A stretch of DNA of 64,000 nt from Bacteroidota bacterium (GTDB taxonomy: Bacteria; Bacteroidota; Bacteroidia; UBA4408): contig JAZKHE010000002.1 in assembly GCA_040385525.1 (NCBI GenBank), forward strand, positions 855,200 through 919,199, in the 5' to 3' direction. Within the stretch, counting starts at the first letter, position 1, and every line of letters begins with the position of its first letter. Positions 1-64,000 of the stretch are shown one piece after another. The position numbers and the translations under genes are program-made. Below the pieces are notes generated by a model. That model saw nothing but the letters and a program-made list of their open reading frames with translations. It searched no databases and was not told the DNA's origin.

Positions 1-2664
1 AGGAGGCGAAATTAAAAAACTACAATCAGTTAAACTATTATCTCCTGAAAAGTACAATGAACCATTTAAATCTATTGATTCAGTAGTTGCACCACACATA
101 TTAAAACCTTTAACTATAATATAATTGATTTTAGTTTGTGTATCTGTGCCAAAAGCATTGTTTGTAGTTAAGCTTACTGTGTATGTGCCAGGGTTATTGT
201 AGGTAATGTTTGTTGGGTTTTGAAGATTAGAATATGTGGTAACAGCACCAGGAAAACTCCATGTCCAGCTTGTTGGAGAATACATACTAAAATCCTGAAA
301 GTTTATACTTTCTCCAATATTAATAATAGTTTTATCTGTCGTAAAATCTGCAATTGGAACTTGAGTATTTTCAATAAAATAAACCATAAAATCTTCTACC
401 TGTCCTTTTTGTGGAGCATAACAAGCATCATTAATATTGTAAGTGTTTTCGTCTGAAATTACTCTCATTCGTAAACGTGTATTTAATGTAGCTGAAATAG
501 CTGTGTTTATTATATCTGTGTGAAGCAAAGTCGAATTATTGTCTTGAAAGATTAATTCATTAGTATTATTAAAACTTCCATCGTTGTTATAATCTATCCA
601 TACGTTAACTTTTTCGTTTATAGAAGTAGTAACAGACATTTGGTATGAACTACCAGCAATTAAAAGTGTAGAGTCTGCGCACGTAAAATCTGAGTAACCA
701 TAACTTGCATCGTCTGATGTATAATCAATAGTATTTAGTTTTACATTAGTAATTCCTTTTCCGCAACAATACGCAACCGTTTGTGGGCTGCATGACGGAC
801 TAATTGTACCTGGGAAATTATTTACGACTAAATAATTATTTTTTATTTCGGTATCTGATGTATTTCCAGGACAGTTAACTGTGCCAGTTGAAACTAATGT
901 TACAGTATAAGTTCCTGTATTTAAATACGTGTGCGTTGGATTTGTTAAATTGGAAGTGTTTCCGTCGCCAAAATCCCATAGATAATTTGAAGCATTTCCT
1001 GAAAGATTTACAAAATTAATTGTTGATGGAGTTGAACAAGTAATTTTAGGATTAGCTTTAAAATTTGCATAAACGCTATTGTTTGAAAAATTACCAACAC
1101 CAACTGCATACCACGCATTTTGCGTTTGAATGTATTGATTTGAGCAATTTCCAAATAAATCAAGGGCAGATTGTTCTGCATAATTTCTTGCGTCTTCAAA
1201 ATTAGAACTTGGTGTTAAATACACTGTTAAATTTCTGTATGCAATTTCTATAGCTTCGTCCATTCCTATTGCAGAAACATTAAAATTATTTTCAATATCG
1301 TTTGTTCCATTACCACCATTAACTAGTAAATAAAACCAATAGTTTTGTATTCCGCTATCGTAATGCACAATGTCGCCATTGTTAAAATATAAACCTCCGT
1401 AAGTATCTGCGCAATCATACAAATTCGGATTATTCATACTTCTAAATGGTGCGCCATTTCCAGAAGTAATTGCAAGGCCATATCCAACTAACCAAGTTGC
1501 AGTACTCGGGTTGTTGTGAAAATTAATCGCTGCACCAAAAACATCGCTAAACGATTCATTTAAAGCGCCCGATTCTCCAGAATAAATTAGTCCTGCAGAA
1601 AATTCAGTAACACTATGCGTATATTCGTGACCAACAATATCTAAAGATGTAAGCGGATTATAATTTGTAAAGTCGCCAGCTCCATAAACAATCATACTTC
1701 CATCCCAATATGCATTTACATATGCACTCTGCATAACACTTGATGTAACTGGCATACCAAATCCATCTTGACCGATTCTATTAAATTTATTTTCGAAATA
1801 ATCAAAAGTTACTTCTGCTCCCCAATGTGCATCTAATGCGTAATTATAGATGTCATCAGTAAAATTCCAAGTAGTAGAGTTATTTGTAATTTCATTAAAG
1901 TTTTCATCATAAGTAAAAATTCCACCACCTCTTCCGCTCTCTTGTAATCTGTAATTATTAGTTGAAACTAAATCAGTTGTAATTGTTCTTACGCCACTGT
2001 ATTTTGTGTGTGCTGTAGCTGTAACATCAGTGTTGTGAATTCTTTTTTCTACACCAACAATTTTCCCGGTTTTTGCATCAACATAATAGTTGTTGCGCGC
2101 CAAAGGTTCTTCAGAATATAAATCAATTTTCCAAGCTAAGTGAAATGTTTTTATGCTATCTCTATAAACAACTAATTCTGGATTGTTTGTTTTTTTATTT
2201 GTGGCTAGTTTTTTTGAATTTAATTTTAGTAATGCGTTTTGTGTGGCTGTATTACTATTTATTTGTGGTGTTACATCAAGATTTATATTTGTGTATAATT
2301 CACCATTTATAGATTCTATTTTATTGTTTTTAGTATGCACATAATACACACCATTTTTAACCAATAAATTTTTATAATATTGTTTAAATCTATAGTGAAT
2401 AAAACCACTTTTATCAGTTTCTGTTTGGAATAATTTAAAACTAGTTTGTTCGTCAGTTTTTAAAATTTTAGTTAGCCAATCATTAGTAGTTGATTCATTG
2501 TAATCAATTTCATTTTTAAATGAAACATAGGCTATGCTGTTTCTATCTTTGTTTAAGATAACTTTTTTTGCATTTGGAATTAATTTACTTGCTTCTTCAT
2601 TTTCAAAAGTTTGTGCAAACAAACTGATGTTTAAGAAACAGAAAAGGAGAAGTAGTTTTTTCAT
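1..2664 (-). CDS. Secreted M4 (thermolysin-family) zinc metalloprotease with C-terminal PKD and GEVED-like domains; C-terminus lies beyond the window start (partial)
   Basis: My own reverse-complement translation starts at ATG (2664-2662) with a signal peptide MKKLLLLFCFLNISLFAQ. It stays open through position 1, so there is no in-window stop, which is why it is absent from the ORF track. HEXXH zinc site VVGHEYTHSVTEF plus the third-ligand motif GALNESFSDVFG typical of thermolysin. Downstream PKD signatures (WDFGDGNTS; a second PKD-like module) and a GEVED motif (KGQVEDFMVYF). Confidence 0.8.
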   Translation of the reverse strand, partial: MKKLLLLFCFLNISLFAQTFENEEASKLIPNAKKVILNKDRNSIAYVSFKNEIDYNESTTNDWLTKILKTDEQTSFKLFQTETDKSGFIHYRFKQYYKNLLVKNGVYYVHTKNNKIESINGELYTNINLDVTPQINSNTATQNALLKLNSKKLATNKKTNNPELVVYRDSIKTFHLAWKIDLYSEEPLARNNYYVDAKTGKIVGVEKRIHNTDVTATAHTKYSGVRTITTDLVSTNNYRLQESGRGGGIFTYDENFNEITNNSTTWNFTDDIYNYALDAHWGAEVTFDYFENKFNRIGQDGFGMPVTSSVMQSAYVNAYWDGSMIVYGAGDFTNYNPLTSLDIVGHEYTHSVTEFSAGLIYSGESGALNESFSDVFGAAINFHNNPSTATWLVGYGLAITSGNGAPFRSMNNPNLYDCADTYGGLYFNNGDIVHYDSGIQNYWFYLLVNGGNGTNDIENNFNVSAIGMDEAIEIAYRNLTVYLTPSSNFEDARNYAEQSALDLFGNCSNQYIQTQNAWYAVGVGNFSNNSVYANFKANPKITCSTPSTINFVNLSGNASNYLWDFGDGNTSNLTNPTHTYLNTGTYTVTLVSTGTVNCPGNTSDTEIKNNYLVVNNFPGTISPSCSPQTVAYCCGKGITNVKLNTIDYTSDDASYGYSDFTCADSTLLIAGSSYQMSVTTSINEKVNVWIDYNNDGSFNNTNELIFQDNNSTLLHTDIINTAISATLNTRLRMRVISDENTYNINDACYAPQKGQVEDFMVYFIENTQVPIADFTTDKTIINIGESINFQDFSMYSPTSWTWSFPGAVTTYSNLQNPTNITYNNPGTYTVSLTTNNAFGTDTQTKINYIIVKGFNMCGATTESIDLNGSLYFSGDNSLTDCSFLISPP

Positions 2665-2737
2665 TGGCTAAAAAATTAATTCTATATAAAGTTAATAAAA
2701 TTAATTTCTTCTGCAAATAATTTAATTTAATCGAAAT

Positions 2738-4537
2738 TTAACTCTCCTTATTCCTTTTTCCAGCTTGTTGATACAAGTTAAAAATATCTCTGTAACGCAA
2801 ATAACCAATAATTACTCCTTCGTCTTCAATAGCTACTTTATCTACATCAAACATTACAATTACCTTCATTGCGCTACTTACTGGTAAATGAAAATTAATG
2901 CTTGGCACTTCTTTGTTAATGTGATTTTCTATTCCGCAGTTTTCAGTAATTGTTTCAATCACTTCGGGTTTAATTGTTCGTAAGCTTAGCATACCAACGT
3001 ATTGATTGTTTTCGTCAACCACAACAAAATCGCTTGAGTGCAAATTGGCTGCCAATTGTTGCAACTCTTTAAACTTTATATTTTTTGTAATGGTTGCAAA
3101 ATTTCTTGGTGTTTTAAATTGTTCCGAAATATTTACAGCATCTAATAAATCTACTTGCATATCCCAAGTGTGTGCCGGACTTTTAAAACGATTTTCAACC
3201 TGACTTTTATATAACGAAATACGTTTAGCCAAAATAAAAGTAAAAATAGAAACCAAAATTAGTTGAGGTAATAAAACGTAACTTCCTGTCATTTCGCAAA
3301 TCATAACAATGCCCGCTATAGGTGCGCTTGCAACGCCTGCATAAAATGCGCCCATACCAACCACAATGTACGATGCAACTCTAATATCGTATTGTGGCAA
3401 CATTTGTTGAGCAAAAGTTCCTACGGCTGCACCAAGCATTCCGCCAACAAATAACGATGGGCCAAAAATCCCCGCAGAACCTCCAGAACCAATGGTTAAT
3501 GTTGTTGAAACTATTTTTAAAAAAGCAATTAAAAGTAAACTACAAACTATCCAAAACTGACTATGGTAATTGCTAAAATAGTTTACCTCTTTTCCCATAA
3601 TTATATCTTCTAAAAAGTTTGCGCCAGTACCCGAAACTTCAAAAAAGAATAGAGATAATAAGCCAACTAATAGTCCGCCTATTGCAGGTTTAATAATGGG
3701 ATGAATTTTTATGGAAGCAATAAAAGAGCGTGCATCCTTAAAACCTTTCATAAATAAAAAACCAAAAACAAAACAAAGTATTCCTAAAATAATATAAAAC
3801 CAAAGTTCAGGAACGTGTAATGTACTTAGTTCGCTTATTTTCATAAAGCTATCAGTACCAGTATAAAAAGTATAAATTAAGTATGCAGTAACCGACGATA
3901 AAAAAGCGGGAATTAAAGCATCACTTTCTAAATCTTCTTTATACACCATTTCAACAGCAGTAAGTGCGCCGCCTAGTGGAGCTTTAAATATGGCTCCTAA
4001 TCCAGCAGCAGTACCCGATAATAATAATGTTCTTCTAGCACGCGAACCTGCTTTTACAAAATTGGCAACTATAACACCTATGCCTGCTCCAACCTGAGAA
4101 ATTGGTCCTTCTTTACCACCACTACCTCCAGTGGATAAAGTAAATATGGTAGCAACCGATTTAAAAAATGGAACTTTAGCACTAATTTTCCCTTCATTAT
4201 TGTGAAAAGCATTTATCATTTCATCAGTTCCCGTTCCTACTGAGTCTCTCGAAAAAAAGTAGGCTATAATTCCTGCAACTAGTCCACCAACAGCGGGTAA
4301 CACTATTATTGTGATTGAATTTATAGGATTTGATAGGGCATTGCCCAATTTATCGTTTAAACTTAAATTATTTTCGTTGCTTGATGCGTAAAGCGTTTTA
4401 ACAAAATCTTCGGCTAAATGTAGCAAGTAACTAAAACCCATAGCAGCAATACCCGCAGCAACACCAACAATTACAGCGTATAAATATAAAGAAGAAAGGT
4501 TGTTTAAATGGAATTTACCTATTGTTATTTTTTTCAT
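2738..4537 (-). CDS. ClC family voltage-gated chloride channel/H+-Cl- antiporter with C-terminal CBS pair
   Basis: 599 aa multi-TM protein. ClC selectivity motifs GSGGKEGP and GIFGPSLFVGG. Two CBS-like modules at the C-terminus. Confidence 0.85.
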   Translation of the reverse strand: MKKITIGKFHLNNLSSLYLYAVIVGVAAGIAAMGFSYLLHLAEDFVKTLYASSNENNLSLNDKLGNALSNPINSITIIVLPAVGGLVAGIIAYFFSRDSVGTGTDEMINAFHNNEGKISAKVPFFKSVATIFTLSTGGSGGKEGPISQVGAGIGVIVANFVKAGSRARRTLLLSGTAAGLGAIFKAPLGGALTAVEMVYKEDLESDALIPAFLSSVTAYLIYTFYTGTDSFMKISELSTLHVPELWFYIILGILCFVFGFLFMKGFKDARSFIASIKIHPIIKPAIGGLLVGLLSLFFFEVSGTGANFLEDIIMGKEVNYFSNYHSQFWIVCSLLLIAFLKIVSTTLTIGSGGSAGIFGPSLFVGGMLGAAVGTFAQQMLPQYDIRVASYIVVGMGAFYAGVASAPIAGIVMICEMTGSYVLLPQLILVSIFTFILAKRISLYKSQVENRFKSPAHTWDMQVDLLDAVNISEQFKTPRNFATITKNIKFKELQQLAANLHSSDFVVVDENNQYVGMLSLRTIKPEVIETITENCGIENHINKEVPSINFHLPVSSAMKVIVMFDVDKVAIEDEGVIIGYLRYRDIFNLYQQAGKRNKES

Positions 4538-4632
4538 ACGCTGGCAAAGATAATCATTCTAAAAAATAAATTTTTTGTGGATTTCTTTAGAAACTCTATA
4601 TTAGTAACTTAATTAAATAATTTTTTCTTCGT

Positions 4633-6108
4633 ATGTCTACAAATAATTCGTTGTTTAGAGTAAAACCAATTTCTGCTTTTGAAGCTGATATGAAAAAAAG
4701 TGAACTTAAAAGAGTTCTTGGAAAATGGAGTTTAACTGCTATAGGAATAGGTGCAATTATTGGCGGAGGTATTTTTGTGTTAACAGGTACAGGCGCTTAT
4801 TTTCATGCAGGACCAGCTTTAGCTTTATCTTTTATAATTGCAGGAATAGCTTGTGTTTTTGCCGCTTTGTGTTATAGTGAGTTTGCAAGTATGATTCCCG
4901 TTGAAGGTTCAGCTTATGCATACGCTTACGGAACAATTGGTGAAATGTTCGCCTGGGTAATAGGTTGGGGATTAGTGTTAGAATACGGAATGGGTTCGAT
5001 GACTGTAGCCGTTAGTTGGAGCGGTTATTTTAATAAATTTCTCGGATTGTTGGGTATGAATCTACCTGATTATTTAACTCAAGACCCGGGTAGTTATTCT
5101 GGTACAGGTTTTTCAATGAATTTACCTGCAACTATTATTGTGTTATTAGTTACAGCATTGTTAGTTAGAGGAACAAAAGAAGCTGCGAAAGCAAATAACG
5201 TAATTGTTATAATAAAAGTAGCTGCTGTTTTGTTTGTTATTATTGTTGGTGCATTTTGCATTAATACCGCTAATTGGGTTCCTTTTATTCCTGATGAAAC
5301 TACTATTTTAGATCATGGTAAAGAGCGTTTTGTATATGGTTGGAACGGAATAATATCTGGAGCTGCTGCCATATTTTTTGCATACGTTGGATTTGATGCC
5401 GTTTCAACGCAAGCTGGCGAAGCAATAAATCCTAAAAAAGATGTTCCTTTTGCAATTATTACTTCATTGATGGTTTGTACAGCTTTATATATTGCTGTTT
5501 CATTGGTGTTAACAGGAATGATGAATTATAAAGATTTCGATCCAATGGGGCAATACCCTAATGCAATAAAAGCGCCTGTTGCAATGGCGTTTGAAATTGC
5601 GGGAATGCCTTGGGCAGTTTTTATTATTACAATAGCTGCAACCGTTGGTTTAATATCTGTTTTGATGGTTATGATGTTAGGACAATCTAGAATATTTATG
5701 GGTATGTCAAAAGACGGATTAATTCCAAAATTCTTTTCTGAATTACATCCAGTAAATAAAACACCATATAAAAACACTGTTTTTTTAGGAGTAATAATTG
5801 CTTTAGTTGCTGGGTTTACTCCTATTAGTACATTAGCAGACATGACTAGTTTTGGTACTTTATTTGCATTTACAATGGTGTGTATTGCTGTTTGGTTATT
5901 AAGAGTTAAGCAACCTTCTCTGCAACGTAATTTTAAAGTTCCATTACTTCCTCTAGTTGCTGTTTCTGGTATTTTAATTAATACTTTTTTAATGATTAAA
6001 TTAGATATTAGCGCACAATTATTTTCTCTCGCTTGGTTAGCTTTGGGTATTATAGTGTACTTTGTTTACAGCAAAAGACACAGTAATTTAAATAAACCTC
6101 AAGAGTAA
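4633..6108 (+). CDS. APC-superfamily amino acid permease
   Basis: 491 aa, 12-TM profile. N-terminal GxGAIIGGGIFVLTG motif typical of the amino acid/polyamine/organocation family. Confidence 0.8.
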   Translation: MSTNNSLFRVKPISAFEADMKKSELKRVLGKWSLTAIGIGAIIGGGIFVLTGTGAYFHAGPALALSFIIAGIACVFAALCYSEFASMIPVEGSAYAYAYGTIGEMFAWVIGWGLVLEYGMGSMTVAVSWSGYFNKFLGLLGMNLPDYLTQDPGSYSGTGFSMNLPATIIVLLVTALLVRGTKEAAKANNVIVIIKVAAVLFVIIVGAFCINTANWVPFIPDETTILDHGKERFVYGWNGIISGAAAIFFAYVGFDAVSTQAGEAINPKKDVPFAIITSLMVCTALYIAVSLVLTGMMNYKDFDPMGQYPNAIKAPVAMAFEIAGMPWAVFIITIAATVGLISVLMVMMLGQSRIFMGMSKDGLIPKFFSELHPVNKTPYKNTVFLGVIIALVAGFTPISTLADMTSFGTLFAFTMVCIAVWLLRVKQPSLQRNFKVPLLPLVAVSGILINTFLMIKLDISAQLFSLAWLALGIIVYFVYSKRHSNLNKPQE

Positions 6109-6124
6109 AAATTAAATTTATTTT

Positions 6125-6162
6125 CAAAAAGTCTTGTTCACCGAACAAGACTTTTTTATTTA
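6125..6162 (+). terminator. Rho-independent terminator after the first permease gene
   Basis: GTCTTGTTC-ACCG-GAACAAGAC hairpin followed by TTTTTTATT. It overlaps the TTG start (6134) proposed by the ORF track for the next gene. Confidence 0.6.
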
Positions 6163-6169
6163 TCCTTTT

Positions 6170-7621
6170 ATGGAAAAAGAAACCCAAAAATCATTTGTCC
6201 GTTCACTTTCGCTTTTAGATGCTACTTTATTGGTAACTGGCTCTATGATTGGTTCTGGTATTTTTATTGTGAGTGCCGATATTGCTCGTAATGTAGGTTC
6301 AGCAGGTTATTTATTATTGGTTTGGTTCGCATCTGGTTTGCTTACTTTGTTTGCTGCACTAAGCTACGGAGAGTTAGCTGGTATGATGCCAAATGCTGGC
6401 GGACAATATGTTTATATTCGTGAGGCCTATAATAAATTTACTGCTTTTTTGTATGGCTGGACAGTTTTTACAGTTATTCAAACAGGTGTAATTGCTGCTG
6501 TGGCAATGGCTTTTGCAACTTTTACAGCTCAACTGTTTCCTTTTTTTGATAAAACAAATGTGCTTTTTTCTATAGGTACTTATTCGTTTTCAACTACTCA
6601 ACTTTTAGCTATTGCCAGTATTTTTTTTCTTACTTATATCAATTCAAAAGGTATTAGTTACGGAAAATTAATTCAAATGGTTTTTACTTCTGCAAAACTT
6701 ATTGCGCTATTCGGACTAATTGCATTAGGTTTTTTTATTGGCTTTAATACCGATATTCTTTCTTTAAATTCAATTGACTTTTGGGAAGCAACGCAAACAA
6801 CAAATTCAGCAGATGTTTGGTCTACAACTCCTTTGTCTGGAGTAAGCTTATTATCAGCTCTTGGAGTGGCAATGATAGGCTCATTGTTTTCGAGCGACGC
6901 ATGGAATAATGTTACTTTTATTTCCGCAGAAATTAAAGACCCCGCCAAAAATTTACCACGTAGTTTATTTTTAGGAACTACAATTGTAACCATAATTTAT
7001 ATTTTAGTTAATATAGTTTACCTAGGTATTATTCCTGTAAAAGGTGTTGCCGATGGGGCTGATGTAATGAGTAGAGGTTTGCAGTTTGCAACCAATGATA
7101 GAGTTGGTACAGCTGTTGCCGAAATTTTATTAGGAAGTTCTGCATCTGTGGTAATGGCAATATTAATAATGATGTCAACTTTTGGATGCAATAATGGATT
7201 AATACTTTCTGGAGCAAGAGTTTATTACGCAATGGCAAACGATGGTTTGTTTTTTAAAAATGCTGGTAAATTAAATTCCAATGGAGTTCCTTCAAACGCA
7301 TTGTATTGGCAGGCTGTTTGGGCATCGGTATTGTGTTTGTCGGGCAGTTATGGCGCATTGTTAGATTATACTATTTTAGCTGCTTTAGCTTTTTACATTA
7401 TCACAATTTCGGGAATTTTTATTTTAAGAAAAAAACAACCAAATACACCTCGCCCTTACAAAGCAATAGGTTATCCTATAATTCCAATTGTATATTGTGT
7501 AGTTGCTTTTTTAATTTGTATTAACTTAATTATTTGCAAACCAGAAAATGCTTTGCCTTGTTTAGCTATTGTTTTTGCAGGTATTCCGGTTTATTTTTTA
7601 TATAAAAAATACAATAACTAA
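6170..7621 (+). CDS. APC-superfamily amino acid permease (paralog); start moved to ATG 6170
   Basis: The ORF-track start at 6134 is a TTG inside the upstream terminator hairpin. The first ATG (MEKETQKS...) is at 6170. Same reading frame and the same stop at 7621. Multi-TM with a GSGIFIV motif. Confidence 0.75.
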   Translation: MEKETQKSFVRSLSLLDATLLVTGSMIGSGIFIVSADIARNVGSAGYLLLVWFASGLLTLFAALSYGELAGMMPNAGGQYVYIREAYNKFTAFLYGWTVFTVIQTGVIAAVAMAFATFTAQLFPFFDKTNVLFSIGTYSFSTTQLLAIASIFFLTYINSKGISYGKLIQMVFTSAKLIALFGLIALGFFIGFNTDILSLNSIDFWEATQTTNSADVWSTTPLSGVSLLSALGVAMIGSLFSSDAWNNVTFISAEIKDPAKNLPRSLFLGTTIVTIIYILVNIVYLGIIPVKGVADGADVMSRGLQFATNDRVGTAVAEILLGSSASVVMAILIMMSTFGCNNGLILSGARVYYAMANDGLFFKNAGKLNSNGVPSNALYWQAVWASVLCLSGSYGALLDYTILAALAFYIITISGIFILRKKQPNTPRPYKAIGYPIIPIVYCVVAFLICINLIICKPENALPCLAIVFAGIPVYFLYKKYNN

Positions 7622-7623
7622 AA

Positions 7624-8559
7624 ATGAAAAAACAGTTAAAAGAATATTTCTATTTTTCTAAATCAGAAAAAAGAGGAGTAGTTTTTTTGTCTGTTTTAAT
7701 TGTACTTATTTTAATTTTAAAATATTTTTTATTCAATTTTATTACAACACCAACTGTTGATGATGCTTATGTAAATAAAATATTGGCGGAAAATAAAATC
7801 GATTCATCACAAGTCATAAATGATGAAAACACGCATACGTTTAACGAGTCAGAAAGCCCTGTTTACAAAAGTAAAGAGCAAAAAAAACTTTTTTATTTTA
7901 ATCCAAATAAAGTTACTGCTTCAGAATTAAAACAATTAGGTTGTAGCGATAAATTAATTAAAACGTGGTTAAACTTCACTTCAAAAGGTGGCTTTTTTAA
8001 AATTAAAACCGATGTTAAAAAAGTATATGGAATTTCAGCTAAATTTTATGCTAAAATAGAACCTTATATTTTAATTGAAACAAATAACGCTTCGTTTGCT
8101 TCAGAAAATAAAAATAATTCGCCAAGCAAAGCAGCCGATTTTTTAGAAAAAACAGAATCCAAAAAAACAATAGAACTAAATGCTGCAGACACTTTACAGC
8201 TAAAATATTTGCCTGGAATTGGTTCTAAATTTGCCGAGCGTATTGTAAATTATAGAAATAAATTAGGAGGATTTTTAAATAAAGAACAATTAAAAGAAGT
8301 ATTTGGTATCGATTCTATATTGTATAATAAAATTGAAAAACAAATTACCTTAAACGAAAATAGAGTTCGTAAAATTTCAATAAATACAGCTGAAGTTGCA
8401 CAACTAAAACAGCACCCATACTTTTCTTATAACATTGCCAATGCTATTGTTCAGTATAGAGACAGACATGGCAAATTCGCAAACATTAGCGATATCAAAA
8501 AAGTAGTGGTTGTTAACGAAAGTGTATTTAAAAAAATTATTCCGTATTTAAAATTGTAA
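7624..8559 (+). CDS. ComEA-like helix-hairpin-helix repeat DNA-binding protein with N-terminal TM anchor
   Basis: Three HhH motifs (LKYLPGIGSKFAERIV; LKEVFGI; AEVAQLKQHPYFSYNIANAIVQYRDRHGKF). N-terminal hydrophobic segment. Confidence 0.6.
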   Translation: MKKQLKEYFYFSKSEKRGVVFLSVLIVLILILKYFLFNFITTPTVDDAYVNKILAENKIDSSQVINDENTHTFNESESPVYKSKEQKKLFYFNPNKVTASELKQLGCSDKLIKTWLNFTSKGGFFKIKTDVKKVYGISAKFYAKIEPYILIETNNASFASENKNNSPSKAADFLEKTESKKTIELNAADTLQLKYLPGIGSKFAERIVNYRNKLGGFLNKEQLKEVFGIDSILYNKIEKQITLNENRVRKISINTAEVAQLKQHPYFSYNIANAIVQYRDRHGKFANISDIKKVVVVNESVFKKIIPYLKL

Positions 8560-8562
8560 TTT

Positions 8563-9321
8563 TTAAATCGTAATAAGTTGGTTAATTAACGATTTAGCTA
8601 TCAATTGCGAAGTGTTAGATACATTTAGTTTTTTAATCATATTTTTTCTGTGTGTATCTACAGTTTCTTTGCTCAAGTGCAATTTATCTGCAATTTCTTT
8701 ACTACTTAAACCATCAATTAATAAATGCAACACTTTTTTTTCAGCTGGCGAAATAGTTTGTGTTTTTTCGTTTTGTTTTTCAAGATTCACTTCTACATCA
8801 CCCAAGTAGTTAAAACACAAAGATGGTTCTTTATCTTTTTTAAATGAATTAATGTTAGAGTATTTTTCAATCAATCTAAGTTCAAGCGGATTTTCACTTA
8901 CACAAACTAAACTAACTTCTTTTTGCAATCGTAAATAATCACCATTTTTTTTTTGATAGCGTGCATCATATTTATATGTATATTTTCTTTTTTCGTTGTC
9001 TGTTAAATCGCTAAAATAAAGTAAAGCTATTTTTTCAAATTTGTTTATTATTGGTAAGTCTATTTCATGAATAGAAGTTGCAAAAAAATTAGCATTTAGT
9101 TCTTCTTTACTATAACCAAGTACTTCTTTATAATTACCATCAATATACTCTAACTCAAATGCTTTTGAATTATATATCGTTGTAAAACATCCACTACAGC
9201 AGCAGTTTTCATTTTCAACTACAATATCTTTCCAATTAATTTCCAAATGAGAGTTTTGATCTTTTTTCTTAAGAAAATTAATCCATGTTTGTTTTAAATT
9301 TTTGTAAACTTCTACTTGCAT
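8563..9321 (-). CDS. LuxR-family transcriptional regulator (C-terminal HTH) with N-terminal PAS-like sensory region; no receiver domain
   Basis: C-terminal LSPAEKKVLHLLIDGLSSKEIADKLHLSKETVDTHRKNMIKKLNV is the canonical LuxR/GerE HTH. Confidence 0.75.
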   Translation of the reverse strand: MQVEVYKNLKQTWINFLKKKDQNSHLEINWKDIVVENENCCCSGCFTTIYNSKAFELEYIDGNYKEVLGYSKEELNANFFATSIHEIDLPIINKFEKIALLYFSDLTDNEKRKYTYKYDARYQKKNGDYLRLQKEVSLVCVSENPLELRLIEKYSNINSFKKDKEPSLCFNYLGDVEVNLEKQNEKTQTISPAEKKVLHLLIDGLSSKEIADKLHLSKETVDTHRKNMIKKLNVSNTSQLIAKSLINQLITI

Positions 9322-9633
9322 AAACCAGGCACTAAAAACTAATTAATCTAAAACTTTTTTAATGTTGCGAATAACAATAAAAAAATGTTAAATAAACTTT
9401 CAATAAATGAAATTACCTATAAATAGTAGTAAAAAACAATGATAAATATCATTGTCTAAGTATTTAGACTTAGTATTTTATTCATTTTTAACAATTTATG
9501 TAAGTAAAAATGTAATAGCACTTTCACAGATTTACCCATAAATAGAATTGTTAAGCAAATGCTTTTAACCTAAATTGCATCGATCAAAAGTGTTAAAATA
9601 AAGACCAACTGAATTATACTAAAAACAAAATTT

Positions 9634-10815
9634 ATGACCGAAACATTGGATTTAGTTAGAAAAAATGAAATAGACCATTACGAAATCTTGGACTCCGAAC
9701 CCGAAGTTTCGTTTAATAATATTGTTAAGTTAGCATCAAAATTATTAGATGCTCCTTACGCACTAATATCTTTTGTTGACGATAGTCGTGTTTGGTTTAA
9801 AGCTCGCGTGGGTATTGAAGAAACTGAAATCGACAAAGAATACTCTATTTGTCACTTAGCCATTAATCAAGACGATGTTTGTGTTATTGAAGATATAACG
9901 CTTGACGATCGCACAAAAGATTTACCAATTTGCAAATCAAAATACAACATTAAATTTTATGCAGGCATACCAATTAAAAACAAAAATGGTATTAATCTCG
10001 GAATGCTTGTAATAATGGATACAAGACCACGATTGCTTGTAAAACGAGAAATCGAAATTTTAAAAGATTTATCGTATGCAACAATGAACCAATTAGAATT
10101 AAGATTGAGGTTGCGTTTAGCCGAAAAAGATAGAAATCAAAATACATTAATGTTAGCGCACGATGTTAAAAATTTTATATCAAACATACAAGCTGCAATA
10201 CCTATTCTTGTTGAAGCAAATCACAATTCAGATCAAAAATCATTTAACGAGTTAACAGGCTTACTTAAATCATTTGCAAATAAAAATGCAAATATTATAA
10301 ATCAATACATTGCAAAAGTTAAAGAAAGCGAATTTAAAATAGAACTTAATTTTCAAGAAGTAGATATAGTTAAAGTAATAAAAGAAGTAATTAAGAAAAA
10401 CACACTAAACGCAAAATCAAAAAGCCAAATTATTGAATTTAATTCTTCTCAAAGCCAAGCTTGCTGTTTAGCCGATGAGCAAAAAATTACTGAAGCAATA
10501 GATAATTTGGTAAACAACGCATTAAAATTTTCTCCTTTTAATAGCAAAATTCAAGTTGAATTAAAAGTCACACCAGCTAAAAAAATTCTAATTGAAGTAA
10601 TTGACGAAGGACCAGGAGTTACTATAGACGATTTAAGTAAAATGTTTCAAAAAAACGCTGTACTTTCTGCAAAACCAACGGGTAACGAAGTTTCAAGCGG
10701 AATTGGTTTGTGGCTTACCAATCAAATTGTACAATCAAACGGAGGCAAAGTTTTCGCAAATAAAAATTGTAGTGGTCCAGGTTCAAAATTTAGTATAGAA
10801 TTAAATTGTATTTAA
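9634..10815 (+). CDS. GAF-domain sensor histidine kinase
   Basis: N-terminal GAF-like region. H-box LAHDVKNFISNIQ. HATPase_c G-boxes (IDEGPGV; GIGLWLTNQIV). No TM segments. Divergent from the LuxR gene across a 312-bp AT-rich intergenic region. Confidence 0.7.
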   Translation: MTETLDLVRKNEIDHYEILDSEPEVSFNNIVKLASKLLDAPYALISFVDDSRVWFKARVGIEETEIDKEYSICHLAINQDDVCVIEDITLDDRTKDLPICKSKYNIKFYAGIPIKNKNGINLGMLVIMDTRPRLLVKREIEILKDLSYATMNQLELRLRLRLAEKDRNQNTLMLAHDVKNFISNIQAAIPILVEANHNSDQKSFNELTGLLKSFANKNANIINQYIAKVKESEFKIELNFQEVDIVKVIKEVIKKNTLNAKSKSQIIEFNSSQSQACCLADEQKITEAIDNLVNNALKFSPFNSKIQVELKVTPAKKILIEVIDEGPGVTIDDLSKMFQKNAVLSAKPTGNEVSSGIGLWLTNQIVQSNGGKVFANKNCSGPGSKFSIELNCI

Positions 10816-11018
10816 TTTTTAAAACTTACCATAAAACTTTACGAATTAGTAAACACAGTAATTCAAGAAATGCAGGAGGGCATTACAAAACGCTAAGATG
10901 AGTTGCTTTGTGTTAAAGCATTCGTTTTGTCTTCACTTTTTTTGGTTTGTTGTTTAGTTAAGTTAAAGAATGCATAAGCAAGTTTATGACTGTTCAATTG
11001 CTTGTTATTTCGCATAAT

Positions 11019-11095
11019 AAATCAGTTCCGTAGGAACGAACTATTGGTAGAAAATAACATAAATAAATAATCAAGCGCCGTAGGTGCGAAATATT
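11019..11095. repeat. REP-like dual-hairpin intergenic element, copy 1
   Basis: AGTTCCGTAGGAACGAACTATTGGTAGAAAATAACA...GCGCCGTAGGTGCGAA. A near-identical copy is at 14155-14225. Each has two short hairpins with a GTA loop (GTTCC-GTA-GGAAC; GCTCC-GTA-GGAGC in copy 2). Confidence 0.6.
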
Positions 11096-11184
11096 TTAAA
11101 GCACACCATTTTCAAACATAAGATCAACAATAGACAAACCAAGTGTAGATTTATTTTTATATTGGTATCCCAAATAAAAATTAT

Positions 11185-11721
11185 ATGCAAAATCTTCAGC
11201 AAGAAATCGATTTGTTAATTCGTAATGTGCCTGATTTTCCTAAGCCAGGAATCATGTTTAAAGACATTACACCAATATTATCCAACCAAGAGTTTTGCTC
11301 TAAAGTGGTTGATTTTTATACCGAACAATTTAAAGATAATTTACCCGATGCAATTGTAGGCATTGAGAGCAGAGGTTTTTTATTCGGAATGTTGTTGGCC
11401 AACAAATGGCAAATTCCATTTGTGCCTATTCGCAAAGCAGGTAAATTACCACACAAAACAGTTTCGTTTAGTTACGACTTAGAATACGGTTCAGCTACTA
11501 TCGAAATTCATGAAGATGCACTAAAACCAAACTGGAAAGTTATGGTACACGACGATTTATTAGCAACAGGTGGTACGGCAATGGCTGCGTCTGAACTAAT
11601 AAATAAATTAGGCGCTACAACACATTCATTTACTTTTTTGGTTAATTTGGAGTTCTTGCAAGGGGCTAAAAACTTATCAAAATATAGCAATAAAATAATA
11701 AGCGTAGCAAGCTATAGTTAA
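11185..11721 (+). CDS. apt: Adenine phosphoribosyltransferase
   Basis: 178 aa. PRPP-binding and APRT motifs VGIESRGFLFG and VHDDLLATGGT. Confidence 0.9.
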   Translation: MQNLQQEIDLLIRNVPDFPKPGIMFKDITPILSNQEFCSKVVDFYTEQFKDNLPDAIVGIESRGFLFGMLLANKWQIPFVPIRKAGKLPHKTVSFSYDLEYGSATIEIHEDALKPNWKVMVHDDLLATGGTAMAASELINKLGATTHSFTFLVNLEFLQGAKNLSKYSNKIISVASYS

Positions 11722-11760
11722 ACCAAAACTTATATATTTGCACTTCAAAAAAATAGCACT

Positions 11761-12900
11761 ATGAATTTCGGTCTTAGCGAAAACCAAAAAATGATTGCCG
11801 ATACTATCAAAAAGTTTGGCGAAACTAACATTAAACCTCACATGATGGAGTGGGACGAAACACAACGTTTCCCTATTGAAGTGATGAAACAATTAGGTGA
11901 ATTAGGCTTAATGGGTGTTTTAGTTCCTACTGAATATGGCGGTTCTGGCTTGTCTTATACTGAATACGTAACTGCTATTGTTGAACTTTCTAAAATAGAT
12001 AGTTCAATTGGTTTATCGATGGCTGCGCACAATTCATTGTGTACAGGTCATATTTTAGCTTTCGGAAACGAAGAACAAAAAAAGAAATATTTGCCAAAAT
12101 TAGCTACTGCAGAATGGATTGGTGCTTGGGGATTAACCGAAGCTAACACTGGTTCTGATGCTTTGCGCATGAAAGTTACTGCTAAAGAAGATGGTGAATA
12201 TTATGTGTTAAATGGAGCTAAAAACTGGATTACTCATGGCATTTCTGGCGATGTGGCTGTTGTTTTAGCGCGTACCGGCGAGTTGTTAGATTCTCATGGA
12301 ATTACGGCTTTTGTTGTAGAAAGAGGAACTCCAGGTTTTTCTGGCGGTAAAAAAGAAAATAAATTAGGAATGCGCTGTTCAGAAACTGCAGAAATGATTT
12401 TTGATAATTGTCGCGTACATAAATCTCAAATTTTAGGTAATGTTGGTGATGGTTTTGTTCAAGCCATGAAAGTACTTGATGGAGGTCGTATTTCAATAGC
12501 TTCATTATCAGTTGGTATTGCAAAAGGGGCTTACGAAGCTGCCTTAAAATATTCTAAAGAAAGAGAACAATTTGGTAAACCAATCTCTCAGTTTCAAGCT
12601 ATAGCTTTTAAATTAGCTGATATGGCTACTGAAATTGAAGCATCTGAATTATTAACTTTTAAAGCAGCCGATTTAAAAAATAAAGGTCAAAAAGTAACGG
12701 TGGCGGGTGCTTATGCTAAATATTATGCGTCTGAGGTATGTGTTAGAGCTGCTACAGAGGCAATTCAAATATTTGGTGGTTATGGCTATACAAAAGATTT
12801 CCCAGTAGAAAAATTCTACCGCGATTCTAAGTTGTGTACAATAGGAGAAGGTACTTCTGAAATCCAAAAATTGGTTATTTCCAGAGAGTTATTAAAGTAA
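11761..12900 (+). CDS. Acyl-CoA dehydrogenase (short/branched-chain type)
   Basis: 379 aa. GLTEANTGSDA motif. C-terminal catalytic Glu region (CTIGEGTSEIQ). Confidence 0.9.
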   Translation: MNFGLSENQKMIADTIKKFGETNIKPHMMEWDETQRFPIEVMKQLGELGLMGVLVPTEYGGSGLSYTEYVTAIVELSKIDSSIGLSMAAHNSLCTGHILAFGNEEQKKKYLPKLATAEWIGAWGLTEANTGSDALRMKVTAKEDGEYYVLNGAKNWITHGISGDVAVVLARTGELLDSHGITAFVVERGTPGFSGGKKENKLGMRCSETAEMIFDNCRVHKSQILGNVGDGFVQAMKVLDGGRISIASLSVGIAKGAYEAALKYSKEREQFGKPISQFQAIAFKLADMATEIEASELLTFKAADLKNKGQKVTVAGAYAKYYASEVCVRAATEAIQIFGGYGYTKDFPVEKFYRDSKLCTIGEGTSEIQKLVISRELLK

Positions 12901-12988
12901 TTTGAGATAATTTTTCACAAAATTTGTTTTTAAAAAGAAAAAAACGCTATATTTGCGACCCTTTATAACACAAAAATAATTTATAAAA

Positions 12989-13183
12989 ATGATTATAGTT
13001 CCAGTAAAAGACGGCGAATCAATTGAAAAATCGCTAAAAAAGTTTAAAAAGAAGATTGAAAAAACAGGTCTTATTAAAGAATTGCGCGAGCGTCAAAAAT
13101 TTACTAAGCCTTCAGTAGTAAACAGAAAACAAAAAATTAAAGCTGTTTACATCCAAAAATTACGCAGAGAAGAAGAAGCTTAA
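12989..13183 (+). CDS. rpsU: 30S ribosomal protein S21
   Basis: 64 aa basic protein with KFKKKIEKTGLIKELRERQKFTKPS. Conserved rpsU-xerC-hpf context. Confidence 0.9.
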   Translation: MIIVPVKDGESIEKSLKKFKKKIEKTGLIKELRERQKFTKPSVVNRKQKIKAVYIQKLRREEEA

Positions 13184-13248
13184 TATTTCTTTTCAATAAT
13201 ACTTTCAAATAAGTTACTTTTGCTTTGGTAAGAGTAACTTATTTTTTT

Positions 13249-14133
13249 ATGTCAATTGATGGCTTTGTTTCCTATATAACTTTCGAAAAAAGGTTTTCGC
13301 ACCTTACCGTTCAAAGCTATCAACACGATTTATCGCAGTTTGCGCTCTATTGCCAAAGTCAATACCAAATAAATAACATTGCAGAAGCTAATCATTCCAT
13401 AGTTCGTTCGTGGTTGGTTTCTTTAATGGAACTCGATAAAATAAAGGCGCGTAGCATAAACCGAAAAATTTCTACACTTAAATCATACTACAAATTTTTG
13501 CTAAAAGAAGGTGTAATTAAAACCTCGCCAATGGCAAAAGTTACTGCGCCTAAAACAGAAAAAAAATTACCTGTTTTTGTTGAGCAAAGCAAAATGAACG
13601 AACTGTTTGATGAGACTTATTTTAAAACGGATTATGAAGGTGTTTTAAGCAAAGCAATAATAATGTTGTTTTATGCAACAGGCATGCGTAGAGCAGAATT
13701 ACTTAATTTAAAAGAAAGCAGTTTTAATTTTTACGAAGGCACCGTTAAGGTTTTAGGTAAACGTAATAAAGAACGTCTAATTCCTTTAACAGCAGAAGTT
13801 ATAGTGGTGCTAAAACAGTATAAAGAAAAAAAAGTTACTCAAAAATTTATAAGTGAGTACTTTTTTATAAATCCAAAAGCTAAACCAGTTAGCGAACAAA
13901 ATATTTATACAATTGTAAAAAAGTACCTAGGTAATTTAGGACAAACTGGTAAAAAAAGTCCACATATTTTAAGGCATACATTTGCAACCCACATGCTAAA
14001 TAATGGCAGCGATTTAAATGCAATAAAAGAAATGCTTGGTCACGCAAGTCTTGCAGCAACGCAAGTTTATACGCACAACTCTATCGAAAAATTAAAAGAA
14101 GCTTATAAAAAAGCACATCCACGAGGAGAATAA
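13249..14133 (+). CDS. xerC: Tyrosine recombinase XerC/XerD family
   Basis: Catalytic motifs HILRHTFATHML and GHASLAATQVYTH. The track start at 13225 is a TTG inside a hairpin. The first ATG is at 13249. Confidence 0.85.
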   Translation: MSIDGFVSYITFEKRFSHLTVQSYQHDLSQFALYCQSQYQINNIAEANHSIVRSWLVSLMELDKIKARSINRKISTLKSYYKFLLKEGVIKTSPMAKVTAPKTEKKLPVFVEQSKMNELFDETYFKTDYEGVLSKAIIMLFYATGMRRAELLNLKESSFNFYEGTVKVLGKRNKERLIPLTAEVIVVLKQYKEKKVTQKFISEYFFINPKAKPVSEQNIYTIVKKYLGNLGQTGKKSPHILRHTFATHMLNNGSDLNAIKEMLGHASLAATQVYTHNSIEKLKEAYKKAHPRGE

Positions 14134-14154
14134 ATAATATTACAAATGTGCTTT

Positions 14155-14225
14155 TAAAGTTCCGTAGGAACGAACTATTTGCAGAATAACAAAAGATAAG
14201 AAGCAAGCTCCGTAGGAGCGACCTA
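14155..14225. repeat. REP-like dual-hairpin intergenic element, copy 2
   Basis: AGTTCCGTAGGAACGAACTATTTGCAGAATAACAAAAGATAAGAAGCAAGCTCCGTAGGAGCGACC. Same architecture as 11019-11095. Confidence 0.6.
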
Positions 14226-14400
14226 GCATTTTTAAAATAAGTTGTTGAGCAAAAAAATAAGCAACAAACGCTTAAACGATACAAGCCGAAATAAAGTTAC
14301 ACAATACATTCTTTTCACAAAATTTAGTCTTTTTTATTTTGAATACCTCATTATAAAAACTAATTTTAGCCAACATAAATTTAAAATAGGAGGATATTTT

Positions 14401-14694
14401 ATGAAGGTTAACATTCAATCAATTCATTTCGATGCAGATGTAAAATTGATTAATTTTATTGAAGAAAAAGTAGCTAAACTAGCCCATTTTCATGAAGGTA
14501 TAACGGGTAATGAGGTTTTTTTAAGACTCGATAAATCGAGCGATGCCGAAAATAAAATTGTAGAAATTAAAATACACATACCTGGCAACGATTTATTTGC
14601 AAAAAAACAATGTAAATCCTTTGAAGAGGCAACAGACTTGGCGGTTGATGCTCTTAAAATCCAAGTAAAAAAACATAAAGAAAAAGTTAAATAA
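14401..14694 (+). CDS. hpf: Ribosome hibernation promoting factor (RaiA/HPF short form)
   Basis: Start at ATG 14401, preceded by an AGGAGG-like RBS. The ORF-track 14242 start adds a non-homologous N-terminal extension. Protein MKVNIQSIHFDADVKLINFIEEKV... matches the HPF/YfiA fold. Confidence 0.85.
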   Translation: MKVNIQSIHFDADVKLINFIEEKVAKLAHFHEGITGNEVFLRLDKSSDAENKIVEIKIHIPGNDLFAKKQCKSFEEATDLAVDALKIQVKKHKEKVK

Positions 14695-14763
14695 GCCATA
14701 AAATAAAAAATCTTAAAAAAAGATTAAATTTTTTTTGGAGTTAAATAAATGTTTTCTACATTT

Positions 14764-14790
14764 GCAGTCCCTTTTCGTAGGGACTTTTTT
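14764..14790 (+). terminator. Terminator after hpf
   Basis: GCAGTCCC-TTTTCGTA-GGGACT hairpin followed by TTTTTTATT. Confidence 0.6.
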
Positions 14791-14839
14791 ATTAGCTTTA
14801 AAAACGAAGTAAAAAAGTAGTTTGAAAGTTAAAAAATAA

Positions 14840-14912
14840 GCCGAAGTAGCTCAGCTGGTAGAGCCACTGATTTGTAATCAGTAGGTCGGGGGTTCGAGTC
14901 CCTTCTTCGGCT
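14840..14912 (+). tRNA. tRNA-Thr (anticodon UGU)
   Basis: Cloverleaf GCCGAAG/CTTCGGC acceptor. Anticodon stem ACTGA/TCAGT with loop TTTGTAA. T-loop GGTTCGAGTCC. Confidence 0.9.
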
Positions 14913-14963
14913 CTTTTTTTTGTTCGTTCTTTAAAAGAAATGTTTTTGAAGAGTGTACAAGGA

Positions 14964-15043
14964 GGGGAGATACCAGAGTGGCCAAATGGGACGGACTGTA
15001 AATCCGTTGCGAAAGCTTCGAAGGTTCGAATCCTTCTCTCCCC
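14964..15043 (+). tRNA. tRNA-Tyr (anticodon GUA), class II with long variable arm
   Basis: Acceptor GGGGAGA/TCTCCCC. Anticodon loop CTGTAAA. Long variable arm GCGAAAGCTTCGAAG. T-loop GGTTCGAATCC. Followed by a hairpin plus T-run (15061-15089). Confidence 0.9.
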
Positions 15044-15091
15044 ACATTAAACGAAAAACAAATTGATCTAAAAATCAATTTGTTTTTTTAA

Positions 15092-15164
15092 GCGGAAGTA
15101 GCTCATTTGGTAGAGCATCAGCCTTCCAAGCTGAGGGTGGCCGGTTCGAGCCCGGTCTTCCGCT
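15092..15164 (+). tRNA. tRNA-Gly (anticodon UCC)
   Basis: Acceptor GCGGAAG/CTTCCGC. Anticodon stem TCAGC/GCTGA with loop CTTCCAA. T-loop GGTTCGAGCCC. Confidence 0.9.
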
Positions 15165-15222
15165 CTAGAGTTTGAAAGTAACTTTTTTTATTTTCTAAAG
15201 AAGATAAAAGCGTTACTCTAAA

Positions 15223-15294
<72 letters not shown>

Positions 15295-15360
15295 CAAATT
15301 GTTGCGGTATTAAAAAGAATTCAATTAAATAAACATAAACACTAAAATAAAACAACAATC

Positions 15361-16548
15361 ATGGCAAAAGAAAACTTCGACCGTTCCAAGCCGCACGTTA
15401 ACATTGGAACTATTGGTCACGTGGATCACGGTAAAACTACATTAACTGCAGCTATCACTTCTGTATTAGCAGATTTAGGATTAGCAGCTGTTCGTGATTT
15501 CTCTTCAATCGACAACGCTCCTGAAGAAAAAGAACGTGGTATTACTATTAACACTTCTCACGTTGAGTACGAAACTAAAAACCGTCACTACGCTCACGTT
15601 GACTGTCCAGGTCACGCGGATTACGTAAAAAACATGGTTACTGGTGCTGCTCAAATGGATGGTGCAATATTAGTAGTTGCTGCAACAGATGGTCCAATGC
15701 CACAAACTCGTGAGCATATCCTTTTGGCTCGCCAAGTTGGTGTTCCAGAAATCGTTGTGTTTATGAATAAAGTAGATATGGTTGATGACGTAGAGTTATT
15801 AGACCTTGTTGAAATGGAAATTCGTGAATTATTATCTTTCTATAAATTTAATGGAGATGCAACTCCAATCATCCGTGGTTCTGCTTTAGGTGGTTTAAAT
15901 AAAGATGCTAACTGGGTTCCAAAAATTATGGAATTAATGGATGCTGTAGATTCTTACATTCCATTACCTCCACGTGATGTTGATAAGCCTTTCTTAATGC
16001 CAGTTGAAGACGTATTTACAATTACTGGTCGTGGTACTGTTGCTACAGGACGTATCGAATCAGGTGTAATTAAAGTTGGAGAAGAGGTTGAGATTATGGG
16101 TATGCAAGAGGAAAAATTAAAATCAGTTTGTACTGGTGTTGAGATGTTCCGTAAATTGCTAGATAGAGGTGAAGCTGGTGATAACGCAGGTTTATTATTA
16201 CGTGGTATCGATAAAAAAGATATTCGTCGTGGTATGGTTATCGCTAAACCAGGTTCAATTACTCCACACACTGAGTTTAAAGCTGAGGTGTATATCTTGA
16301 AAAAAGAAGAAGGTGGACGTCATACTCCATTCCATAACAAATACCGTCCTCAATTCTACTTGCGTACAACTGACGTAACAGGAGAAATTGATTTAGGTGA
16401 AGGTCGCGAAATGGTTATGCCAGGTGATAACGTTACTATTACAGTAAAATTAATTTGCCCGGTAGCTATGGACAAAGGCTTACGTTTCGCTATCCGTGAG
16501 GGTGGTAGAACAGTAGGTGCTGGTCAAGTAACTGAAGTTATAAAATAA
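15361..16548 (+). CDS. tuf: Elongation factor Tu
   Basis: 395 aa. [18 protein letters not shown] and NKVD GTPase motifs. Confidence 0.98.
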
Positions 16549-16573
16549 TTATATCCATTAAGGATTTAGACAA

Positions 16574-16607
16574 GGTGTTCCGATTTATCGGAACGCCTTT
16601 CTTTACC
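16574..16607 (+). terminator. Terminator after tuf
   Basis: GTTCCGAT-TT-ATCGGAAC hairpin followed by a T-rich tract. Confidence 0.55.
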
Positions 16608-16629
16608 TTGTGGAATTTGTGTTTTAAAT

Positions 16630-16704
16630 ACAGGTGTAGTTCAAGGGTAGAATGTCGGTCTCCAAAACCGCTGATGGGAGTTCGAATCTCTCCACCTGTG
16701 CCAA
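16630..16704 (+). tRNA. tRNA-Trp (anticodon CCA), CCA end encoded
   Basis: Acceptor ACAGGTG/CACCTGT. Anticodon loop CTCCAAA. T-arm GGGAG-TTCGAAT-CTCTC. Aligns arm-by-arm with E. coli tRNA-Trp. Sits in the conserved position between tuf and secE. Confidence 0.9.
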
Positions 16705-16717
16705 AGAATAAAAAAAT

Positions 16718-16912
16718 ATGAGTAAAATAAAAGCATATTTCGAGGAAACGTATAGCGAGTTAGTACAAAAAGTAACTTGGCCTACTTGGGCTGAATTGCA
16801 AAGTAGTGCTGTAATTGTTATGATTGCTTCTGTAATAATTGCACTTTTAGTATTAGGTATGGATACTAGCTTTAGAGTAATTATGGAGAGTATTTATAAA
16901 ATGACTAACTAA
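16718..16912 (+). CDS. secE: Preprotein translocase subunit SecE
   Basis: 64 aa with a single C-terminal TM helix. Conserved position before nusG. Confidence 0.9.
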   Translation: MSKIKAYFEETYSELVQKVTWPTWAELQSSAVIVMIASVIIALLVLGMDTSFRVIMESIYKMTN

Positions 16913-16926
16913 GAAAAATTAGAGCA

Positions 16927-17490
16927 ATGAGTGAAGTTGTAAAAGGCGAGTTAGTAAAAAAATGGTACGTTGTTAGAGCCATTAGCGGAAAAGAAAAAAA
17001 GGTTAAAGATTATATTGAGTCTGAAGTTAAACATTCAGGAATGAGTGAGTACGTTTCGCAAGTATTAATTCCTACCGAAAAAGTATATCAAATTCGCAAT
17101 GGTAAAAAAGTAAGTAAAGAACGTAGCTTTTTTCCTGGTTATATTTTGTTAGAAGCAAATTTAATGGGTGAAATTATTCACTTAATTAAAAATATTACTG
17201 GTGTTATTGGCTTTTTAGGAGATAAAAACGGAGAACCAGTTCCATTGAGAATGGCCGAAGTAAACCGTATTTTAGGAAAAGTAGATCAATTAGCCGAAAG
17301 CGATGAAGAATTAAACAATCCTTTTATTGTTGGAGAAGCAGTAAAAGTAATCGATGGTCCTTTTAATAGCTTTAGCGGAGTAATTGAAGAGATTAATGAA
17401 GAAAAGAAAAAACTGAAAGTAATGGTTAAAATTTTCGGAAGAAAAACACCATTAGAATTAAGTTACATGCAAGTACAAAAAGAAAATTAA
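16927..17490 (+). CDS. nusG: Transcription termination/antitermination factor NusG
   Basis: NGN domain (KWYVVRAISGKE). C-terminal KOW (GEAVKVIDGPFNSFSGVIEEI). Confidence 0.95.
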   Translation: MSEVVKGELVKKWYVVRAISGKEKKVKDYIESEVKHSGMSEYVSQVLIPTEKVYQIRNGKKVSKERSFFPGYILLEANLMGEIIHLIKNITGVIGFLGDKNGEPVPLRMAEVNRILGKVDQLAESDEELNNPFIVGEAVKVIDGPFNSFSGVIEEINEEKKKLKVMVKIFGRKTPLELSYMQVQKEN

Positions 17491-17570
17491 TATAATTCAA
17501 GAATTTATAATGTTACGTTAAAAATTGCTTCCACATTAATTAGCGTTAAGTTTTAAAAACAAACAAACAA

Positions 17571-18014
17571 ATGGCAAAAGAAATCACAGGATTTGTTAAA
17601 TTACAGGTAAAAGGCGGTGCTGCCAATCCTTCGCCACCAATCGGACCTGCATTAGGTTCTAAAGGTGTAAACATCATGGAGTTTTGCAAACAATTTAATG
17701 CAAGAACTCAAGAGAAAGCTGGGAAAGTTTTACCTGTTATCATTACTGTTTATTCTGACAAGTCGTTTGACTTCATTATTAAAACGCCACCTGCTGCTAT
17801 TCAATTACTTGATGCTGCAAAAATAAAATCAGGTTCAGCAGAAAGCAACCGTAAAAAAGTTGGTTCTGTAACTTGGGATCAGGTGAGAACGATTGCCGAA
17901 GGTAAAATGCCCGACTTAAACTGCTTTACTATCGAATCTGCAATGAGCATGATAGCTGGTACTGCACGCAGTATGGGTTTAACTATCGCTGGTGAATCTC
18001 CGTTAAAAAAATAA
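17571..18014 (+). CDS. rplK: 50S ribosomal protein L11
   Basis: 147 aa. PPIGPALG motif. Confidence 0.97.
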
Positions 18015-18067
18015 TTTAATCAAACTAATTGTTCCGGAAAACGGTAATAGTTTAATAACAAAAAAAA

Positions 18068-18763
18068 ATGGCACAAGTAACGAAAAATAGAAAAGCAGTT
18101 TTAGCCAAAGTGAATCAAGATAAATCTTATTCATTAGCTGAAGCTGCCAAATTGGTAAAAGAAATTACTACCACCAAGTTTGATGCTTCTGTTGACGTTT
18201 GCGTACGTTTAGGTGTTGACCCTCGTAAAGCCAATCAAATGGTAAGAGGTGTTGTAACCTTACCACACGGTACAGGTAAAACTGTTAGAGTGTTGGTATT
18301 ATGTACGCCCGACAAAGAAGCTGAAGCTAAGGCGGCCGGTGCAGATTTCGTAGGTTTGGACGAGTATATTGATAAAATCAAAGCAGGTTGGACTGATGTT
18401 GATGTTATCATTACTATGCCAAGTATTATGGGTAAAGTTGGTGCTTTAGGTAAAGTATTAGGTCCACGTGGTTTAATGCCAAATCCTAAAACAGGTACAG
18501 TAACTCTAGAAGTAGGTAAAGCTGTATCAGATGTAAAAGGCGGTAAAATCGACTTTAAAGTTGATAAAACTGGAATCGTGCATGCTTCAGTTGGAAAAGC
18601 ATCTTTTGATGCTCAAAAATTAACTGAAAACACAAGCGAACTTATACAAACTATTATCAAATTAAAACCTTCAGCTGCAAAAGGAGCCTACATCAAAAGT
18701 ATCTTTTTATCAAGTACAATGAGCCCAAGTGTTCAAGTTGATGCAAAATCAGTTAGCATTTAA
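18068..18763 (+). CDS. rplA: 50S ribosomal protein L1
   Basis: 231 aa. Canonical L1 sequence and operon position. Confidence 0.97.
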
Positions 18764-18816
18764 GCTATAAGTAATTAATTAAAGATACAAGTGTAGAACA
18801 AGCAAAAGCAACGACA

Positions 18817-19314
18817 ATGAAAAAAGAAGAAAAAAACGCATTGATCGATTCTCTGGTGGTTAAGTTAGAAAATAACCCCAACTTTTATCTAACAGACGCG
18901 TCAAGCTTAACTGTAGAAAAAGTAAACACCTTGAGAAGAAGATGTTTTGATGCAAACATTAACATGCTTGTAGTTAAAAATACACTGCTTAAAAAAGCAA
19001 TGGACAAAGCAAAAGGTAGCTACGACGAATTATATGGTTCGTTAAAAGGCGCAACAGCAGTAATGTTTTGCGAAAATGGTAGTGCACCTGCTAAACTGAT
19101 AAAACAGTTCCATAGCGAGGGTAACAAAAGACCCGTTTTAAAGGCAGCTTTTATTGAAGAATGTTCTTTTATTGGAGCAGATCAATTAGATAAATTAGCT
19201 ACATTCAAATCCAGACTTGACCTTATTGGTGATATTATTGGATCATTGCAATCTCCTGCAAAAAATATTATCTCTGCGCTTATTGCAAAGAGCGAAAAAG
19301 AAAGTGGAGAATAA
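18817..19314 (+). CDS. rplJ: 50S ribosomal protein L10
   Basis: 165 aa. Operon position between rplA and rplL. Confidence 0.95.
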   Translation: MKKEEKNALIDSLVVKLENNPNFYLTDASSLTVEKVNTLRRRCFDANINMLVVKNTLLKKAMDKAKGSYDELYGSLKGATAVMFCENGSAPAKLIKQFHSEGNKRPVLKAAFIEECSFIGADQLDKLATFKSRLDLIGDIIGSLQSPAKNIISALIAKSEKESGE

Positions 19315-19351
19315 TTAAACTTAGTAACAAACAAATTAAAATTTAAAAAAA

Positions 19352-19720
19352 ATGGCAGATTTAAAAACTTTCGCAGAACAGTTAGCTAACCTTACTGTTA
19401 AAGAAGTAACCGAATTAGCTCAAATATTAAAAGACGAGTATGGTATTGAACCAGCAGCAGCAACTGTAGTAGTTTCTGGTGGTGGAGGTGCAGCAGCAGC
19501 TGTAGAACAAACTACTTTTGATGTTATCTTAAAAAGTGGCGGTGCTGCTAAATTAGGCGTTGTTAAATTGGTTAAAGATATTACAGGTTTAGGCTTAAAA
19601 GAAGCTAAAGATTTAGTAGACGGAGCTCCAAAACCTGTTAAAGAAGGTATTGATAAAGCTGAAGCAGAATCTATCAAAAAACAGTTAGAAGAAGCTGGAG
19701 CTGAGGTTGAAGTTAAGTAA
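19352..19720 (+). CDS. rplL: 50S ribosomal protein L7/L12
   Basis: 122 aa. Ala/Gly-rich hinge and a conserved C-terminal domain. Confidence 0.97.
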
Positions 19721-19740
19721 GCTTATTTCTAAACAAATTA

Positions 19741-19790
19741 AGGTTTAGACCTCATTCCGACCAAAAGTTGGGAGAGGTCTTTACCTATTT
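19741..19790 (+). terminator. Partial terminator/attenuator hairpin between rplL and rpoB
   Basis: AGACCTC...GAGGTCT inverted repeat followed by TTTACCTATTTTT. The classical rplL-rpoB attenuator position. Confidence 0.5.
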
Positions 19791-19834
19791 TTAATTTAGC
19801 ATAAAAAAGTTTATTCACTTAAAAACCTTTTACA

Positions 19835-22800
19835 TTGGCAACAACAACTGACATAAGAACAGCACCGAGAATTGATTTCTCGAGCAACAAAAATAGAATC
19901 CCTTATCCGGATTTTTTGGATATTCAATTGAAATCTTTCCAAGATTTTTTTCAATTAGAAACAACTCCAGAAAATCGTCAGGACGAAGGACTTTTTAAAG
20001 TATTTGCAGAAAATTTCCCAATTTCTGATGCAAGAAATAACTTCGTATTAGAATTTCTTGACTACTTTGTAGATCCTCCACGTTACACTATTAACGAGTG
20101 TATTGAAAGAGGCTTAACTTATAGCGTTCCGCTAAAAGCTAAGTTAAAATTATATTGTACAGATCCAGAACACGAAGATTTTGAAACTATCATTCAGGAT
20201 GTTTATTTAGGAACTATTCCTTATATGACTCCAAAAGGTACTTTCGTTATCAACGGAGCTGAACGTGTTATTGTATCTCAATTACACCGTTCTCCAGGAG
20301 TGTTCTTCGGACAAACGCGCCATGCAAATGGTACAAAACTTTACTCTGCAAGAGTTATTCCTTTTAAAGGTTCTTGGATTGAGTTCTCAACCGACATTAA
20401 TAATGTGATGTATGCTTACATCGATCGTAAGAAAAAACTTCCGGTTACTACATTGTTACGTGCTATTGGTTTTGAAAGCGATAAAGATATCTTAGAAATA
20501 TTTAATCTTGCTGATGAGTTTAAAGTAACTAAAACCGGTATTAAAAGTGCTGAAGGTCGTAAATTAGCTGCTCGTGTATTACGTACATGGGTTGAAGATT
20601 TTGTGGATGAGGATACTGGCGAGGTAGTTTCTATTGAGCGTAACGAGGTTTTAATTGACCGCGAAACGATTTTAGAGAAACAACACCTTGATCTTATCGT
20701 TGATAATGACATTAAAACTATTATATTACATAGAGAAGATGTAAATACTGCAGATTACTCTATTATTTATAACACTTTACAAAAAGATACTTCTAACTCA
20801 GAAAAAGAAGCAGTTGAGCATATCTACCGTCAGTTGAGAAATGCTGAACCACCTGATGAAGAAACAGCTAGAGGTATTATCGACAAATTATTCTTCTCTG
20901 ACAAACGTTATGATTTAGGAGAAGTAGGTCGTTTCCGTATTAATAAAAAATTACGTTTGGATATTGCTGAAGATACTAAAGTATTAACCAAACAAGATAT
21001 CATCGAGATCATTAAATTCTTAATTGAATTAATCAACTCAAAAGCTGAGGTGGATGATATCGATCACTTAAGTAACCGTCGTGTACGTACAGTAGGCGAG
21101 CAATTATATGCTCAGTTTGGTGTAGGTTTAGCACGTATGGCTCGTACTATTCGTGAGCGTATGAACGTTCGTGATAACGAGGTATTTACTCCAACAGACT
21201 TGATTAATGCTAAAACATTATCATCTGTAATCAACTCTTTCTTTGGTACAAACCAGTTATCTCAATTTATGGATCAAACCAATCCATTAGCTGAGATTAC
21301 GCACAAGCGTCGTTTATCGGCACTAGGGCCAGGTGGTTTATCTCGTGAGCGTGCAGGTTTTGAGGTACGTGACGTTCACTACACTCACTACGGACGTTTA
21401 TGTACTATTGAAACGCCAGAGGGACCAAACATTGGTTTGATTTCTTCACTTTGTGTTTATGCTAAAGTAAATAAATTAGGTTTTATAGAAACGCCTTACC
21501 GTACTATTAAAGGTGGTAGAGTAGAAACAGAAAAAGCGCCAATTTATTTAACAGCAGAACAAGAAGATGGAAAAACAATAGCGCAAGCTGTTGCTGATAT
21601 TGATGAAAAAGGAAACTTTAAATCAGGAAAAATTAAATCTCGTTTTGAAGGTGACTTCCCTGTACTTGAGCCAGAAAAGGTTGAGTTAATGGACGTTGCT
21701 CCAAATCAAATTGCATCTATTGCTGCATCATTAATTCCATTCTTGGAGCATGATGATGCCAACCGTGCATTGATGGGATCAAACATGCAGCGTCAAGCTG
21801 TGCCATTGTTGCGCCCTGAGGCTCCAATTGTTGGTACAGGCTTAGAAGCTTCTGTTGCTAAAGATTCAAGAGTTTTAATTAATGCTGAAGGCGAAGGTAT
21901 TGTTGAGTATGTTGATGCAGATCAAATAGTTATTCGTTACAACCGTACTGATCGCGATAGATTGGTAAGTTTTGATGATGACACTAAAACATACAATCTA
22001 ATTAAATTTAGAAAAACCAACCAAAGTACTTGTATCAACTTGAAACCAATTGTTAAAAAAGGCGATAAAGTTGTTAAAGGACAAGTATTGAGCGAAGGTT
22101 ACGCTACACAAAACGGAGAGTTAGCATTAGGTCGTAACTTAAAAGTGGCATTTATGCCATGGAAAGGTTACAACTTTGAGGATGCTATCGTAATTTCTGA
22201 ACGTGTTGCTCGCGAAGATATATTTACTTCATTACACATTGATGAGTATTCGTTAGAAGTTAGAGACACAAAACGTGGTTTAGAAGAGTTAACATCTGAT
22301 ATTCCTAACGTAAGTGAAGAAGCTACTAAAGATTTAGATGCTAACGGATTAATCCGCATTGGTGCTGAAGTAAAAGAAGGAGATATTTTAATTGGAAAAA
22401 TTACACCAAAAGGTGAAACAGATCCATCTCCAGAAGAAAAATTATTACGCGCAATTTTTGGTGATAAAGCAGGTGATGTTAAAGATGCATCGCTTAAAGC
22501 GCCACCATCATTACGCGGTGTAGTAATCGATAAAAAATTATTCTCAAGAGTAATTAAAGATAGAAAAACTAAAGCTGACGAAAAACCATTAGTAGCTCGT
22601 TTAGATGAAGAACATTCTAAAGAAGATGCTGACTTAAAAACTAAATTAGTTGATAAGTTAATGGCTTTGTTAAACGGAAAAACATCTGCTGGTGTTGCCG
22701 ATAACTTTAAAGAAATGGTTATCAGCAAAGGAAGCAAGTTTACTCCTAAAGCATTGTTTGGAATCGATTATCACAACATTAATCCAAATCATTGGACTAC

Positions 22801-23653
22801 TGATGCTGAAACAAACGAATCTATCCGTACATTAATTCACAATTACAATATTAAAGCTAACGACTTGTTAGGAGCATTTAAACGTAAAAAGTTTGCTTTA
22901 ACAGTTGGTGATGAACTACCAGTAGGTATTATTCAATTAGCTAAAATTTATATTGCTAAAAAACGTAAATTAAAAGTAGGTGATAAAATGGCGGGTCGTC
23001 ACGGTAACAAAGGTATTGTTGCTCGTATCGTTCGCGATGAGGATATGCCATTCTTAGAAGATGGAACTCCAGTCGATATCGTTTTAAATCCATTAGGTGT
23101 ACCTTCTCGTATGAACTTAGGACAGATTTACGAAACTGTGTTAGGTTGGGCAGGACAAAAATTAGGTAAGAAATTCTCTACACCAATTTTTGACGGTGCT
23201 TCTATTGACGACATTAATAAATATACTGACGAAGCAGGTATACCTCGCTTTGGAAGAACATTCTTAATTGATGGTGGAACAGGTGAAAGATTTGACCAAC
23301 CAGCAACTGTAGGTGTAATTTATATGTTGAAATTAGGACACATGGTTGATGATAAAATGCACGCACGTTCTATCGGGCCATACTCTCTTATTACACAACA
23401 ACCATTGGGTGGTAAAGCTCAATTTGGTGGTCAGCGTTTTGGTGAGATGGAGGTTTGGGCAATCGAAGCATTTGGTGCAGCAAACATCTTACAGGAAATT
23501 TTAACCATTAAGTCTGATGATGTTGTTGGTCGTGCAAAAGCTTATGAAGCAATTGTAAAAGGCGACAACTTGCCACAGCCTGGTATTCCTGAATCGTTCA
23601 ACGTATTGTTGCACGAGTTAAGAGGATTGTGCTTAAACATTGAAATGGAATAA
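19835..23653 (+). CDS. rpoB: DNA-directed RNA polymerase subunit beta
   Basis: 1272 aa with conserved beta-subunit blocks. The track start is a TTG. No in-frame ATG lies nearby, so the exact start is uncertain. Confidence 0.97.
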
Positions 23654-23719
23654 TTTTTTGATTTTAGAAGTCCGCATTTCGGTGCGGGCTTTGTTATAAC
23701 AATTAATACAACGAAAAAA

Positions 23720-26700
23720 ATGGCTTTCAAAAAAGATAATAAAGTAAAAAGTAATTTTACAAAGATTACTATCAGCTTAGCTTCGCCTGAATCGATACTT
23801 GATCGTTCGAGTGGTGAGGTCTTGAAGCCTGAAACCATCAACTATAGAACCTACAAACCAGAAATGGGAGGTTTATTTTGCGAACGTATATTCGGTCCGG
23901 TAAAAGACTGGGAATGTGCTTGTGGAAAATACAAAAGAATCCGTTACAAAGGTATTGTTTGCGACAGATGTGGAGTTGAAGTTACAGAGAAAAAAGTTAG
24001 AAGAGAACGTACAGGACACATTCAATTAGTGGTTCCTGTTGCGCATATCTGGTATTTCCGTTCATTACCAAATAAAATTGGTTATTTATTGGGCTTACCA
24101 ACTAAAAAATTAGATGCAATTATTTACTACGAGCGTTACGTTGTTATTCAAGCTGGTTTAAAAGCTGAAGACGGTGTTAATTACTTAGATTTTCTTTCGG
24201 AAGAAGAGTATTTAAATATTCTTGAAACGTTACCAAAAGAAAATCAATTGCTTGATGAGGCAGATCCAAACAAGTTTATCGCTAAAATGGGTGCTGAAGC
24301 ATTAAACGATTTATTAGCTCGTTTAAATTTAGATGAATTATCGTTCTCTTTGCGTCATAAAGCAAATACAGAAACATCTCAACAACGTAAAACTGAAGCT
24401 TTAAAACGCTTACAGGTTGTAGAAAGTTTCCGTAATGCAAACACAAGAATTGTAAATCGTCCGGAGTGGATGATTGTTAAAGTTGTACCGGTTATTCCAC
24501 CAGAATTACGTCCGTTAGTTCCTTTGGATGGAGGTCGTTTTGCGACTTCGGATTTGAACGATTTATATCGTCGTGTTATTATCCGTAACAATCGTTTAAA
24601 ACGATTAATTGAAATTAAAGCACCCGAAGTAATTTTACGTAACGAAAAACGTATGTTACAAGAGTCTGTAGATTCATTGTTCGATAACTCACGTAAATCT
24701 AACGCGGTTAAAACTGAATCAAACAGAGCTTTAAAATCTTTATCAGATTCATTAAAAGGTAAACAAGGGCGTTTCCGTCAAAATTTATTAGGTAAACGTG
24801 TAGATTACTCTGCTCGTTCGGTAATTGTTGTAGGTCCTGAGTTTAAATTACACGAGTGCGGTATTCCAAAAGATATGGCAGCGGAGTTATTTAAACCGTT
24901 TATTATCCGCAAAATGATTGAGCGTGGTGTTGTAAAAACCGTTAAATCTGCTAAAAAAATTGTAGATAGAAAAGACGCTATTGTTTGGGATATTTTAGAA
25001 AACGTTTTAAAAGGTCATCCAATATTATTAAATCGTGCCCCAACTTTGCACAGATTAGGTATTCAGGCTTTTCAACCAAAATTAATCGAGGGTAAAGCAA
25101 TTCAGTTACACCCATTAGTGTGTACTGCATTTAATGCCGATTTTGATGGTGATCAAATGGCGGTTCACGTTCCACTAGGGCATGCAGCTGTGTTAGAGGC
25201 ACAAATGTTAATGTTGGCTTCTCACAATATCTTAAACCCTGCTAACGGTGCACCGGTAACGGTTCCATCGCAAGACATGGTTCTTGGATTGTACTACATG
25301 ACTAAAGGCCGTAAGTCTGATGAAACTCGTAAAATGCAAGCAGAAGGCAGAGCTTTCTATTCGTTTGAAGAGGTAAACATTGCATTTAACGAGAAACGTG
25401 CCGATTTAAATTCATTTATTCGTGTTAGAGCGAACGTAAAAGAAAACGGACAAATAGTTACTAAACTTATTGAAACTACTGTTGGTAGAGTATTATTTAA
25501 CCAAGTAGTTCCAGAAGAAGTTGGATATATCAACGAATTATTAACTAAAAAATCGTTACGCGATATTATTGGTAATATTTTAAAAGAAGCTGGCGTTCCT
25601 AAAACTGCTAAGTTCCTTGATGATATTAAAGACTTAGGATTTAAAATGGCGTTTAAAGGCGGTTTATCGTTTAACTTAGGCGACATTATTGTTCCGGTTG
25701 AAAAAGATAAAATGATTGCTGAGGCTAATACTCAAGTTGAAGAAGTGAAAAACAACTACAACATGGGTTTTATTACCAACAACGAACGTTACAATCAAAT
25801 TATTGATATTTGGACACACACCAACGCACGTTTAACTAAACGTGTAATGGATCAATTGATTTCGGATAACCAAGGATTTAACTCTGTTTACATGATGTTG
25901 GATTCTGGAGCTCGTGGATCGAAAGAGCAAATTAAACAGTTGGGTGGTATGAGAGGTTTGATGGCGAAACCACAAAAATCAGGTTCGTCTGGTGGGGAGA
26001 TTATCGAAAATCCAATTATCTCTAACTTTAAAGAAGGTTTATCAATTCTAGAGTATTTTATTTCTACTCACGGTGCTCGTAAAGGTTTGGCCGATACAGC
26101 TCTTAAAACTGCCGATGCGGGTTACTTAACTCGTCGTTTGGTGGATGTGGCTCAAGATGTAATTATTACTAAAGAAGATTGTGGTACATTAAGAGGTTTA
26201 ATGGCTTCTGCACTTAAAAATGGTGAAGAAATTGTTGAATCGTTATACGATAGAATGTTAGGTCGTACTGCTGTTCATGATGTATTTAACCCTTTAACAA
26301 ACGAAAAATTAGCTGAATCTGGTGAAGAAATTACAGAAGATATTGCAAAAGCAATTGCTGCATCTCCACTAGAGCAAGTAGAAATTCGTTCAGTATTAAC
26401 TTGCGAATCTAAAAATGGTGTTTGTGCTAAATGCTACGGACGTAATTTGGCTTCTGCAAGAATGGTACAAAAAGGTGAAGCTGTTGGTGTTATTGCTGCT
26501 CAATCAATTGGTGAGCCAGGTACACAGCTTACATTGCGTACTTTCCACGTAGGTGGTACAGCTTCTAAAATTGCTTCAGAATCAAATATCATTGCAAAAT
26601 ACGATGGTATTTTAGAAATGGAAGAATTAAGAACTGTTGAAAAAGTTGATGCTGAAGGTGGAAAAGTAAATGTGGTTATTGGTCGTTCGGGCGAGTTGCG

Positions 26701-28012
26701 TTTAATTGACGCTAACACACGTAACGTATTAACTACTGCAAACATTCCTTACGGTTCTAATTTATACTTTAAAAATGGTGCAAAAGTTAAAGCAGGTTCA
26801 TTAATCTGCGACTGGGATCCATATAACGCGGTTATCTTATCGGAGTTAGCAGGTATTATTGAATTCGAAAGCTTAGACGAAAACGTTACTTACCGCGAGG
26901 AAAGTGATGAGCAAACAGGCTTTAAAGAAAAAGTAGTAATTGAAACTCGTGATAAAACTAAAAACCCGTCTATTAAAGTAGTAGATAAAAAAGGTGAAGT
27001 TTTAAAAACATACAACATTCCGGTGGGTGCGCACATTACAGTAAATAATGGCGACAAAATCGAAACAGGTCAGATTTTAGTTAAAATACCTCGTTCAACT
27101 GGTCGTTCAGGCGATATCACAGGTGGTTTACCACGTGTAACTGAGTTGTTTGAGGCTCGTAATCCATCTAACCCAGCTGTTGTTACAGAAATTGACGGTA
27201 TTGTTTCTTTCGGTAAAATTAAGCGTGGTAATAGAGAGATTATTATTGAAGCTAAAACAGGCGAAATTAAAAAATACTTGGTGCCATTATCTAAACACAT
27301 TTTAGTGCAAGAAAATGACTTTGTACGTGCTGGTTTTGCTTTATCTGATGGTTCAATAACTCCAGATGATATTTTATCTATTAAAGGACCAACTGCTGTT
27401 CAAGAGTATTTAGTAAACGAAGTACAAGAGGTTTACCGTTTGCAAGGTGTGAAAATTAACGATAAACACTTTGAGGTAATTGTACGTCAAATGATGCGTA
27501 AAGTACAAATTGACGATCCAGGTGATACTAAATTCTTAGAAAAACAATTGGCTAACAAAATCGACTTTATGGAAGAAAACGATACGCTTTACGGAAAAGT
27601 GTATGTTGTAAATCCAGGCGATTCTGATAGCTTAAAAGCTGGTCAGTTAGTATCTGCACGCCGTTTAAGAGACGAAAACTCAATGTTAAAACGTAAAGAC
27701 ATGAAGTTAGTTGAGGCTCGTGAGGCAATTCCTGCAACATCTACACAAATATTGCAAGGTATTACTCGTGCTTCGTTACAAACTAATAGCTTTATTAGTG
27801 CTGCATCGTTCCAAGAAACTACAAAAGTATTGAACGAAGCTGCAGTTAGCGGAAAAGTTGACGAATTAAAAGGCTTAAAAGAAAACGTAATTGTAGGTCA
27901 CTTAATTCCTGCGGGAACTGGTTTACGTAGCTACGAAAAAACAATTGTAGGTTCGCAAGAAGAATACGATTTGTTAATGAGTACAAAACGTGAAAAAGCT
28001 CGTGTAGAATAA
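23720..28012 (+). CDS. rpoC: DNA-directed RNA polymerase subunit beta'
   Basis: 1430 aa. Zn-binding CxxC motifs. NADFDGD catalytic loop. Confidence 0.98.
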
Positions 28013-28034
28013 TTCTTACAAAAGCAATACATAA

Positions 28035-28068
28035 AAAAAACGCTCTCGATTTCGGGGGCGTTTTTTTG
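28035..28068 (+). terminator. Rho-independent terminator after rpoC
   Basis: AAAACGCUCUCGA-UU-UCGGGGGCGUUUU hairpin (with G:U wobbles) followed by TTTTTTTG. Confidence 0.7.
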
Positions 28069-28074
28069 TTCGTT

Positions 28075-29098
28075 TTAATCTGCGAGGTACGAAGCAGTCT
28101 AACGGATTTGTTGAGTCCATTAGTTTGCCACGTCATACTTCCTTGCAAAGTTTAGCTCTGGATTTTAAATCTGCGTGGTACGAAGCAGTCTAACGGTTTT
28201 GTTACTTCCATTAGTTTGCCACGTCATACTTCCTCGCAAAGTTTAGCGTTGTGTGTTTTAAATCTGCGAGGTACGAAGCAGTCTAATGAGTTCTGTAACG
28301 CCAATTGTTTAAACTTTCTGGACAACCAAGATGCTAAACTACTCCTCTAACGTATCAAATAAATCTAACCATTTAGGATTAAACGATTGAATTAAATCTG
28401 TTTTAGTGTTTCGTGAGCCTGCTTTTAGCTGTTTCTCACGCTTCATAGCTTCTGCAATTCCTTCAAACTGTTCATAATAAACCAATTTGTTTATGTTGTA
28501 TCGTGCTGAAAAACTTGTTGGACGAAATTTAGTTTTGTGTTGGTGTATACGTTGTTTTATACTTGATGTTACTCCAACATATAATACTGTGTTAGATGGG
28601 TTGGTGATAATATAAATATAGCCTCCTTTTTCCATTTTTATTTTTTAAGTCTGTGTATAAATCTGCGAGGTACCTGGCAGTCTAACGGATTTGTTTTGCC
28701 CATTAGTTTACTTCGTCATTCTTCCTCGCAAAGTTTAGCTCTAGATTTTAAATCTGCGTGGTACGTGGCAGTCCAGTGGGTTTTGTTAGGCTCATTAGAT
28801 TGCTTCGTCGTTCCTCCTCGCAAAGTTGAGCTGTATGTAAATCTGCGAGGTACGTGGCAGTCTAACGGATTTTGTTGCACCCATTAGTTTGCCACGTCGT
28901 TCCTCCTCGCAAAGTTTTTTGGTGCTTAAATCTGCGAGGTACGAAGCAGTCCAATGGTTTTGATAGGCTCATTAGTTTGCCACGTCGTTCCTCCTCGCAA
29001 AGTTTGGGTAGTACTTAAATCTGCGAGGTACGAAGCAGTCCAACGGGTTTTGATAGGCTCATTAGATTGCTTCGTCATGCTTCCTCGCAAATTTTGTT
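28075..29098. repeat. Tandem array of eight ~88-92-bp palindromic (hairpin-forming) repeat units; unit 3 is truncated by the GIY-YIG gene
   Basis: Approximate unit starts: 28076, 28166, 28257 (truncated after ~35 bp), 28658, 28747, 28838, 28927, 29015. Consensus TAAATCTGCGAGGTACGAAGCAGTCTAACGGNTTTGTT(N6-9)CATTAGTTTGCCACGTCNTNCTTCCTCGCAAAGTTT. Every unit carries terminal inverted repeats CTGCGAGG / CCTCGCAAAG plus an inner ACG(A/T)(A/G)GCA / TGC(T/C)(T/A)CGT inverted-repeat pair. Nearly the whole unit is conserved. There are no unique spacers. Confidence 0.85.
28339..28635 (-). CDS. Small stand-alone GIY-YIG (URI-domain) nuclease family protein
   Basis: 98 aa. GYIYIITNPSNTVLYVGVT is the GIY...YIG motif. 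Conserved R (KQRIHQH) and E (EQFEGIAEAMKREKQLK) residues. Embedded inside the repeat array. Confidence 0.8.
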   Translation of the reverse strand: MEKGGYIYIITNPSNTVLYVGVTSSIKQRIHQHKTKFRPTSFSARYNINKLVYYEQFEGIAEAMKREKQLKAGSRNTKTDLIQSFNPKWLDLFDTLEE

Positions 29099-29440
29099 TT
29101 AACCCACCTTCTTCGTCAGTACAATCATTTCGCTTACTTGTATTTCTAGTGTGTAGCGTTTGTTGCCTTCTTTATCGGTGTAGTTTTTGTTTACTAGTTT
29201 GCCTTCAATAGCAACTTCGCTTCCTTTTTCTAAAAGCTTTTGTGCAGCTTCGGCTTGCTTGCCCCACACTGTAATGTTGTGCCATTGTGTATCTGTTTTA
29301 TAGTTACCGCTTTTGTCTTTAATTGTTTCGTTGGTAGCGAGCGAAAATTTAGCAAAACATTTGTTGTTATCTAACATTTTAAACTCTGGTGTTGCACCTA
29401 AATTACCAATTAATTGTACTTTGTTACGCATTGTGTTCAT
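29099..29440 (-). CDS. ssb: Single-stranded DNA-binding protein, short OB-fold form lacking an acidic C-terminal tail
   Basis: 113 aa. KVQLIGNLGATPE and WHNITVWGKQAE follow the SSB OB-fold pattern. Ends ...IVLTKKVG with no D/E-rich tail. Confidence 0.75.
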   Translation of the reverse strand: MNTMRNKVQLIGNLGATPEFKMLDNNKCFAKFSLATNETIKDKSGNYKTDTQWHNITVWGKQAEAAQKLLEKGSEVAIEGKLVNKNYTDKEGNKRYTLEIQVSEMIVLTKKVG

Positions 29441-29730
29441 GTTACTTAGTTTTAAATTATTAATATTACTTTAGTTAATGTGTAAGAAAATTGTAAAAGC
29501 GCTTTTGTGATTTTCTGACGGTGCAAAGTAACGGCGAGCTAAAAAATTTACTCGGTTTTTACTTGCTTACACTCGATTTTATTCACTTGTAAGTATTTGC
29601 AAACGAATAGTTTATTTATAATGTATTGAAAATGAGTGCTGTTTTGATTTTTAAATTAATTTGTTATATTTACAAAGCAAAAGCGTTTAAAATTTGTAAT
29701 TGCGCTTAGCGACAAGTTAGCAGTAATGCC

Positions 29731-30582
29731 ATGATAAACCATCTTGAAATAATTATTCTTTGTTCTAAGAAAAATATATTCGACTATGTCGACATATTTC
29801 TTGACCCTATTGTAGCTATAATAACCTTTATTTTAGGTATATGGGTTTCAAATTATTTTACAAATAAAAAAGAAAATAAAAAGCTAAGTGACACAATAGA
29901 CTATTTTGACTTATATTATTTAGACCAAAAAAAGTCAATTGATGACCAAATAGAAGCTTTCGGAAAACTAGAAAAAGACTTGGACAATTATATAAATACA
30001 AATGGACTTCCATATCAATATATTCTACAACCATATTCAATTTTAGAAACCATAAATAAAGAGACATTATTAAATGCTTGGACTAAAATTAAAAACAGAG
30101 ACCCAAAAACTCTTATGAATATTCTCAAATTTATTGAATTTATTAAAACTCTATTCACATTTCATCAAGATTATCATAAAGACTTTTTAATTAGACAAAA
30201 TGAGTTACGTAATAAATGGCAAAAAGAGATTAACGAATTCATGGTACTTAAAGGCAAAATGTTAGAATTGCCTAAGGAAGAAATAATCAAGAACATGGTT
30301 CTTTCTGAGTTTAATAATATTTGTAATAATTGGTTGAAACCAGAAAATGTTATCGCATTTAAGGACACTATAAAATATCTTGTTGAACCTGTTATGAATT
30401 TGTATGGACCTATTTATCAAAAAAATCCGGAAGACAAAAAAATCTATGAATTACTTTTGCATGTTCAAAAAATAGACGCAATATATAAAGAATGGACTAG
30501 TGATATCTCTCAGTATAAAGTCGGTTTAAATGGTTCAATACAAAAAGTGACAGCAAAACTTTCTGAACTAAATGAGAAGTGA
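29731..30582 (+). CDS. Hypothetical membrane-anchored protein with no recognisable domain, in a very AT-rich segment
   Basis: 283 aa. One N-terminal TM (IVAIITFILGIWV). The rest is predicted helical/coiled. Local GC is visibly lower than in neighbouring ribosomal genes. Confidence 0.45.
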   Translation: MINHLEIIILCSKKNIFDYVDIFLDPIVAIITFILGIWVSNYFTNKKENKKLSDTIDYFDLYYLDQKKSIDDQIEAFGKLEKDLDNYINTNGLPYQYILQPYSILETINKETLLNAWTKIKNRDPKTLMNILKFIEFIKTLFTFHQDYHKDFLIRQNELRNKWQKEINEFMVLKGKMLELPKEEIIKNMVLSEFNNICNNWLKPENVIAFKDTIKYLVEPVMNLYGPIYQKNPEDKKIYELLLHVQKIDAIYKEWTSDISQYKVGLNGSIQKVTAKLSELNEK

Positions 30583-30803
30583 AACGTTAAGCACTACTGC
30601 TAACTGCAGCTACCCAAAAGGCGGCGTTTCGTGGTTAAATCAAGCTTTGTACTTCTATCAAAGTTTCTGCTTGGTTTACAGTTTAGTGCTTCGAAATCAG
30701 CTGCTTAGCAAATTGCCAACCGTTATACCATTTTAGAGAACCATACACAAATAGACACGCTATATAAATTTTATTCAATGTGAATTTTTTAAATAAATAA
30801 AAA

Positions 30804-31445
30804 ATGAGAATACATACACAAGAAACACAGGCAAGTTTAACGCCACAAAAAGCACTTCAAATTTTAAAAGAAGGCAACAACAGATTTATTAATAATTTAA
30901 AAGCAAACAGAGACTTGTTGGAACAAGCAGGTTATACTGCTGATGGACAGTTTCCATTTGCTGTTATTTTAAGTTGTATAGACAGCCGCACTTCTACTGA
31001 ATTAATTTTTGACCAAGGTTTGGGTGATGTTTTCAGCGTTAGAATTGCAGGAAATATTATTAACGAAGATATTTTAGGTAGTATGGAATTTGCCTGTAAA
31101 GTGGCAGGCTCAAAAATAATAGTTGTGTTAGGACACACAAAATGTGGGGCAGTAAAAGGAGCTTGTGACCACATAGAAATGGGTAATTTAACGGCATTGT
31201 TAAGTAAAATACAACCTGCAGTTTATGACGAAAAAACGGTAACAGAAAATCGAACATCTAAAAATTCAGATTTTGTTGAAAAAGTAGCCGTTATAAATGT
31301 GAAAAGAACAGTACAAGGAATTGTACAACGAAGTCCGATTTTAAAAGAAATGATAGAAAAAGGAGAAATTGGTATTGTTGGAGGCACTCACGACATTGCA
31401 ACAGGAAAAGTAACTTTTTTTGAAACCGAATTTAAAGGCATATAA
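30804..31445 (+). CDS. Beta-class carbonic anhydrase
   Basis: Zinc ligand motifs CIDSR and GHTKCGAV. Confidence 0.85.
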   Translation: MRIHTQETQASLTPQKALQILKEGNNRFINNLKANRDLLEQAGYTADGQFPFAVILSCIDSRTSTELIFDQGLGDVFSVRIAGNIINEDILGSMEFACKVAGSKIIVVLGHTKCGAVKGACDHIEMGNLTALLSKIQPAVYDEKTVTENRTSKNSDFVEKVAVINVKRTVQGIVQRSPILKEMIEKGEIGIVGGTHDIATGKVTFFETEFKGI

Positions 31446-31611
31446 CAGCGGTTTGGCTTAATGGCGGATTCAGTGCTTCGTATGAAGTTTTGTAGATATG
31501 TCGCAAATTCAGTGCTGGCAAATAGTTTTTTTAAGCCTAAACGCAAATACACAAAACGTTAGTTTGTATAGCAATACCAAACTAGAAAGTATTACTAATT
31601 TAAAATAATAA

Positions 31612-32052
31612 ATGAATACAAATTCTGATTGCGAAATTTATAGTTCTAGAGAACTAAATGCAACTGTAGAGATAGTTTATAAAGCATTTGCCAATCCTTT
31701 GCATTTAAAAAATTGGTGGGGACCAGAAGGATTTACAAATACAATACACGAATTTGATTTGCGACCTGAAGGAAAGTGGATTTTAACAATGCACGGACCC
31801 GAAAAAGGCAACTATGAAAATTCTTCTGTTTTTAAAATTGTTAAACAAAATGAACTTATAAGTTGGAAAAGGATTTCACAACCGTTATTTGATATGGAAA
31901 TTGCGTTTGAAAAAATTGCTGATTCTAAAACTCAAATTTCGTTTCGAATGATTTTTGAAACTGTTGAAGCATGCAACAAAATAAGACCTTTTGCAGAACC
32001 AAAAAATGAAGAAAACTTTGATAGGCTGGAAAAAGAAATTTTGAATATGTAA
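31612..32052 (+). CDS. SRPBCC (Aha1/polyketide-cyclase-like) family protein
   Basis: 146 aa. Aha1-like N-terminal signature ATVEIVYKAFANPLHLKNWWGPEGF. Confidence 0.6.
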   Translation: MNTNSDCEIYSSRELNATVEIVYKAFANPLHLKNWWGPEGFTNTIHEFDLRPEGKWILTMHGPEKGNYENSSVFKIVKQNELISWKRISQPLFDMEIAFEKIADSKTQISFRMIFETVEACNKIRPFAEPKNEENFDRLEKEILNM

Positions 32053-32181
32053 TTTAAAATGTGAGCTACCACAACGTATAAATCTGATGGGGTTTTTTAG
32101 GTTTCAACTACTTTTCTTCCGAAAAATTTCTATTCAAAAAAAATGAAATATATATTTGTATACTAAATAAAATAAAACAGC

Positions 32182-32712
32182 ATGAATATTTTAATCACAA
32201 TTCTATCAGTAGTTGCAGGCATTATTGCCTTGCTTTTAATCATTGCAATTTTCTCAAAAAAGGGATACAGTACCCACTGTGAAATTATCATCAATGCACC
32301 CCTTCAAAAAGTTTTTGACTATCTAAAACAAATCAAAAATCAAGATAATTTTAATGTATGGGTAATGATGGACCCCAACATGAAAAGAGAATTTAAAGGA
32401 ACTGACGGAACTGTTGGATTTGTTTATGGATGGAATGGAAATAAAAAAGCAGGCGAAGGCGAACAGGAAATTAAAGCAATTAGCGAAGGAAAAAATATTG
32501 AAATGGAAATTCGTTTCGTAAGACCTATGCCAGGAATTGCGCAAGCAAAAATAACAACGGAATCTTTATCTGACAATGAAACAAAAGTTACCTGGACTTC
32601 TGCTGCCCCAATGAAATATCCACTGAACATTATGTTGCCAATGATAGTGAAACTGCTGGAGAAAGATATGAATACAAGTTTAACTACTTTGAAAAATATT
32701 CTTGAAAAATAA
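32182..32712 (+). CDS. SRPBCC family protein with N-terminal TM anchor
   Basis: 176 aa. N-terminal TM helix followed by the polyketide cyclase/dehydrase-like fold pattern. Confidence 0.5.
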   Translation: MNILITILSVVAGIIALLLIIAIFSKKGYSTHCEIIINAPLQKVFDYLKQIKNQDNFNVWVMMDPNMKREFKGTDGTVGFVYGWNGNKKAGEGEQEIKAISEGKNIEMEIRFVRPMPGIAQAKITTESLSDNETKVTWTSAAPMKYPLNIMLPMIVKLLEKDMNTSLTTLKNILEK

Positions 32713-32781
32713 TTATTACCAGAGCTACATTTTGTAAATCTGAAAAACGTTAGCTGTAATTTTATTTCGATACATTGAACA

Positions 32782-33228
32782 ATGCTAAAACAAATTGAAA
32801 ATTCATTACTAATTAACGCTCGTCCATCATTAGTTTGGGAACATTTGACAAATCTTGAATTAATGAAAAAATGGATGGGTGAACCTGAAATGAAAATAGA
32901 AGTGCATACCAACTGGAAAATTAATTCCCCAATTCTAATTAATGTTTTTCATCACATTCAAATTGTAACAAATGGTTTTATTTTACAATATGAAAAAGAA
33001 AGAAAATTAAAATACAGTCATTTAAGTTCTATTTCAGAACTTGCCGACATACCTGAAAATTATACAATTATTGAATTTAGTTTAAAACCTACCGAAAATA
33101 AAACGCATTTAACAATTAATATTGAAAACTTTCCAACTGAAACGATATACAAACATTTAGAATTATACTGGAGAACAACTATTTTTACAATTAAAACGGA
33201 AGTAGAAAAACAAGTAAAAATTATTTGA
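32782..33228 (+). CDS. SRPBCC (Aha1-like) family protein
   Basis: 148 aa. ARPSLVWEHLTNLELMKKWMGE signature. Confidence 0.55.
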   Translation: MLKQIENSLLINARPSLVWEHLTNLELMKKWMGEPEMKIEVHTNWKINSPILINVFHHIQIVTNGFILQYEKERKLKYSHLSSISELADIPENYTIIEFSLKPTENKTHLTINIENFPTETIYKHLELYWRTTIFTIKTEVEKQVKII

Positions 33229-33274
33229 TAAAATACTACTTACAATTTTTAAAACAATTTAAAATAATAAAACT

Positions 33275-33649
33275 ATGAGAAATAAAATTATTTATTGGGT
33301 TGCTACAGCGCTCTTATCATTTGGTATGTTGGCAAGTGGTGTTTCGCAACTACTACAATTAAAAGACATGAAAGAATTAGTTACTCATGTTGGCTATCCG
33401 TTATACTTTTTGTACATTATTGGTGTTTGGAAAATTTTAGGAGTAATTGCTATTTTAATTCCAAAATACCCATTAGTAAAAGAGTGGGCTTATGCTGGTT
33501 TCTTTTTTCTTTTAACTGGCGCTTTAGTTTCGCACCTATTTATGGGCGATGTTGGTAATGCAATTTTTGGCCCTTTATTTCAAACTCTTTTTGTTTTAGT
33601 TTCATGGTATTTTAGACCAGCTAACAGAAAATTAGCATCGATAAATTAA
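33275..33649 (+). CDS. DoxX-family small membrane protein
   Basis: 124 aa with 3-4 TM segments. DoxX-like hydrophobic pattern. Confidence 0.55.
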   Translation: MRNKIIYWVATALLSFGMLASGVSQLLQLKDMKELVTHVGYPLYFLYIIGVWKILGVIAILIPKYPLVKEWAYAGFFFLLTGALVSHLFMGDVGNAIFGPLFQTLFVLVSWYFRPANRKLASIN

Positions 33650-33653
33650 AAGA

Positions 33654-34235
33654 ATGAATTCAAAAGTAAATTGGTTTTTTACCAAACAAAGCAAATGGCA
33701 AGAAGCCTATTCTGAATTGAGAGAAATTGCGCTCGAATGTGAAGAGCTTACCGAAGAATTAAAATGGGGTTGTCCGTGTTATACTAACGAAAAAAACAAT
33801 GTAGTGTTAATACATGGTTTTAAAGATTATTGTGCATTGTTATTTATGCAAGGAGCTCTGCTTAAAGACACAAAAAAGATATTAATTCAGCAAACAGAAA
33901 ATGTGCAATCGGCTAGACAAATTCGTTTTACAAGCCATGATGAAGTGATAAAAAATAAGGCAACAATAAAATCGTATATAAAAGAAGCAATTAAGATTAG
34001 CAAATTGGGATTGAAAGTAGAAATGAAAAAAACTACTGAATATAAAGTGCCCGAAGAATTTCAATCTGTTTTAGATGAAATGCCAGAATTGAAAACCGCT
34101 TTTAAAGCTTTAACACCAGGGCGACAAAGAGGATATTTATTGTATTTTTCTGCAGCCAAGCAACCAAAAACAAGAGAAAGTAGAATAGAAAAACATATTC
34201 AAAAAATACTTGAGGGGAAAGGAATTGACGATTAA
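33654..34235 (+). CDS. DUF1801/YdeI-OmpD-associated family protein
   Basis: 193 aa. N-terminal DUF1801-like region (KWGCPCYTNEKNNVVLIHGFKDYCALLFMQGALL). C-terminal YdeI-like region (LTPGRQRGYLLYFSAAKQPKTRESRIEKHI). Confidence 0.55.
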   Translation: MNSKVNWFFTKQSKWQEAYSELREIALECEELTEELKWGCPCYTNEKNNVVLIHGFKDYCALLFMQGALLKDTKKILIQQTENVQSARQIRFTSHDEVIKNKATIKSYIKEAIKISKLGLKVEMKKTTEYKVPEEFQSVLDEMPELKTAFKALTPGRQRGYLLYFSAAKQPKTRESRIEKHIQKILEGKGIDD

Positions 34236-34358
34236 GCTTACAAATACAATGCCCTCAATAATTGAGTGTTTTAAAATTTTAAACTAAATTTAAACATCGG
34301 CATTTCGAATTTCTGCTTATTGAAAAGCCTAAAACATATTGCTCTTTAATTATATAAA

Positions 34359-34835
34359 ATGAAAAAATCAATTCTATTATCTTCAGCATTAGCAACTACC
34401 TTTTGTTTGGGTTTTGCTTTTAATTCTATAACTTCAACTAACAATTCCAACCAAATGAAAAAAGTAACAGGTATTGGTGGCGTTTTTTTTAAATGCAAAG
34501 ATCCAAAAAAAGTAACCGAATGGTATCAAAAACACCTTGGTTTAAATACTAATCCCTATGGTGCTACGTTTGAGTGGTTTGAAGGTGCGGATAGCACTAA
34601 AAAAGCACAAACTCAATGGACTCCATTTGCAGAAAATACCAAATATTTTGAGCCATCTACCAAAGACTTTATGATAAACTATAGAGTAGAAAATTTAGTT
34701 GAATTGGTGGAGCAACTTAAAAAAGATGGCGTTACTATTCTCGATAAAATTGAAACGTACGACTATGGTAAATTTGTGCATATACTAGATGCAGAAGGCA
34801 ACAAAGTTGAGTTGTGGGAGCCAATTGGTGAATAG
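34359..34835 (+). CDS. VOC (glyoxalase/bleomycin-resistance fold) lipoprotein
   Basis: 158 aa. Lipoprotein-type signal ending in LGFAFNS. VOC signatures (GIGGVFFKCKDPKKVTEWYQKHLGL; VELWEP). Confidence 0.6.
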   Translation: MKKSILLSSALATTFCLGFAFNSITSTNNSNQMKKVTGIGGVFFKCKDPKKVTEWYQKHLGLNTNPYGATFEWFEGADSTKKAQTQWTPFAENTKYFEPSTKDFMINYRVENLVELVEQLKKDGVTILDKIETYDYGKFVHILDAEGNKVELWEPIGE

Positions 34836-34879
34836 TTTTATAATGAATAATATTTTAATTAACGCATAGTTGTTATGCG

Positions 34880-37363
34880 TTAGTTTTTCCTTTTCACACC
34901 TCTAACTGCTTCTGCGGTAAATGGATTTTCGGGCCACGAGTGTTTTGGGTAGCGACCGCGTAAATCTTTACGGACTTCAATATAGGTGTTTTTCCAAAAG
35001 CTGTTTAAATCTTGTGTTACTTGCACTGGTTTGTATCCTGGCGATAGCAAGTGTATAAGCAAAGCCGTTTTGTTGTTGTTTATTTTTGGTGTTTGTAGCC
35101 AACCAAAAATTTCTTGCAAACGCACATGTAATTCAGGAGTTTTACCGTCAGAAAAATAATGTATTTTAATTTCGGAACTACTGGGTACTGTAATTTTTGT
35201 TGGAGCTAACTCTCCGAGTGTTTGCTGTTGCTCCCAACTTAATAAAGTGTTTAACAAATCAATGTAATTTACATTTTTTACATCGCTTAGTTTGTTATAG
35301 TTTTCAATGTAAGGAAGTAACCACTCATCAAGTGTTTCAATAAGTTTAGCATCGCTAACATCAGGCCAAATTTGCTCAGTGTTCCATTTAGCAAGGCTAA
35401 TAACGCGTGCTTGCCATTGCAAAACAGATTCTGAAAAATCTAAAAATGCTATTCCTTTTTCTGTGATAATTTCTTTCCAAATAGTTTTAATTTGTTCTTT
35501 ATTAGGAAGTGTATTGCTTTTACTTTCTAATACAATTGCACCAATTGCTTTTTCGGTTTTGCATCGTATGCTTTCTGTTTCAGAATTATAACTTACTATA
35601 TTTCGTTCTGTTGCTAAAGGCAAAACATCCGTTTTTAAAAGTGGTGCAGCACTATATATTTTTCCTTCACTTGTTCCGCCATCTAATTGAGCTACCGCAA
35701 TGTATTCTTGGTGCACTAACTCGTCGCTACTATTTAGTTTTGCTAAACGTCCGTTACTTAATTTGTATTGTCCGTTTTTTTCTGAAACTAATTTTGCAAT
35801 ACGTTCAGGATAAGCCAAGGCAATTAATTTTCCTGCTTCGTTATCATCAACAAGCGTATTGTCAATGTTTGTTTTTACTGTGCTTCGCCATTGTTTTGCC
35901 AAGCGCTCAACACGTTCTAAAACCCGTTTATCGGCGTTTACGTGCTCTTTGTTTCTCCATTTCCGTAAAGCATCAATACGTAGTGCAATATTTGCGCCTG
36001 TGTTTTTATCTAAAAAATCTTTTTCTTCTAAAACAGCAATTACATCTGTTGCTAAACTTAAAAGTTGAGGATTGTTTTTATTGCTTTCAAACAAATTAGC
36101 GAAGCGCGGATGCGTTGGATATTTTAATAAGGCTTTGCCAAGTGGAGTTATTTTATTGTTTTCGATTGCTTGTAAGCTTTCTAAAATTGTTTTGGCTTGC
36201 GCTACGTTTCCTAATGGTGGCGGTGTAATCCAGTTGAGTTCGAATATATCGTTTATGCCCCAATTATAAATTTCTAGTAATGTGTTACTTAAATCTGATT
36301 CTAAAATTTCGGGCGTATTCTGATTTTTTAATAAATGATTAGCAGTTTCGGGCCACATTCTATAACAGTAACCTTCGCTTAAACGTGCAGCTCTTCCAGC
36401 ACGCTGATCGGCAGCATCTTTGGTAACACTTTCGGTAATTAATTTATTAAATCCCGATTTAAAATCGAATTTTGATTTTCGCGCTAAACCGCTGTCAATA
36501 ACTACAGTAACACCTTCGATGGTTAACGAAGTTTCGGCAATGGAAGTAGCTAATACAATTTTTCGCAAACCATTTTTGTTGGGTAAAATGGCTTCTTGTT
36601 GTAATTGAAAAGATAAATCGCCATACAAATTATGTATAACTGTTTGTGGAATGGTGTTAATTAATTCGTTTACTTTTTGAATTTCAAAAGCACCAGGAAG
36701 AAAAACCAAAATGTCTCCACTATGTTTTTGTAATGCTTGCTTAATTGTGTTTACAATTTGTTCTGTATTCAATTCGCCAAGTTTGGTGGTATTGTTATAA
36801 TTGAAGTTCAAAGGATATTGTTTTCCTTTTGAAGTTACAATAGGCGCATTTTGTAATAGTTTTGAAATTTCTTGCGTTTGTATGGTTGCCGACATAATTA
36901 AAATTTTTAAGTCCGGGCGAAGAATTTTTTGTGCTTCACAACACAATACAAAACTTAAATCGCTGTTTAAACTTCTTTCATGAAACTCATCAAAAATAAT
37001 TAGTCCGTAGTTTTCGAGCGCATTATCTTCTTGCAACATGCGTGTAAGAATACCTTCGGTAACTACTTCTATTTTTGTATTTTTACTAATGCAGGTATCA
37101 AATCGAACACGATAACCAACAGTGTTACCAACTTCTTGGTTAAGCACTTGCGCCATACGCATAGCTACAGAGCGTGCTGCCAAACGACGAGGCTCCAGCA
37201 TAATTATTTTTTTGCCTTGCAGCCAAGTTTCGTTAATGAGTTCTAACGGCAAAGCAGTTGATTTACCTGCGCCTGGAGGTGCCTGCAAAATTACCTGCGA
37301 AGCATTGTTGAGTTTATTTTTTAACTCATCAATTACTTCGTAAATGGGTAAATTATGTTGCAT
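34880..37363 (-). CDS. hrpB: ATP-dependent RNA helicase HrpB (DEAH-box)
   Basis: 827 aa. Walker A GAGKST. DEFHER. C-terminal HrpB_C region. Confidence 0.9.
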   Translation of the reverse strand: MQHNLPIYEVIDELKNKLNNASQVILQAPPGAGKSTALPLELINETWLQGKKIIMLEPRRLAARSVAMRMAQVLNQEVGNTVGYRVRFDTCISKNTKIEVVTEGILTRMLQEDNALENYGLIIFDEFHERSLNSDLSFVLCCEAQKILRPDLKILIMSATIQTQEISKLLQNAPIVTSKGKQYPLNFNYNNTTKLGELNTEQIVNTIKQALQKHSGDILVFLPGAFEIQKVNELINTIPQTVIHNLYGDLSFQLQQEAILPNKNGLRKIVLATSIAETSLTIEGVTVVIDSGLARKSKFDFKSGFNKLITESVTKDAADQRAGRAARLSEGYCYRMWPETANHLLKNQNTPEILESDLSNTLLEIYNWGINDIFELNWITPPPLGNVAQAKTILESLQAIENNKITPLGKALLKYPTHPRFANLFESNKNNPQLLSLATDVIAVLEEKDFLDKNTGANIALRIDALRKWRNKEHVNADKRVLERVERLAKQWRSTVKTNIDNTLVDDNEAGKLIALAYPERIAKLVSEKNGQYKLSNGRLAKLNSSDELVHQEYIAVAQLDGGTSEGKIYSAAPLLKTDVLPLATERNIVSYNSETESIRCKTEKAIGAIVLESKSNTLPNKEQIKTIWKEIITEKGIAFLDFSESVLQWQARVISLAKWNTEQIWPDVSDAKLIETLDEWLLPYIENYNKLSDVKNVNYIDLLNTLLSWEQQQTLGELAPTKITVPSSSEIKIHYFSDGKTPELHVRLQEIFGWLQTPKINNNKTALLIHLLSPGYKPVQVTQDLNSFWKNTYIEVRKDLRGRYPKHSWPENPFTAEAVRGVKRKN

Positions 37364-37375
37364 TTAAAATGTAAA

Positions 37376-39814
37376 CTATCGAATGGTAGCTCCTAATTTT
37401 TCCTGATAGGTTTTAATTAGTTTCTCCATTATTTTTTCGATTTGTTTATCGTTAAGCGTATTGTTTTCATCTTGCAATGTAAAACTTACTGCATACGATT
37501 TTTTGCCTTGCTCTAACTTATCACCTTCGTAAATATCAAATAAGTTAACGTTTTTCAATAAGTTTCTTTCTGCTTGATACGCTAATTCTTCTATTTGCTG
37601 ATACTTTACATCTTTGTTAATTAGCAATGCTAAATCTCTTCTTACTTCTGGAAATTTAGCTAATTCTTTAAACTGTGATGCTTTAGTTGGAACAACAGCC
37701 ATTAAATTATCCCATTCAATTTCTGCATAATAAACAGGTTGAAAAATATCTTGTTTTTTAAGTGTTGATTTTTTTACCTCAGTAATTTTTGCAATCACTT
37801 TTTTACCAGCACTTAGTTGTAAGCCTTCGTTTAGCAATTCAGATTCATCGCACGCAGAAATTTTTAAATTATCTAAACCCAATCTAGCAAGCGTTTTTAC
37901 AACATACGATTTTAATTCAGAATAAGAAGTTGCTGCGCTTTTAGAAGCATAACTTTCTGCTGATTTATTTCCTGTAATAAATAAACCCAACATGTATTTT
38001 TCTACAAAAGTGTCGTTTACTTTTTTGTACACTTTTCCAAATTCAAATAGTTTTAAGTCGCTACGTTTTCTGTTTGTGTTGTAAATAATGGTTTGTAAGC
38101 CACCAAACAATAATGTTTGACGCATTACATCTAACTCCGAACTTAAAGGATTTAAAATCTTTACATTTTCATTAGGATTATATTCTGTTAAGCTATTGGT
38201 GTAGTTAGAACTGGTTAATGACAAATTCATTATTTCGTAAAAACCATTTGCTACCAATAAATCAGAAACTGTATTTTGTATCACTTCTCTGTTTGGTTTG
38301 CTAGAGAAGGAAAGTGAAGCGTTTAGTTTTTCGGGTAAGTCGATATTGTTGTAGCCAACAATGCGTAATATTTCTTCTACCACATCTATTTCGCGTTGCA
38401 CGTCAACTTTATAAGCAGGAACTTTTAATTGTAGTTTAGTGTTGTCTTCACTAACAATTTTAATTCCTAAGTTTTGTAAAATAGTTTTTATTATAGTCGG
38501 TTCAATTTGCTTACCAATAATTTTTGTGCAGTAATCAAAATTTAGAGTTACGTCAAATTCTTTTGCTGGAATAGGGTAGAAGTCGCTTGGTGCTTCTTCA
38601 ATTTTTGCTCCGCAAATTTCAACTAAAAGCAATGCAGCTCTTTTTAAAGAATACATGGTCATTTCAGGGTCTGTACCTCTTTCGAAACGGAATGAAGCAT
38701 CAGTTTTCAACGTATGTTGTTTTGATGTTTTTCTAACGCTTACCGAATTGAAGTAAGCACTTTCTAAAAATATTTTTTTAGTGTTATCGTTTACACCAGA
38801 ATTATTTCCGCCAAAAACACCAGCTATACAAAGTGGTTTTTTGCTATCGCAAATCACTAAATCTGTTTCAACCAATGTACGTTCAACACCATCTAGGGTT
38901 GTTATTTTTTCGTTTGCGTTAGCTGTTCTTACTACAATTTTTTTATCTTCAATTGCGTTGAAATCAAATGCGTGCAAAGGTTGTCCTGTTTCGTGCAAAA
39001 CGTAATTGGTAATATCAACCACATTATTAATTGGGCGCAAACCAATGGCTAATAATTTATTTTTTAACCAATCTGGTGATGGAGCAACAGTAATATTATC
39101 GATAACCAAACCAGAATATCTTGGGCAACGTTCTGTATCTTTTACTTCAACTATTATAGAAGATTGTACTTTGTTATTTTGAAATGAATCAACTAAAGGT
39201 AATGTTGCTTTTACTGTTTCGTTAGTATGTAAAGCTAATACAGCTGCTAAATCACGCGCCACACCAAAGTGAGAAGTTGCATCGGCTCTGTTTGGAGTTA
39301 AGCCTATTTCTAAAACGTAATCATTTTCTAAATTAAAATATTCAGCTGCAGGTGTACCAACTTTTGCGTCAGTATTTAAAACCATAATTCCTGCATGCGA
39401 TGCTCCCAAACCAATTTCGTCTTCAGCACATAACATTCCTTCGGAAACAGCTCCACGTATTTTTGATTTTTTAATTTCGAATGGTTCGCCATCACTAGGA
39501 TATAATTTTGCACCAACAGTTGCTACTACAACTTTTTGTCCTGCTTCTACGTTCGGTGCACCACACACAATGCTTAGCAATTCAGGTGCGCCAACATTTA
39601 CGGTAGTTAAACTCAATTTATCTGCGTCTGGATGTTTTTCTTTGGTAATAACTTCACCAATTACCATTCCTTTTAATCCGCCTTTTACAGTTTCAAAGGC
39701 TTCAACAGATTCTACTTCTAATCCGCTATCGGTAAGTAGTTTCGCAATTTCGTCGGGCGTTGCTTTTGTATTTATGTATTGTTTTAACCAGCTGTAAGAA
39801 ATTTTCATTTGCAA
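37376..39814 (-). CDS. pheT: Phenylalanine--tRNA ligase beta subunit
   Basis: 812 aa. N-terminal tRNA-binding OB domain. B3/4, B5 and FDX-ACB domains. Confidence 0.95.
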   Translation of the reverse strand: MQMKISYSWLKQYINTKATPDEIAKLLTDSGLEVESVEAFETVKGGLKGMVIGEVITKEKHPDADKLSLTTVNVGAPELLSIVCGAPNVEAGQKVVVATVGAKLYPSDGEPFEIKKSKIRGAVSEGMLCAEDEIGLGASHAGIMVLNTDAKVGTPAAEYFNLENDYVLEIGLTPNRADATSHFGVARDLAAVLALHTNETVKATLPLVDSFQNNKVQSSIIVEVKDTERCPRYSGLVIDNITVAPSPDWLKNKLLAIGLRPINNVVDITNYVLHETGQPLHAFDFNAIEDKKIVVRTANANEKITTLDGVERTLVETDLVICDSKKPLCIAGVFGGNNSGVNDNTKKIFLESAYFNSVSVRKTSKQHTLKTDASFRFERGTDPEMTMYSLKRAALLLVEICGAKIEEAPSDFYPIPAKEFDVTLNFDYCTKIIGKQIEPTIIKTILQNLGIKIVSEDNTKLQLKVPAYKVDVQREIDVVEEILRIVGYNNIDLPEKLNASLSFSSKPNREVIQNTVSDLLVANGFYEIMNLSLTSSNYTNSLTEYNPNENVKILNPLSSELDVMRQTLLFGGLQTIIYNTNRKRSDLKLFEFGKVYKKVNDTFVEKYMLGLFITGNKSAESYASKSAATSYSELKSYVVKTLARLGLDNLKISACDESELLNEGLQLSAGKKVIAKITEVKKSTLKKQDIFQPVYYAEIEWDNLMAVVPTKASQFKELAKFPEVRRDLALLINKDVKYQQIEELAYQAERNLLKNVNLFDIYEGDKLEQGKKSYAVSFTLQDENNTLNDKQIEKIMEKLIKTYQEKLGATIR

Positions 39815-39948
39815 TTATTTTGTTCTTTATGGCTTGTTTTAAGAGCTAAAGAGGTTTGTTAGTTTTACACAAATGTAAGAAATTGTGTAGAAAATTTGTC
39901 AAAAAAAAAGCGGCAATTAGCCGCTTTTTTATGATTTGCTTTTTGGGC

Positions 39949-40818
39949 TTAATCGTTAATAATAACAAGGTATTTAGAGTTTCTCCAAAATTTTTCTGAA
40001 TTAGTAATTACTAAATCATCAAATATTCCGTTTGCACCTTTATCTAATTTGTAAGAATCGGTAGAATGACTAGAAACTACTTTTGCTTTTTTAGAACCTA
40101 CAGGTATTTTAGTAGTTTTTGTTAAATCGATAACCGTAAAATGATCTGCATTAAAATCTTGTTTTACTTCTTTTGATTTACCGATACCCATAAAACCACC
40201 GTCTTTGCTAACAATTCCTTTTTCTTTTAATTCTTTGTATTTACCAACCACATAATAAACAGTGTTCATTTTGTTAGTTTGATCAGCAATTACTTTTTCT
40301 TTTTTCGTATTCTCGTTATTTAACTCAACAGTGTATGAGTTTAACTGCTCAATTTCAGAATTTTTCATTGTAAGCAATGCATTCAACTCTTGTAATTCTT
40401 TGTCTTTTTGAGCTAACTGCGCATTTAATTGTTCGATTAACTTCTCAAAATCGGCAATTTTTACACCAGCTTTTTTAAGTTTAGATTGTAACGAATAAAT
40501 TTTGCCTTTATTTACTTCCATTAATTCATTAATAGCTTGAATATCTTGATTGATAAGGTCTTTAACATCACCATTTTTAATCTCGCCACTTTTTGCAGAT
40601 GCAGAGATATTCATTTCTTTTTCTTTAATGGCAGTTAAATTACCTTCTACTTCAGCAAATGCTGAAATAAATTCGTTTAATGTTTCTTCTTTAGCTTCTA
40701 CAAGAGCGCTTAAAGAATCTTTATCACCTTTTAGAGCGTTAATTTGATTTTCTTGCTCTTCGTTTTTACACGAAAACAAAGCTATTGAAGCTATTAGGAC
40801 TAAAAATATTTTTTTCAT
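39949..40818 (-). CDS. Hypothetical coiled-coil lipoprotein
   Basis: 289 aa. Lipoprotein signal (LFSC). Long heptad-like coiled coil. No recognisable domain. Confidence 0.45.
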   Translation of the reverse strand: MKKIFLVLIASIALFSCKNEEQENQINALKGDKDSLSALVEAKEETLNEFISAFAEVEGNLTAIKEKEMNISASAKSGEIKNGDVKDLINQDIQAINELMEVNKGKIYSLQSKLKKAGVKIADFEKLIEQLNAQLAQKDKELQELNALLTMKNSEIEQLNSYTVELNNENTKKEKVIADQTNKMNTVYYVVGKYKELKEKGIVSKDGGFMGIGKSKEVKQDFNADHFTVIDLTKTTKIPVGSKKAKVVSSHSTDSYKLDKGANGIFDDLVITNSEKFWRNSKYLVIIND

Positions 40819-40879
40819 TTTGTTTAAATTTTACGTGAATTTACTTAATTTTTTTGATTAGTTCAGCATTAATTAAAAC

Positions 40880-43435
40880 TTATTCTTTTGTTTTGTTTTT
40901 AATCGCAGCTAATCTAGCGGCAAAATCTGATAAATATTGTTCTTTTTCGGGTATAACTTTTTCAGGTTTAGCAGCTTTTTTACCTTTTGACAATTCCTTT
41001 TCTGGTTCAGTAATTTTTTCTGTTTTTATAATTGGAGTTTCAATTTTAACCGATTCTTTAGCTATAATTTTAGTCTCTTCAACTTGTGTTTTTGTTTCAG
41101 TAGGAATTGAAACTTTTGCTTCAATTTTTTTTACTACTTCAGTAATTTGTGGAGCTGCATCAAATTTGGCTTTTAAATCGGCAAAACTACTCAGCGTACC
41201 TTTTTTATTTGTTTCTGGTTGCGAAACTGTTTGTGTTGTGCTTTGTTTTGGTTTCGCTTCTAAAAAACTTCCAATTGTATTTCCGGCAACTGGAATTCCT
41301 TGTCCTTTCATTGAAAGTGCTATTCTTTTGCGTTGCACATCAACTTCGGTAACAGTAACAGTAACTTGCTGTTGCACTTTTACTACTTTATTTGGATCGT
41401 CAACAAATGTGTCTGACAATTGACTTATGTGAACTAATCCATCTTGATGAACGCCAATATCTACAAAGGCTCCAAAGTTGGTTACGTTGGTAACTATGCC
41501 AGGTAATTTCATTCCTTCGCGCAAATCTTCAATGCTATGAACGCTGTTATCAAAACTAAAAGTTTCAAAACTTTTACGTGGATCTCGGCCTGGCTTATCT
41601 AACTCATTCATAATATCGTTTAGCGTTGGTAAACCAAATTTTTCGCTAACGTAATTTTGAAGATTTATTTTTTTTCGCAATTCTTTATTTTCCATCAAAT
41701 CTTCGATAGAACATTTTAAATCGCTTGCCATTTTTTCTACAATGTGGTAGCTTTCTGGATGTACTGCACTTTTATCGAGTGGATGAACTCCGATGGCAAT
41801 TCTTAAAAATCCTGCTGCTTGCTCAAAGGCTTTGTCGCCCATTCGCGGAACAGCTAATAATGCTTTGCGAGTTTTAAAAGGTCCGTTTGTGTTTCGGTAT
41901 TCAATAATATTTTGAGCAAGTTGTGCACCAAGTCCCGAAACGTAAGTAAGTAATTCTTTGCTGGCCGTGTTTAATTCAACGCCTACTTTATTTACAGAAC
42001 TCTCTACTACTTCATCTAATTTTTTCTTTAATAATTTTTGATCTACATCGTGTTGGTATTGCCCAACGCCAATTGATTTAGCATCAATTTTTACAAGTTC
42101 TGCTAATGGGTCGGCTAAACGGCGGCCAATAGAAACTGCACCTCTAACCGTTACATCTTTGTCAGGAAATTCTTCGCGAGCAACAGCCGATGCAGAATAA
42201 ATTGACGCGCCACTTTCGTTAACCATAATAACAGGAATGTCGCTAGGAATTTCTTTAATGCTACGTATAAAATTTTCAGTTTCTCTGCTTGCTGTTCCAT
42301 TTCCAATAGCTATTGCTTCGAGGTTATGTTTAGCGCAAAAAGCTAGAACAATATTTTTTGAAAGTTCTTCTCTGTTTTTTTCGTGCGGATAAATTACAGT
42401 ATCTTCTAATAGTTTACCTTGTTTATCTAAAGCAACCACTTTGCAACCTGTTCTAAAACCGGGATCTATAGCTAATATTGCCTTTTGACCAAGTGGAGAA
42501 GCTAACAAAAGTTCGCGTAAATTATCTGCAAATACTTGTATTGCTTTTTCGTCGGCACCATTTTTTGTAAGTACTCTAATTTCACTTTCAATAGAAGTTT
42601 TCATTAATCTATCGTATGATTCTTCTACGGCAAGTTTTACCTGTTCTGATAATTTATTGTTTGATTTTACAAATTGTCGATTTAAAATTTCTAAAGCATT
42701 TTCTGTTGAAGGAGCAATATTTAAACTTAAAATTTCTTCGGCTTCGCCACGACGCATAGCCAACATGCGGTGCGATGGACAAGCCATAACAGGTTCTTCC
42801 CATTCAAAATAGTCGGTAAATTTCTCTCCTTTTTCTTCTTTACCACGCATTACTTTACTTGTAATGGAAGCTTCGCGAATAAATAAATTACGAATGTTTT
42901 GACGAGCTTCTGCATTTTCGTTTATTAACTCTGCAATTATATCTCGTGCGCCATCTAACGCTTCATCAATAGTTGTAACTTGTTTTTCATCAGAAATATA
43001 TTTTTTTGCTTCATCATTTAAATTAGCATTGCTTTGTACTAAAATAAACTCAGCTAAAGGTTCTAATCCTTTTTCGCGAGCAATTGTAGCTCTTGTTCTG
43101 CGTTTTGGTTTATAGGGTAAATAAATATCTTCGAGCACAGATATGGTTTCTGCACTCATAATTTGTATGGTAAGTTCTGGAGTTAATTTACCTTGACTAT
43201 CGATTGTTTCAATTACAAATTCGCGACGTTTTTCTAATACACGAAGTCTGTCTATTTCGTCTCTAACGTTAGCAATTTGAACTTCGTCTAAGCTGCCCGT
43301 CATTTCTTTTCGGTAACGAGAAATAAAAGGAATTGTAGCTCCTTCATCAAGTAATTGAATAGTTGTGCTAACTTGTTTATCGCTAATATTTAATAGCGAT
43401 GCAATTTTTTTATAAAAACGTGTTTCTTCTCCCAT
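40880..43435 (-). CDS. tex: Tex-like RNA-binding transcription accessory protein (S1 domain) with a low-complexity C-terminal extension
   Basis: 851 aa. YqgF/HhH/S1 architecture. C-terminal ~130 aa are K/E/T-rich. Confidence 0.9.
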   Translation of the reverse strand: MGEETRFYKKIASLLNISDKQVSTTIQLLDEGATIPFISRYRKEMTGSLDEVQIANVRDEIDRLRVLEKRREFVIETIDSQGKLTPELTIQIMSAETISVLEDIYLPYKPKRRTRATIAREKGLEPLAEFILVQSNANLNDEAKKYISDEKQVTTIDEALDGARDIIAELINENAEARQNIRNLFIREASITSKVMRGKEEKGEKFTDYFEWEEPVMACPSHRMLAMRRGEAEEILSLNIAPSTENALEILNRQFVKSNNKLSEQVKLAVEESYDRLMKTSIESEIRVLTKNGADEKAIQVFADNLRELLLASPLGQKAILAIDPGFRTGCKVVALDKQGKLLEDTVIYPHEKNREELSKNIVLAFCAKHNLEAIAIGNGTASRETENFIRSIKEIPSDIPVIMVNESGASIYSASAVAREEFPDKDVTVRGAVSIGRRLADPLAELVKIDAKSIGVGQYQHDVDQKLLKKKLDEVVESSVNKVGVELNTASKELLTYVSGLGAQLAQNIIEYRNTNGPFKTRKALLAVPRMGDKAFEQAAGFLRIAIGVHPLDKSAVHPESYHIVEKMASDLKCSIEDLMENKELRKKINLQNYVSEKFGLPTLNDIMNELDKPGRDPRKSFETFSFDNSVHSIEDLREGMKLPGIVTNVTNFGAFVDIGVHQDGLVHISQLSDTFVDDPNKVVKVQQQVTVTVTEVDVQRKRIALSMKGQGIPVAGNTIGSFLEAKPKQSTTQTVSQPETNKKGTLSSFADLKAKFDAAPQITEVVKKIEAKVSIPTETKTQVEETKIIAKESVKIETPIIKTEKITEPEKELSKGKKAAKPEKVIPEKEQYLSDFAARLAAIKNKTKE

Positions 43436-43531
43436 TGGTAATATTTCTATCTACACAAATATAAGCCATAGCAGAGCTTTTAGCTAAGGAATGTTTTTAA
43501 CAAGAAGATGAGTTTTTGTTGAAAAATATGT

Positions 43532-44008
43532 TTATTTCGCAATTACATCTCTATTATAATACCAAATTGCTCTATTTAGATATTCAGGAGCTCTCGCTAT
43601 TTTAATTATTCCCCACATATATATAATAAATGATAATGAGAATAAAAACAAGTAAGCCCCTGTTGCCAATATTAGTGCTGAAGAAAAAAGTGTTAGTGTG
43701 AAAATAAACATTCCTAAAAAAAACAAGAAATAACCAGCCTTATATTGGCTTGCATAAATTTGAATTTCATTAGAAGCATCAGGCGAAATATTTCCGAAAA
43801 ATTTTGCTAAGCGTTTGCCAAAAACACCAATTCTTTTTTTTTGAGATTGGTGTATAAATTTATTGCTATTTCCAGTTAGATATATTGTTTTTTCTGTGTA
43901 TTTTTTAAGTAACGAATCGCTTTTTGAATCGAAAGTATTATAAGCAGAGACTGAATTGCTTACTGTAAATAATAACAAGAATAATGTTGTAAGAGATATT
44001 AATTTCAT
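43532..44008 (-). CDS. Hypothetical membrane protein
   Basis: 158 aa. Signal/TM at the N-terminus plus two TM helices. No recognisable domain. Confidence 0.4.
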   Translation of the reverse strand: MKLISLTTLFLLLFTVSNSVSAYNTFDSKSDSLLKKYTEKTIYLTGNSNKFIHQSQKKRIGVFGKRLAKFFGNISPDASNEIQIYASQYKAGYFLFFLGMFIFTLTLFSSALILATGAYLFLFSLSFIIYMWGIIKIARAPEYLNRAIWYYNRDVIAK

Positions 44009-44058
44009 TTTTGTTTGTTTTTTACTTAAACGAAAATATTTAAAAAATAGTATTTAAT

Positions 44059-46167
44059 TTAAGAAACTTTACTCCAATTGGCTTTTCTGCCAGCTTCTTT
44101 TAATTGTAAATATTCTTTTACTTTTTGGTTTTCGGGTAATAAAATATCTTTATCGTTGTTGAGTAATTTTTCGGCTGTATCTCTTGCCATAAGCATAATT
44201 GCAGAATCTTTTGCTAAGTCGGCTAATTTTAAATTTAAAACACCGCTTTGCTGCGTGCCTTCAATATCACCTGGTCCGCGTAATTTTAAATCTACTTCTG
44301 CAATTTCAAAACCATCGTTGGTTCTGCACATGGTTTCTATTCTTGTTTTAGATTCTGCGCTTAGTTTGTGCGAAGTCATTAAAATGCAATACGATTGATC
44401 GGCGCCTCTACCAACTCTTCCGCGTAATTGATGCAGTTGCGATAAACCAAAACGCTCAGCACTTTCTATTACCATTACACTTGCGTTAGGCACGTTTACA
44501 CCTACTTCAATAACTGTTGTTGCAACCATTATTTGTGTTTCGTTGCGTGCAAAACGTATCATTTCATAATCTTTATCAGCTGGTTTCATTTTACCATGCA
44601 CAATACTTATTGCATAATCGGGTAATGGAAAAGAACGCGAAATACTTTCGTAGCCATCCATCAAATCTTTATAATCCATTTTTTCTGATTCTTGAATTAA
44701 TGGATAAACTAAATAGATTTGTCTTCCTTTTGCAATTTGATCGCGCATAAAGCCAAACACAGCCATACGCGCATCATCAAAACGATGTGTAGTTGTAATG
44801 GGTTTTCTTCCAGGAGGCAATTCGTCAATTACAGATGTATCTAAATCGCCATACAAAGTCATAGCTAACGTTCTAGGTATTGGTGTTGCAGTCATAACTA
44901 AAACATGTGGTGGCTGATTGTTTTTTGTCCACAATTTATAACGTTGTTCAACACCAAAACGATGTTGCTCATCTATCACAACTAAACCTAAATTATTGAA
45001 TTTTACATTGTCTTCAATTAAAGCATGTGTACCAATTAAAATGTGCATTTCGCCATTTTGTAATTGCTCATCAATTAATTTGCGTTTGCTTTTTTTTGTT
45101 GAACCAGTAAGCAAACCAACATTTACATTCATGTTTAATAAAAACTTTTTAAACGACTCAAAATGTTGATTGGCTAAAATTTCGGTTGGGGCCATTAAGC
45201 AGGCCTGAAAACCATTGTCTAATGCAATTAACATACAAAGTAATGCTACTAATGTTTTGCCACTACCAACATCGCCTTGCAGCATTCTATTCATTTGTTT
45301 GCCAGTAACCATGTCTGTTCTTATTTCTTTAACTACGCGCTTTTGAGCATTTGTTAAATGGAATGGCAATTCATTGTTGTAAAAGGTATTGAAAAAATCA
45401 CCTACTTTCGGTAATAAATAACCTTGACTAGCGCTCTTTCTATTGGCTTTTAATTTTAGCAAACGTAATTGTATAAAAAACAACTCGTCAAATTTTAGTC
45501 TTTTTTTTGCTTGCTCTAATATTGTTGTGTTTTCGGGTTGGTGAATTTGAAAAATAGCAACATCTCTACCTACCAAATGATTTTCAGTTAATACCCAATC
45601 GGGTAAAGTTTCATCAACGTTACCATTTATGTTTGGTAAAATTGTTTTAATCATTTTAGAAATAGCCTTGCTGTCTATTCCTCTTGTTTTTATTTTTTCT
45701 GTTAGAGGATAAACAGGCATCAGTCCTGATAAAAAAACAGGATTAGCTTTTTCTACCAATTCTAATTCTGGATGCGCAATGTTAAATTTACTGTTGAACA
45801 ATGTTGGTTTTCCAAAAACTATATATTCTTTGTGTAATTCTAAATACTGGTCAATCCATTTGTAGCCTTGAAACCAAACTAATTCTATGCTGTTTGTTCC
45901 ATCAGAAAATTGTGCAGATAAACGCTTGCCTCTTTTTTCGCCCAACATTTGTTTAGAAACAAAGTGACCTTTTATTTGAACGTAAGGCATTTCAGCATTT
46001 ATTTCACTTGTTTTATAAAACTTGGTTCTATCAACGTAGCGAAAAGGGTAGTGTTCTAGTAAATCTTGAAATGTAAATATTCCTAATTCTTTTTTAAGCA
46101 AATCAGCTTTTGCAGGACCTACGCCCTTTAAATATTCTATTGGAGTTTGTAAAAAACTGTTTGCCAT
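44059..46167 (-). CDS. recG: ATP-dependent DNA helicase RecG
   Basis: 702 aa. Wedge domain. Walker A GDVGSGKT. DEQHRFG. Confidence 0.95.
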   Translation of the reverse strand: MANSFLQTPIEYLKGVGPAKADLLKKELGIFTFQDLLEHYPFRYVDRTKFYKTSEINAEMPYVQIKGHFVSKQMLGEKRGKRLSAQFSDGTNSIELVWFQGYKWIDQYLELHKEYIVFGKPTLFNSKFNIAHPELELVEKANPVFLSGLMPVYPLTEKIKTRGIDSKAISKMIKTILPNINGNVDETLPDWVLTENHLVGRDVAIFQIHQPENTTILEQAKKRLKFDELFFIQLRLLKLKANRKSASQGYLLPKVGDFFNTFYNNELPFHLTNAQKRVVKEIRTDMVTGKQMNRMLQGDVGSGKTLVALLCMLIALDNGFQACLMAPTEILANQHFESFKKFLLNMNVNVGLLTGSTKKSKRKLIDEQLQNGEMHILIGTHALIEDNVKFNNLGLVVIDEQHRFGVEQRYKLWTKNNQPPHVLVMTATPIPRTLAMTLYGDLDTSVIDELPPGRKPITTTHRFDDARMAVFGFMRDQIAKGRQIYLVYPLIQESEKMDYKDLMDGYESISRSFPLPDYAISIVHGKMKPADKDYEMIRFARNETQIMVATTVIEVGVNVPNASVMVIESAERFGLSQLHQLRGRVGRGADQSYCILMTSHKLSAESKTRIETMCRTNDGFEIAEVDLKLRGPGDIEGTQQSGVLNLKLADLAKDSAIMLMARDTAEKLLNNDKDILLPENQKVKEYLQLKEAGRKANWSKVS

Positions 46168-46239
46168 GCTACTAATTTAAACATAAAAAAAGCGTCTCGA
46201 AATTTTCGGGACGCTTTTTTATTAAATGTTTTTTATTTA

Positions 46240-46725
46240 TTAATCTTCAATCGCTTCTTGAATTTCGTCTTCTACTTCAGTTTTTGCTTTTTTAGCATCT
46301 TGTTTTTTAGCTTTTTGTTTAGCTTTCATTTCTTTTTTATGTGCAACCCATTTTGCATATTCTTCAGCAGAAAATACTTCTTTTAATTTTGTTTCGCGCT
46401 CTAAATTTCTTTTTTTGTGCGCAACTTTTAAGCCATCTTTATTATTTGCATTAGTAGTTCTGTCTGCTTCTCTTTGTTTTTCTGTAGCTAAGTTTATTTC
46501 TTTTACTTTAGGTTCTTTTACAGCAGAAGCGCCAGTAACTTTCATCATTCTTTTTGTAATGGCATCAGCTCTTTGTTCTGCAGATTTACCCTTCATTTCT
46601 TTTTTTCCTTTTCCAGGATTTTCTTTTGCAACTTTCGCTTCTTTTCCAACAGGTTGTTTTTCTTGCGCAGATACAGTTAAGCTAGTAGCTAAAACAACTG
46701 CAAGTCCTAAAATTAAATTTTTCAT
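46240..46725 (-). CDS. Hypothetical secreted lysine-rich protein
   Basis: 161 aa. Signal peptide. K/E-rich low-complexity sequence. Confidence 0.4.
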   Translation of the reverse strand: MKNLILGLAVVLATSLTVSAQEKQPVGKEAKVAKENPGKGKKEMKGKSAEQRADAITKRMMKVTGASAVKEPKVKEINLATEKQREADRTTNANNKDGLKVAHKKRNLERETKLKEVFSAEEYAKWVAHKKEMKAKQKAKKQDAKKAKTEVEDEIQEAIED

Positions 46726-46758
46726 GGTTTTAGTTTTTATGGTTAGTTAATAATTAAT

Positions 46759-47337
46759 TTATTTGTTTAAATAGTCTTGAACCAAATTTTGTGCCATTTG
46801 TTTGGCTTCTTCAATATTTACGTTTACAATTGTTTTGTCAAAACGATTTTCGAATTCAATTTCTTTGTGTGCTTTACCAATTCTACGTGCTATACTTTCT
46901 TCTGTTTCGGTATTTCTACTGCGTAATCTATTTTCTAGTTCTTGCACTGATGGAGCTTTTACAAATACAGCTAAGGCTTTATCGCCAAATTGTTTTTTTA
47001 AGTTTAATCCGCCAACTACATCAACATCAAAAATTACATTTTTTCCTTTAGCCCAAATTCGTTCAATTTCAGATTTAAGTGTTCCGTAATAATTGTTTAA
47101 ATATACTTGTTCCCATTCTACAAATTCGTTGTTAGCAATTTTGCTTTTAAATTCGTCAACACTTAAAAAATAATAATCTTTGCCATTTACTTCTCCTTCG
47201 CGTTGAGCTCTGCTGCAAGCCGAAACAGAAAACTCTAACGCGTTGGGCATTGTTTTTAGTATGTGTTGAACCAAAGTGGTTTTTCCTGCTCCAGATGGAG
47301 CAGAAAAAATAATTGCTTTTCCACCTTTATTTTCCAT
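46759..47337 (-). CDS. gmk: Guanylate kinase
   Basis: 192 aa. P-loop GAGKTT. GMP-binding region. Confidence 0.92.
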
Positions 47338-48210
47338 TTATAAAATATTTAAGCTTTGTTCTTTAATTTTTTCTAATTCGTCTTTCATTTGCACAACCAA
47401 TTTTTGCATATCGGCATCGTTAGCCTTAGAACCAATTGTGTTTATTTCTCTACCAATTTCTTGTGTTATAAAACCTAGTTTTCTTCCTTGATTTTGTTCT
47501 TCGTTAATGGTTTTGGTAAAATAATCTAAATGTGTTTTTAAGCGTGTTTTTTCTTCGGTAATATCTACTTTTTCAAAGTAATAAATTAATTCTTGCTCAA
47601 AACGATTTTGATCTATTTTTTGTTCTTCAACAAACTCTAAAACATTTTTTTTAATCCGCTCGCGCAATTTAGTTTTTCTTTGTAAATCTAAACCTTCTGT
47701 TTGAATTAATAAATCGTTAATAATGCTTATGCGTTGCAATAAATCATTACACAAAGTATGCCCTTCGTCGTTTCTAAAATCATTAAATTTTTGTAGTGCT
47801 TTTTCTAAAGCAGACTTAATAATTAAAAACTCATCATCATTTAACTCGCTGCGTTCTACCTTCATAACATCAGGCATTTTTAATACCATTGGCAATAAAG
47901 ATTGATCTTTATCTCCTGTTAATTTTTGTAACTCAAGTAATTCGTTATAGTACGTTTTAACTAGTTCTTTATTTATGTTTACTTCCGATGAAACTTCTCC
48001 ATGCTCAATATAAATTAGCACATCTACTTTTCCGCGTTCAGCTTGTTTGGCAACAATAGTGCGTAATTCGTATTCTTTTTCTTTTAGTAATGATGGTATT
48101 CTGATATTTAAATCGAGTTGCTTATTGTTAAGCGATCTAATTTCTATATTAATACTTTTTCCATTTGCATCAACGATTTCTTTTCCGAAACCAGTCATTG
48201 ATTTTATCAT
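47338..48210 (-). CDS. yicC: YicC/YloC family stress-induced protein
   Basis: 290 aa. N-terminal MIKSMTGFG. C-terminal DUF1732-like region. Confidence 0.85.
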   Translation of the reverse strand: MIKSMTGFGKEIVDANGKSINIEIRSLNNKQLDLNIRIPSLLKEKEYELRTIVAKQAERGKVDVLIYIEHGEVSSEVNINKELVKTYYNELLELQKLTGDKDQSLLPMVLKMPDVMKVERSELNDDEFLIIKSALEKALQKFNDFRNDEGHTLCNDLLQRISIINDLLIQTEGLDLQRKTKLRERIKKNVLEFVEEQKIDQNRFEQELIYYFEKVDITEEKTRLKTHLDYFTKTINEEQNQGRKLGFITQEIGREINTIGSKANDADMQKLVVQMKDELEKIKEQSLNIL

Positions 48211-49109
48211 ATTTTTTTAAAATATTTTATTGGATTAAAACTAACCAAATATACACCAACAAAAATTAATAATGCGGCACAAACTTTATAAAAACTAAGT
48301 TCGTCTTTTTTACTGATTATAGCAATTAATGAAGCTAAAATTGGTTGCAGATAAATGTAAATGCTTACAACAGTTGGCGATAGCTGTTTTAAGGCGTAGG
48401 TGTTTAAAAAGTAAGCTAAAAAAGTTACACCAATTACAACAAAAGCTATAGATGCGTAGGCTTGTGATGGCATATTTGCCCAATCAATTAATTGAAACTC
48501 ATTAAAACCTACTGGAATTACTATTAAAGAACCAAACAAAAACGACCATTTAATAACTGTTAGTGTTGAATATTTTTGCATTAACGATTTTACAATCACT
48601 AAATAAATTCCCCACGAAAGTGCGTTTATTAAAATAAAAAAATCACCTAAAGGATTTGATTGACTTACTGAAGTTATGGCTGTGTTTTGAAAAATAAGTA
48701 ATAATGCACCCGACAAACCAATAAAAACACCAACAATTTTTACCCAAGTTAATTTTTCTTTAATTGCAAAAAAAGAAATTATTAAAACTAAAATTGGTGT
48801 ACACAGCATCATAATTGCTGCATTAATTGGCGATGTTAAACTTAAACCTTTAAAAAACAAAAGTTGATTTACAGCTACTCCAAAAATACCGCAAGCAATA
48901 AGTCTTGGGAAATCTTTTTTCTCAATTTTTTCTTGTTTAAAAAATAACGAAACCAACCAATACAAAACTAGTGCGCCAATAACTCTTAAAATTATAAATG
49001 CAAATGGCTGAACATATTGCGGCATAACACTTTTGGCAATAGTGTAATTTGCACCATAAATTAGTGCGGCTAACCATAAAGCAATATGAGAAATTAGTTT
49101 AGCATTCAT
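48207..49109 (-). CDS. DMT superfamily (EamA-like) transporter
   Basis: 300 aa. 10 TM segments forming two EamA repeats. Confidence 0.8.
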   Translation of the reverse strand: MNAKLISHIALWLAALIYGANYTIAKSVMPQYVQPFAFIILRVIGALVLYWLVSLFFKQEKIEKKDFPRLIACGIFGVAVNQLLFFKGLSLTSPINAAIMMLCTPILVLIISFFAIKEKLTWVKIVGVFIGLSGALLLIFQNTAITSVSQSNPLGDFFILINALSWGIYLVIVKSLMQKYSTLTVIKWSFLFGSLIVIPVGFNEFQLIDWANMPSQAYASIAFVVIGVTFLAYFLNTYALKQLSPTVVSIYIYLQPILASLIAIISKKDELSFYKVCAALLIFVGVYLVSFNPIKYFKKI

Positions 49110-49139
49110 TCAATTAATTTATAAATGCTAAATTATTTA

Positions 49140-49496
49140 TTAAAAGTTTAGTAAAGCATCTTTGGCGCCTTCTATCATTTTTTTAGAGCTTCCAATAAAA
49201 ATTTTGTTGCCACTAACAACTACAGGTCTTTTAATAAAAGTATATTCTTCTAACATGTATTTTTTAAAATCGTGCTCAGTAAGTTGTTTTTTATCTAAGC
49301 CCCACATTCTGTATTTCATAGCTATTTTGCTAAACAAAGCTTCATAACTTCCTGCAAGTTTTGACAACTCATCTAATTGTTTTTCTGAAACTTGTTCTGT
49401 TTTTACATCTTGCATTACAACATCGGTTCCGGGTTTCAGTTCGTGTAAAATTCTTTTACAAGTGGTGCATGTTGTAAGGTAAAATATTTTTTTCAT
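49140..49496 (-). CDS. ArsC/Spx/YffB family thioredoxin-fold protein
   Basis: 118 aa. N-terminal YLTTCTTCKR redox/cap motif. Confidence 0.75.
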   Translation of the reverse strand: MKKIFYLTTCTTCKRILHELKPGTDVVMQDVKTEQVSEKQLDELSKLAGSYEALFSKIAMKYRMWGLDKKQLTEHDFKKYMLEEYTFIKRPVVVSGNKIFIGSSKKMIEGAKDALLNF

Positions 49497-49612
49497 AGCT
49501 AGGTTAAATCTATTTCGCTTAATGGTTTCTTTTAAAAAGTATGTAAAAATAGGATTCCGATTTGAATTTTTAAGTATAATTCTTACTTTGTAAAAAAATT
49601 ATTTTTCAACAC

Positions 49613-50695
49613 TTGAGCACACAAGCAAAAGATATTTTAAACCTTACAAAGCCTAGTAAAATACTCGTCCCAATAATTTTAGGATTGGGCGTTGCAAGTT
49701 GTCTGTTGGTCAGAAATTTTGATGCCAATGCGTTTTCAACAATTAGCTGGACTTGGCATTCTACCCTTTGGATTTTGTTGTCGTTTGTTATGGTAGTAAT
49801 TAGAGATTGGGCTTACATGGTTCGAATAAGAGTTCTTACCAATAACGAATTAACTTGGAAAAAGTCGTTTGAAGTAATTATGCTTTGGGAATTTTGCTCT
49901 GCAATTATTCCTCCAGTTTTGGGCGGTGGCTTTGCATTTGCCATCTATATTTTAAACAAAGAAAAAATTTCGATGGGGCGTTCCATTTCCGTAATCATGT
50001 TTACATCGTTTTTAGACGGAATGTTCTTTGCCTTAATAGCGCCTATTGTTTATTTTACGCTGGGGCACGATTTGCTTTTTGGGGTTATTGAACAAGGCGA
50101 TGCTGCAAAATTATCTTACGGATTGGGTTTGGCTTATTTTTTCTGGGTAGTTTATTTTGTGGTGTTAGCCTATAAAATTTTGGTGGCTTATGCTTTGTTT
50201 ATAAATGCTACAGCTGTAAAAATATTTTTAATGAAAATTTTCTCTATTGGTTTTTTAAAAAAATGGAAAGAGCAAGCTACCAAAACCGGCATCGAAATGG
50301 AAATTGCAGCCCTAGAATTAAAACAACAAAAAGGAGGTTATTGGTTAAAATCTTTTGCAGCTACTTGCGTGAGTTGGTCGGCGCGATTTATAATTATTAA
50401 TTGTATAATAAAAGCCTTTAGTAATGTTAATTTTAGTCATTATGTAGTGTATGCACGCCAAGTAGTTATGGGAATAATTAACATAGCAAGCCCAACGCCT
50501 GGCGGAGCAGGATTAGCAGAGTGGTTGTTTGGTAAATTGCTTGGCGAATTTTTACCAAGTGCAACATTAGCACTAACATTGGCTATGGTGTGGCGTTTAA
50601 TAAGCTATTACCCGTATTTGTTTGTTGGCGCTATAGTTATACCACGTTGGGTCAAAAGAGTGTTTACTAAACAAGAAATTGAATCAGAATCTTAA
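49613..50695 (+). CDS. Membrane protein with lysylphosphatidylglycerol-synthase-TM-like (UPF0104/flippase-like) domain
   Basis: 360 aa, multi-TM. Conserved ASPTPGGAGLAEW motif. The track start at 49613 is a TTG, so the exact start is uncertain. Confidence 0.65.
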   Translation: MSTQAKDILNLTKPSKILVPIILGLGVASCLLVRNFDANAFSTISWTWHSTLWILLSFVMVVIRDWAYMVRIRVLTNNELTWKKSFEVIMLWEFCSAIIPPVLGGGFAFAIYILNKEKISMGRSISVIMFTSFLDGMFFALIAPIVYFTLGHDLLFGVIEQGDAAKLSYGLGLAYFFWVVYFVVLAYKILVAYALFINATAVKIFLMKIFSIGFLKKWKEQATKTGIEMEIAALELKQQKGGYWLKSFAATCVSWSARFIIINCIIKAFSNVNFSHYVVYARQVVMGIINIASPTPGGAGLAEWLFGKLLGEFLPSATLALTLAMVWRLISYYPYLFVGAIVIPRWVKRVFTKQEIESES

Positions 50696-50725
50696 CTTTG
50701 TATAAAAAATATAAATTCATTTATT

Positions 50726-51886
50726 ATGAAAGACACAAGCCATTTAAAATTCGGGACTAAAGCTATACATGCAGGTCAGGAGCCTGACCCAACTACAGGA
50801 GCAATTATGACTCCTATTTTTCAAACCTCTACTTTTGTGCAAGAGTCGCCCGGTAAACATAAAGGTTATGCTTACGCACGCGGAAAAAACCCTACACGTT
50901 CGGCATTAGAAAAATGTTTGGCAGCTTTAGAAAACGCAAAATACGGTTTGTGTTTTAGTAGCGGAATGGGTGCAATTGATGCCATTGTGAAAATGTTGCG
51001 CCCCGGTGATGAAATTATTACTGGTAACGATTTGTACGGAGGTTCGTACCGAATGTTTACAAAAGTATTTGCAAACTATGGTATTAAATTTCATTTTATA
51101 GATTTAACCGATGCTAATAATATTACAAAATTTATTAACGCTAACACAAAATTAATTTGGGTTGAAACACCTACCAATCCTACTATGCAGATAGTAGATA
51201 TTGAAGCTTGCGCAAAAATTGCAAAAGCAAACAATTTAATTTTAGCAGTTGATAATACTTTTGCATCACCTTATTTACAAAATCCGTTAGATTTAGGTGC
51301 GCACATTGTTATGCACTCTGCAACAAAATATTTAGGCGGACACTCCGATGTAATTATGGGAGCTTTAATGCTTAACGACGATAAAATTTATGAGCAATTA
51401 GCATTTATACACAACTCGTGTGGCGCTACACCTGGACCAATGGATAGCTTTTTAGTTTTACGCGGACTAAAAACATTGCACTTGCGAATGAAAGCGCATT
51501 GCGAAAACGGTAAACAAATAGCACACTTTTTAAGCACACATCCAAAAATAGAAAAAGTGTATTGGCCAGGTTTTGAAAATCATCCAAACCACGCTATTGC
51601 TAAAAAACAAATGAAAGATTTTGGTGGTATGATTTCTATTGTGTTAAAAGGCGCAAGTTTAGAAGATACCTTTAAGTTTGCTTCATCGTTTAAAGTGTTT
51701 TCGTTGGCAGAATCATTAGGCGGCGTAGAGAGTTTAATAAACCACCCCGCAACTATGACGCATGCTTCTATACCAAAAGACGAACGCGAAAAAGCAGGCG
51801 TGGTAGATTCTTTATTGCGTTTAAGCGTTGGAGTAGAAGACATAGAAGATTTGATGAATGATTTGAAATCGGTTTTGGGAAACTAA
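50726..51886 (+). CDS. PLP-dependent Cys/Met-metabolism enzyme (cystathionine gamma-synthase/beta-lyase family)
   Basis: 386 aa. The family's conserved N-terminus TKAIHAGQEPDPTTGAIMTPIFQTSTF. PLP-lysine region SATKYLGGHSD. Confidence 0.9.
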   Translation: MKDTSHLKFGTKAIHAGQEPDPTTGAIMTPIFQTSTFVQESPGKHKGYAYARGKNPTRSALEKCLAALENAKYGLCFSSGMGAIDAIVKMLRPGDEIITGNDLYGGSYRMFTKVFANYGIKFHFIDLTDANNITKFINANTKLIWVETPTNPTMQIVDIEACAKIAKANNLILAVDNTFASPYLQNPLDLGAHIVMHSATKYLGGHSDVIMGALMLNDDKIYEQLAFIHNSCGATPGPMDSFLVLRGLKTLHLRMKAHCENGKQIAHFLSTHPKIEKVYWPGFENHPNHAIAKKQMKDFGGMISIVLKGASLEDTFKFASSFKVFSLAESLGGVESLINHPATMTHASIPKDEREKAGVVDSLLRLSVGVEDIEDLMNDLKSVLGN

Positions 51887-52019
51887 TTTAAAGTTTAAGA
51901 TTCAAAGTTTAAAGTTGGGAGAAATTCCAACTTTTTTTTCTGAATAAAAAAAATGCAAATCAATATACGTTGTTTGCTGGTATAGATAATTTTTATTAGT
52001 TTTAATAAAAATAAATCCA

Positions 52020-52493
52020 ATGAAAAATTTAGTTTTTATTATCTCTTTATTGTCGCTTTTTATTTCGTCTTGTAAAAAAGAAGAAGTAAAACAAGATCCT
52101 TATGCTTGGATAGACAATTATACTGGTAATTTTAAGTTTTCTATTTCTGAAGAATCATTTCAACCAGGAGATCCATTCGGAGGTTTTTTTCAAAGTACTA
52201 CATCTACTAAAAATTATGAGGCAGAAGGCACAATATCTCGAATTAATGAAAAAAACTTAATTAAAATTCAAATTGGTGGATTTATGATTGATAGTTTAAT
52301 TATTGACGAAAATAAAAATTTTTCATATACATTCAATGACGGCGGACAGTGTGGTGGTAATACAGAAGAAATTACGGGTATGTACGTTATTAACAGAGAT
52401 AGTGTTTCTTTTTCATATATTTCTTATTATTATAGGTGCGATGGAATGAGAAATCACTTTAAGAAAAACGCTGTAGGAACTAGACTTCCTTGA
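52020..52493 (+). CDS. Hypothetical lipoprotein
   Basis: 157 aa. Lipoprotein signal (ISSC). No recognisable domain. Confidence 0.4.
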   Translation: MKNLVFIISLLSLFISSCKKEEVKQDPYAWIDNYTGNFKFSISEESFQPGDPFGGFFQSTTSTKNYEAEGTISRINEKNLIKIQIGGFMIDSLIIDENKNFSYTFNDGGQCGGNTEEITGMYVINRDSVSFSYISYYYRCDGMRNHFKKNAVGTRLP

Positions 52494-52592
52494 TTTGCAA
52501 TACGTATTAAATTAGACTCATTCTAACCTTTCTGGCGCAAGCGTCCGCTTGAGCTGTAATTAAAATACAAATATGTAATATTTTAAACAGAT

Positions 52593-52673
52593 AATCGGAA
52601 TTAATACGATTTTCTATTGTTTATTTTACAATTAATTGTTAAAATAGTTGCAATTAATCGGAAAAAATCCGAT
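52593..52673 (+). promoter_or_regulatory. Candidate AbiEi operator: two related palindromes upstream of abiEi
   Basis: Perfect inverted repeat ATCGGA-AAAAA-TCCGAT at 52657-52673. A related imperfect site ATCGGAATTAATACGAT at about 52593-52611. Both lie within 100 bp of the 52696 start. Confidence 0.5.
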
Positions 52674-52695
52674 TATTGCATAATAATTTTGCATT

Positions 52696-53334
52696 GTGGA
52701 ATTTAGAAGACTAATAAAAGAATACGCCGAAATACCTGTTTCTCACAGTTTGTTGATGGATGCGCTTGTTGAGTACAATCGCCCCAACGATAAAATAAGT
52801 GAGTTGCTAAAAAGTGGCGCACTAATTTCTGTAAAAAGAGGTTTGTATCTTTTTGGTACAGATTTAGATTTGGCTGTTCCCGAGCCATTTTTAATTGCTA
52901 ATCATTTGCGTGGGCCAAGTTATGTTTCGTTGGAGTCTGCTTTGTCTTATTGGGGTTTAATACCAGAGCGTGTGCACGAAATTACTTCTGCAACGCTAAA
53001 AACTTCAAAAAAATATAATGCAGAAGCAGGTCGATTTAGTTTTTATCATTTGCCTTCGCCGTATTATTCTTTTGGAATACAAAGTGTGCAACTTACTCCA
53101 AAACAAACCGTGCTTATGGCTTCGCGCGAAAAAGCAGTTTGCGACAAAGTAATTTTAACCTCGGGTGTTTTGTTAAGAAGCGTTAGTCAAACAAAAGATT
53201 TTTTGCTAAACGATATGCGTATGGACGAAGAAATTTTACAAAGTTTAAATACTACAACTATCGCTTCGTGGATTGATGACGCACCAAAAAGTAATAGTAT
53301 TGCAATGCTTATTAAAACATTAAATACGCTATGA
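52696..53334 (+). CDS. abiEi: Type IV toxin-antitoxin/abortive-infection AbiEi-family antitoxin (transcriptional regulator)
   Basis: 212 aa. AbiEi_4-like N-terminal winged helix (LLKSGALISVKRGLYLF). Directly upstream of an AbiEii gene, overlapping it by 4 bp. Confidence 0.75.
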   Translation: MEFRRLIKEYAEIPVSHSLLMDALVEYNRPNDKISELLKSGALISVKRGLYLFGTDLDLAVPEPFLIANHLRGPSYVSLESALSYWGLIPERVHEITSATLKTSKKYNAEAGRFSFYHLPSPYYSFGIQSVQLTPKQTVLMASREKAVCDKVILTSGVLLRSVSQTKDFLLNDMRMDEEILQSLNTTTIASWIDDAPKSNSIAMLIKTLNTL

Positions 53335-54182
53335 TTAAAGAATGGATAGCAACATACAATCCGAAAAACGAAGACGAAACGTTGTCGGCTTTGCGCGAAA
53401 TTATGCAAGAAATAGCCCTTTCGGGATTATCGCGAACCGATTTTTTTGAAAGGGCTGCTTTTTATGGTGGCACTGCACTTCGCATTTTTTATGGATTAGA
53501 TAGATTTTCGGAAGACTTGGATTTCTCTTTGCTGGAGCCCGATGCAAACTTTTCGTTAGAGCCTTATTTTTCTGCCATTGTTACAGAATTTGAAGCTATT
53601 GGAATGACGGTAAGCATAAACGAAAAAGATAAAAAAATACAAACGAATGTTGAATCGGCTTTTTTAAAATCGGAAACCATTTGGAAAGAATTGATTTTAG
53701 AAGACATAGTAAAACAAGCAGGAATAAAATCGAACAAAGAAATAAAAATTAAAATAGAAGTTGACAGGCAGCCACCACTTGGTTTTGAAACCGAAGAAAA
53801 ATTGTTGTTGCGTCCGTTTTCGTTTTATGTAAAATGTTTTACGTTGCCGAGTTTGTTTGCAGGAAAAATGCACGCACTTTTATTTCGTAAATGGAAAAAT
53901 CGCGTAAAAGGAAGAGATTGGTACGATTTAGAATGGTATATAAAAAACGGAGTAGCATTAGATGTAAGTCATTTTTTGCAACGCGCTAAAGATACAGGAG
54001 ATTGGAAAGCGAAAACTATTTCTCAAAAACAAATACTAGAAATACTAAACCAAAAAATTAATACAGTTTCATTCGATAATGTTAAGGAAGATGTTGTTCG
54101 ATTTATAAAAGACGATAAAGCACTTAAAATTTGGACTCCAACTTACTTTAATGATTTATCGAAGAAATTAAAGTTTAAGTAA
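53331..54182 (+). CDS. abiEii: AbiEii/AbiGii-family nucleotidyltransferase toxin
   Basis: 283 aa. DUF1814/AbiEii signature YGGTALRIFYGLDRFSEDLDFSL (nucleotidyltransferase fold). Confidence 0.8.
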   Translation: MIKEWIATYNPKNEDETLSALREIMQEIALSGLSRTDFFERAAFYGGTALRIFYGLDRFSEDLDFSLLEPDANFSLEPYFSAIVTEFEAIGMTVSINEKDKKIQTNVESAFLKSETIWKELILEDIVKQAGIKSNKEIKIKIEVDRQPPLGFETEEKLLLRPFSFYVKCFTLPSLFAGKMHALLFRKWKNRVKGRDWYDLEWYIKNGVALDVSHFLQRAKDTGDWKAKTISQKQILEILNQKINTVSFDNVKEDVVRFIKDDKALKIWTPTYFNDLSKKLKFK

Positions 54183-54253
54183 AATATTTTAATTGTAATT
54201 GATTTTATCAAATAATTTACTTATCTTTGACGTAAGTATCGTTATGCGTTAGT

Positions 54254-54535
54254 ATGATAATTTCCTTTGGTAATAAAGAAACGGAAAAAGTTTGGGAGGG
54301 TGAAAGAATAAAAAGTCCTTCAACTGAGATTCAGGAAATAGCTCGACGAAAGCTAAGAATGTTGAATAACTCGCAGAATATTAACGATTTGATGATACCT
54401 CCTTCTAATGAATTAGAAAAATTAAAAGGAGATTTAAAAGATTATTATTCTATTCGTATAAATAATCAATGGCGGATTATTTTTAAATGGAATAACGGAA
54501 ATGCTGAAGAAGTAGAAATTATCGATTATCATTAA
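54254..54535 (+). CDS. higB: HigB-family (RelE/ParE superfamily) toxin
   Basis: 93 aa. FGNKETEKVW...YSIRINNQWRIIFKW...EVEIIDYH matches the HigB plasmid-maintenance killer pattern. Confidence 0.8.
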   Translation: MIISFGNKETEKVWEGERIKSPSTEIQEIARRKLRMLNNSQNINDLMIPPSNELEKLKGDLKDYYSIRINNQWRIIFKWNNGNAEEVEIIDYH

Positions 54536-54547
54536 AAGTTTAAAATA

Positions 54548-54847
54548 ATGAAAACACTAAAAAACATTCATCCAGGGGAAGTGCTTTTACAGGAGTTTTT
54601 ACTTCCGTTGGAAATAAGTGCTTATAGGTTAGCAAAAGATATTGCAATTCCTCAAACACGTATTTCTCTAATTATTAAAGGAGAACGAAGAGTAACAGCT
54701 GATACGGCTTTGCGACTTTCTAAATATTTTGGTAATAGCGCAAAATTTTGGTTAGGCTTGCAAGATGATTATGACATTGAAGATGAAATAGTGCAAAAGA
54801 AAAAAGAACTAAATGCAATAAAGCAATACAATAAATCAGCAGCATAA
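54548..54847 (+). CDS. higA: HigA-family XRE-HTH antitoxin
   Basis: 99 aa. IHPGEVLLQEFLLPLEISAYRLAKDIAIPQTRISLIIKGERRVTADTALRLSKYFGNSAKFWLGLQ is the HigA/VapI signature. Confidence 0.8.
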   Translation: MKTLKNIHPGEVLLQEFLLPLEISAYRLAKDIAIPQTRISLIIKGERRVTADTALRLSKYFGNSAKFWLGLQDDYDIEDEIVQKKKELNAIKQYNKSAA

Positions 54848-54852
54848 TATTT

Positions 54853-55272
54853 ATGCGTATTAAATTAGATTTCCCAGAAAAGGTAGTTTTTACAACAGAA
54901 ATTGCAGTAAGAATATCTGACGTAAATTATGGCGGACATTTAGGCAACGATGCTGTTTTATCGCTTGCACACGAAGCGCGTTTACAGTTTTTAAAATCGA
55001 TAAATTGTACCGAATTGAATTTATTTTGTGTTTCAATTATTATGGGTGATGCCGCTGTAGTATACAAAGCAGAGGCTTTTTATGGCGATGTGCTACAAAT
55101 ACAAATTGCAATTGCAGATGTTTCTGCGCGTAGTTTTGATATTTATTATTCACTAAAAAATAAAAAAACGCAACAACAAATTGCTATTGTTAAAACGGGG
55201 ATAGTTTGTTTTGATTACGAAACTCGTAAAACAACAAACGTACCAACTGAGTTTGTAAATTTGTTTGCGTGA
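54853..55272 (+). CDS. Hotdog-fold acyl-CoA thioesterase (YbgC/4HBT-like)
   Basis: 139 aa. YGGHLGNDAVLSLAHEAR motif. Confidence 0.7.
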   Translation: MRIKLDFPEKVVFTTEIAVRISDVNYGGHLGNDAVLSLAHEARLQFLKSINCTELNLFCVSIIMGDAAVVYKAEAFYGDVLQIQIAIADVSARSFDIYYSLKNKKTQQQIAIVKTGIVCFDYETRKTTNVPTEFVNLFA

Positions 55273-55307
55273 TTGATAAAGATGCTTCGTGCCTCAGCAT
55301 GACAATT

Positions 55308-55345
55308 AAAAAAAATCCCGAACAATTTGTTCGGGATTTTTTTGT
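55308..55345. terminator. Bidirectional terminator (thioesterase + / glnN -)
   Basis: AAAAAAAATCCCGAACA-ATT-TGTTCGGGATTTTTTTG. Perfect 10-bp stem flanked by A-run and T-run. Confidence 0.75.
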
Positions 55346-55346
55346 T

Positions 55347-57536
55347 TTATTTTACAAATAATAATTCTCTATATTTTGGTAATGGCCATTCTGCATTATC
55401 AACTAAAAGTTCTAGTTTATCTACTTCGTAGCGTATTTTTTCAAAATAAGGAATTACTTTTTCGCAATAGGCTACAGCTTGTTTTTTAGCATGTTCAATA
55501 GCGTTTGCTTTTTTGCGTTCTTCGGTCATTTCATCCACAAATTTAATAATCTTAGAAATACGTTCTGATACTTCGATGATCATATCCATTTGCGATTGTG
55601 CATGTTGTTTAAAATCTTTTTCACCAAAAATAGATTTTAATCCAGTTACGTTATTTATTAATTTATTTTGATAATTAATTGCAACAGGCACAATGTGATT
55701 TAAAGCTAAATCGCCCATTACACGAGATTCTATTTGAATTTTTTTAGTATAAATTTCTAAACTAATATCATGACGAGCTTCTGTTTCGCGCTCACTCATA
55801 ATATTATAATCTTTAAATAATTGTTTTGTTTTTTTAGAAGCTAAAGCATCTAACGCATCGGGCGTTGTTTTAATGTTAGACAAACCTCTTTTTTCTGCTT
55901 CTTTTACCCATTCGTCGCCGTAGCCGTTTCCTTCAAATCTTATTTTTTTAGATTCAATAATGTAAGTGCGTAATACTTGCAAAATAGCTTCGTCTTTTTT
56001 AACGTCTTTTTCAATTAAAGCATCTACTTCTTTTTTAAATTTATTTAATTGGTCAGCAATAATTAAATTTAATGCAATCATTGCTGAAGCGCAGTTAGCT
56101 GAAGAACCTACCGCTCTAAACTCAAATTTATTTCCTGTAAATGCAAAAGGCGATGTTCTATTTCTATCGGTATTATCCAATAATATTTCTGGAATTTTAC
56201 CAATGTTTAATTTTAAATCTGTTTTTTCGTCAGGAGTCATTTTTCCATCTTTCACTTTGCTTTCTAACTCATCTAACACAGAGCTTAATTGGCTCCCTAA
56301 AAATACCGACATAATTGCTGGAGGAGCTTCGTTTGCACCAAGGCGGTGATCGTTACCTGCACTTGCAATTGATGCACGTAAAAAATCGGCATGCTCATAA
56401 ACTGCACGAACTGTAGTAATAAAGAAAGTTAAAAACTGTAAATTGTTTTTTGGAGTTTTGCCTGGCGATAATAAATTTTTACCTGTGTTTGTGCTAAGCG
56501 CCCAGTTGTTGTGTTTGCCCGAACCATTTACTCCAGAAAAAGGTTTTTCGTGCATTAACACTTTAAAATGATGGCGTTGAGCAACTTTACTCATTAAATC
56601 CATCAACAATTGATTGTGATCGTTAGCTAAATTTACTTCTTCAAAAACGGGTGCGCACTCAAACTGATTTGGAGCCACTTCGTTATGACGTGTTTTTAAA
56701 GGAATACCTAACATTAAACTTTCTGCTTCAAAATCGCGCATAAAATTTAAAACTCTATCAGGAATAGAGCCAAAATAATGATCTTCTAATTGTTGACCTT
56801 TGGCAGGAGAGTGTCCAAACAAAGTTCTGCCTGTCATAGCTAAATCGGGGCGTGCATTGTGTAAAGATGTGTCGACCAAAAAATATTCTTGTTCGCAGCC
56901 TAAAGTAGCAATTACTTTAGTTACGTTCTTGTCAAAATATTGGCAAACATCAACAGCAGCTTTATCAACAGCGTGCAATGCTTTTAATAAAGGCGTTTTA
57001 TAATCTAAGGCTTCGCCTGTGTAAGATATAAATATGGTAGGAATACATAAAGTTGTGCCAATTACAAATGCAGGAGACGATGGATCCCAAGCTGTGTAGC
57101 CACGAGCTTCAAATGTATTGCGAATTCCTCCGTTTGGAAAGCTAGATGCATCTGGCTCTTGCTGAACCAAAGCCGAACCTTCAAAATTTTCGATAGCTAA
57201 ACCATCACCAATAGGTTCAAAAAAAGCATCGTGTTTTTCGGCAGTACTACCCGTTAAAGGTTGAAACCAATGTGTGTAGTGCGTTGCACCACGTCCGCTA
57301 GCCCAAGCTTTCATTGCAGAAGCAACTTGATTAGCTGTTTTTCTATCTATTTGTGTGCCATGATCTATTGCGCTTATAACACTTTCGTAAGCTTCTTTAC
57401 TTAAAAACTCGCGCATTGATATTTTGCCAAATACATTTTTGCCAAAAATTTCAGGACTTTTATAGTCTTTAATAATGGGTTCAACAGGATTTCTGTTGCT
57501 TGCTTCTTTTAGAGCGTTAAAACGAATAGAGAACAT
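55347..57536 (-). CDS. glnN: Glutamine synthetase type III
   Basis: 729 aa. GSIII length and conserved blocks typical of Bacteroidetes. Confidence 0.9.
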   Translation of the reverse strand: MFSIRFNALKEASNRNPVEPIIKDYKSPEIFGKNVFGKISMREFLSKEAYESVISAIDHGTQIDRKTANQVASAMKAWASGRGATHYTHWFQPLTGSTAEKHDAFFEPIGDGLAIENFEGSALVQQEPDASSFPNGGIRNTFEARGYTAWDPSSPAFVIGTTLCIPTIFISYTGEALDYKTPLLKALHAVDKAAVDVCQYFDKNVTKVIATLGCEQEYFLVDTSLHNARPDLAMTGRTLFGHSPAKGQQLEDHYFGSIPDRVLNFMRDFEAESLMLGIPLKTRHNEVAPNQFECAPVFEEVNLANDHNQLLMDLMSKVAQRHHFKVLMHEKPFSGVNGSGKHNNWALSTNTGKNLLSPGKTPKNNLQFLTFFITTVRAVYEHADFLRASIASAGNDHRLGANEAPPAIMSVFLGSQLSSVLDELESKVKDGKMTPDEKTDLKLNIGKIPEILLDNTDRNRTSPFAFTGNKFEFRAVGSSANCASAMIALNLIIADQLNKFKKEVDALIEKDVKKDEAILQVLRTYIIESKKIRFEGNGYGDEWVKEAEKRGLSNIKTTPDALDALASKKTKQLFKDYNIMSERETEARHDISLEIYTKKIQIESRVMGDLALNHIVPVAINYQNKLINNVTGLKSIFGEKDFKQHAQSQMDMIIEVSERISKIIKFVDEMTEERKKANAIEHAKKQAVAYCEKVIPYFEKIRYEVDKLELLVDNAEWPLPKYRELLFVK

Positions 57537-57778
57537 AATTTTTTGTATTAATTTTGTGCGAAGGTATAAAAAATGACAATATTGTATTAAAAAAGTGAAA
57601 AATATTTAAAATATGTTGAAAAAATAGGGGGGTGTTCTAAAATAAATGAATTTTTTAAGTTTTTCTTTTTTTTAGATGAAATTAGGAATGATTTGTCAAA
57701 ATATTTGGTCATAATTAAAGTATTTTCTATCTTTGCCGTCCATAAAAAAAAATAATTAACAATTAAACAAACAACACA

Positions 57779-58132
57779 ATGTTAAAGAATTACGAAACCG
57801 TTTTCATTTTAACTCCCGTTTTGTCTGATGATCAGGCAAAGGAAGCGGTAAACAAGTTTAAAAAACTAATTACTGACAACGGAGGAAAATTGATCCACGA
57901 AGAGAGTTGGGGCTTAAAAAAATTAGCTTACCCAATTCAAAAAAAATCCTCAGGATTTTATTTTTTACTTCAATTTGATGCTCCAGGCTCATTTGTTAAC
58001 GACTTTGAGATAGCGTTTAAGCGTGATGAGCGCGTTTTACGTTTCTTAACAGTAGCTTTAGACAAATATAGCTTTGCTTATGCAGAAAAAAGAAGAGGTT
58101 TAGCTGCTAACAAAAAAGAAGTTACAGCTTAA
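57779..58132 (+). CDS. rpsF: 30S ribosomal protein S6
   Basis: 117 aa. YETVFILTP start. Confidence 0.95.
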   Translation: MLKNYETVFILTPVLSDDQAKEAVNKFKKLITDNGGKLIHEESWGLKKLAYPIQKKSSGFYFLLQFDAPGSFVNDFEIAFKRDERVLRFLTVALDKYSFAYAEKRRGLAANKKEVTA

Positions 58133-58158
58133 TTAAAAACAATTAAAAACTAAAAAAA

Positions 58159-58428
58159 ATGTCAGCACCAAACTCAGAAATTAGATACTTAAACCCACCA
58201 TCAGTTGAGGTTAAGGCTAAAAAATACTGTCGTTTTAAAAAATCAGGTATTAAATTTATCGATTACAAAGACGAGAAGTTTTTATTAAAATTTGTAAACG
58301 AACAAGGTAAAATTTTACCACGTCGTTTAACAGGTACATCAGTTAAATATCAAGGTAAATTGGCTTCTGCTGTTAAAAGAGCTCGCCACTTAGCTTTATT
58401 GCCATATGTTGGCGACATGTTAAAATAA
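58159..58428 (+). CDS. rpsR: 30S ribosomal protein S18
   Basis: 89 aa. [18 protein letters not shown]...RRLTGT...[10 protein letters not shown]. Confidence 0.95.
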
Positions 58429-58443
58429 TAAGGAGGATAAGAA

Positions 58444-58890
58444 ATGGAAGTTATTTTAAAGAAAGACGTAAAAAACCTTGGTTATAAAGATGAAGTAGTA
58501 ACTGTGAAAAACGGTTACGGTACAAATTATTTAATACCACAAGGTATGGCTGCTATGGCTACAGTAAGCAACAAAAAGATGCTTGCTGAAACAATGAAAC
58601 AACGTGCGTTTAAAGAAGAAAAAATTAAAAAAGCGGCAGCAGTTACTGCTGATTTCTTAACAAATGCATTAGTTAAAGTTGGCGCTAAAGCTGGCGAAAA
58701 TGGTAAAATATTTGGTTCGGTTACTGCATTGCAGATTTCTGAAGCAATTAAAAAACTAGGTCATGAAGTTGATAGAAAAGTAATTACTCTTGATGAAGAA
58801 CACATCAAAACTTTGGGTAAATACACTGCAAAAGCTCGCTTACACCGCGAAGTTATTGCAACTATTAACTTTGAAGTAGTTGAAGAATAG
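58444..58890 (+). CDS. rplI: 50S ribosomal protein L9
   Basis: 148 aa. MEVILKKDVKNLG start. RBS AGGAGG upstream. Confidence 0.95.
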   Translation: MEVILKKDVKNLGYKDEVVTVKNGYGTNYLIPQGMAAMATVSNKKMLAETMKQRAFKEEKIKKAAAVTADFLTNALVKVGAKAGENGKIFGSVTALQISEAIKKLGHEVDRKVITLDEEHIKTLGKYTAKARLHREVIATINFEVVEE

Positions 58891-58914
58891 TTAAAACAAA
58901 ATTTTACAGAGAGA

Positions 58915-58950
58915 TAAAAATCCCGAACGATAAGTTCGGGATTTTTTTTG
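58915..58950. terminator. Bidirectional terminator (rplI + / DUF808 -); same stem sequence as the 55308 terminator
   Basis: AAAAATCCCGAAC-GATAA-GTTCGGGATTTTTTTTG. Confidence 0.75.
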
Positions 58951-59031
58951 CAACTGATTTTTTTAAAAGTAAAAATTTGAATTTTATGCAATCCTAAAAT
59001 TGAATTTTAAATGATAGAATTTGGTTTTAAA

Positions 59032-59904
59032 TTATGTTTTTTTCCGAAATAGAGAAATGATTTTTTTAATGGCAATTATTAAAATTAACGAAATTAATCC
59101 GCCAACTACGCCAAAAGTAAACTCTTTTAGCATGCTTGGCCACTCAGGTAAAATGTGATGCAAATAGTTAATGTTGTGCGCAAATATACCTCCCGCCACA
59201 AGCAATAATGCAATTGTTCCTAGCACAGAAAATGTTTTGATAACAATTGGTAAGGCGTTTACTAATAACATGCCTAGTGTATTAAAAAAAACTTTTTTAT
59301 TCGATTTTTCAATCAGTTTAAATCCAAAATCATCCATACGAACTACTAGCGCTACAATGCCATAAACACCCACAGTAGCTAATATTGAAACAACTGATAA
59401 GGTTAAAATTTGTACACTTAAATTTTTGTCTAAAACGGTGCTTAATGAAATAATTACAATTTCAACAGAGAGAATAAAATCGGTGGTAATGGCTGATTTT
59501 ATTTTTGTTTTTTCCAATTCAGCATCATCTTTAACTACTTCAACTACTGCTTCTTGTGTAGCTTGTTTTTTATGAAAGAAATATTCTGCAATTTTTTCTA
59601 CACCTTCAAAAGCAAGATAAAATCCACCTAGTATAAGTATTACTATTATTGCAGTTGGCAAAAATATATTTAGTAATAAAGTTACAGGTACAATAATTAA
59701 CTTGTTTATAAACGAGCCTTTTGTAATTGCCCACAAAACAGGAATTTCTCTAGACGATACAAAGCCAGTTGATTTTTCGGCATTTACTGCTAAATCATCA
59801 CCAAGTATTCCAGCTGTTTTTTTTGTGGCGATTTTTGCGTTAGCAGCAACGTCGTCCATCAAAGCAGCTATATCGTCTAAAATTACAAAAAAGCCTGATG
59901 CCAT
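59032..59904 (-). CDS. DUF808 (YedI-like) inner-membrane protein
   Basis: 290 aa. MASGFFVILDDIAALMDDVAANAKIATKKTAGILGDDLAVNAEK N-terminus is characteristic of DUF808. Confidence 0.8.
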   Translation of the reverse strand: MASGFFVILDDIAALMDDVAANAKIATKKTAGILGDDLAVNAEKSTGFVSSREIPVLWAITKGSFINKLIIVPVTLLLNIFLPTAIIVILILGGFYLAFEGVEKIAEYFFHKKQATQEAVVEVVKDDAELEKTKIKSAITTDFILSVEIVIISLSTVLDKNLSVQILTLSVVSILATVGVYGIVALVVRMDDFGFKLIEKSNKKVFFNTLGMLLVNALPIVIKTFSVLGTIALLLVAGGIFAHNINYLHHILPEWPSMLKEFTFGVVGGLISLILIIAIKKIISLFRKKT

Positions 59905-59977
59905 ATTTGTTTAAATTTATTTTGATGTTAAAGTAAAACTTTTTTGTGAAAAGGCATGTTAAACTTATATACATTTT

Positions 59978-60559
59978 CTATCGTAAATGTTTTGGTTTAA
60001 GATTTTGCGCAGCACTTTCTGCAATTTCGTCAATGCGTTTTTGTTTAGTTTCTTGTAGCTTGGCAAGTGCTATCCAAGCTAATAACATTTTTTTTAGTGA
60101 TTTACTCAAACTTAAAAAAAACTCTTTCGATCCTTTGTGTTTTTTAAAAGCAATTTCTAAGTCGATCGGAATTATTAGTTCTTCAACATCATCTAAAATT
60201 GTCCAAGAGCCATTTTGTTTTGCTATTTCAATACTTGCAAATCCTGCTTTGGTCATCAAACCTTGTTCAATAAATTTCTCAACTTTTTCTTTATTAATTT
60301 TCGACCAAGTGCTTTTAGTTTTTCGTTTACTAAAAAATTGATGTGAGGTTTCTTTGTCGATTGAAATTCTTTTACTGTCTATCCAGCCAAAACAAAGGGC
60401 TTCATCAACTGCTTCACTCCATGTTATAGATTCTATTTTCGATTTTTTGTTATAATAGACAAGCCAAACAGCTTGCTTTGAAAGATGATTTTCTTGCAAC
60501 CATTTTCTCCACGCTGTTTGGCTTGTAGGATAAAATATTTCTATTTCAGGGTTTTCCAT
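59978..60559 (-). CDS. YdeI/OmpD-associated family protein
   Basis: 193 aa. WLVYYNKKSKIESITWSEAVDEALCFGWIDS matches the YdeI bacteriocin-protection domain pattern. Confidence 0.7.
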   Translation of the reverse strand: MENPEIEIFYPTSQTAWRKWLQENHLSKQAVWLVYYNKKSKIESITWSEAVDEALCFGWIDSKRISIDKETSHQFFSKRKTKSTWSKINKEKVEKFIEQGLMTKAGFASIEIAKQNGSWTILDDVEELIIPIDLEIAFKKHKGSKEFFLSLSKSLKKMLLAWIALAKLQETKQKRIDEIAESAAQNLKPKHLR

Positions 60560-60560
60560 T

Positions 60561-60938
60561 TCATTTTATTAAAGACAAATATTTTGCTCTGTTTTCATAA
60601 ATTATCCAAAGTAAAATTGCCCAAATTACCAAGGCAATTATTAAACTTTCTGGCGCCACAAAAATATGGGTAAATAAAACGCCAACCATTATCGGAAAAA
60701 TTACTAAAGCGCCAAGTGCTCTTGTTTTTGGTAACAGAATAAGTATCCCGCCTAAAACTTCTGCAAAACCTAACAAAGGCATAAGCCACTCAATTTCTAC
60801 CATCGCCAAACTGTCTTTAACTAATGCTTCGGGCAAATTTTCGGGAACGGGCATATAGTGTAAAAATTTATCGAGTCCACCGTTAATAAGTAATAGTGCA
60901 AAAAGGATGGACAGTACGTTCAAGATTTTATTTTTCAT
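60561..60938 (-). CDS. DoxX-family membrane protein
   Basis: 125 aa. 4 TM segments. Confidence 0.6.
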   Translation of the reverse strand: MKNKILNVLSILFALLLINGGLDKFLHYMPVPENLPEALVKDSLAMVEIEWLMPLLGFAEVLGGILILLPKTRALGALVIFPIMVGVLFTHIFVAPESLIIALVIWAILLWIIYENRAKYLSLIK

Positions 60939-60949
60939 AGTTAAAGTTA

Positions 60950-61915
60950 TTATTTTAATTGATAATTAATCATCCAATTGATTCCGTATTTATCAGAAAA
61001 TTCTCCGAAGTAAGCACCAAAAAACATTTCTGCCATTGGCATTGTAACGTTTCCATCTATTGAGAGTTCGTTAAACAAACGGTCAGCCTCGTTTCTTGTT
61101 TCAGGTTCAATGCAAATGTGCATATTGTTTCCTTTGGTTAATGTAAAACCCATTTCTTTGGGAGCATCTGTGCCCATTAAAATATGATTACCTGTAATTG
61201 GTAATTCAACGTGTAATATCATTTTTTTAATTGCTTCGGCAATTGGCGGATGGTTAGGGTCAGCAGGAATATCAGCAAAACGTTGTATGCCTTTTCCAAT
61301 AAATTCTGTTTTAAAAACTTTTTTATAAAACAAGAATGCTTCTTCAGTTTTACCGTCAAAATTCAAGTAAGTGCAAACTCTTGCTTTATTACTTGTTTTG
61401 TTTTGCTTGCGAAGTTTAAATTGTGCTTCAATATATTGGTCAAGGTTTTGCATTGCCATTGTAAAGCCCTCTTTAAAGCCGACTTCAATTATTTTTTCAA
61501 GTGCTTCTAAACTTTCGTATTGAATGGTAATGTTTACACTTGTTATTTCTGAGTTTTCGCTAAAAACATTTGTCCAAAACGAATTAGGAAATTTTTCACC
61601 TACATTTCCGTTTTCATCACAAAAATTGTCTGTGTAAGAATAACTTTTATGGTGTTCAATTTTTTTGTAGTCGGCTTTGCACCAATGTGTTTCGTTTTTT
61701 GGACTTATCATTGCGTAGAGCCACATTCCATTTTCACGAAAATCCATTGATTTTGTTTTAGTTTTGTACGGCTTCGGAGCCCACCATTGGTCAAGGATTT
61801 CGGGGTTTGTCCACGCTTCCCAAACCAATTCTAAGTCAGCATTAAACTCTCGCTTCACGTTTACCGTGTTTTTTTCTTTGTTTACAACAAAGTCAAATTT
61901 TAAGTTGCTATTCAT
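60950..61915 (-). CDS. SRPBCC (Aha1-like) domain fused to a C-terminal VOC/PhnB-like domain
   Basis: 321 aa. N-terminal [23 protein letters not shown] (Aha1/SRPBCC). C-terminal [26 protein letters not shown] (PhnB/glyoxalase-like). Confidence 0.65.
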
Positions 61916-62238
61916 TTTTTCTTGCTTTTAAGTGTTGCTAATACATCGTCCAATTGATTGAAACGTGCTTCCCAAATCTTGCGGAATTGGTTTAACCATT
62001 TGTCTATTTCTTTCATTTTATTAATTTCGAGCGAGTAGTAAATCTCTCTGCCTTGATATTCTTGCTTTACAAGTTCACATTCAGTAAGAATGCGTAAGTG
62101 TTTAGAAACAGCTTGTCTTGTTGTGTTAAAGTTTTCGGCAATGGCGTTAGGAGTCATTGCCTGCAAAGCAATTAAGGCAATTATGGCTCGTCTTGTTGGG
62201 TCTGCAATTGCTTGAAAAATATCTCGTCTTACTTCCAT
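61912..62238 (-). CDS. ArsR/SmtB-family metalloregulator-type HTH transcriptional regulator
   Basis: 108 aa. [14 protein letters not shown]...[26 protein letters not shown]. 4-bp overlap with the downstream SRPBCC-VOC gene. Confidence 0.85.
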
Positions 62239-62377
62239 TTTAATTTATTTGCTACTATGTGGTTGCAAATATAAACGCAATTATTTGGTTGCGCAAATTT
62301 TTGTAAATATTTTTTTTCAAATCACAAAAAAAACCGAACAATTAGTTCGGTTTTTTTGTAAAATAATTTTATTGAAA

Positions 62378-63607
62378 TTACTTTAAACAATACGATTCTG
62401 CCAAACGTATATCTAACTGAATTTGTGTTAGGTTGCGCATAACAAACTCTAATGGTACTTTATAAAAATTATTTTGCTCCCATGCTAATTGCATTTCTTC
62501 CGAGTTATCTTTTGGTACATAATCTGTATTTAGCAAAATGCTATTTGTAAAGCCATGTTTTTGTTTTAGCACATTTTGCAAAGCCGTAATTTTTGTTTTT
62601 AAATTCAACAAATGGCTTTTTGCTTTTGCATCATCTGTAAACAAAAAACGTGTTGCAAAATCGTAGTTTTGTCCGTAGGTTAAATACAATTCTTCTTCCG
62701 TATACGTTGTATCTGGCGCCAAGCGTTTTAATAAATTTGTTTTAATCGAATCTATTGCAAAGCAAGCTTCATCGCACAGGGTTTTTAATTCTGCTACAGT
62801 CGATTTATTTTTTGTAGAATCGTTGCTTAGCAACTCAAACATTTTTTGATTTTGTTGCGTAGCAAAATTGTAACTTTCTTCTACTTGCTTTATTGCTGTG
62901 TAAGTAATAAAATTCATTTGTCGGCTTGGGCGTAAATTTACAAGCATAAAAAGTAAACCGCCTGCAACCAAAATTAAAATAGAAGTTACAATTGTGTTTA
63001 CTTTATTTTCCGGATTTCTAATTCCACCAAAAAAATAAATGGGTAAAAACAGAAAAAACAAAGTGCTTAAATTAACTGTCATCATTAAGTTTGCGCCAGG
63101 CCAGTGCATAACTTTAAATAGGGCAGAAAGGCAAAATAAAATTCCAATAAATGTTCCTAAACCTAAAATTATTTTGTCTTTAACGGATTTAGATTCTTTT
63201 GTTTTTAATAAAAATAATAAGGGTAAAAAAATAAAACTAATTATAGTAATACCAATTACCAGCATAAATGAAGCACCAGGCCAGTGCATTATTTTAAATA
63301 TAGAGCCTGCAATAAATGCGAATGCAGAAAATGCTCCGCTTAATAACATTACTTTTTTCATGGCGTAGTAGTTTTTAAATGTTAGTAATAAGTTAGTTTC
63401 TTCTTGAATTTCGCGGAGCTCTCGCTTAAAAAAACGAGGTATAACGCTCCGATAATATTCTTCGAAGTTTTTTTCGGGTGGCATTTCGTTTTCAATAACG
63501 CAACATATATGGTCTAAGAGGTTGTACTGCAGATCCTCCGTCTCGATGCCACTACGTCTAATATCATCGAGTATGTACGTTACTTGTTGTTCGGTTAAAA
63601 CAACCAT
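62378..63607 (-). CDS. Hypothetical polytopic membrane protein co-transcribed with PadR; contains an internal sequence duplication
   Basis: 409 aa. Soluble N-terminal ~90 aa, then two TM blocks, each beginning F-K-[IV]-M-H-W-P-G-A. A ~28-nt near-identical DNA repeat at about 63096-63125 and 63276-63305 encodes them. Confidence 0.5.
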   Translation of the reverse strand: MVVLTEQQVTYILDDIRRSGIETEDLQYNLLDHICCVIENEMPPEKNFEEYYRSVIPRFFKRELREIQEETNLLLTFKNYYAMKKVMLLSGAFSAFAFIAGSIFKIMHWPGASFMLVIGITIISFIFLPLLFLLKTKESKSVKDKIILGLGTFIGILFCLSALFKVMHWPGANLMMTVNLSTLFFLFLPIYFFGGIRNPENKVNTIVTSILILVAGGLLFMLVNLRPSRQMNFITYTAIKQVEESYNFATQQNQKMFELLSNDSTKNKSTVAELKTLCDEACFAIDSIKTNLLKRLAPDTTYTEEELYLTYGQNYDFATRFLFTDDAKAKSHLLNLKTKITALQNVLKQKHGFTNSILLNTDYVPKDNSEEMQLAWEQNNFYKVPLEFVMRNLTQIQLDIRLAESYCLK

Positions 63608-63609
63608 GC

Positions 63610-63948
63610 CTAACCCATTTTTGGTTTAAGGTCGAGTAAAAACATCATGGTGTGCATAAAGTCTTCAAACTCGTTTACCTTTTCTTTAGCTACTTGTTTA
63701 CCCGTTTTGGTAACGCTGTAATACTTACGAATACGGTTGCCTACATTAACCGTATGTGTGGTTAATATTCCGTTTGCTTCCATTGCGTGTAATGTAGGGT
63801 ACAACGCACCTTCTGTTAACTGAATTTTACCACCTGTAAGTTCTTTTACCTTTTGGGTAATTTCGTAGCCATACATTTTGTCGTTTTCCGACAGGAGCTT
63901 TAAAACTATAGTTTTTAAGGTTCCTTTTATTAGTTCTGATGAATACAT
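63610..63948 (-). CDS. PadR-family transcriptional regulator
   Basis: 112 aa. Winged-helix GYEITQKVKELTGGKIQLTEGALYPTLHAMEANGIL. Confidence 0.85.
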   Translation of the reverse strand: MYSSELIKGTLKTIVLKLLSENDKMYGYEITQKVKELTGGKIQLTEGALYPTLHAMEANGILTTHTVNVGNRIRKYYSVTKTGKQVAKEKVNEFEDFMHTMMFLLDLKPKMG

Positions 63949-64000
63949 AACGCAAAGGTATACTATTTATTTTATATACATAATATTCTTATGTATTATT

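Follow-up and report, generated by a model that had tools for sequence, protein, structure and literature searches.

What links a small nuclease gene to the array of hairpin-type repeats in whose midst it lies? The question is raised by a locus of a Bacteroidota bacterium (GenBank assembly GCA_040385525.1, contig JAZKHE010000002.1), where eight repeat units of about 90 bp, bordered by rpoC on one side and by a short ssb gene on the other, accommodate a small GIY-YIG gene. The window denotes here the whole 64-kb stretch of DNA that was analyzed, and all locus coordinates refer to it. The initial annotation, made from the sequence alone, proposed that the gene had been inserted into a palindromic repeat unit, likened the arrangement to a REPtron and regarded the encoded enzyme as a candidate for nicking or mobilizing the units.

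The 3' end of rpoC is located at position 28012 and is followed by a GC-rich hairpin with a T-run (28034-28067). Repeat units 1 and 2, of about 91 bp each, occupy positions 28073-28255 beyond the 3' end of the nuclease gene, as delimited by TRF, core matches at 28076 and 28167 and the alignment. The truncated unit 3 (28256-28311) comprises the + strand arm AAATCTGCGAGGTACGAAGCAGTCTAA, with a core match at 28260 free of mismatches, and a loop-like stretch recognized in the alignment; in gene orientation its arm is a reverse arm that begins about 51 nt past the nuclease stop codon. The ssnA-like gene (28339-28635, minus strand) encodes a single-domain GIY-YIG nuclease of 98 aa (Pfam PF01541, E 2.2e-15). 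Upstream of its start, units 4-8 follow with a period of about 89 bp (28651-29098; TRF; cores at 28659, 28750, 28839, 28928 and 29017) and touch the stop codon of the ssb-like gene (29099-29440, minus strand, 113 aa), which ends directly after the array. TRF reports the two halves as array 1 (28073-28286, period 91, 2.3 copies, 89% matches) and array 2 (28651-29091, period 89, 4.9 copies), and the 24-nt core AAATCTGCGAGGTACGAAGCAGTC, searched with up to three mismatches, is found eight times, always on the + strand between 28076 and 29040, where shuffles expect no match. The presence of a stand-alone nuclease gene on the minus strand within the array, with units on either side, is thus confirmed.

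Two independent Logan short-read contigs, equivalent to window positions 27436-28911 and 28976-31914, reproduce both halves of the array at 100% identity, so that it is no assembly artefact. The Logan contigs of the same sample break at 28912-28975, within units 6-7, so that the unit count of the MAG contig depends on the data that spanned this interval. A 50-aa ORF has been called publicly inside units 7-8 (28926-29090, minus strand; equivalent to L004 9558-9710), with peptides like LRGGTTWQTNEP; it consists of repeat sequence and is almost certainly spurious, and similar repeat-derived peptides probably litter the annotations of Bacteroidota. The 283-aa ORF at 29731-30582 (+ strand) has no Pfam match. 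The product of the ssb-like gene is an OB fold that lacks the usual C-terminal tail; the vicinity of a gene for an ssDNA-binding protein to an ssDNA nuclease locus is suggestive, and an SSB homolog is present in none of the 80 homolog loci described below.

The frame of reference for this locus is provided by Chenal et al. (2025, Nat Commun; PMC11893778), who described the Ssn proteins as single-domain GIY-YIG site-specific ssDNA nucleases with genes located between cognate hairpin repeats (NTS/SRM). The NTS repeat CGTCATTCCCGCGMAVGCGGGAATCYRG is recognized by the 94-aa SsnA of Neisseria meningitidis exclusively in ssDNA form, with cleavage a few nucleotides upstream of the repeat, and the enzyme is inactive on dsDNA and RNA (PMC11893778). 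Binding is most dependent on the cytosine after the palindrome and cleavage on the three bases before it (GTC in N. meningitidis; PMC11893778). The role of Ssn in Neisseria is to limit the integration of transforming ssDNA. Thousands of homologs (cd10448) were found across phyla, 71% of them with at least one Ssn-related motif (SRM) and 42% with motifs on both sides, and SRM flanks accordingly support membership in the Ssn family without being required for it (PMC11893778).

The nuclease of the window agrees with this description. Its GIY-YIG domain extends from residue 5 to residue 76 and is accompanied by no other domain, and its length of 98 aa falls within the range of less than 150 aa that characterizes the single-domain Ssn proteins (cd10448). 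As a reference ortholog we used a 94-aa ORF of N. gonorrhoeae (NZ_CP119142.1), which lies amid seven canonical NTS and carries Y6, Y17 and E64 at the positions mutated by Chenal et al. BLASTP aligned the two proteins with 42% identity over 91 of 94 aa (97% of the ortholog's length; pairwise E 8e-23), within the bounds set for SsnA similarity in PMC11893778 (BLASTP E <1e-10 over at least 75% of the query), and tblastn against the 7.3-Gb PLSDB database found the N. gonorrhoeae ortholog with an E value of 1e-13. The residues Y8, Y19 and E67 align with Y6, Y17 and E64 of SsnA and are invariant in five aligned homologs, as is R29. AlphaFold2 predicts one compact domain with a confident GIY-YIG-like fold (pLDDT 93), whose best counterparts among PDB structures are UPF0213 BH0048 (1ZG2, E 7e-4), Slx1 and the N-terminal domain of UvrC; a PDB sequence search with the nuclease gave no significant match, and an Ssn structure is absent from the PDB. 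By homology, the nuclease is a member of the Ssn family of site-specific ssDNA nucleases.

The sole match among NCBIfam models is sub-threshold and concerns TIGR01453, a group I intron endonuclease model (19.3 versus a cut-off of 56 bits). A GIY-YIG homing endonuclease of the I-TevI type was considered and rejected, given the lack of an extra domain, the intergenic location between rpoC and ssb and a TIGR01453 score far under the cut-off. With regard to the reference ortholog, the PLSDB "plasmid" records NZ_CP119142.1 (locus at record positions 1880219-1883476) and NZ_CP119140.1 have a size of 2.17 Mb and are evidently chromosomes of N. gonorrhoeae; the ssnA ortholog in NZ_CP119142.1 is missing from the PLSDB gene table and has an apparently non-ATG start (ATT).

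The position of the nuclease gene relative to unit 3 required a correction of the initial annotation, according to which this unit starts normally, diverges and is interrupted by the gene. Its beginning is indeed near-identical to that of the other units over 31 nt (28256 to 28286), and a weaker similarity of roughly 57%, a by-eye count on the alignment, continues from there to about 28311. The lost 3' arm of the unit was sought on both sides of the gene, where the best local alignment is no better than those of shuffles (80% score at least as high). The conserved core of unit 4 begins at 28659, which is 24 nt past the nuclease ATG. Because the missing 3' arm is undetectable on either side, the gene-bearing segment takes the place of the 3' third of unit 3, and a clean insertion splitting one unit did not stand up to scrutiny. 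A resemblance of the last nuclease codons TTAGAGGAGTAG to the arm start TTTGCGAGGAAGTA was likewise dismissed as a match at chance level. Genes of the Ssn family natively lie between such arms, and this location is no accident of the window locus.

Each unit of about 90 bp is an inverted heterodimer of two related, diverged SRM-like arm types. The + strand arm reads AAATCTGCGAGGTACG(AA/TG)GCAGTC and the gene-strand arm AAACTTTGCGAGGA(G/A)G(A/T)A(C/T)GACG(AA/TG)GCAA(T/A)C; the "long" arm on the gene strand corresponds to AAACTTTGCGAGGAGGAACGACGAAGCAATC and the "short" arm on the other strand to AAATCTGCGAGGTACGAAGCAGTC. Every arm has one of two dinucleotides, AA or TG in the case of the + arm and CA or TT in that of its partner; they are shuffled among the units, which looks like recombination or gene conversion. 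Only in units 6 and 8 are the combinations self-complementary, and, in line with this, it is in these two alone that the entire unit, as ssDNA, forms a hairpin significantly better than shuffles do (z -3.1 and -3.5); z ranges from +0.15 to -1.0 in the five remaining full units, so that the initial designation of the units as palindromic is valid for two of them and fails for the other five. Single arms are weak hairpins with a closing stem of 4-5 bp and z above -1.2. The GTC triplet 5' of the palindrome is absent from all 15 arms of the window, where AAC or AAA is found in its place; AAAC or AAAT precedes the palindrome instead of a CGTC, TGTC or CCTC tag, whereas about 90% of the arms in the homolog loci carry YGTC. 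Both arm types keep the TGCGAGG...GAAGCA core and, behind the palindrome, the C. The closing stem CTGC/GCAG of the + strand arm represents a compensatory T:A to C:G change in comparison with the canonical ATTGC/GCAAT, which argues that the small hairpin is still of importance.

The relation between gene and repeat was investigated in 80 metagenomic loci (L011-L090) with homologs at 46-62% identity. The published SRM pattern HGTCWYN(0-2)YYVSBRHN(0-5)WNVSBRGN(0-2)RNCYNB, which we validated on the canonical NTS, has no match in the 64-kb window and occurs near the gene in only two of these 80 loci. An unbiased count of 9-mers within 400 bp of the gene revealed GTCATTGCG in 59 and GAAGCAATC in 56 of the 80 loci, and a regular expression for arms of the type YGTCWTTGCGAR...GAAGCAATC detected 337 copies in total. 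Their density amounts to 2.97/kb up to 500 bp from the GIY-YIG gene, 0.24/kb at more than 1.5 kb and 0.005/kb in shuffled loci. A maximum is reached 0-100 bp upstream of the start by forward arms (TTGCGAG...AAGCAATC) and 0-100 bp downstream of the stop by reverse arms, with 4-5 arms/kb at the peaks versus about 0.1/kb beyond 3 kb and virtually none inside the gene. Among the 63 loci with at least 300 nt of flank on both sides, 49 (78%) have an arm within 300 nt of the gene, 54% have arms on both sides and 41% exhibit the layout with a forward arm upstream and a reverse arm downstream. Nuclease and repeat are therefore a specific pair and no chance neighborhood. The initial annotation had staked its proposal on homologs adjacent to the repeat and on intact catalytic residues, and both are found, the former in the 49 of 63 loci and the latter with Y8, Y19 and E67.

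The closest homolog (70% identity, five contigs) has hairpins of the type CCGTCATTGCGAG...GAAGCAATC... on both flanks that resemble the arms of the window. A minimal form is represented by a Flavobacterium homolog with a single forward arm 57 nt upstream and a single reverse arm that begins at the stop codon, and in 11 of the 80 loci tandem arrays containing such arms adjoin the gene. A profile HMM built from the arms of the other loci only was searched against the 64 kb with nhmmer and matched three of the 15 window arms, namely the gene-strand arms of unit 5 (E 5.9e-5), unit 8 (E 5.6e-4) and unit 7 (E 0.15), and nothing else above its reporting threshold. The canonical-type arm of unit 5 (28792-28826, minus strand; TTGCGAGGAGGAACGACGAAGCAATC) is the best preserved one and identical over 27 nt to arms of the unrelated loci L013 and L022; the canonical-type arm of unit 8 is located at 29059-29091 on the same strand, that of the gene. 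Since a profile without any window sequence recognizes its units and the unit 5 arm recurs in L013 and L022, the window repeat is, as judged from this similarity, a local derivative of the repeat family that goes with the gene family in many organisms. The window gene accordingly has units on either side that are homologous to the arms flanking other homologs, and the supposed link between nuclease and palindromic repeat is corroborated by the homolog loci, where the same repeat family flanks the gene, in fixed inverted orientation, at the frequencies given above.

The repeat class of this branch shares with NTS only the GTCWT head and the AATC tail, and its interior is different and variable in length; this different palindrome explains why the published SRM pattern misses the class. 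The literature motif seems to be blind to a whole branch, with matches in two of 80 loci versus 49 of 63 loci with a TTGCGA...GCAATC arm within 300 nt. Because the YGTCWTTGCGAR...GAAGCAATC class, which is used by the large Bacteroidota-centered Ssn branch, escapes the pattern, the association is probably more frequent than the Ssn/repeat pairs counted in the literature suggest. Some of the homolog loci are noteworthy in their own right. L016, L053 and L085 harbor two GIY-YIG paralogs each at distances of 0.3-5 kb, with plentiful arms in at least L016, and are possible examples of local cassette duplication. The homolog in L040 (9800-10500), whose closest named relatives belong to Fibrobacter, is flanked by the near-canonical Neisseria-type NTS CGTCATTCCCGCGCAGGCGGGAATCC and, on both sides, by a second, unrelated repeat (GCGAGGATGACGAAGGAAGGGA...).

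Beyond the array, no arm-like or core copies exist in the 64-kb window. The exact core AATCTGCGNGGTACNNNGCAGTC has three matches in 185,579 species-representative genomes, all in unrelated phyla and about as many as expected by chance, and the exact unit appears to be private to the source lineage. A search of the array against Rfam, at gathering thresholds and in permissive mode, returned no RNA family.

Altogether, it is highly probable that the window contains an Ssn-family locus, in which clustered Ssn-related hairpin repeats surround the gene of the single-domain GIY-YIG endonuclease that is cognate to them. By homology with SsnA, the protein would bind an arm only in single-stranded DNA, as it arises during replication, repair, recombination or DNA uptake, where it would read the small hairpin together with its flanking bases and cut the same strand a few nucleotides 5' of the arm. 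Cleavage of ssDNA at the units of the window, and any biological role of it, would follow from the behavior of the characterized family members. The array would most likely have grown as one dimer unit beside the gene was duplicated in tandem and recombined.

Three rival explanations rank below the Ssn-family explanation. The strongest one, still rather unlikely in our assessment, regards the locus as a relic, an Ssn homolog amid a decaying minisatellite of former SRMs that are no longer recognized and persist through tandem-repeat dynamics. It would account for the missing GTC tag in 15 of 15 arms and the unmatched SRM pattern, for five of seven full units that fold no better than shuffles, for dinucleotide combinations that leave only units 6 and 8 self-complementary, for the lack of dispersed copies in the 64-kb window and for the weak single-arm hairpins, of which only three in 15 reach the reporting threshold of the profile. 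The nuclease gene is, however, intact with conserved catalytic residues, and both arm types retain their core as well as the cytosine behind the palindrome, on which binding in Neisseria chiefly depends. The compensatory change in the closing stem of the + arm also speaks against mere decay, and the same AAM replacement tag on both diverged arm types fits a shifted specificity equally well. The most remote of the three, a very improbable one, ascribes the units an RNA-level function, either as terminators or as mRNA-stabilizing structures between the convergent rpoC, nuclease and ssb genes, without relation to the nuclease activity. The array does sit between the 3' ends of convergent genes, and such roles have been credited to REP-type repeats (PMC3733652), but rpoC has its own hairpin and T-run, the units lack a T-run and are mostly not stable hairpins, Rfam offers no match and SsnA does not act on RNA (PMC11893778). 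Moreover, a function of this kind would leave the family-wide link to one gene and the fixed orientation unexplained.

A third proposal, which we consider improbable, is that of an active mobile element, a GIY-YIG "REPtron" in which an IS-like or homing arm-gene-arm cassette has entered a pre-existing array and the enzyme spreads the repeats. Chenal et al. bring it up in their discussion (PMC11893778), and it can draw on an inverted-arm architecture reminiscent of terminal inverted repeats, on an arm frequency of about 48 times the chance level even far from the gene, on homologs in unrelated gene neighborhoods of different lineages and on the two paralogs in three loci. These observations contrast with an identical Flavobacterium protein that has the same gene context in 23 of 23 contigs read, from many samples, and thus looks stably inherited. 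Neither a target-site duplication nor an empty site was found; look-ups of the exact nuclease and ssb proteins, intended to find empty-site or copy-number variants, turned up only the same strain, and the window locus has no clean insertion boundaries. To our knowledge, GIY-YIG nucleases have no strand-transfer activity and transposition has been demonstrated for no Ssn, both of which count against an active element. Of the proposal that the enzyme nicks or mobilizes the units, the first half is a likely prediction, considering that the family cuts ssDNA, but neither dsDNA nor RNA, 5' of such hairpins (PMC11893778), while mobilization is conjecture.

For the Ssn-family locus of the window, a more far-reaching scenario can be formulated, which is improbable. 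The specificity may have shifted from GTC to AAM in this Bacteroidota lineage, on both arm types, and nicking of ssDNA at the arms by the enzyme may have driven the local tandem amplification of the dimer unit. If true, the locus would document directly, at the genome level, that Ssn nucleases propagate their repeats, and it would provide a "dedicated enzyme" for the superfamily of CGTC-type REPs, which has none according to Di Nocera et al. (2013; PMC3733652).

The reading of the initial annotation was right in substance and has already been published, as both the association and the analogy to RAYT/REP systems appeared in March 2025 (PMC11893778), so that its claim of novelty lapses. A nuclease/repeat partnership was nonetheless deduced from the raw sequence and has since been established by independent experiments on the family, which validates this kind of inference. 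The window locus is a somewhat aberrant further member of the Ssn/SRM systems that raises no new question, and its additions to the field are modest. With its altered tag and its tandem units, it represents a natural variant for specificity studies or the development of ssDNA tools.

A comparison with known systems puts the locus into perspective. The stand-alone GIY-YIG nucleases UPF0213/YhbQ and Slx1 likewise consist of a minimal GIY-YIG domain and come closest in structure to the predicted model; there is no significant sequence match of the nuclease to any PDB chain. Slx1 cleaves branched dsDNA in a structure-specific manner and requires Slx4, and we know of no link of UPF0213/YhbQ or Slx1 to a repeat family. 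Homing endonucleases of the I-TevI type possess a separate DNA-binding domain and reside in introns or inteins or are free-standing, splitting their target gene.

With the REPtron, whose enzyme RAYT (TnpA-REP) is a Y1 HUH protein, the locus has in common a small nuclease gene with inverted short hairpin repeats on either side, a repeat type that forms a cluster in the window and, at the homolog loci, also occurs at a distance from the gene, and an enzyme acting on the single-stranded hairpin form, the latter being expected for the window by homology with SsnA. The differences are fundamental, since a hydrolytic GIY-YIG nuclease and an HUH tyrosine transesterase are unrelated in fold and chemistry. 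Unlike for the REPtron enzyme, we know of no covalent intermediate or strand transfer for Ssn. The exact window repeat is, in contrast to REPs, undispersed, at least within the 64-kb window. Membership in the REPtrons is rejected, as the sole ORF between the arrays encodes a GIY-YIG protein and not an IS200-like Y1 HUH transposase. What endures of the REPtron comparison is a functional likeness, and the same analogy was drawn in PMC11893778, where the NTS-ssnA-NTS layout was likened to insertion sequences and to IS200/RAYT-REP-BIME systems.

The closest correspondence is that with the Ssn systems (NTS/SRM) themselves. In both cases, the gene between oriented hairpin repeats encodes a protein of about 95 aa that consists of a single GIY-YIG domain and has the same catalytic residues, the family repeats are also present away from the gene, and family arms have the GTCWT head and the AATC tail. 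The palindrome of this branch, TTGCGAG...GAAGCAA with a variable insert of 8-50 nt, differs from that of NTS (ATTCCCGCG...CGCGGGAAT), and the window departs from the Neisseria systems by the replacement of the GTC tag with AAC/AAA, by heterodimer units of about 90 bp that are repeated eight times in tandem and by the lack of dispersed copies in 64 kb.

Finally, Di Nocera et al. (PMC3733652) have defined CGTC-tagged REPs, which include dRS3 of Neisseria and RPE-4/6 of Rickettsia and also occur in Bacteroidetes and Chlorobi; they are mostly head-to-head dimers and "lack a dedicated transposase". Arms at the homolog loci are similar in that they start with YGTC (TGTCA in 153 and CGTCA in 96 of 337) and are often paired head-to-head, whereas those of the window lack the tag and have stems of 4-5 bp with a long interior instead of 8-9 bp stems with loops of 4-5 nt. 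The accessible part of PMC11893778 does not cite this classification from 2013 (PMC3733652), although dRS3 is listed there as CGTC-1. The two studies, read side by side, imply that the CGTC-type REPs have their "missing" enzyme partner in Ssn.

Follow-up and report, generated by a model that had tools for sequence, protein, structure and literature searches.

The islet described here lies between a lipoprotein-like open reading frame (ORF) and a thioesterase gene, the flanks given in the original prediction, in a 64-kb stretch of Bacteroidota DNA (the window, meaning the whole stretch that was analysed). As an overall explanation, it very probably consists of two self-contained toxin-antitoxin (TA) cassettes placed side by side directly upstream of the thioesterase gene. 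The first cassette, an AbiE system, spans about 52562-54204, and the second, a type II HigBA system, spans about 54195-54850 (Table 1). All four ORFs are full length in the ORF list of the window; the lengths initially reported for them were confirmed, as was the 4-bp overlap of abiEi and abiEii (ATGA, 53331-53334), with the antitoxin gene first. The intergenic gaps needed small corrections, to 71 nt rather than 70 between abiEii and higB and to 12 nt rather than 13 between higB and higA.

Table 1 Features of the islet and its flanks (positions in the window)
Feature	Position	Strand	Description
Lipoprotein-like ORF	52020-52493		Left flank of islet
17-nt direct repeat, left copy	52500-52516	+	ATACGTATTAAATTAGA; matches the start of the thioesterase ORF (17 nt) except for ATA in place of ATG
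GC-rich imperfect palindrome	52532-52554		In spacer from left repeat to abiE operator; partly common to relative L083; single copy in window
Distal abiE operator module (predicted)	52574-52630		57-bp extended palindrome; core 52592-52612; C-to-A mismatch in right half
Proximal abiE operator module (predicted)	52637-52693		57-bp extended palindrome; perfect core 52655-52675; ends 2 nt before start codon
Candidate -7 box	52640-52647		TAAAATAG; inside proximal module; 2 mismatches to TAnnTTTG; commonest position in family
Candidate -7 box	52683-52690		TAATTTTG; inside proximal module; exact match
abiEi	52696-53334	+	212 aa; GTG start, conserved in family; PADLOC AbiEi 5.3e-74
abiEii	53331-54182	+	283 aa; DUF1814 nucleotidyltransferase toxin; Pfam PF08843 6.5e-33; PADLOC 6.7e-122
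higBA promoter and operator (predicted)	54199-54239	+	TTG -33-like element 54199-54201; -7 box TATCTTTG 54222-54229
higBA inverted repeat	54217-54239		TTACTTA-N9-TAAGTAT (7-N9-7); spans -7 box
higB	54254-54535	+	93 aa; RelE-fold mRNA interferase toxin; Pfam PF05015 6e-23
higA	54548-54847	+	99 aa; HTH-XRE antitoxin; TIGR02607 102 bits
4HBT_2 thioesterase gene	54853-55272	+	Starts 5 nt past higA; no TA component
17-nt direct repeat, right copy	54853-54869	+	First 17 nt of the thioesterase ORF
Terminator hairpin	55309-55343		Strong, bidirectional; common to thioesterase gene and convergent glutamine synthetase gene

The two AbiE proteins differ in how readily they are recognized. AbiEii scores 115.1 bits against PF08843 (cutoff, 22.5) and matches the PADLOC AbiEii profile over its full length; in the PDB, it found nothing beyond weak, local similarity to JHP933 of H. 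pylori. AbiEi matches its PADLOC profile, but at an E value of ≤0.01 it matches nothing in Pfam, and at ≤10 its sole Pfam match is AbiEi_4 (PF13338), below threshold at 11.9 versus 25 bits. It also falls below the cutoff of the NCBIfam model NF047376 (39.6 versus 150 bits). Sub-threshold AbiEi_4 matches recur in 35 of 47 clade members, with a best E value of 0.0062. By these scores, the AbiEi of the window belongs to a divergent clade outside the reach of both models. Because PDB sequence and profile searches with AbiEi found no meaningful relative and were uninformative, a comparison of folds was needed. Searched against the PDB with Foldseek, an AlphaFold2 model of AbiEi (pLDDT 83.7) gave as its only hits at an E value of ≤0.001 the S. 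agalactiae AbiEi (6y8q; 2.7e-6) and Rv2827c (1zel). The former, with its winged helix and C-terminal domain, is the best match to the predicted fold, at only about 16% identity over the structural alignment; the latter has the highest predicted fold similarity by TM-score (0.66-0.68), at about 14% identity, and has both more residues (about 295 aa) and a larger C-terminal domain.

The catalytic motifs of AbiEii are intact. Following published definitions (motifs I/II, hG[GS]-x(9-15)-DhD, plus motif IV; PMC3985639), these are G46-G47, S60-E61-D62-L63-D64, and R195-D196...D199, and the nucleotidyltransferase residues and S60 are at least 97% conserved among 74 homologues. In S. agalactiae AbiEii, the phospho-acceptor is T65, two residues before D67 (bioRxiv 10.64898/2026.01.19.700257); S60 has the same spacing to D62 in the window protein, a correspondence set by spacing and not by alignment. 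The S. agalactiae system is likewise bicistronic, with a 4-nt overlap and a DUF1814 toxin carrying hG[GS]...DhD. In 80 of 80 homologous loci, abiEii directly follows abiEi, with the ATGA overlap in 69 of 73. The pair had been called a type IV AbiE pair; the family assignment holds, while the type label is disputed by a 2026 preprint which argues that AbiE is type VII.

The second cassette was recognized by both of its proteins. HigB scores 81.6 bits against PF05015 (cutoff, 27), and its PDB matches include 6f8s_B ("putative killer protein"; 5.1e-18) and Proteus HigB (4mct_B; 2.5e-6), with which it shares the C-terminal motif DYH. HigA exceeds the cutoff of the equivalog model TIGR02607 (102.3 versus 47.7 bits; E value, 9.6e-30) and matches 3trb (VapI), 7csv, 6f8s_A (XRE family regulator), and 4mcx_A in the PDB. 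The best HigBA match, PDB 6F8S, is presumably Pseudomonas putida GraTA. As in Proteus vulgaris Rts1 HigBA (4MCT/4MCX), Coxiella VapI (3TRB), and 6F8S, the toxin gene lies 5' of the antitoxin gene and encodes a RelE-fold HigB ending in DYH; higA is adjacent in 76 of 80 homologous higB loci. The HTH-XRE HigA of TIGR02607 and an inverted repeat overlapping the promoter are also common to the known family and the window. The predicted operator of the subfamily to which the window pair belongs, TTACTTA-N9-TAAGTAA, differs in enclosing a TAnnTTTG -7 box and not a sigma-70 -10/-35 promoter. This upstream motif recurs in 55 of 82 loci by a strict pattern, and TAyyTTTG recurs in 61 of 82; judged by this conservation, higBA appears to have its own Bacteroidota-type promoter. 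The subfamily, with its 93-aa and 99-aa proteins, is Bacteroidota specific and 68 to 88% identical across metagenomes. By analogy, HigB would be a ribosome-dependent mRNA endonuclease and HigA an HTH antitoxin binding the TTACTTA-N9-TAAGTAt repeat over the -7 box. The identities first proposed for the four proteins were borne out by these HMM matches and, for AbiEi, by the predicted fold as well. Both cassettes are new members of known families and no new kind of system; AbiE and HigBA are common chromosomal TA modules, and their adjacency is biologically routine.

Upstream of abiEi lie two related palindromes. The perfect palindrome noted earlier, ATCGGA-N5-TCCGAT, is present with longer arms than described, its core being TAATCGGA-N5-TCCGATTA with 8-nt arms. 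The imperfect copy placed some 60 bp earlier was also recovered (AATCGGA-N5-TACGATT, 52593-52611), 63 bp upstream and with a single mismatch. At ≤1 mismatch, these cores are the sole two matches in 64 kb (shuffled sequences, 0.00), and the extended form TGTnA-N13-TAATCGGA-N5-TCCGATTA-N13-TnACA occurs in the window only at the two 57-bp modules (expected, 0.00), which together provide four arms. The mismatch in the distal core falls on a highly conserved position.

Homologous abiEi loci, retrieved by peptide patterns including the recognition-helix motif RPNDKISE and so representing one clade and not AbiE generally, mostly carry the same arrangement. The core is present within 250 bp upstream of abiEi in 79 of 81 loci, against a background of 0.074 sites per kb, and 63 of the 81 have two cores, spaced 63 bp apart in 44. 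In 58 of 79 loci, the proximal core is centred at -31 relative to the start codon. The outer motif is conserved as well: 76/78 proximal and 53/57 distal sites have G at -27, and 74/78 proximal and 48/57 distal sites have C at +27. Absence of the palindromes upstream of abiEi homologues had been named beforehand as a refutation of the proposal that they form an AbiEi operator; their recurrence there supports this proposal, and promoter inverted repeats of a kind suited to negative autoregulation are present and conserved. The predicted operator array comprises two 57-bp extended palindromes with four bipartite arms, one AbiEi monomer probably occupying each arm.

Both experimentally characterized relatives help in reading this layout. 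In S. agalactiae, PabiE is repressed by AbiEi, which binds as monomers to a pair of 23-bp arms arranged as an inverted repeat (Dy et al. 2014, PMC3985639). This promoter and that of the window share long inverted-repeat arms whose outermost bases are TGT...ACA; however, S. agalactiae has one pair of 23-bp arms with a 3-bp gap, whereas the window has two pairs, with four arms of ~26 bp and a 5-bp gap. Conservation is strongest in the inner core (TAATCGGA) in the window clade and in the outer 11 bp in S. agalactiae, and the host promoter is of the Bacteroidota type, unlike that of S. agalactiae. Rv2827c binds four arms, with gaps of 13 bp within pairs and 4 bp between pairs (Beck et al. 2020, PMC7319586). 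In Rv2827c-Rv2826c (MenA4/MenT4; 1ZEL), as in the window, two tandem arm pairs overlap the promoter and lie directly against the start codon. The two arms of a pair are 13 bp apart for Rv2827c and 5 bp apart in the window, but the pairs repeat with the same period of 63 bp, being 23+13+23+4 for Rv2827c by our arithmetic and 57+6 for the window, so that the operator phasing of the window clade equals that of the M. tuberculosis operator. In layout, the window operator resembles the Rv2827c promoter more than the two-arm abiE promoter of S. agalactiae.

The start of abiE transcription is less clear. A sigma-70 model is unsuited to Bacteroidota, and a scan with it gave 19 matches, not above the 16.6 found in shuffled sequences; TAnnTTTG was used as the promoter box instead. 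Across homologous loci, this -7 box lies most often within the left arm of the proximal module. In the window, the best match is 5 nt from the GTG codon and would imply a leaderless GUG mRNA, which makes the transcription start uncertain. Both candidate boxes lie inside the 120-bp array, as does the predicted transcription start region, and the array abuts the start codon.

We consider it unlikely that the palindromes serve chiefly a structural or recombination role, as hairpin terminators or insulators against read-through or as recombination sites at the cassette end, and are not AbiEi operators. Their distal arms do have such a character: they covary arm to arm among homologous loci, with several complementary pair types per position, which simple protein binding does not explain; they reach past the conserved core and, with a median of 10 nt, exceed the length of the proximal arms (8 nt). 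The outer edge of the distal module (52570-52572) is also where homology with relatives starts, and no terminator-like site follows the upstream lipoprotein gene. Yet the core sequence itself, and not merely its complementarity, is near-invariant across proteins of 56 to 80% identity and keeps a constant distance to the start codon; both modules show symmetrical conservation of the outer TGT/ACA motifs; the stems, rich in AT, are weak (only -7.8 kcal/mol for the folded distal 45-mer of the window); and the layout agrees with the experimentally proven operators of AbiEi and Rv2827c.

With the palindromes read as operators, AbiE would be expected to work as its relatives do. By analogy with S. 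agalactiae AbiEii and M. tuberculosis MenT, AbiEii would add nucleotides to tRNA 3' ends and thereby stop translation. AbiEi, as a two-domain protein with a winged helix and a C-terminal domain, would have two roles. It would neutralize AbiEii, in the newest model by inducing auto-phosphorylation of the toxin, for which Ser60 is the candidate acceptor, and it would repress its own operon by binding the 120-bp array. A by-product of the analysis is a precise model of the operator, backed by comparison of homologous loci, in a large clade of Bacteroidota AbiEi proteins missed by Pfam and NCBIfam; the model supplies a 120-bp fragment and point mutations for binding studies.

Judged by their distribution, the AbiE and HigBA cassettes are independent of each other. 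In 80 loci of the abiEi family, neither higB, higA, nor the thioesterase gene lies nearby, and abiEi, abiEii, and the thioesterase gene are likewise missing from all of 80 loci of the higB family; a conserved AbiE-HigBA(-thioesterase) system was rejected on these grounds. Three close lineages alone have the pairing, one of them with the order swapped, and the closest HigBA homologues (87 to 88% identity) are stand-alone pairs. A single functionally coupled multi-gene defence system of AbiE, HigBA, and perhaps the thioesterase is therefore very improbable. It would account for the block running from operator through abiEi, abiEii, higB, higA, and thioesterase to terminator, which two relatives (L083 and L084) keep at 82% nucleotide identity in another genomic context, for the higA-thioesterase distance of 3 to 5 nt, and for our finding no terminator between the cassettes; it does not fit the stand-alone distribution, the relative L090, whose two cassettes lie in swapped order without the thioesterase gene, or the promoter and operator predicted for each cassette. 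The region is an ordinary chromosomal pair of Bacteroidota TA cassettes, each preceded by a conserved palindrome of its own as predicted control site.

The analysis gave no support to the phage-defence hotspot that was first suggested: over 8 kb to either side, the islet is surrounded by housekeeping genes, and in none of the 160 loci do AbiE and HigBA occur together. On the short contigs of relatives, the site that follows the cystathionine gamma-synthase-family (CGS) gene is variable, but only with respect to these same two cassettes and a lipoprotein gene. The founding abortive-infection example of the same two-gene family, the AbiE of Lactococcus lactis pNP40, is plasmid borne and has demonstrated defence against 936-type phages, whereas the window cassette is chromosomal. 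S. agalactiae AbiE gave no protection in E. coli against 32 coliphages, so a defence role cannot be assumed here; the cassettes may act in phage defence or in stabilizing the locus. Very improbable, like the coupled system, is that they are inert chromosomal passengers, intact in sequence but stripped of toxicity, regulation, and any defence or stabilization role, a reading that could draw on the S. agalactiae result, on the lack of recombinase or phage genes nearby, and on a base composition that matches the flanks with no foreign-DNA anomaly, but that is opposed by the four full-length ORFs, the conserved catalytic and neutralization motifs, the intact predicted abiE and higBA operators, and proteins 80 to 89% identical to those of relatives whose DNA is ~82% identical, which fits purifying selection.

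The two-cassette islet measures 2,353 bp and is bracketed by a 17-nt direct repeat, whose 14-nt exact core occurs in the window only in the left copy and at 54856-54869 (expected, 0.11). In a 91%-identical relative, the thioesterase gene is present without the cassettes. Together with the repeat, this broadly supports the earlier suggestion of an insertion. In L089, no cassettes precede the thioesterase, which is 94% identical, but the gene upstream is not the one present in the window, and L089 was therefore rejected as a clean empty site from which precise excision or insertion could be demonstrated. The thioesterase gene is linked to the cassettes in L083 and L084, and a 15-nt remnant follows higA in L090; because the higA-thioesterase junction is conserved in relatives, the thioesterase gene is not a neutral flank. 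Repeat-like elements flanking the L083 and L090 cassettes were considered as a possible multi-copy mobile element, but the 64-kb window has only a single copy. No tRNA gene that could serve as an integration target lies near the islet.

Three related lineages, with the cassettes in the same order, swapped, or absent, show reshuffling of small recombinase-free TA cassettes. As a tentative joint reading, which we regard as possible rather than probable, a large Bacteroidota AbiEi clade would share the 120-bp four-arm operator, its two 57-bp palindromes phased at 63 bp, or six helical turns, and abutting the start codon, and the 17-nt repeat and swapped cassette order would reflect recombinase-free cassette movement via a duplicated or circular intermediate. 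If the shared operator is real, COG5340 antitoxins would ancestrally have regulated through a phased nucleoprotein complex of four monomers, and the two-arm S. agalactiae operator would be a reduced form.

An Rfam search of the islet and its relatives gave nothing near any gathering score, its hits reflecting only the terminator hairpin. This hairpin is the first terminator-like site downstream of abiE, and a repeat-like element lies just upstream of it (55284-55303).

The four reading frames of the islet lie exactly where the original prediction had placed them, and its naming of their products as AbiEi, AbiEii, HigB and HigA was correct by family models and the AbiEi fold; the gaps that it gave as 70 and 13 nt measure 71 nt (abiEii-higB) and 12 nt (higB-higA). 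AbiEii matches Pfam PF08843 (115 bits) and, over its full length, the PADLOC AbiEii model (6.7e-122). HigB matches PF05015 (6e-23); among PDB entries it is closest to 6f8s_B (5.1e-18) and next to Proteus HigB, which likewise ends in DYH. HigA scores 102 bits with its equivalog model TIGR02607 and also matches several HigA proteins of known structure. AbiEi is assigned by PADLOC (5.3e-74) but not by Pfam AbiEi_4: it has no Pfam match at E ≤ 0.01, the best sub-threshold match being AbiEi_4 (11.9 bits; cut-off, 25), and it scores under the cut-off of NCBIfam NF047376. AbiEi_4 is likewise matched weakly by 35 of 47 abiEi family members. With an AlphaFold2 model of AbiEi (pLDDT 83.7), Foldseek returned only four PDB matches at E ≤ 0.001, all of them S. 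agalactiae AbiEi (6y8q) or M. tuberculosis Rv2827c (1zel). These matches and the PADLOC score identify the product as an AbiEi, and it belongs to a divergent clade missed by the Pfam and NCBIfam models. Both cassettes are new members of well-known families.

Features of the islet and of repeat-like elements in related loci (L083, L090)
Feature	Location	Description
Left repeat copy	52500-52516	ATACGTATTAAATTAGA
Operator module 1 (distal)	52574-52630	57-bp extended palindrome, 0 expected by chance
Operator module 2 (proximal)	52637-52693	57-bp extended palindrome, 0 expected by chance
abiEi	52696-53334	212 aa, GTG start
abiEii	53331-54182	283 aa, ATGA overlap with abiEi
higBA inverted-repeat element	54217-54239	window copy of conserved upstream element
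higB	54254-54535	93 aa
higA	54548-54847	99 aa
Right repeat copy	54853-54869	ATGCGTATTAAATTAGA; first 17 nt of thioesterase ORF
GTCAyGCTGArGnAyGAAGC	55284-55303	window, minus strand
GTCAyGCTGArGnAyGAAGC	1478-1497	L083
GTCAyGCTGArGnAyGAAGC	643-662	L090
GTCAyGCTGArGnAyGAAGC	1532-1551	L090

The two palindromes predicted upstream of abiEi are real: a perfect one with 8-nt arms, TAATCGGA-N5-TCCGATTA (52655-52675) and, 63 bp upstream, a copy with one mismatch (52593-52611). They are the only matches with at most one mismatch in the 64-kb window, versus 0.00 in shuffles. The Bacteroidota family of 212-aa AbiEi proteins, with 1,891 matches, the best 120 at 63 to 80% identity, is by sequence large and tightly conserved. 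We surveyed the upstream DNA of 80 fetched genome loci encoding AbiEi relatives for AATCGGA-N5-TCCGATT (at most 3 mismatches, within 250 bp upstream of abiEi). The motif was present in 79 of 81 loci and in two copies in 63, spaced by 63 bp in 44 of these; the proximal motif is centered 31 bp upstream of the start codon in 58 of 79 loci, and the background elsewhere in the same loci is 0.074 per kb. Because the palindromes are not missing upstream of abiEi homologs, the reading of this conserved motif as a predicted operator holds, and we judge it correct.

Alignments anchored on each palindrome core place it at the center of a symmetric TGTnA-N13-TAATCGGA-N5-TCCGATTA-N13-TnACA, with G at -27 in 76 of 78 proximal and 53 of 57 distal sites and C at +27 in 74 of 78 and 48 of 57; in the related locus L083, a repeat finder independently gives 26-nt arms and a 5-nt gap. 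The two modules of the window are 6 bp apart, and module 2 ends 2 nt upstream of the GTG, giving a well-defined operator architecture for one Bacteroidota AbiEi clade. Their junction (52624-52643) is itself palindromic, TTTTACAATTAATTGTTAAA, formed by module 1's outer ACA and, 6 bp away, module 2's outer TGT. Across the related loci L003 to L082, the arms of the distal module can still pair outside the conserved core, through several base-pair types per position; at position 12, 29 of 56 sequences are complementary versus 16 expected from a shuffle control that ignores phylogeny. The proximal module has far less of this extra complementarity. The covariation-like pattern is no more than suggestive; the distal module may have a secondary role as a hairpin or insulator, or the arms may have been homogenized with each other.

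The consensus of the Bacteroidota -7 box is TAnnTTTG. It is commonest in the left arm of the proximal module (29 of 78 loci, at most 1 mismatch), so that bound AbiEi would occlude the abiE promoter. The window has a poor match at this position (TAAAATAG) and an exact box (TAATTTTG) at 52683-52690, 5 nt from the abiEi GTG, which makes the transcription start uncertain; the operator array covers both candidates. If used, the exact box (box through GTG, 52683-52698) would imply a leaderless, GUG-initiated abiEi mRNA; homologs mostly start with ATG.

The S. agalactiae promoter is repressed by AbiEi monomers that bind a pair of 23-bp arms, 3 bp apart (TGTTGCTTTTA...N...TAAAAGCAACA) (PMC3985639; PMC7319586). 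The sites of M. tuberculosis Rv2827c are four arms of 23 bp, all within -1 to -131, with gaps of 13 bp within pairs and 4 bp between pairs (PMC7319586); from these lengths we calculate a 63-bp period. As the Bacteroidota array also consists of four arms, repeats with a 63-bp period and abuts the start codon, its layout is nearer the mycobacterial than the streptococcal one; it differs in that conservation peaks at the inner core.

abiEii directly follows abiEi in 80 of 80 loci, with the overlap seen in the window in 69 of 73, and AbiEii residues G46-G47, S60-E61-D62-L63-D64 and R195-D196...D199 are at least 97% conserved. According to a 2026 preprint, on binding AbiEii, S. agalactiae AbiEi triggers auto-phosphorylation of the toxin at T65, two residues N-terminal to D67; AbiEii modifies tRNAs by adding pyrimidines, reclassification of AbiE as type VII is proposed, and AbiE in E. 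coli gave no protection against 32 coliphages (10.64898/2026.01.19.700257). The spacing from S60 to D62 equals that from T65 to D67, making S60, by analogy, a candidate phospho-acceptor.

Of 80 metagenomic loci that encode near relatives of HigB (68 to 88% identity), 76 have higA next to higB. Upstream of higB, these loci conserve TTACTTA-yCTTTGrCG-TAAGTAA, a 7-N9-7 inverted repeat enclosing a TAyyTTTG -7 box, with a TTTG/TTG -33 element about 20 nt upstream. By analogy with other HigA repressors, the window copy is likely the HigA operator.

Each cassette also occurs without the other. None of the 80 abiEi loci contained higB, higA, the thioesterase gene or the window's other neighbors, none of the 80 higB loci contained abiEi, abiEii or the thioesterase gene, and the closest HigBA pairs (87 to 88% identity) are solitary, with unrelated housekeeping genes on both sides. 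Nucleotide homology with such single-cassette loci delimits cassette A (abiE with its operator) to ~52562-54204 and cassette H (higBA with its promoter) to ~54195-54830. The two occur together only in three close lineages: the window, L083/L084 and L090/L091. The window's order is cystathionine gamma-synthase-family (CGS) gene, lipoprotein-like gene, A, H, thioesterase gene and glutamine synthetase gene. L083/L084 (82% nucleotide identity to window 52572-55347) have A, H, thioesterase gene and terminator between entirely different flanking genes. L090/L091 share the CGS flank (98% amino-acid identity) and have H then A (L090 886-3235, reversing the window order), without the lipoprotein or thioesterase gene; they retain a 15-nt remnant of the thioesterase start 3' of higA and, upstream of higB, carry a second, incomplete copy of the abiE operator region. 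These arrangements provide some evidence that the cassettes have been shuffled. A 132-nt direct repeat precedes both cassettes of L090 (619-784, 1508-1712), comprising a repeat-like element and a portion of the abiE operator; the copy upstream of higB has no distal core and stops partway through the proximal one. In relatives, the cassettes are flanked by the repeat-like element, GTCAyGCTGArGnAyGAAGC, which has a single copy in the 64-kb window, just past the thioesterase gene.

A 17-nt direct repeat (copies 16/17 identical) brackets the 2,353-bp islet, and its 14-nt exact core occurs only at these two places in the window (0.11 expected). The junction of thioesterase fragment, spacer and cassette A is common to the window and L090, which points to a tandem duplication or circular intermediate of spacer, A, H and thioesterase start. 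No recombinase gene was found within 8 kb on each side, and the islet's base composition carries no mark of foreign origin. The neighbors over that distance are housekeeping genes, including those for guanylate kinase, CGS, type III glutamine synthetase and ribosomal proteins S6, S18 and L9; the suggested defense hotspot is unsupported beyond variability of the same two cassettes after the CGS gene.

Nor is the thioesterase gene, originally taken as a flank, neutral. Its junction with higA (3 to 5 nt) is the most conserved one, and the first terminator 3' of abiE is a hairpin beyond it (55309-55343), so it is probably cotranscribed with higBA. A locus without either cassette, L089, has a thioesterase 94% identical (91% at the nucleotide level) and the same thioesterase-glutamine synthetase junction, with homology from window 54851 on. 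A second relative without cassettes, L088, has the homolog split in two frames (416-712 and 721-834, within 416-834), which reflects a frameshifted pseudogene or else a misassembly. The lipoprotein-like ORF (52020-52493) has a signal peptide with Cys at FISSC and matched no family above threshold, only Riean_0653 weakly; being missing from the otherwise syntenic L090, it belongs to the segment past the CGS gene that varies among relatives. Unrelated to the islet, a five-tRNA cluster (Thr-TGT, Tyr, Gly-TCC, Thr-GGT, Trp) lies at 14840-16703.
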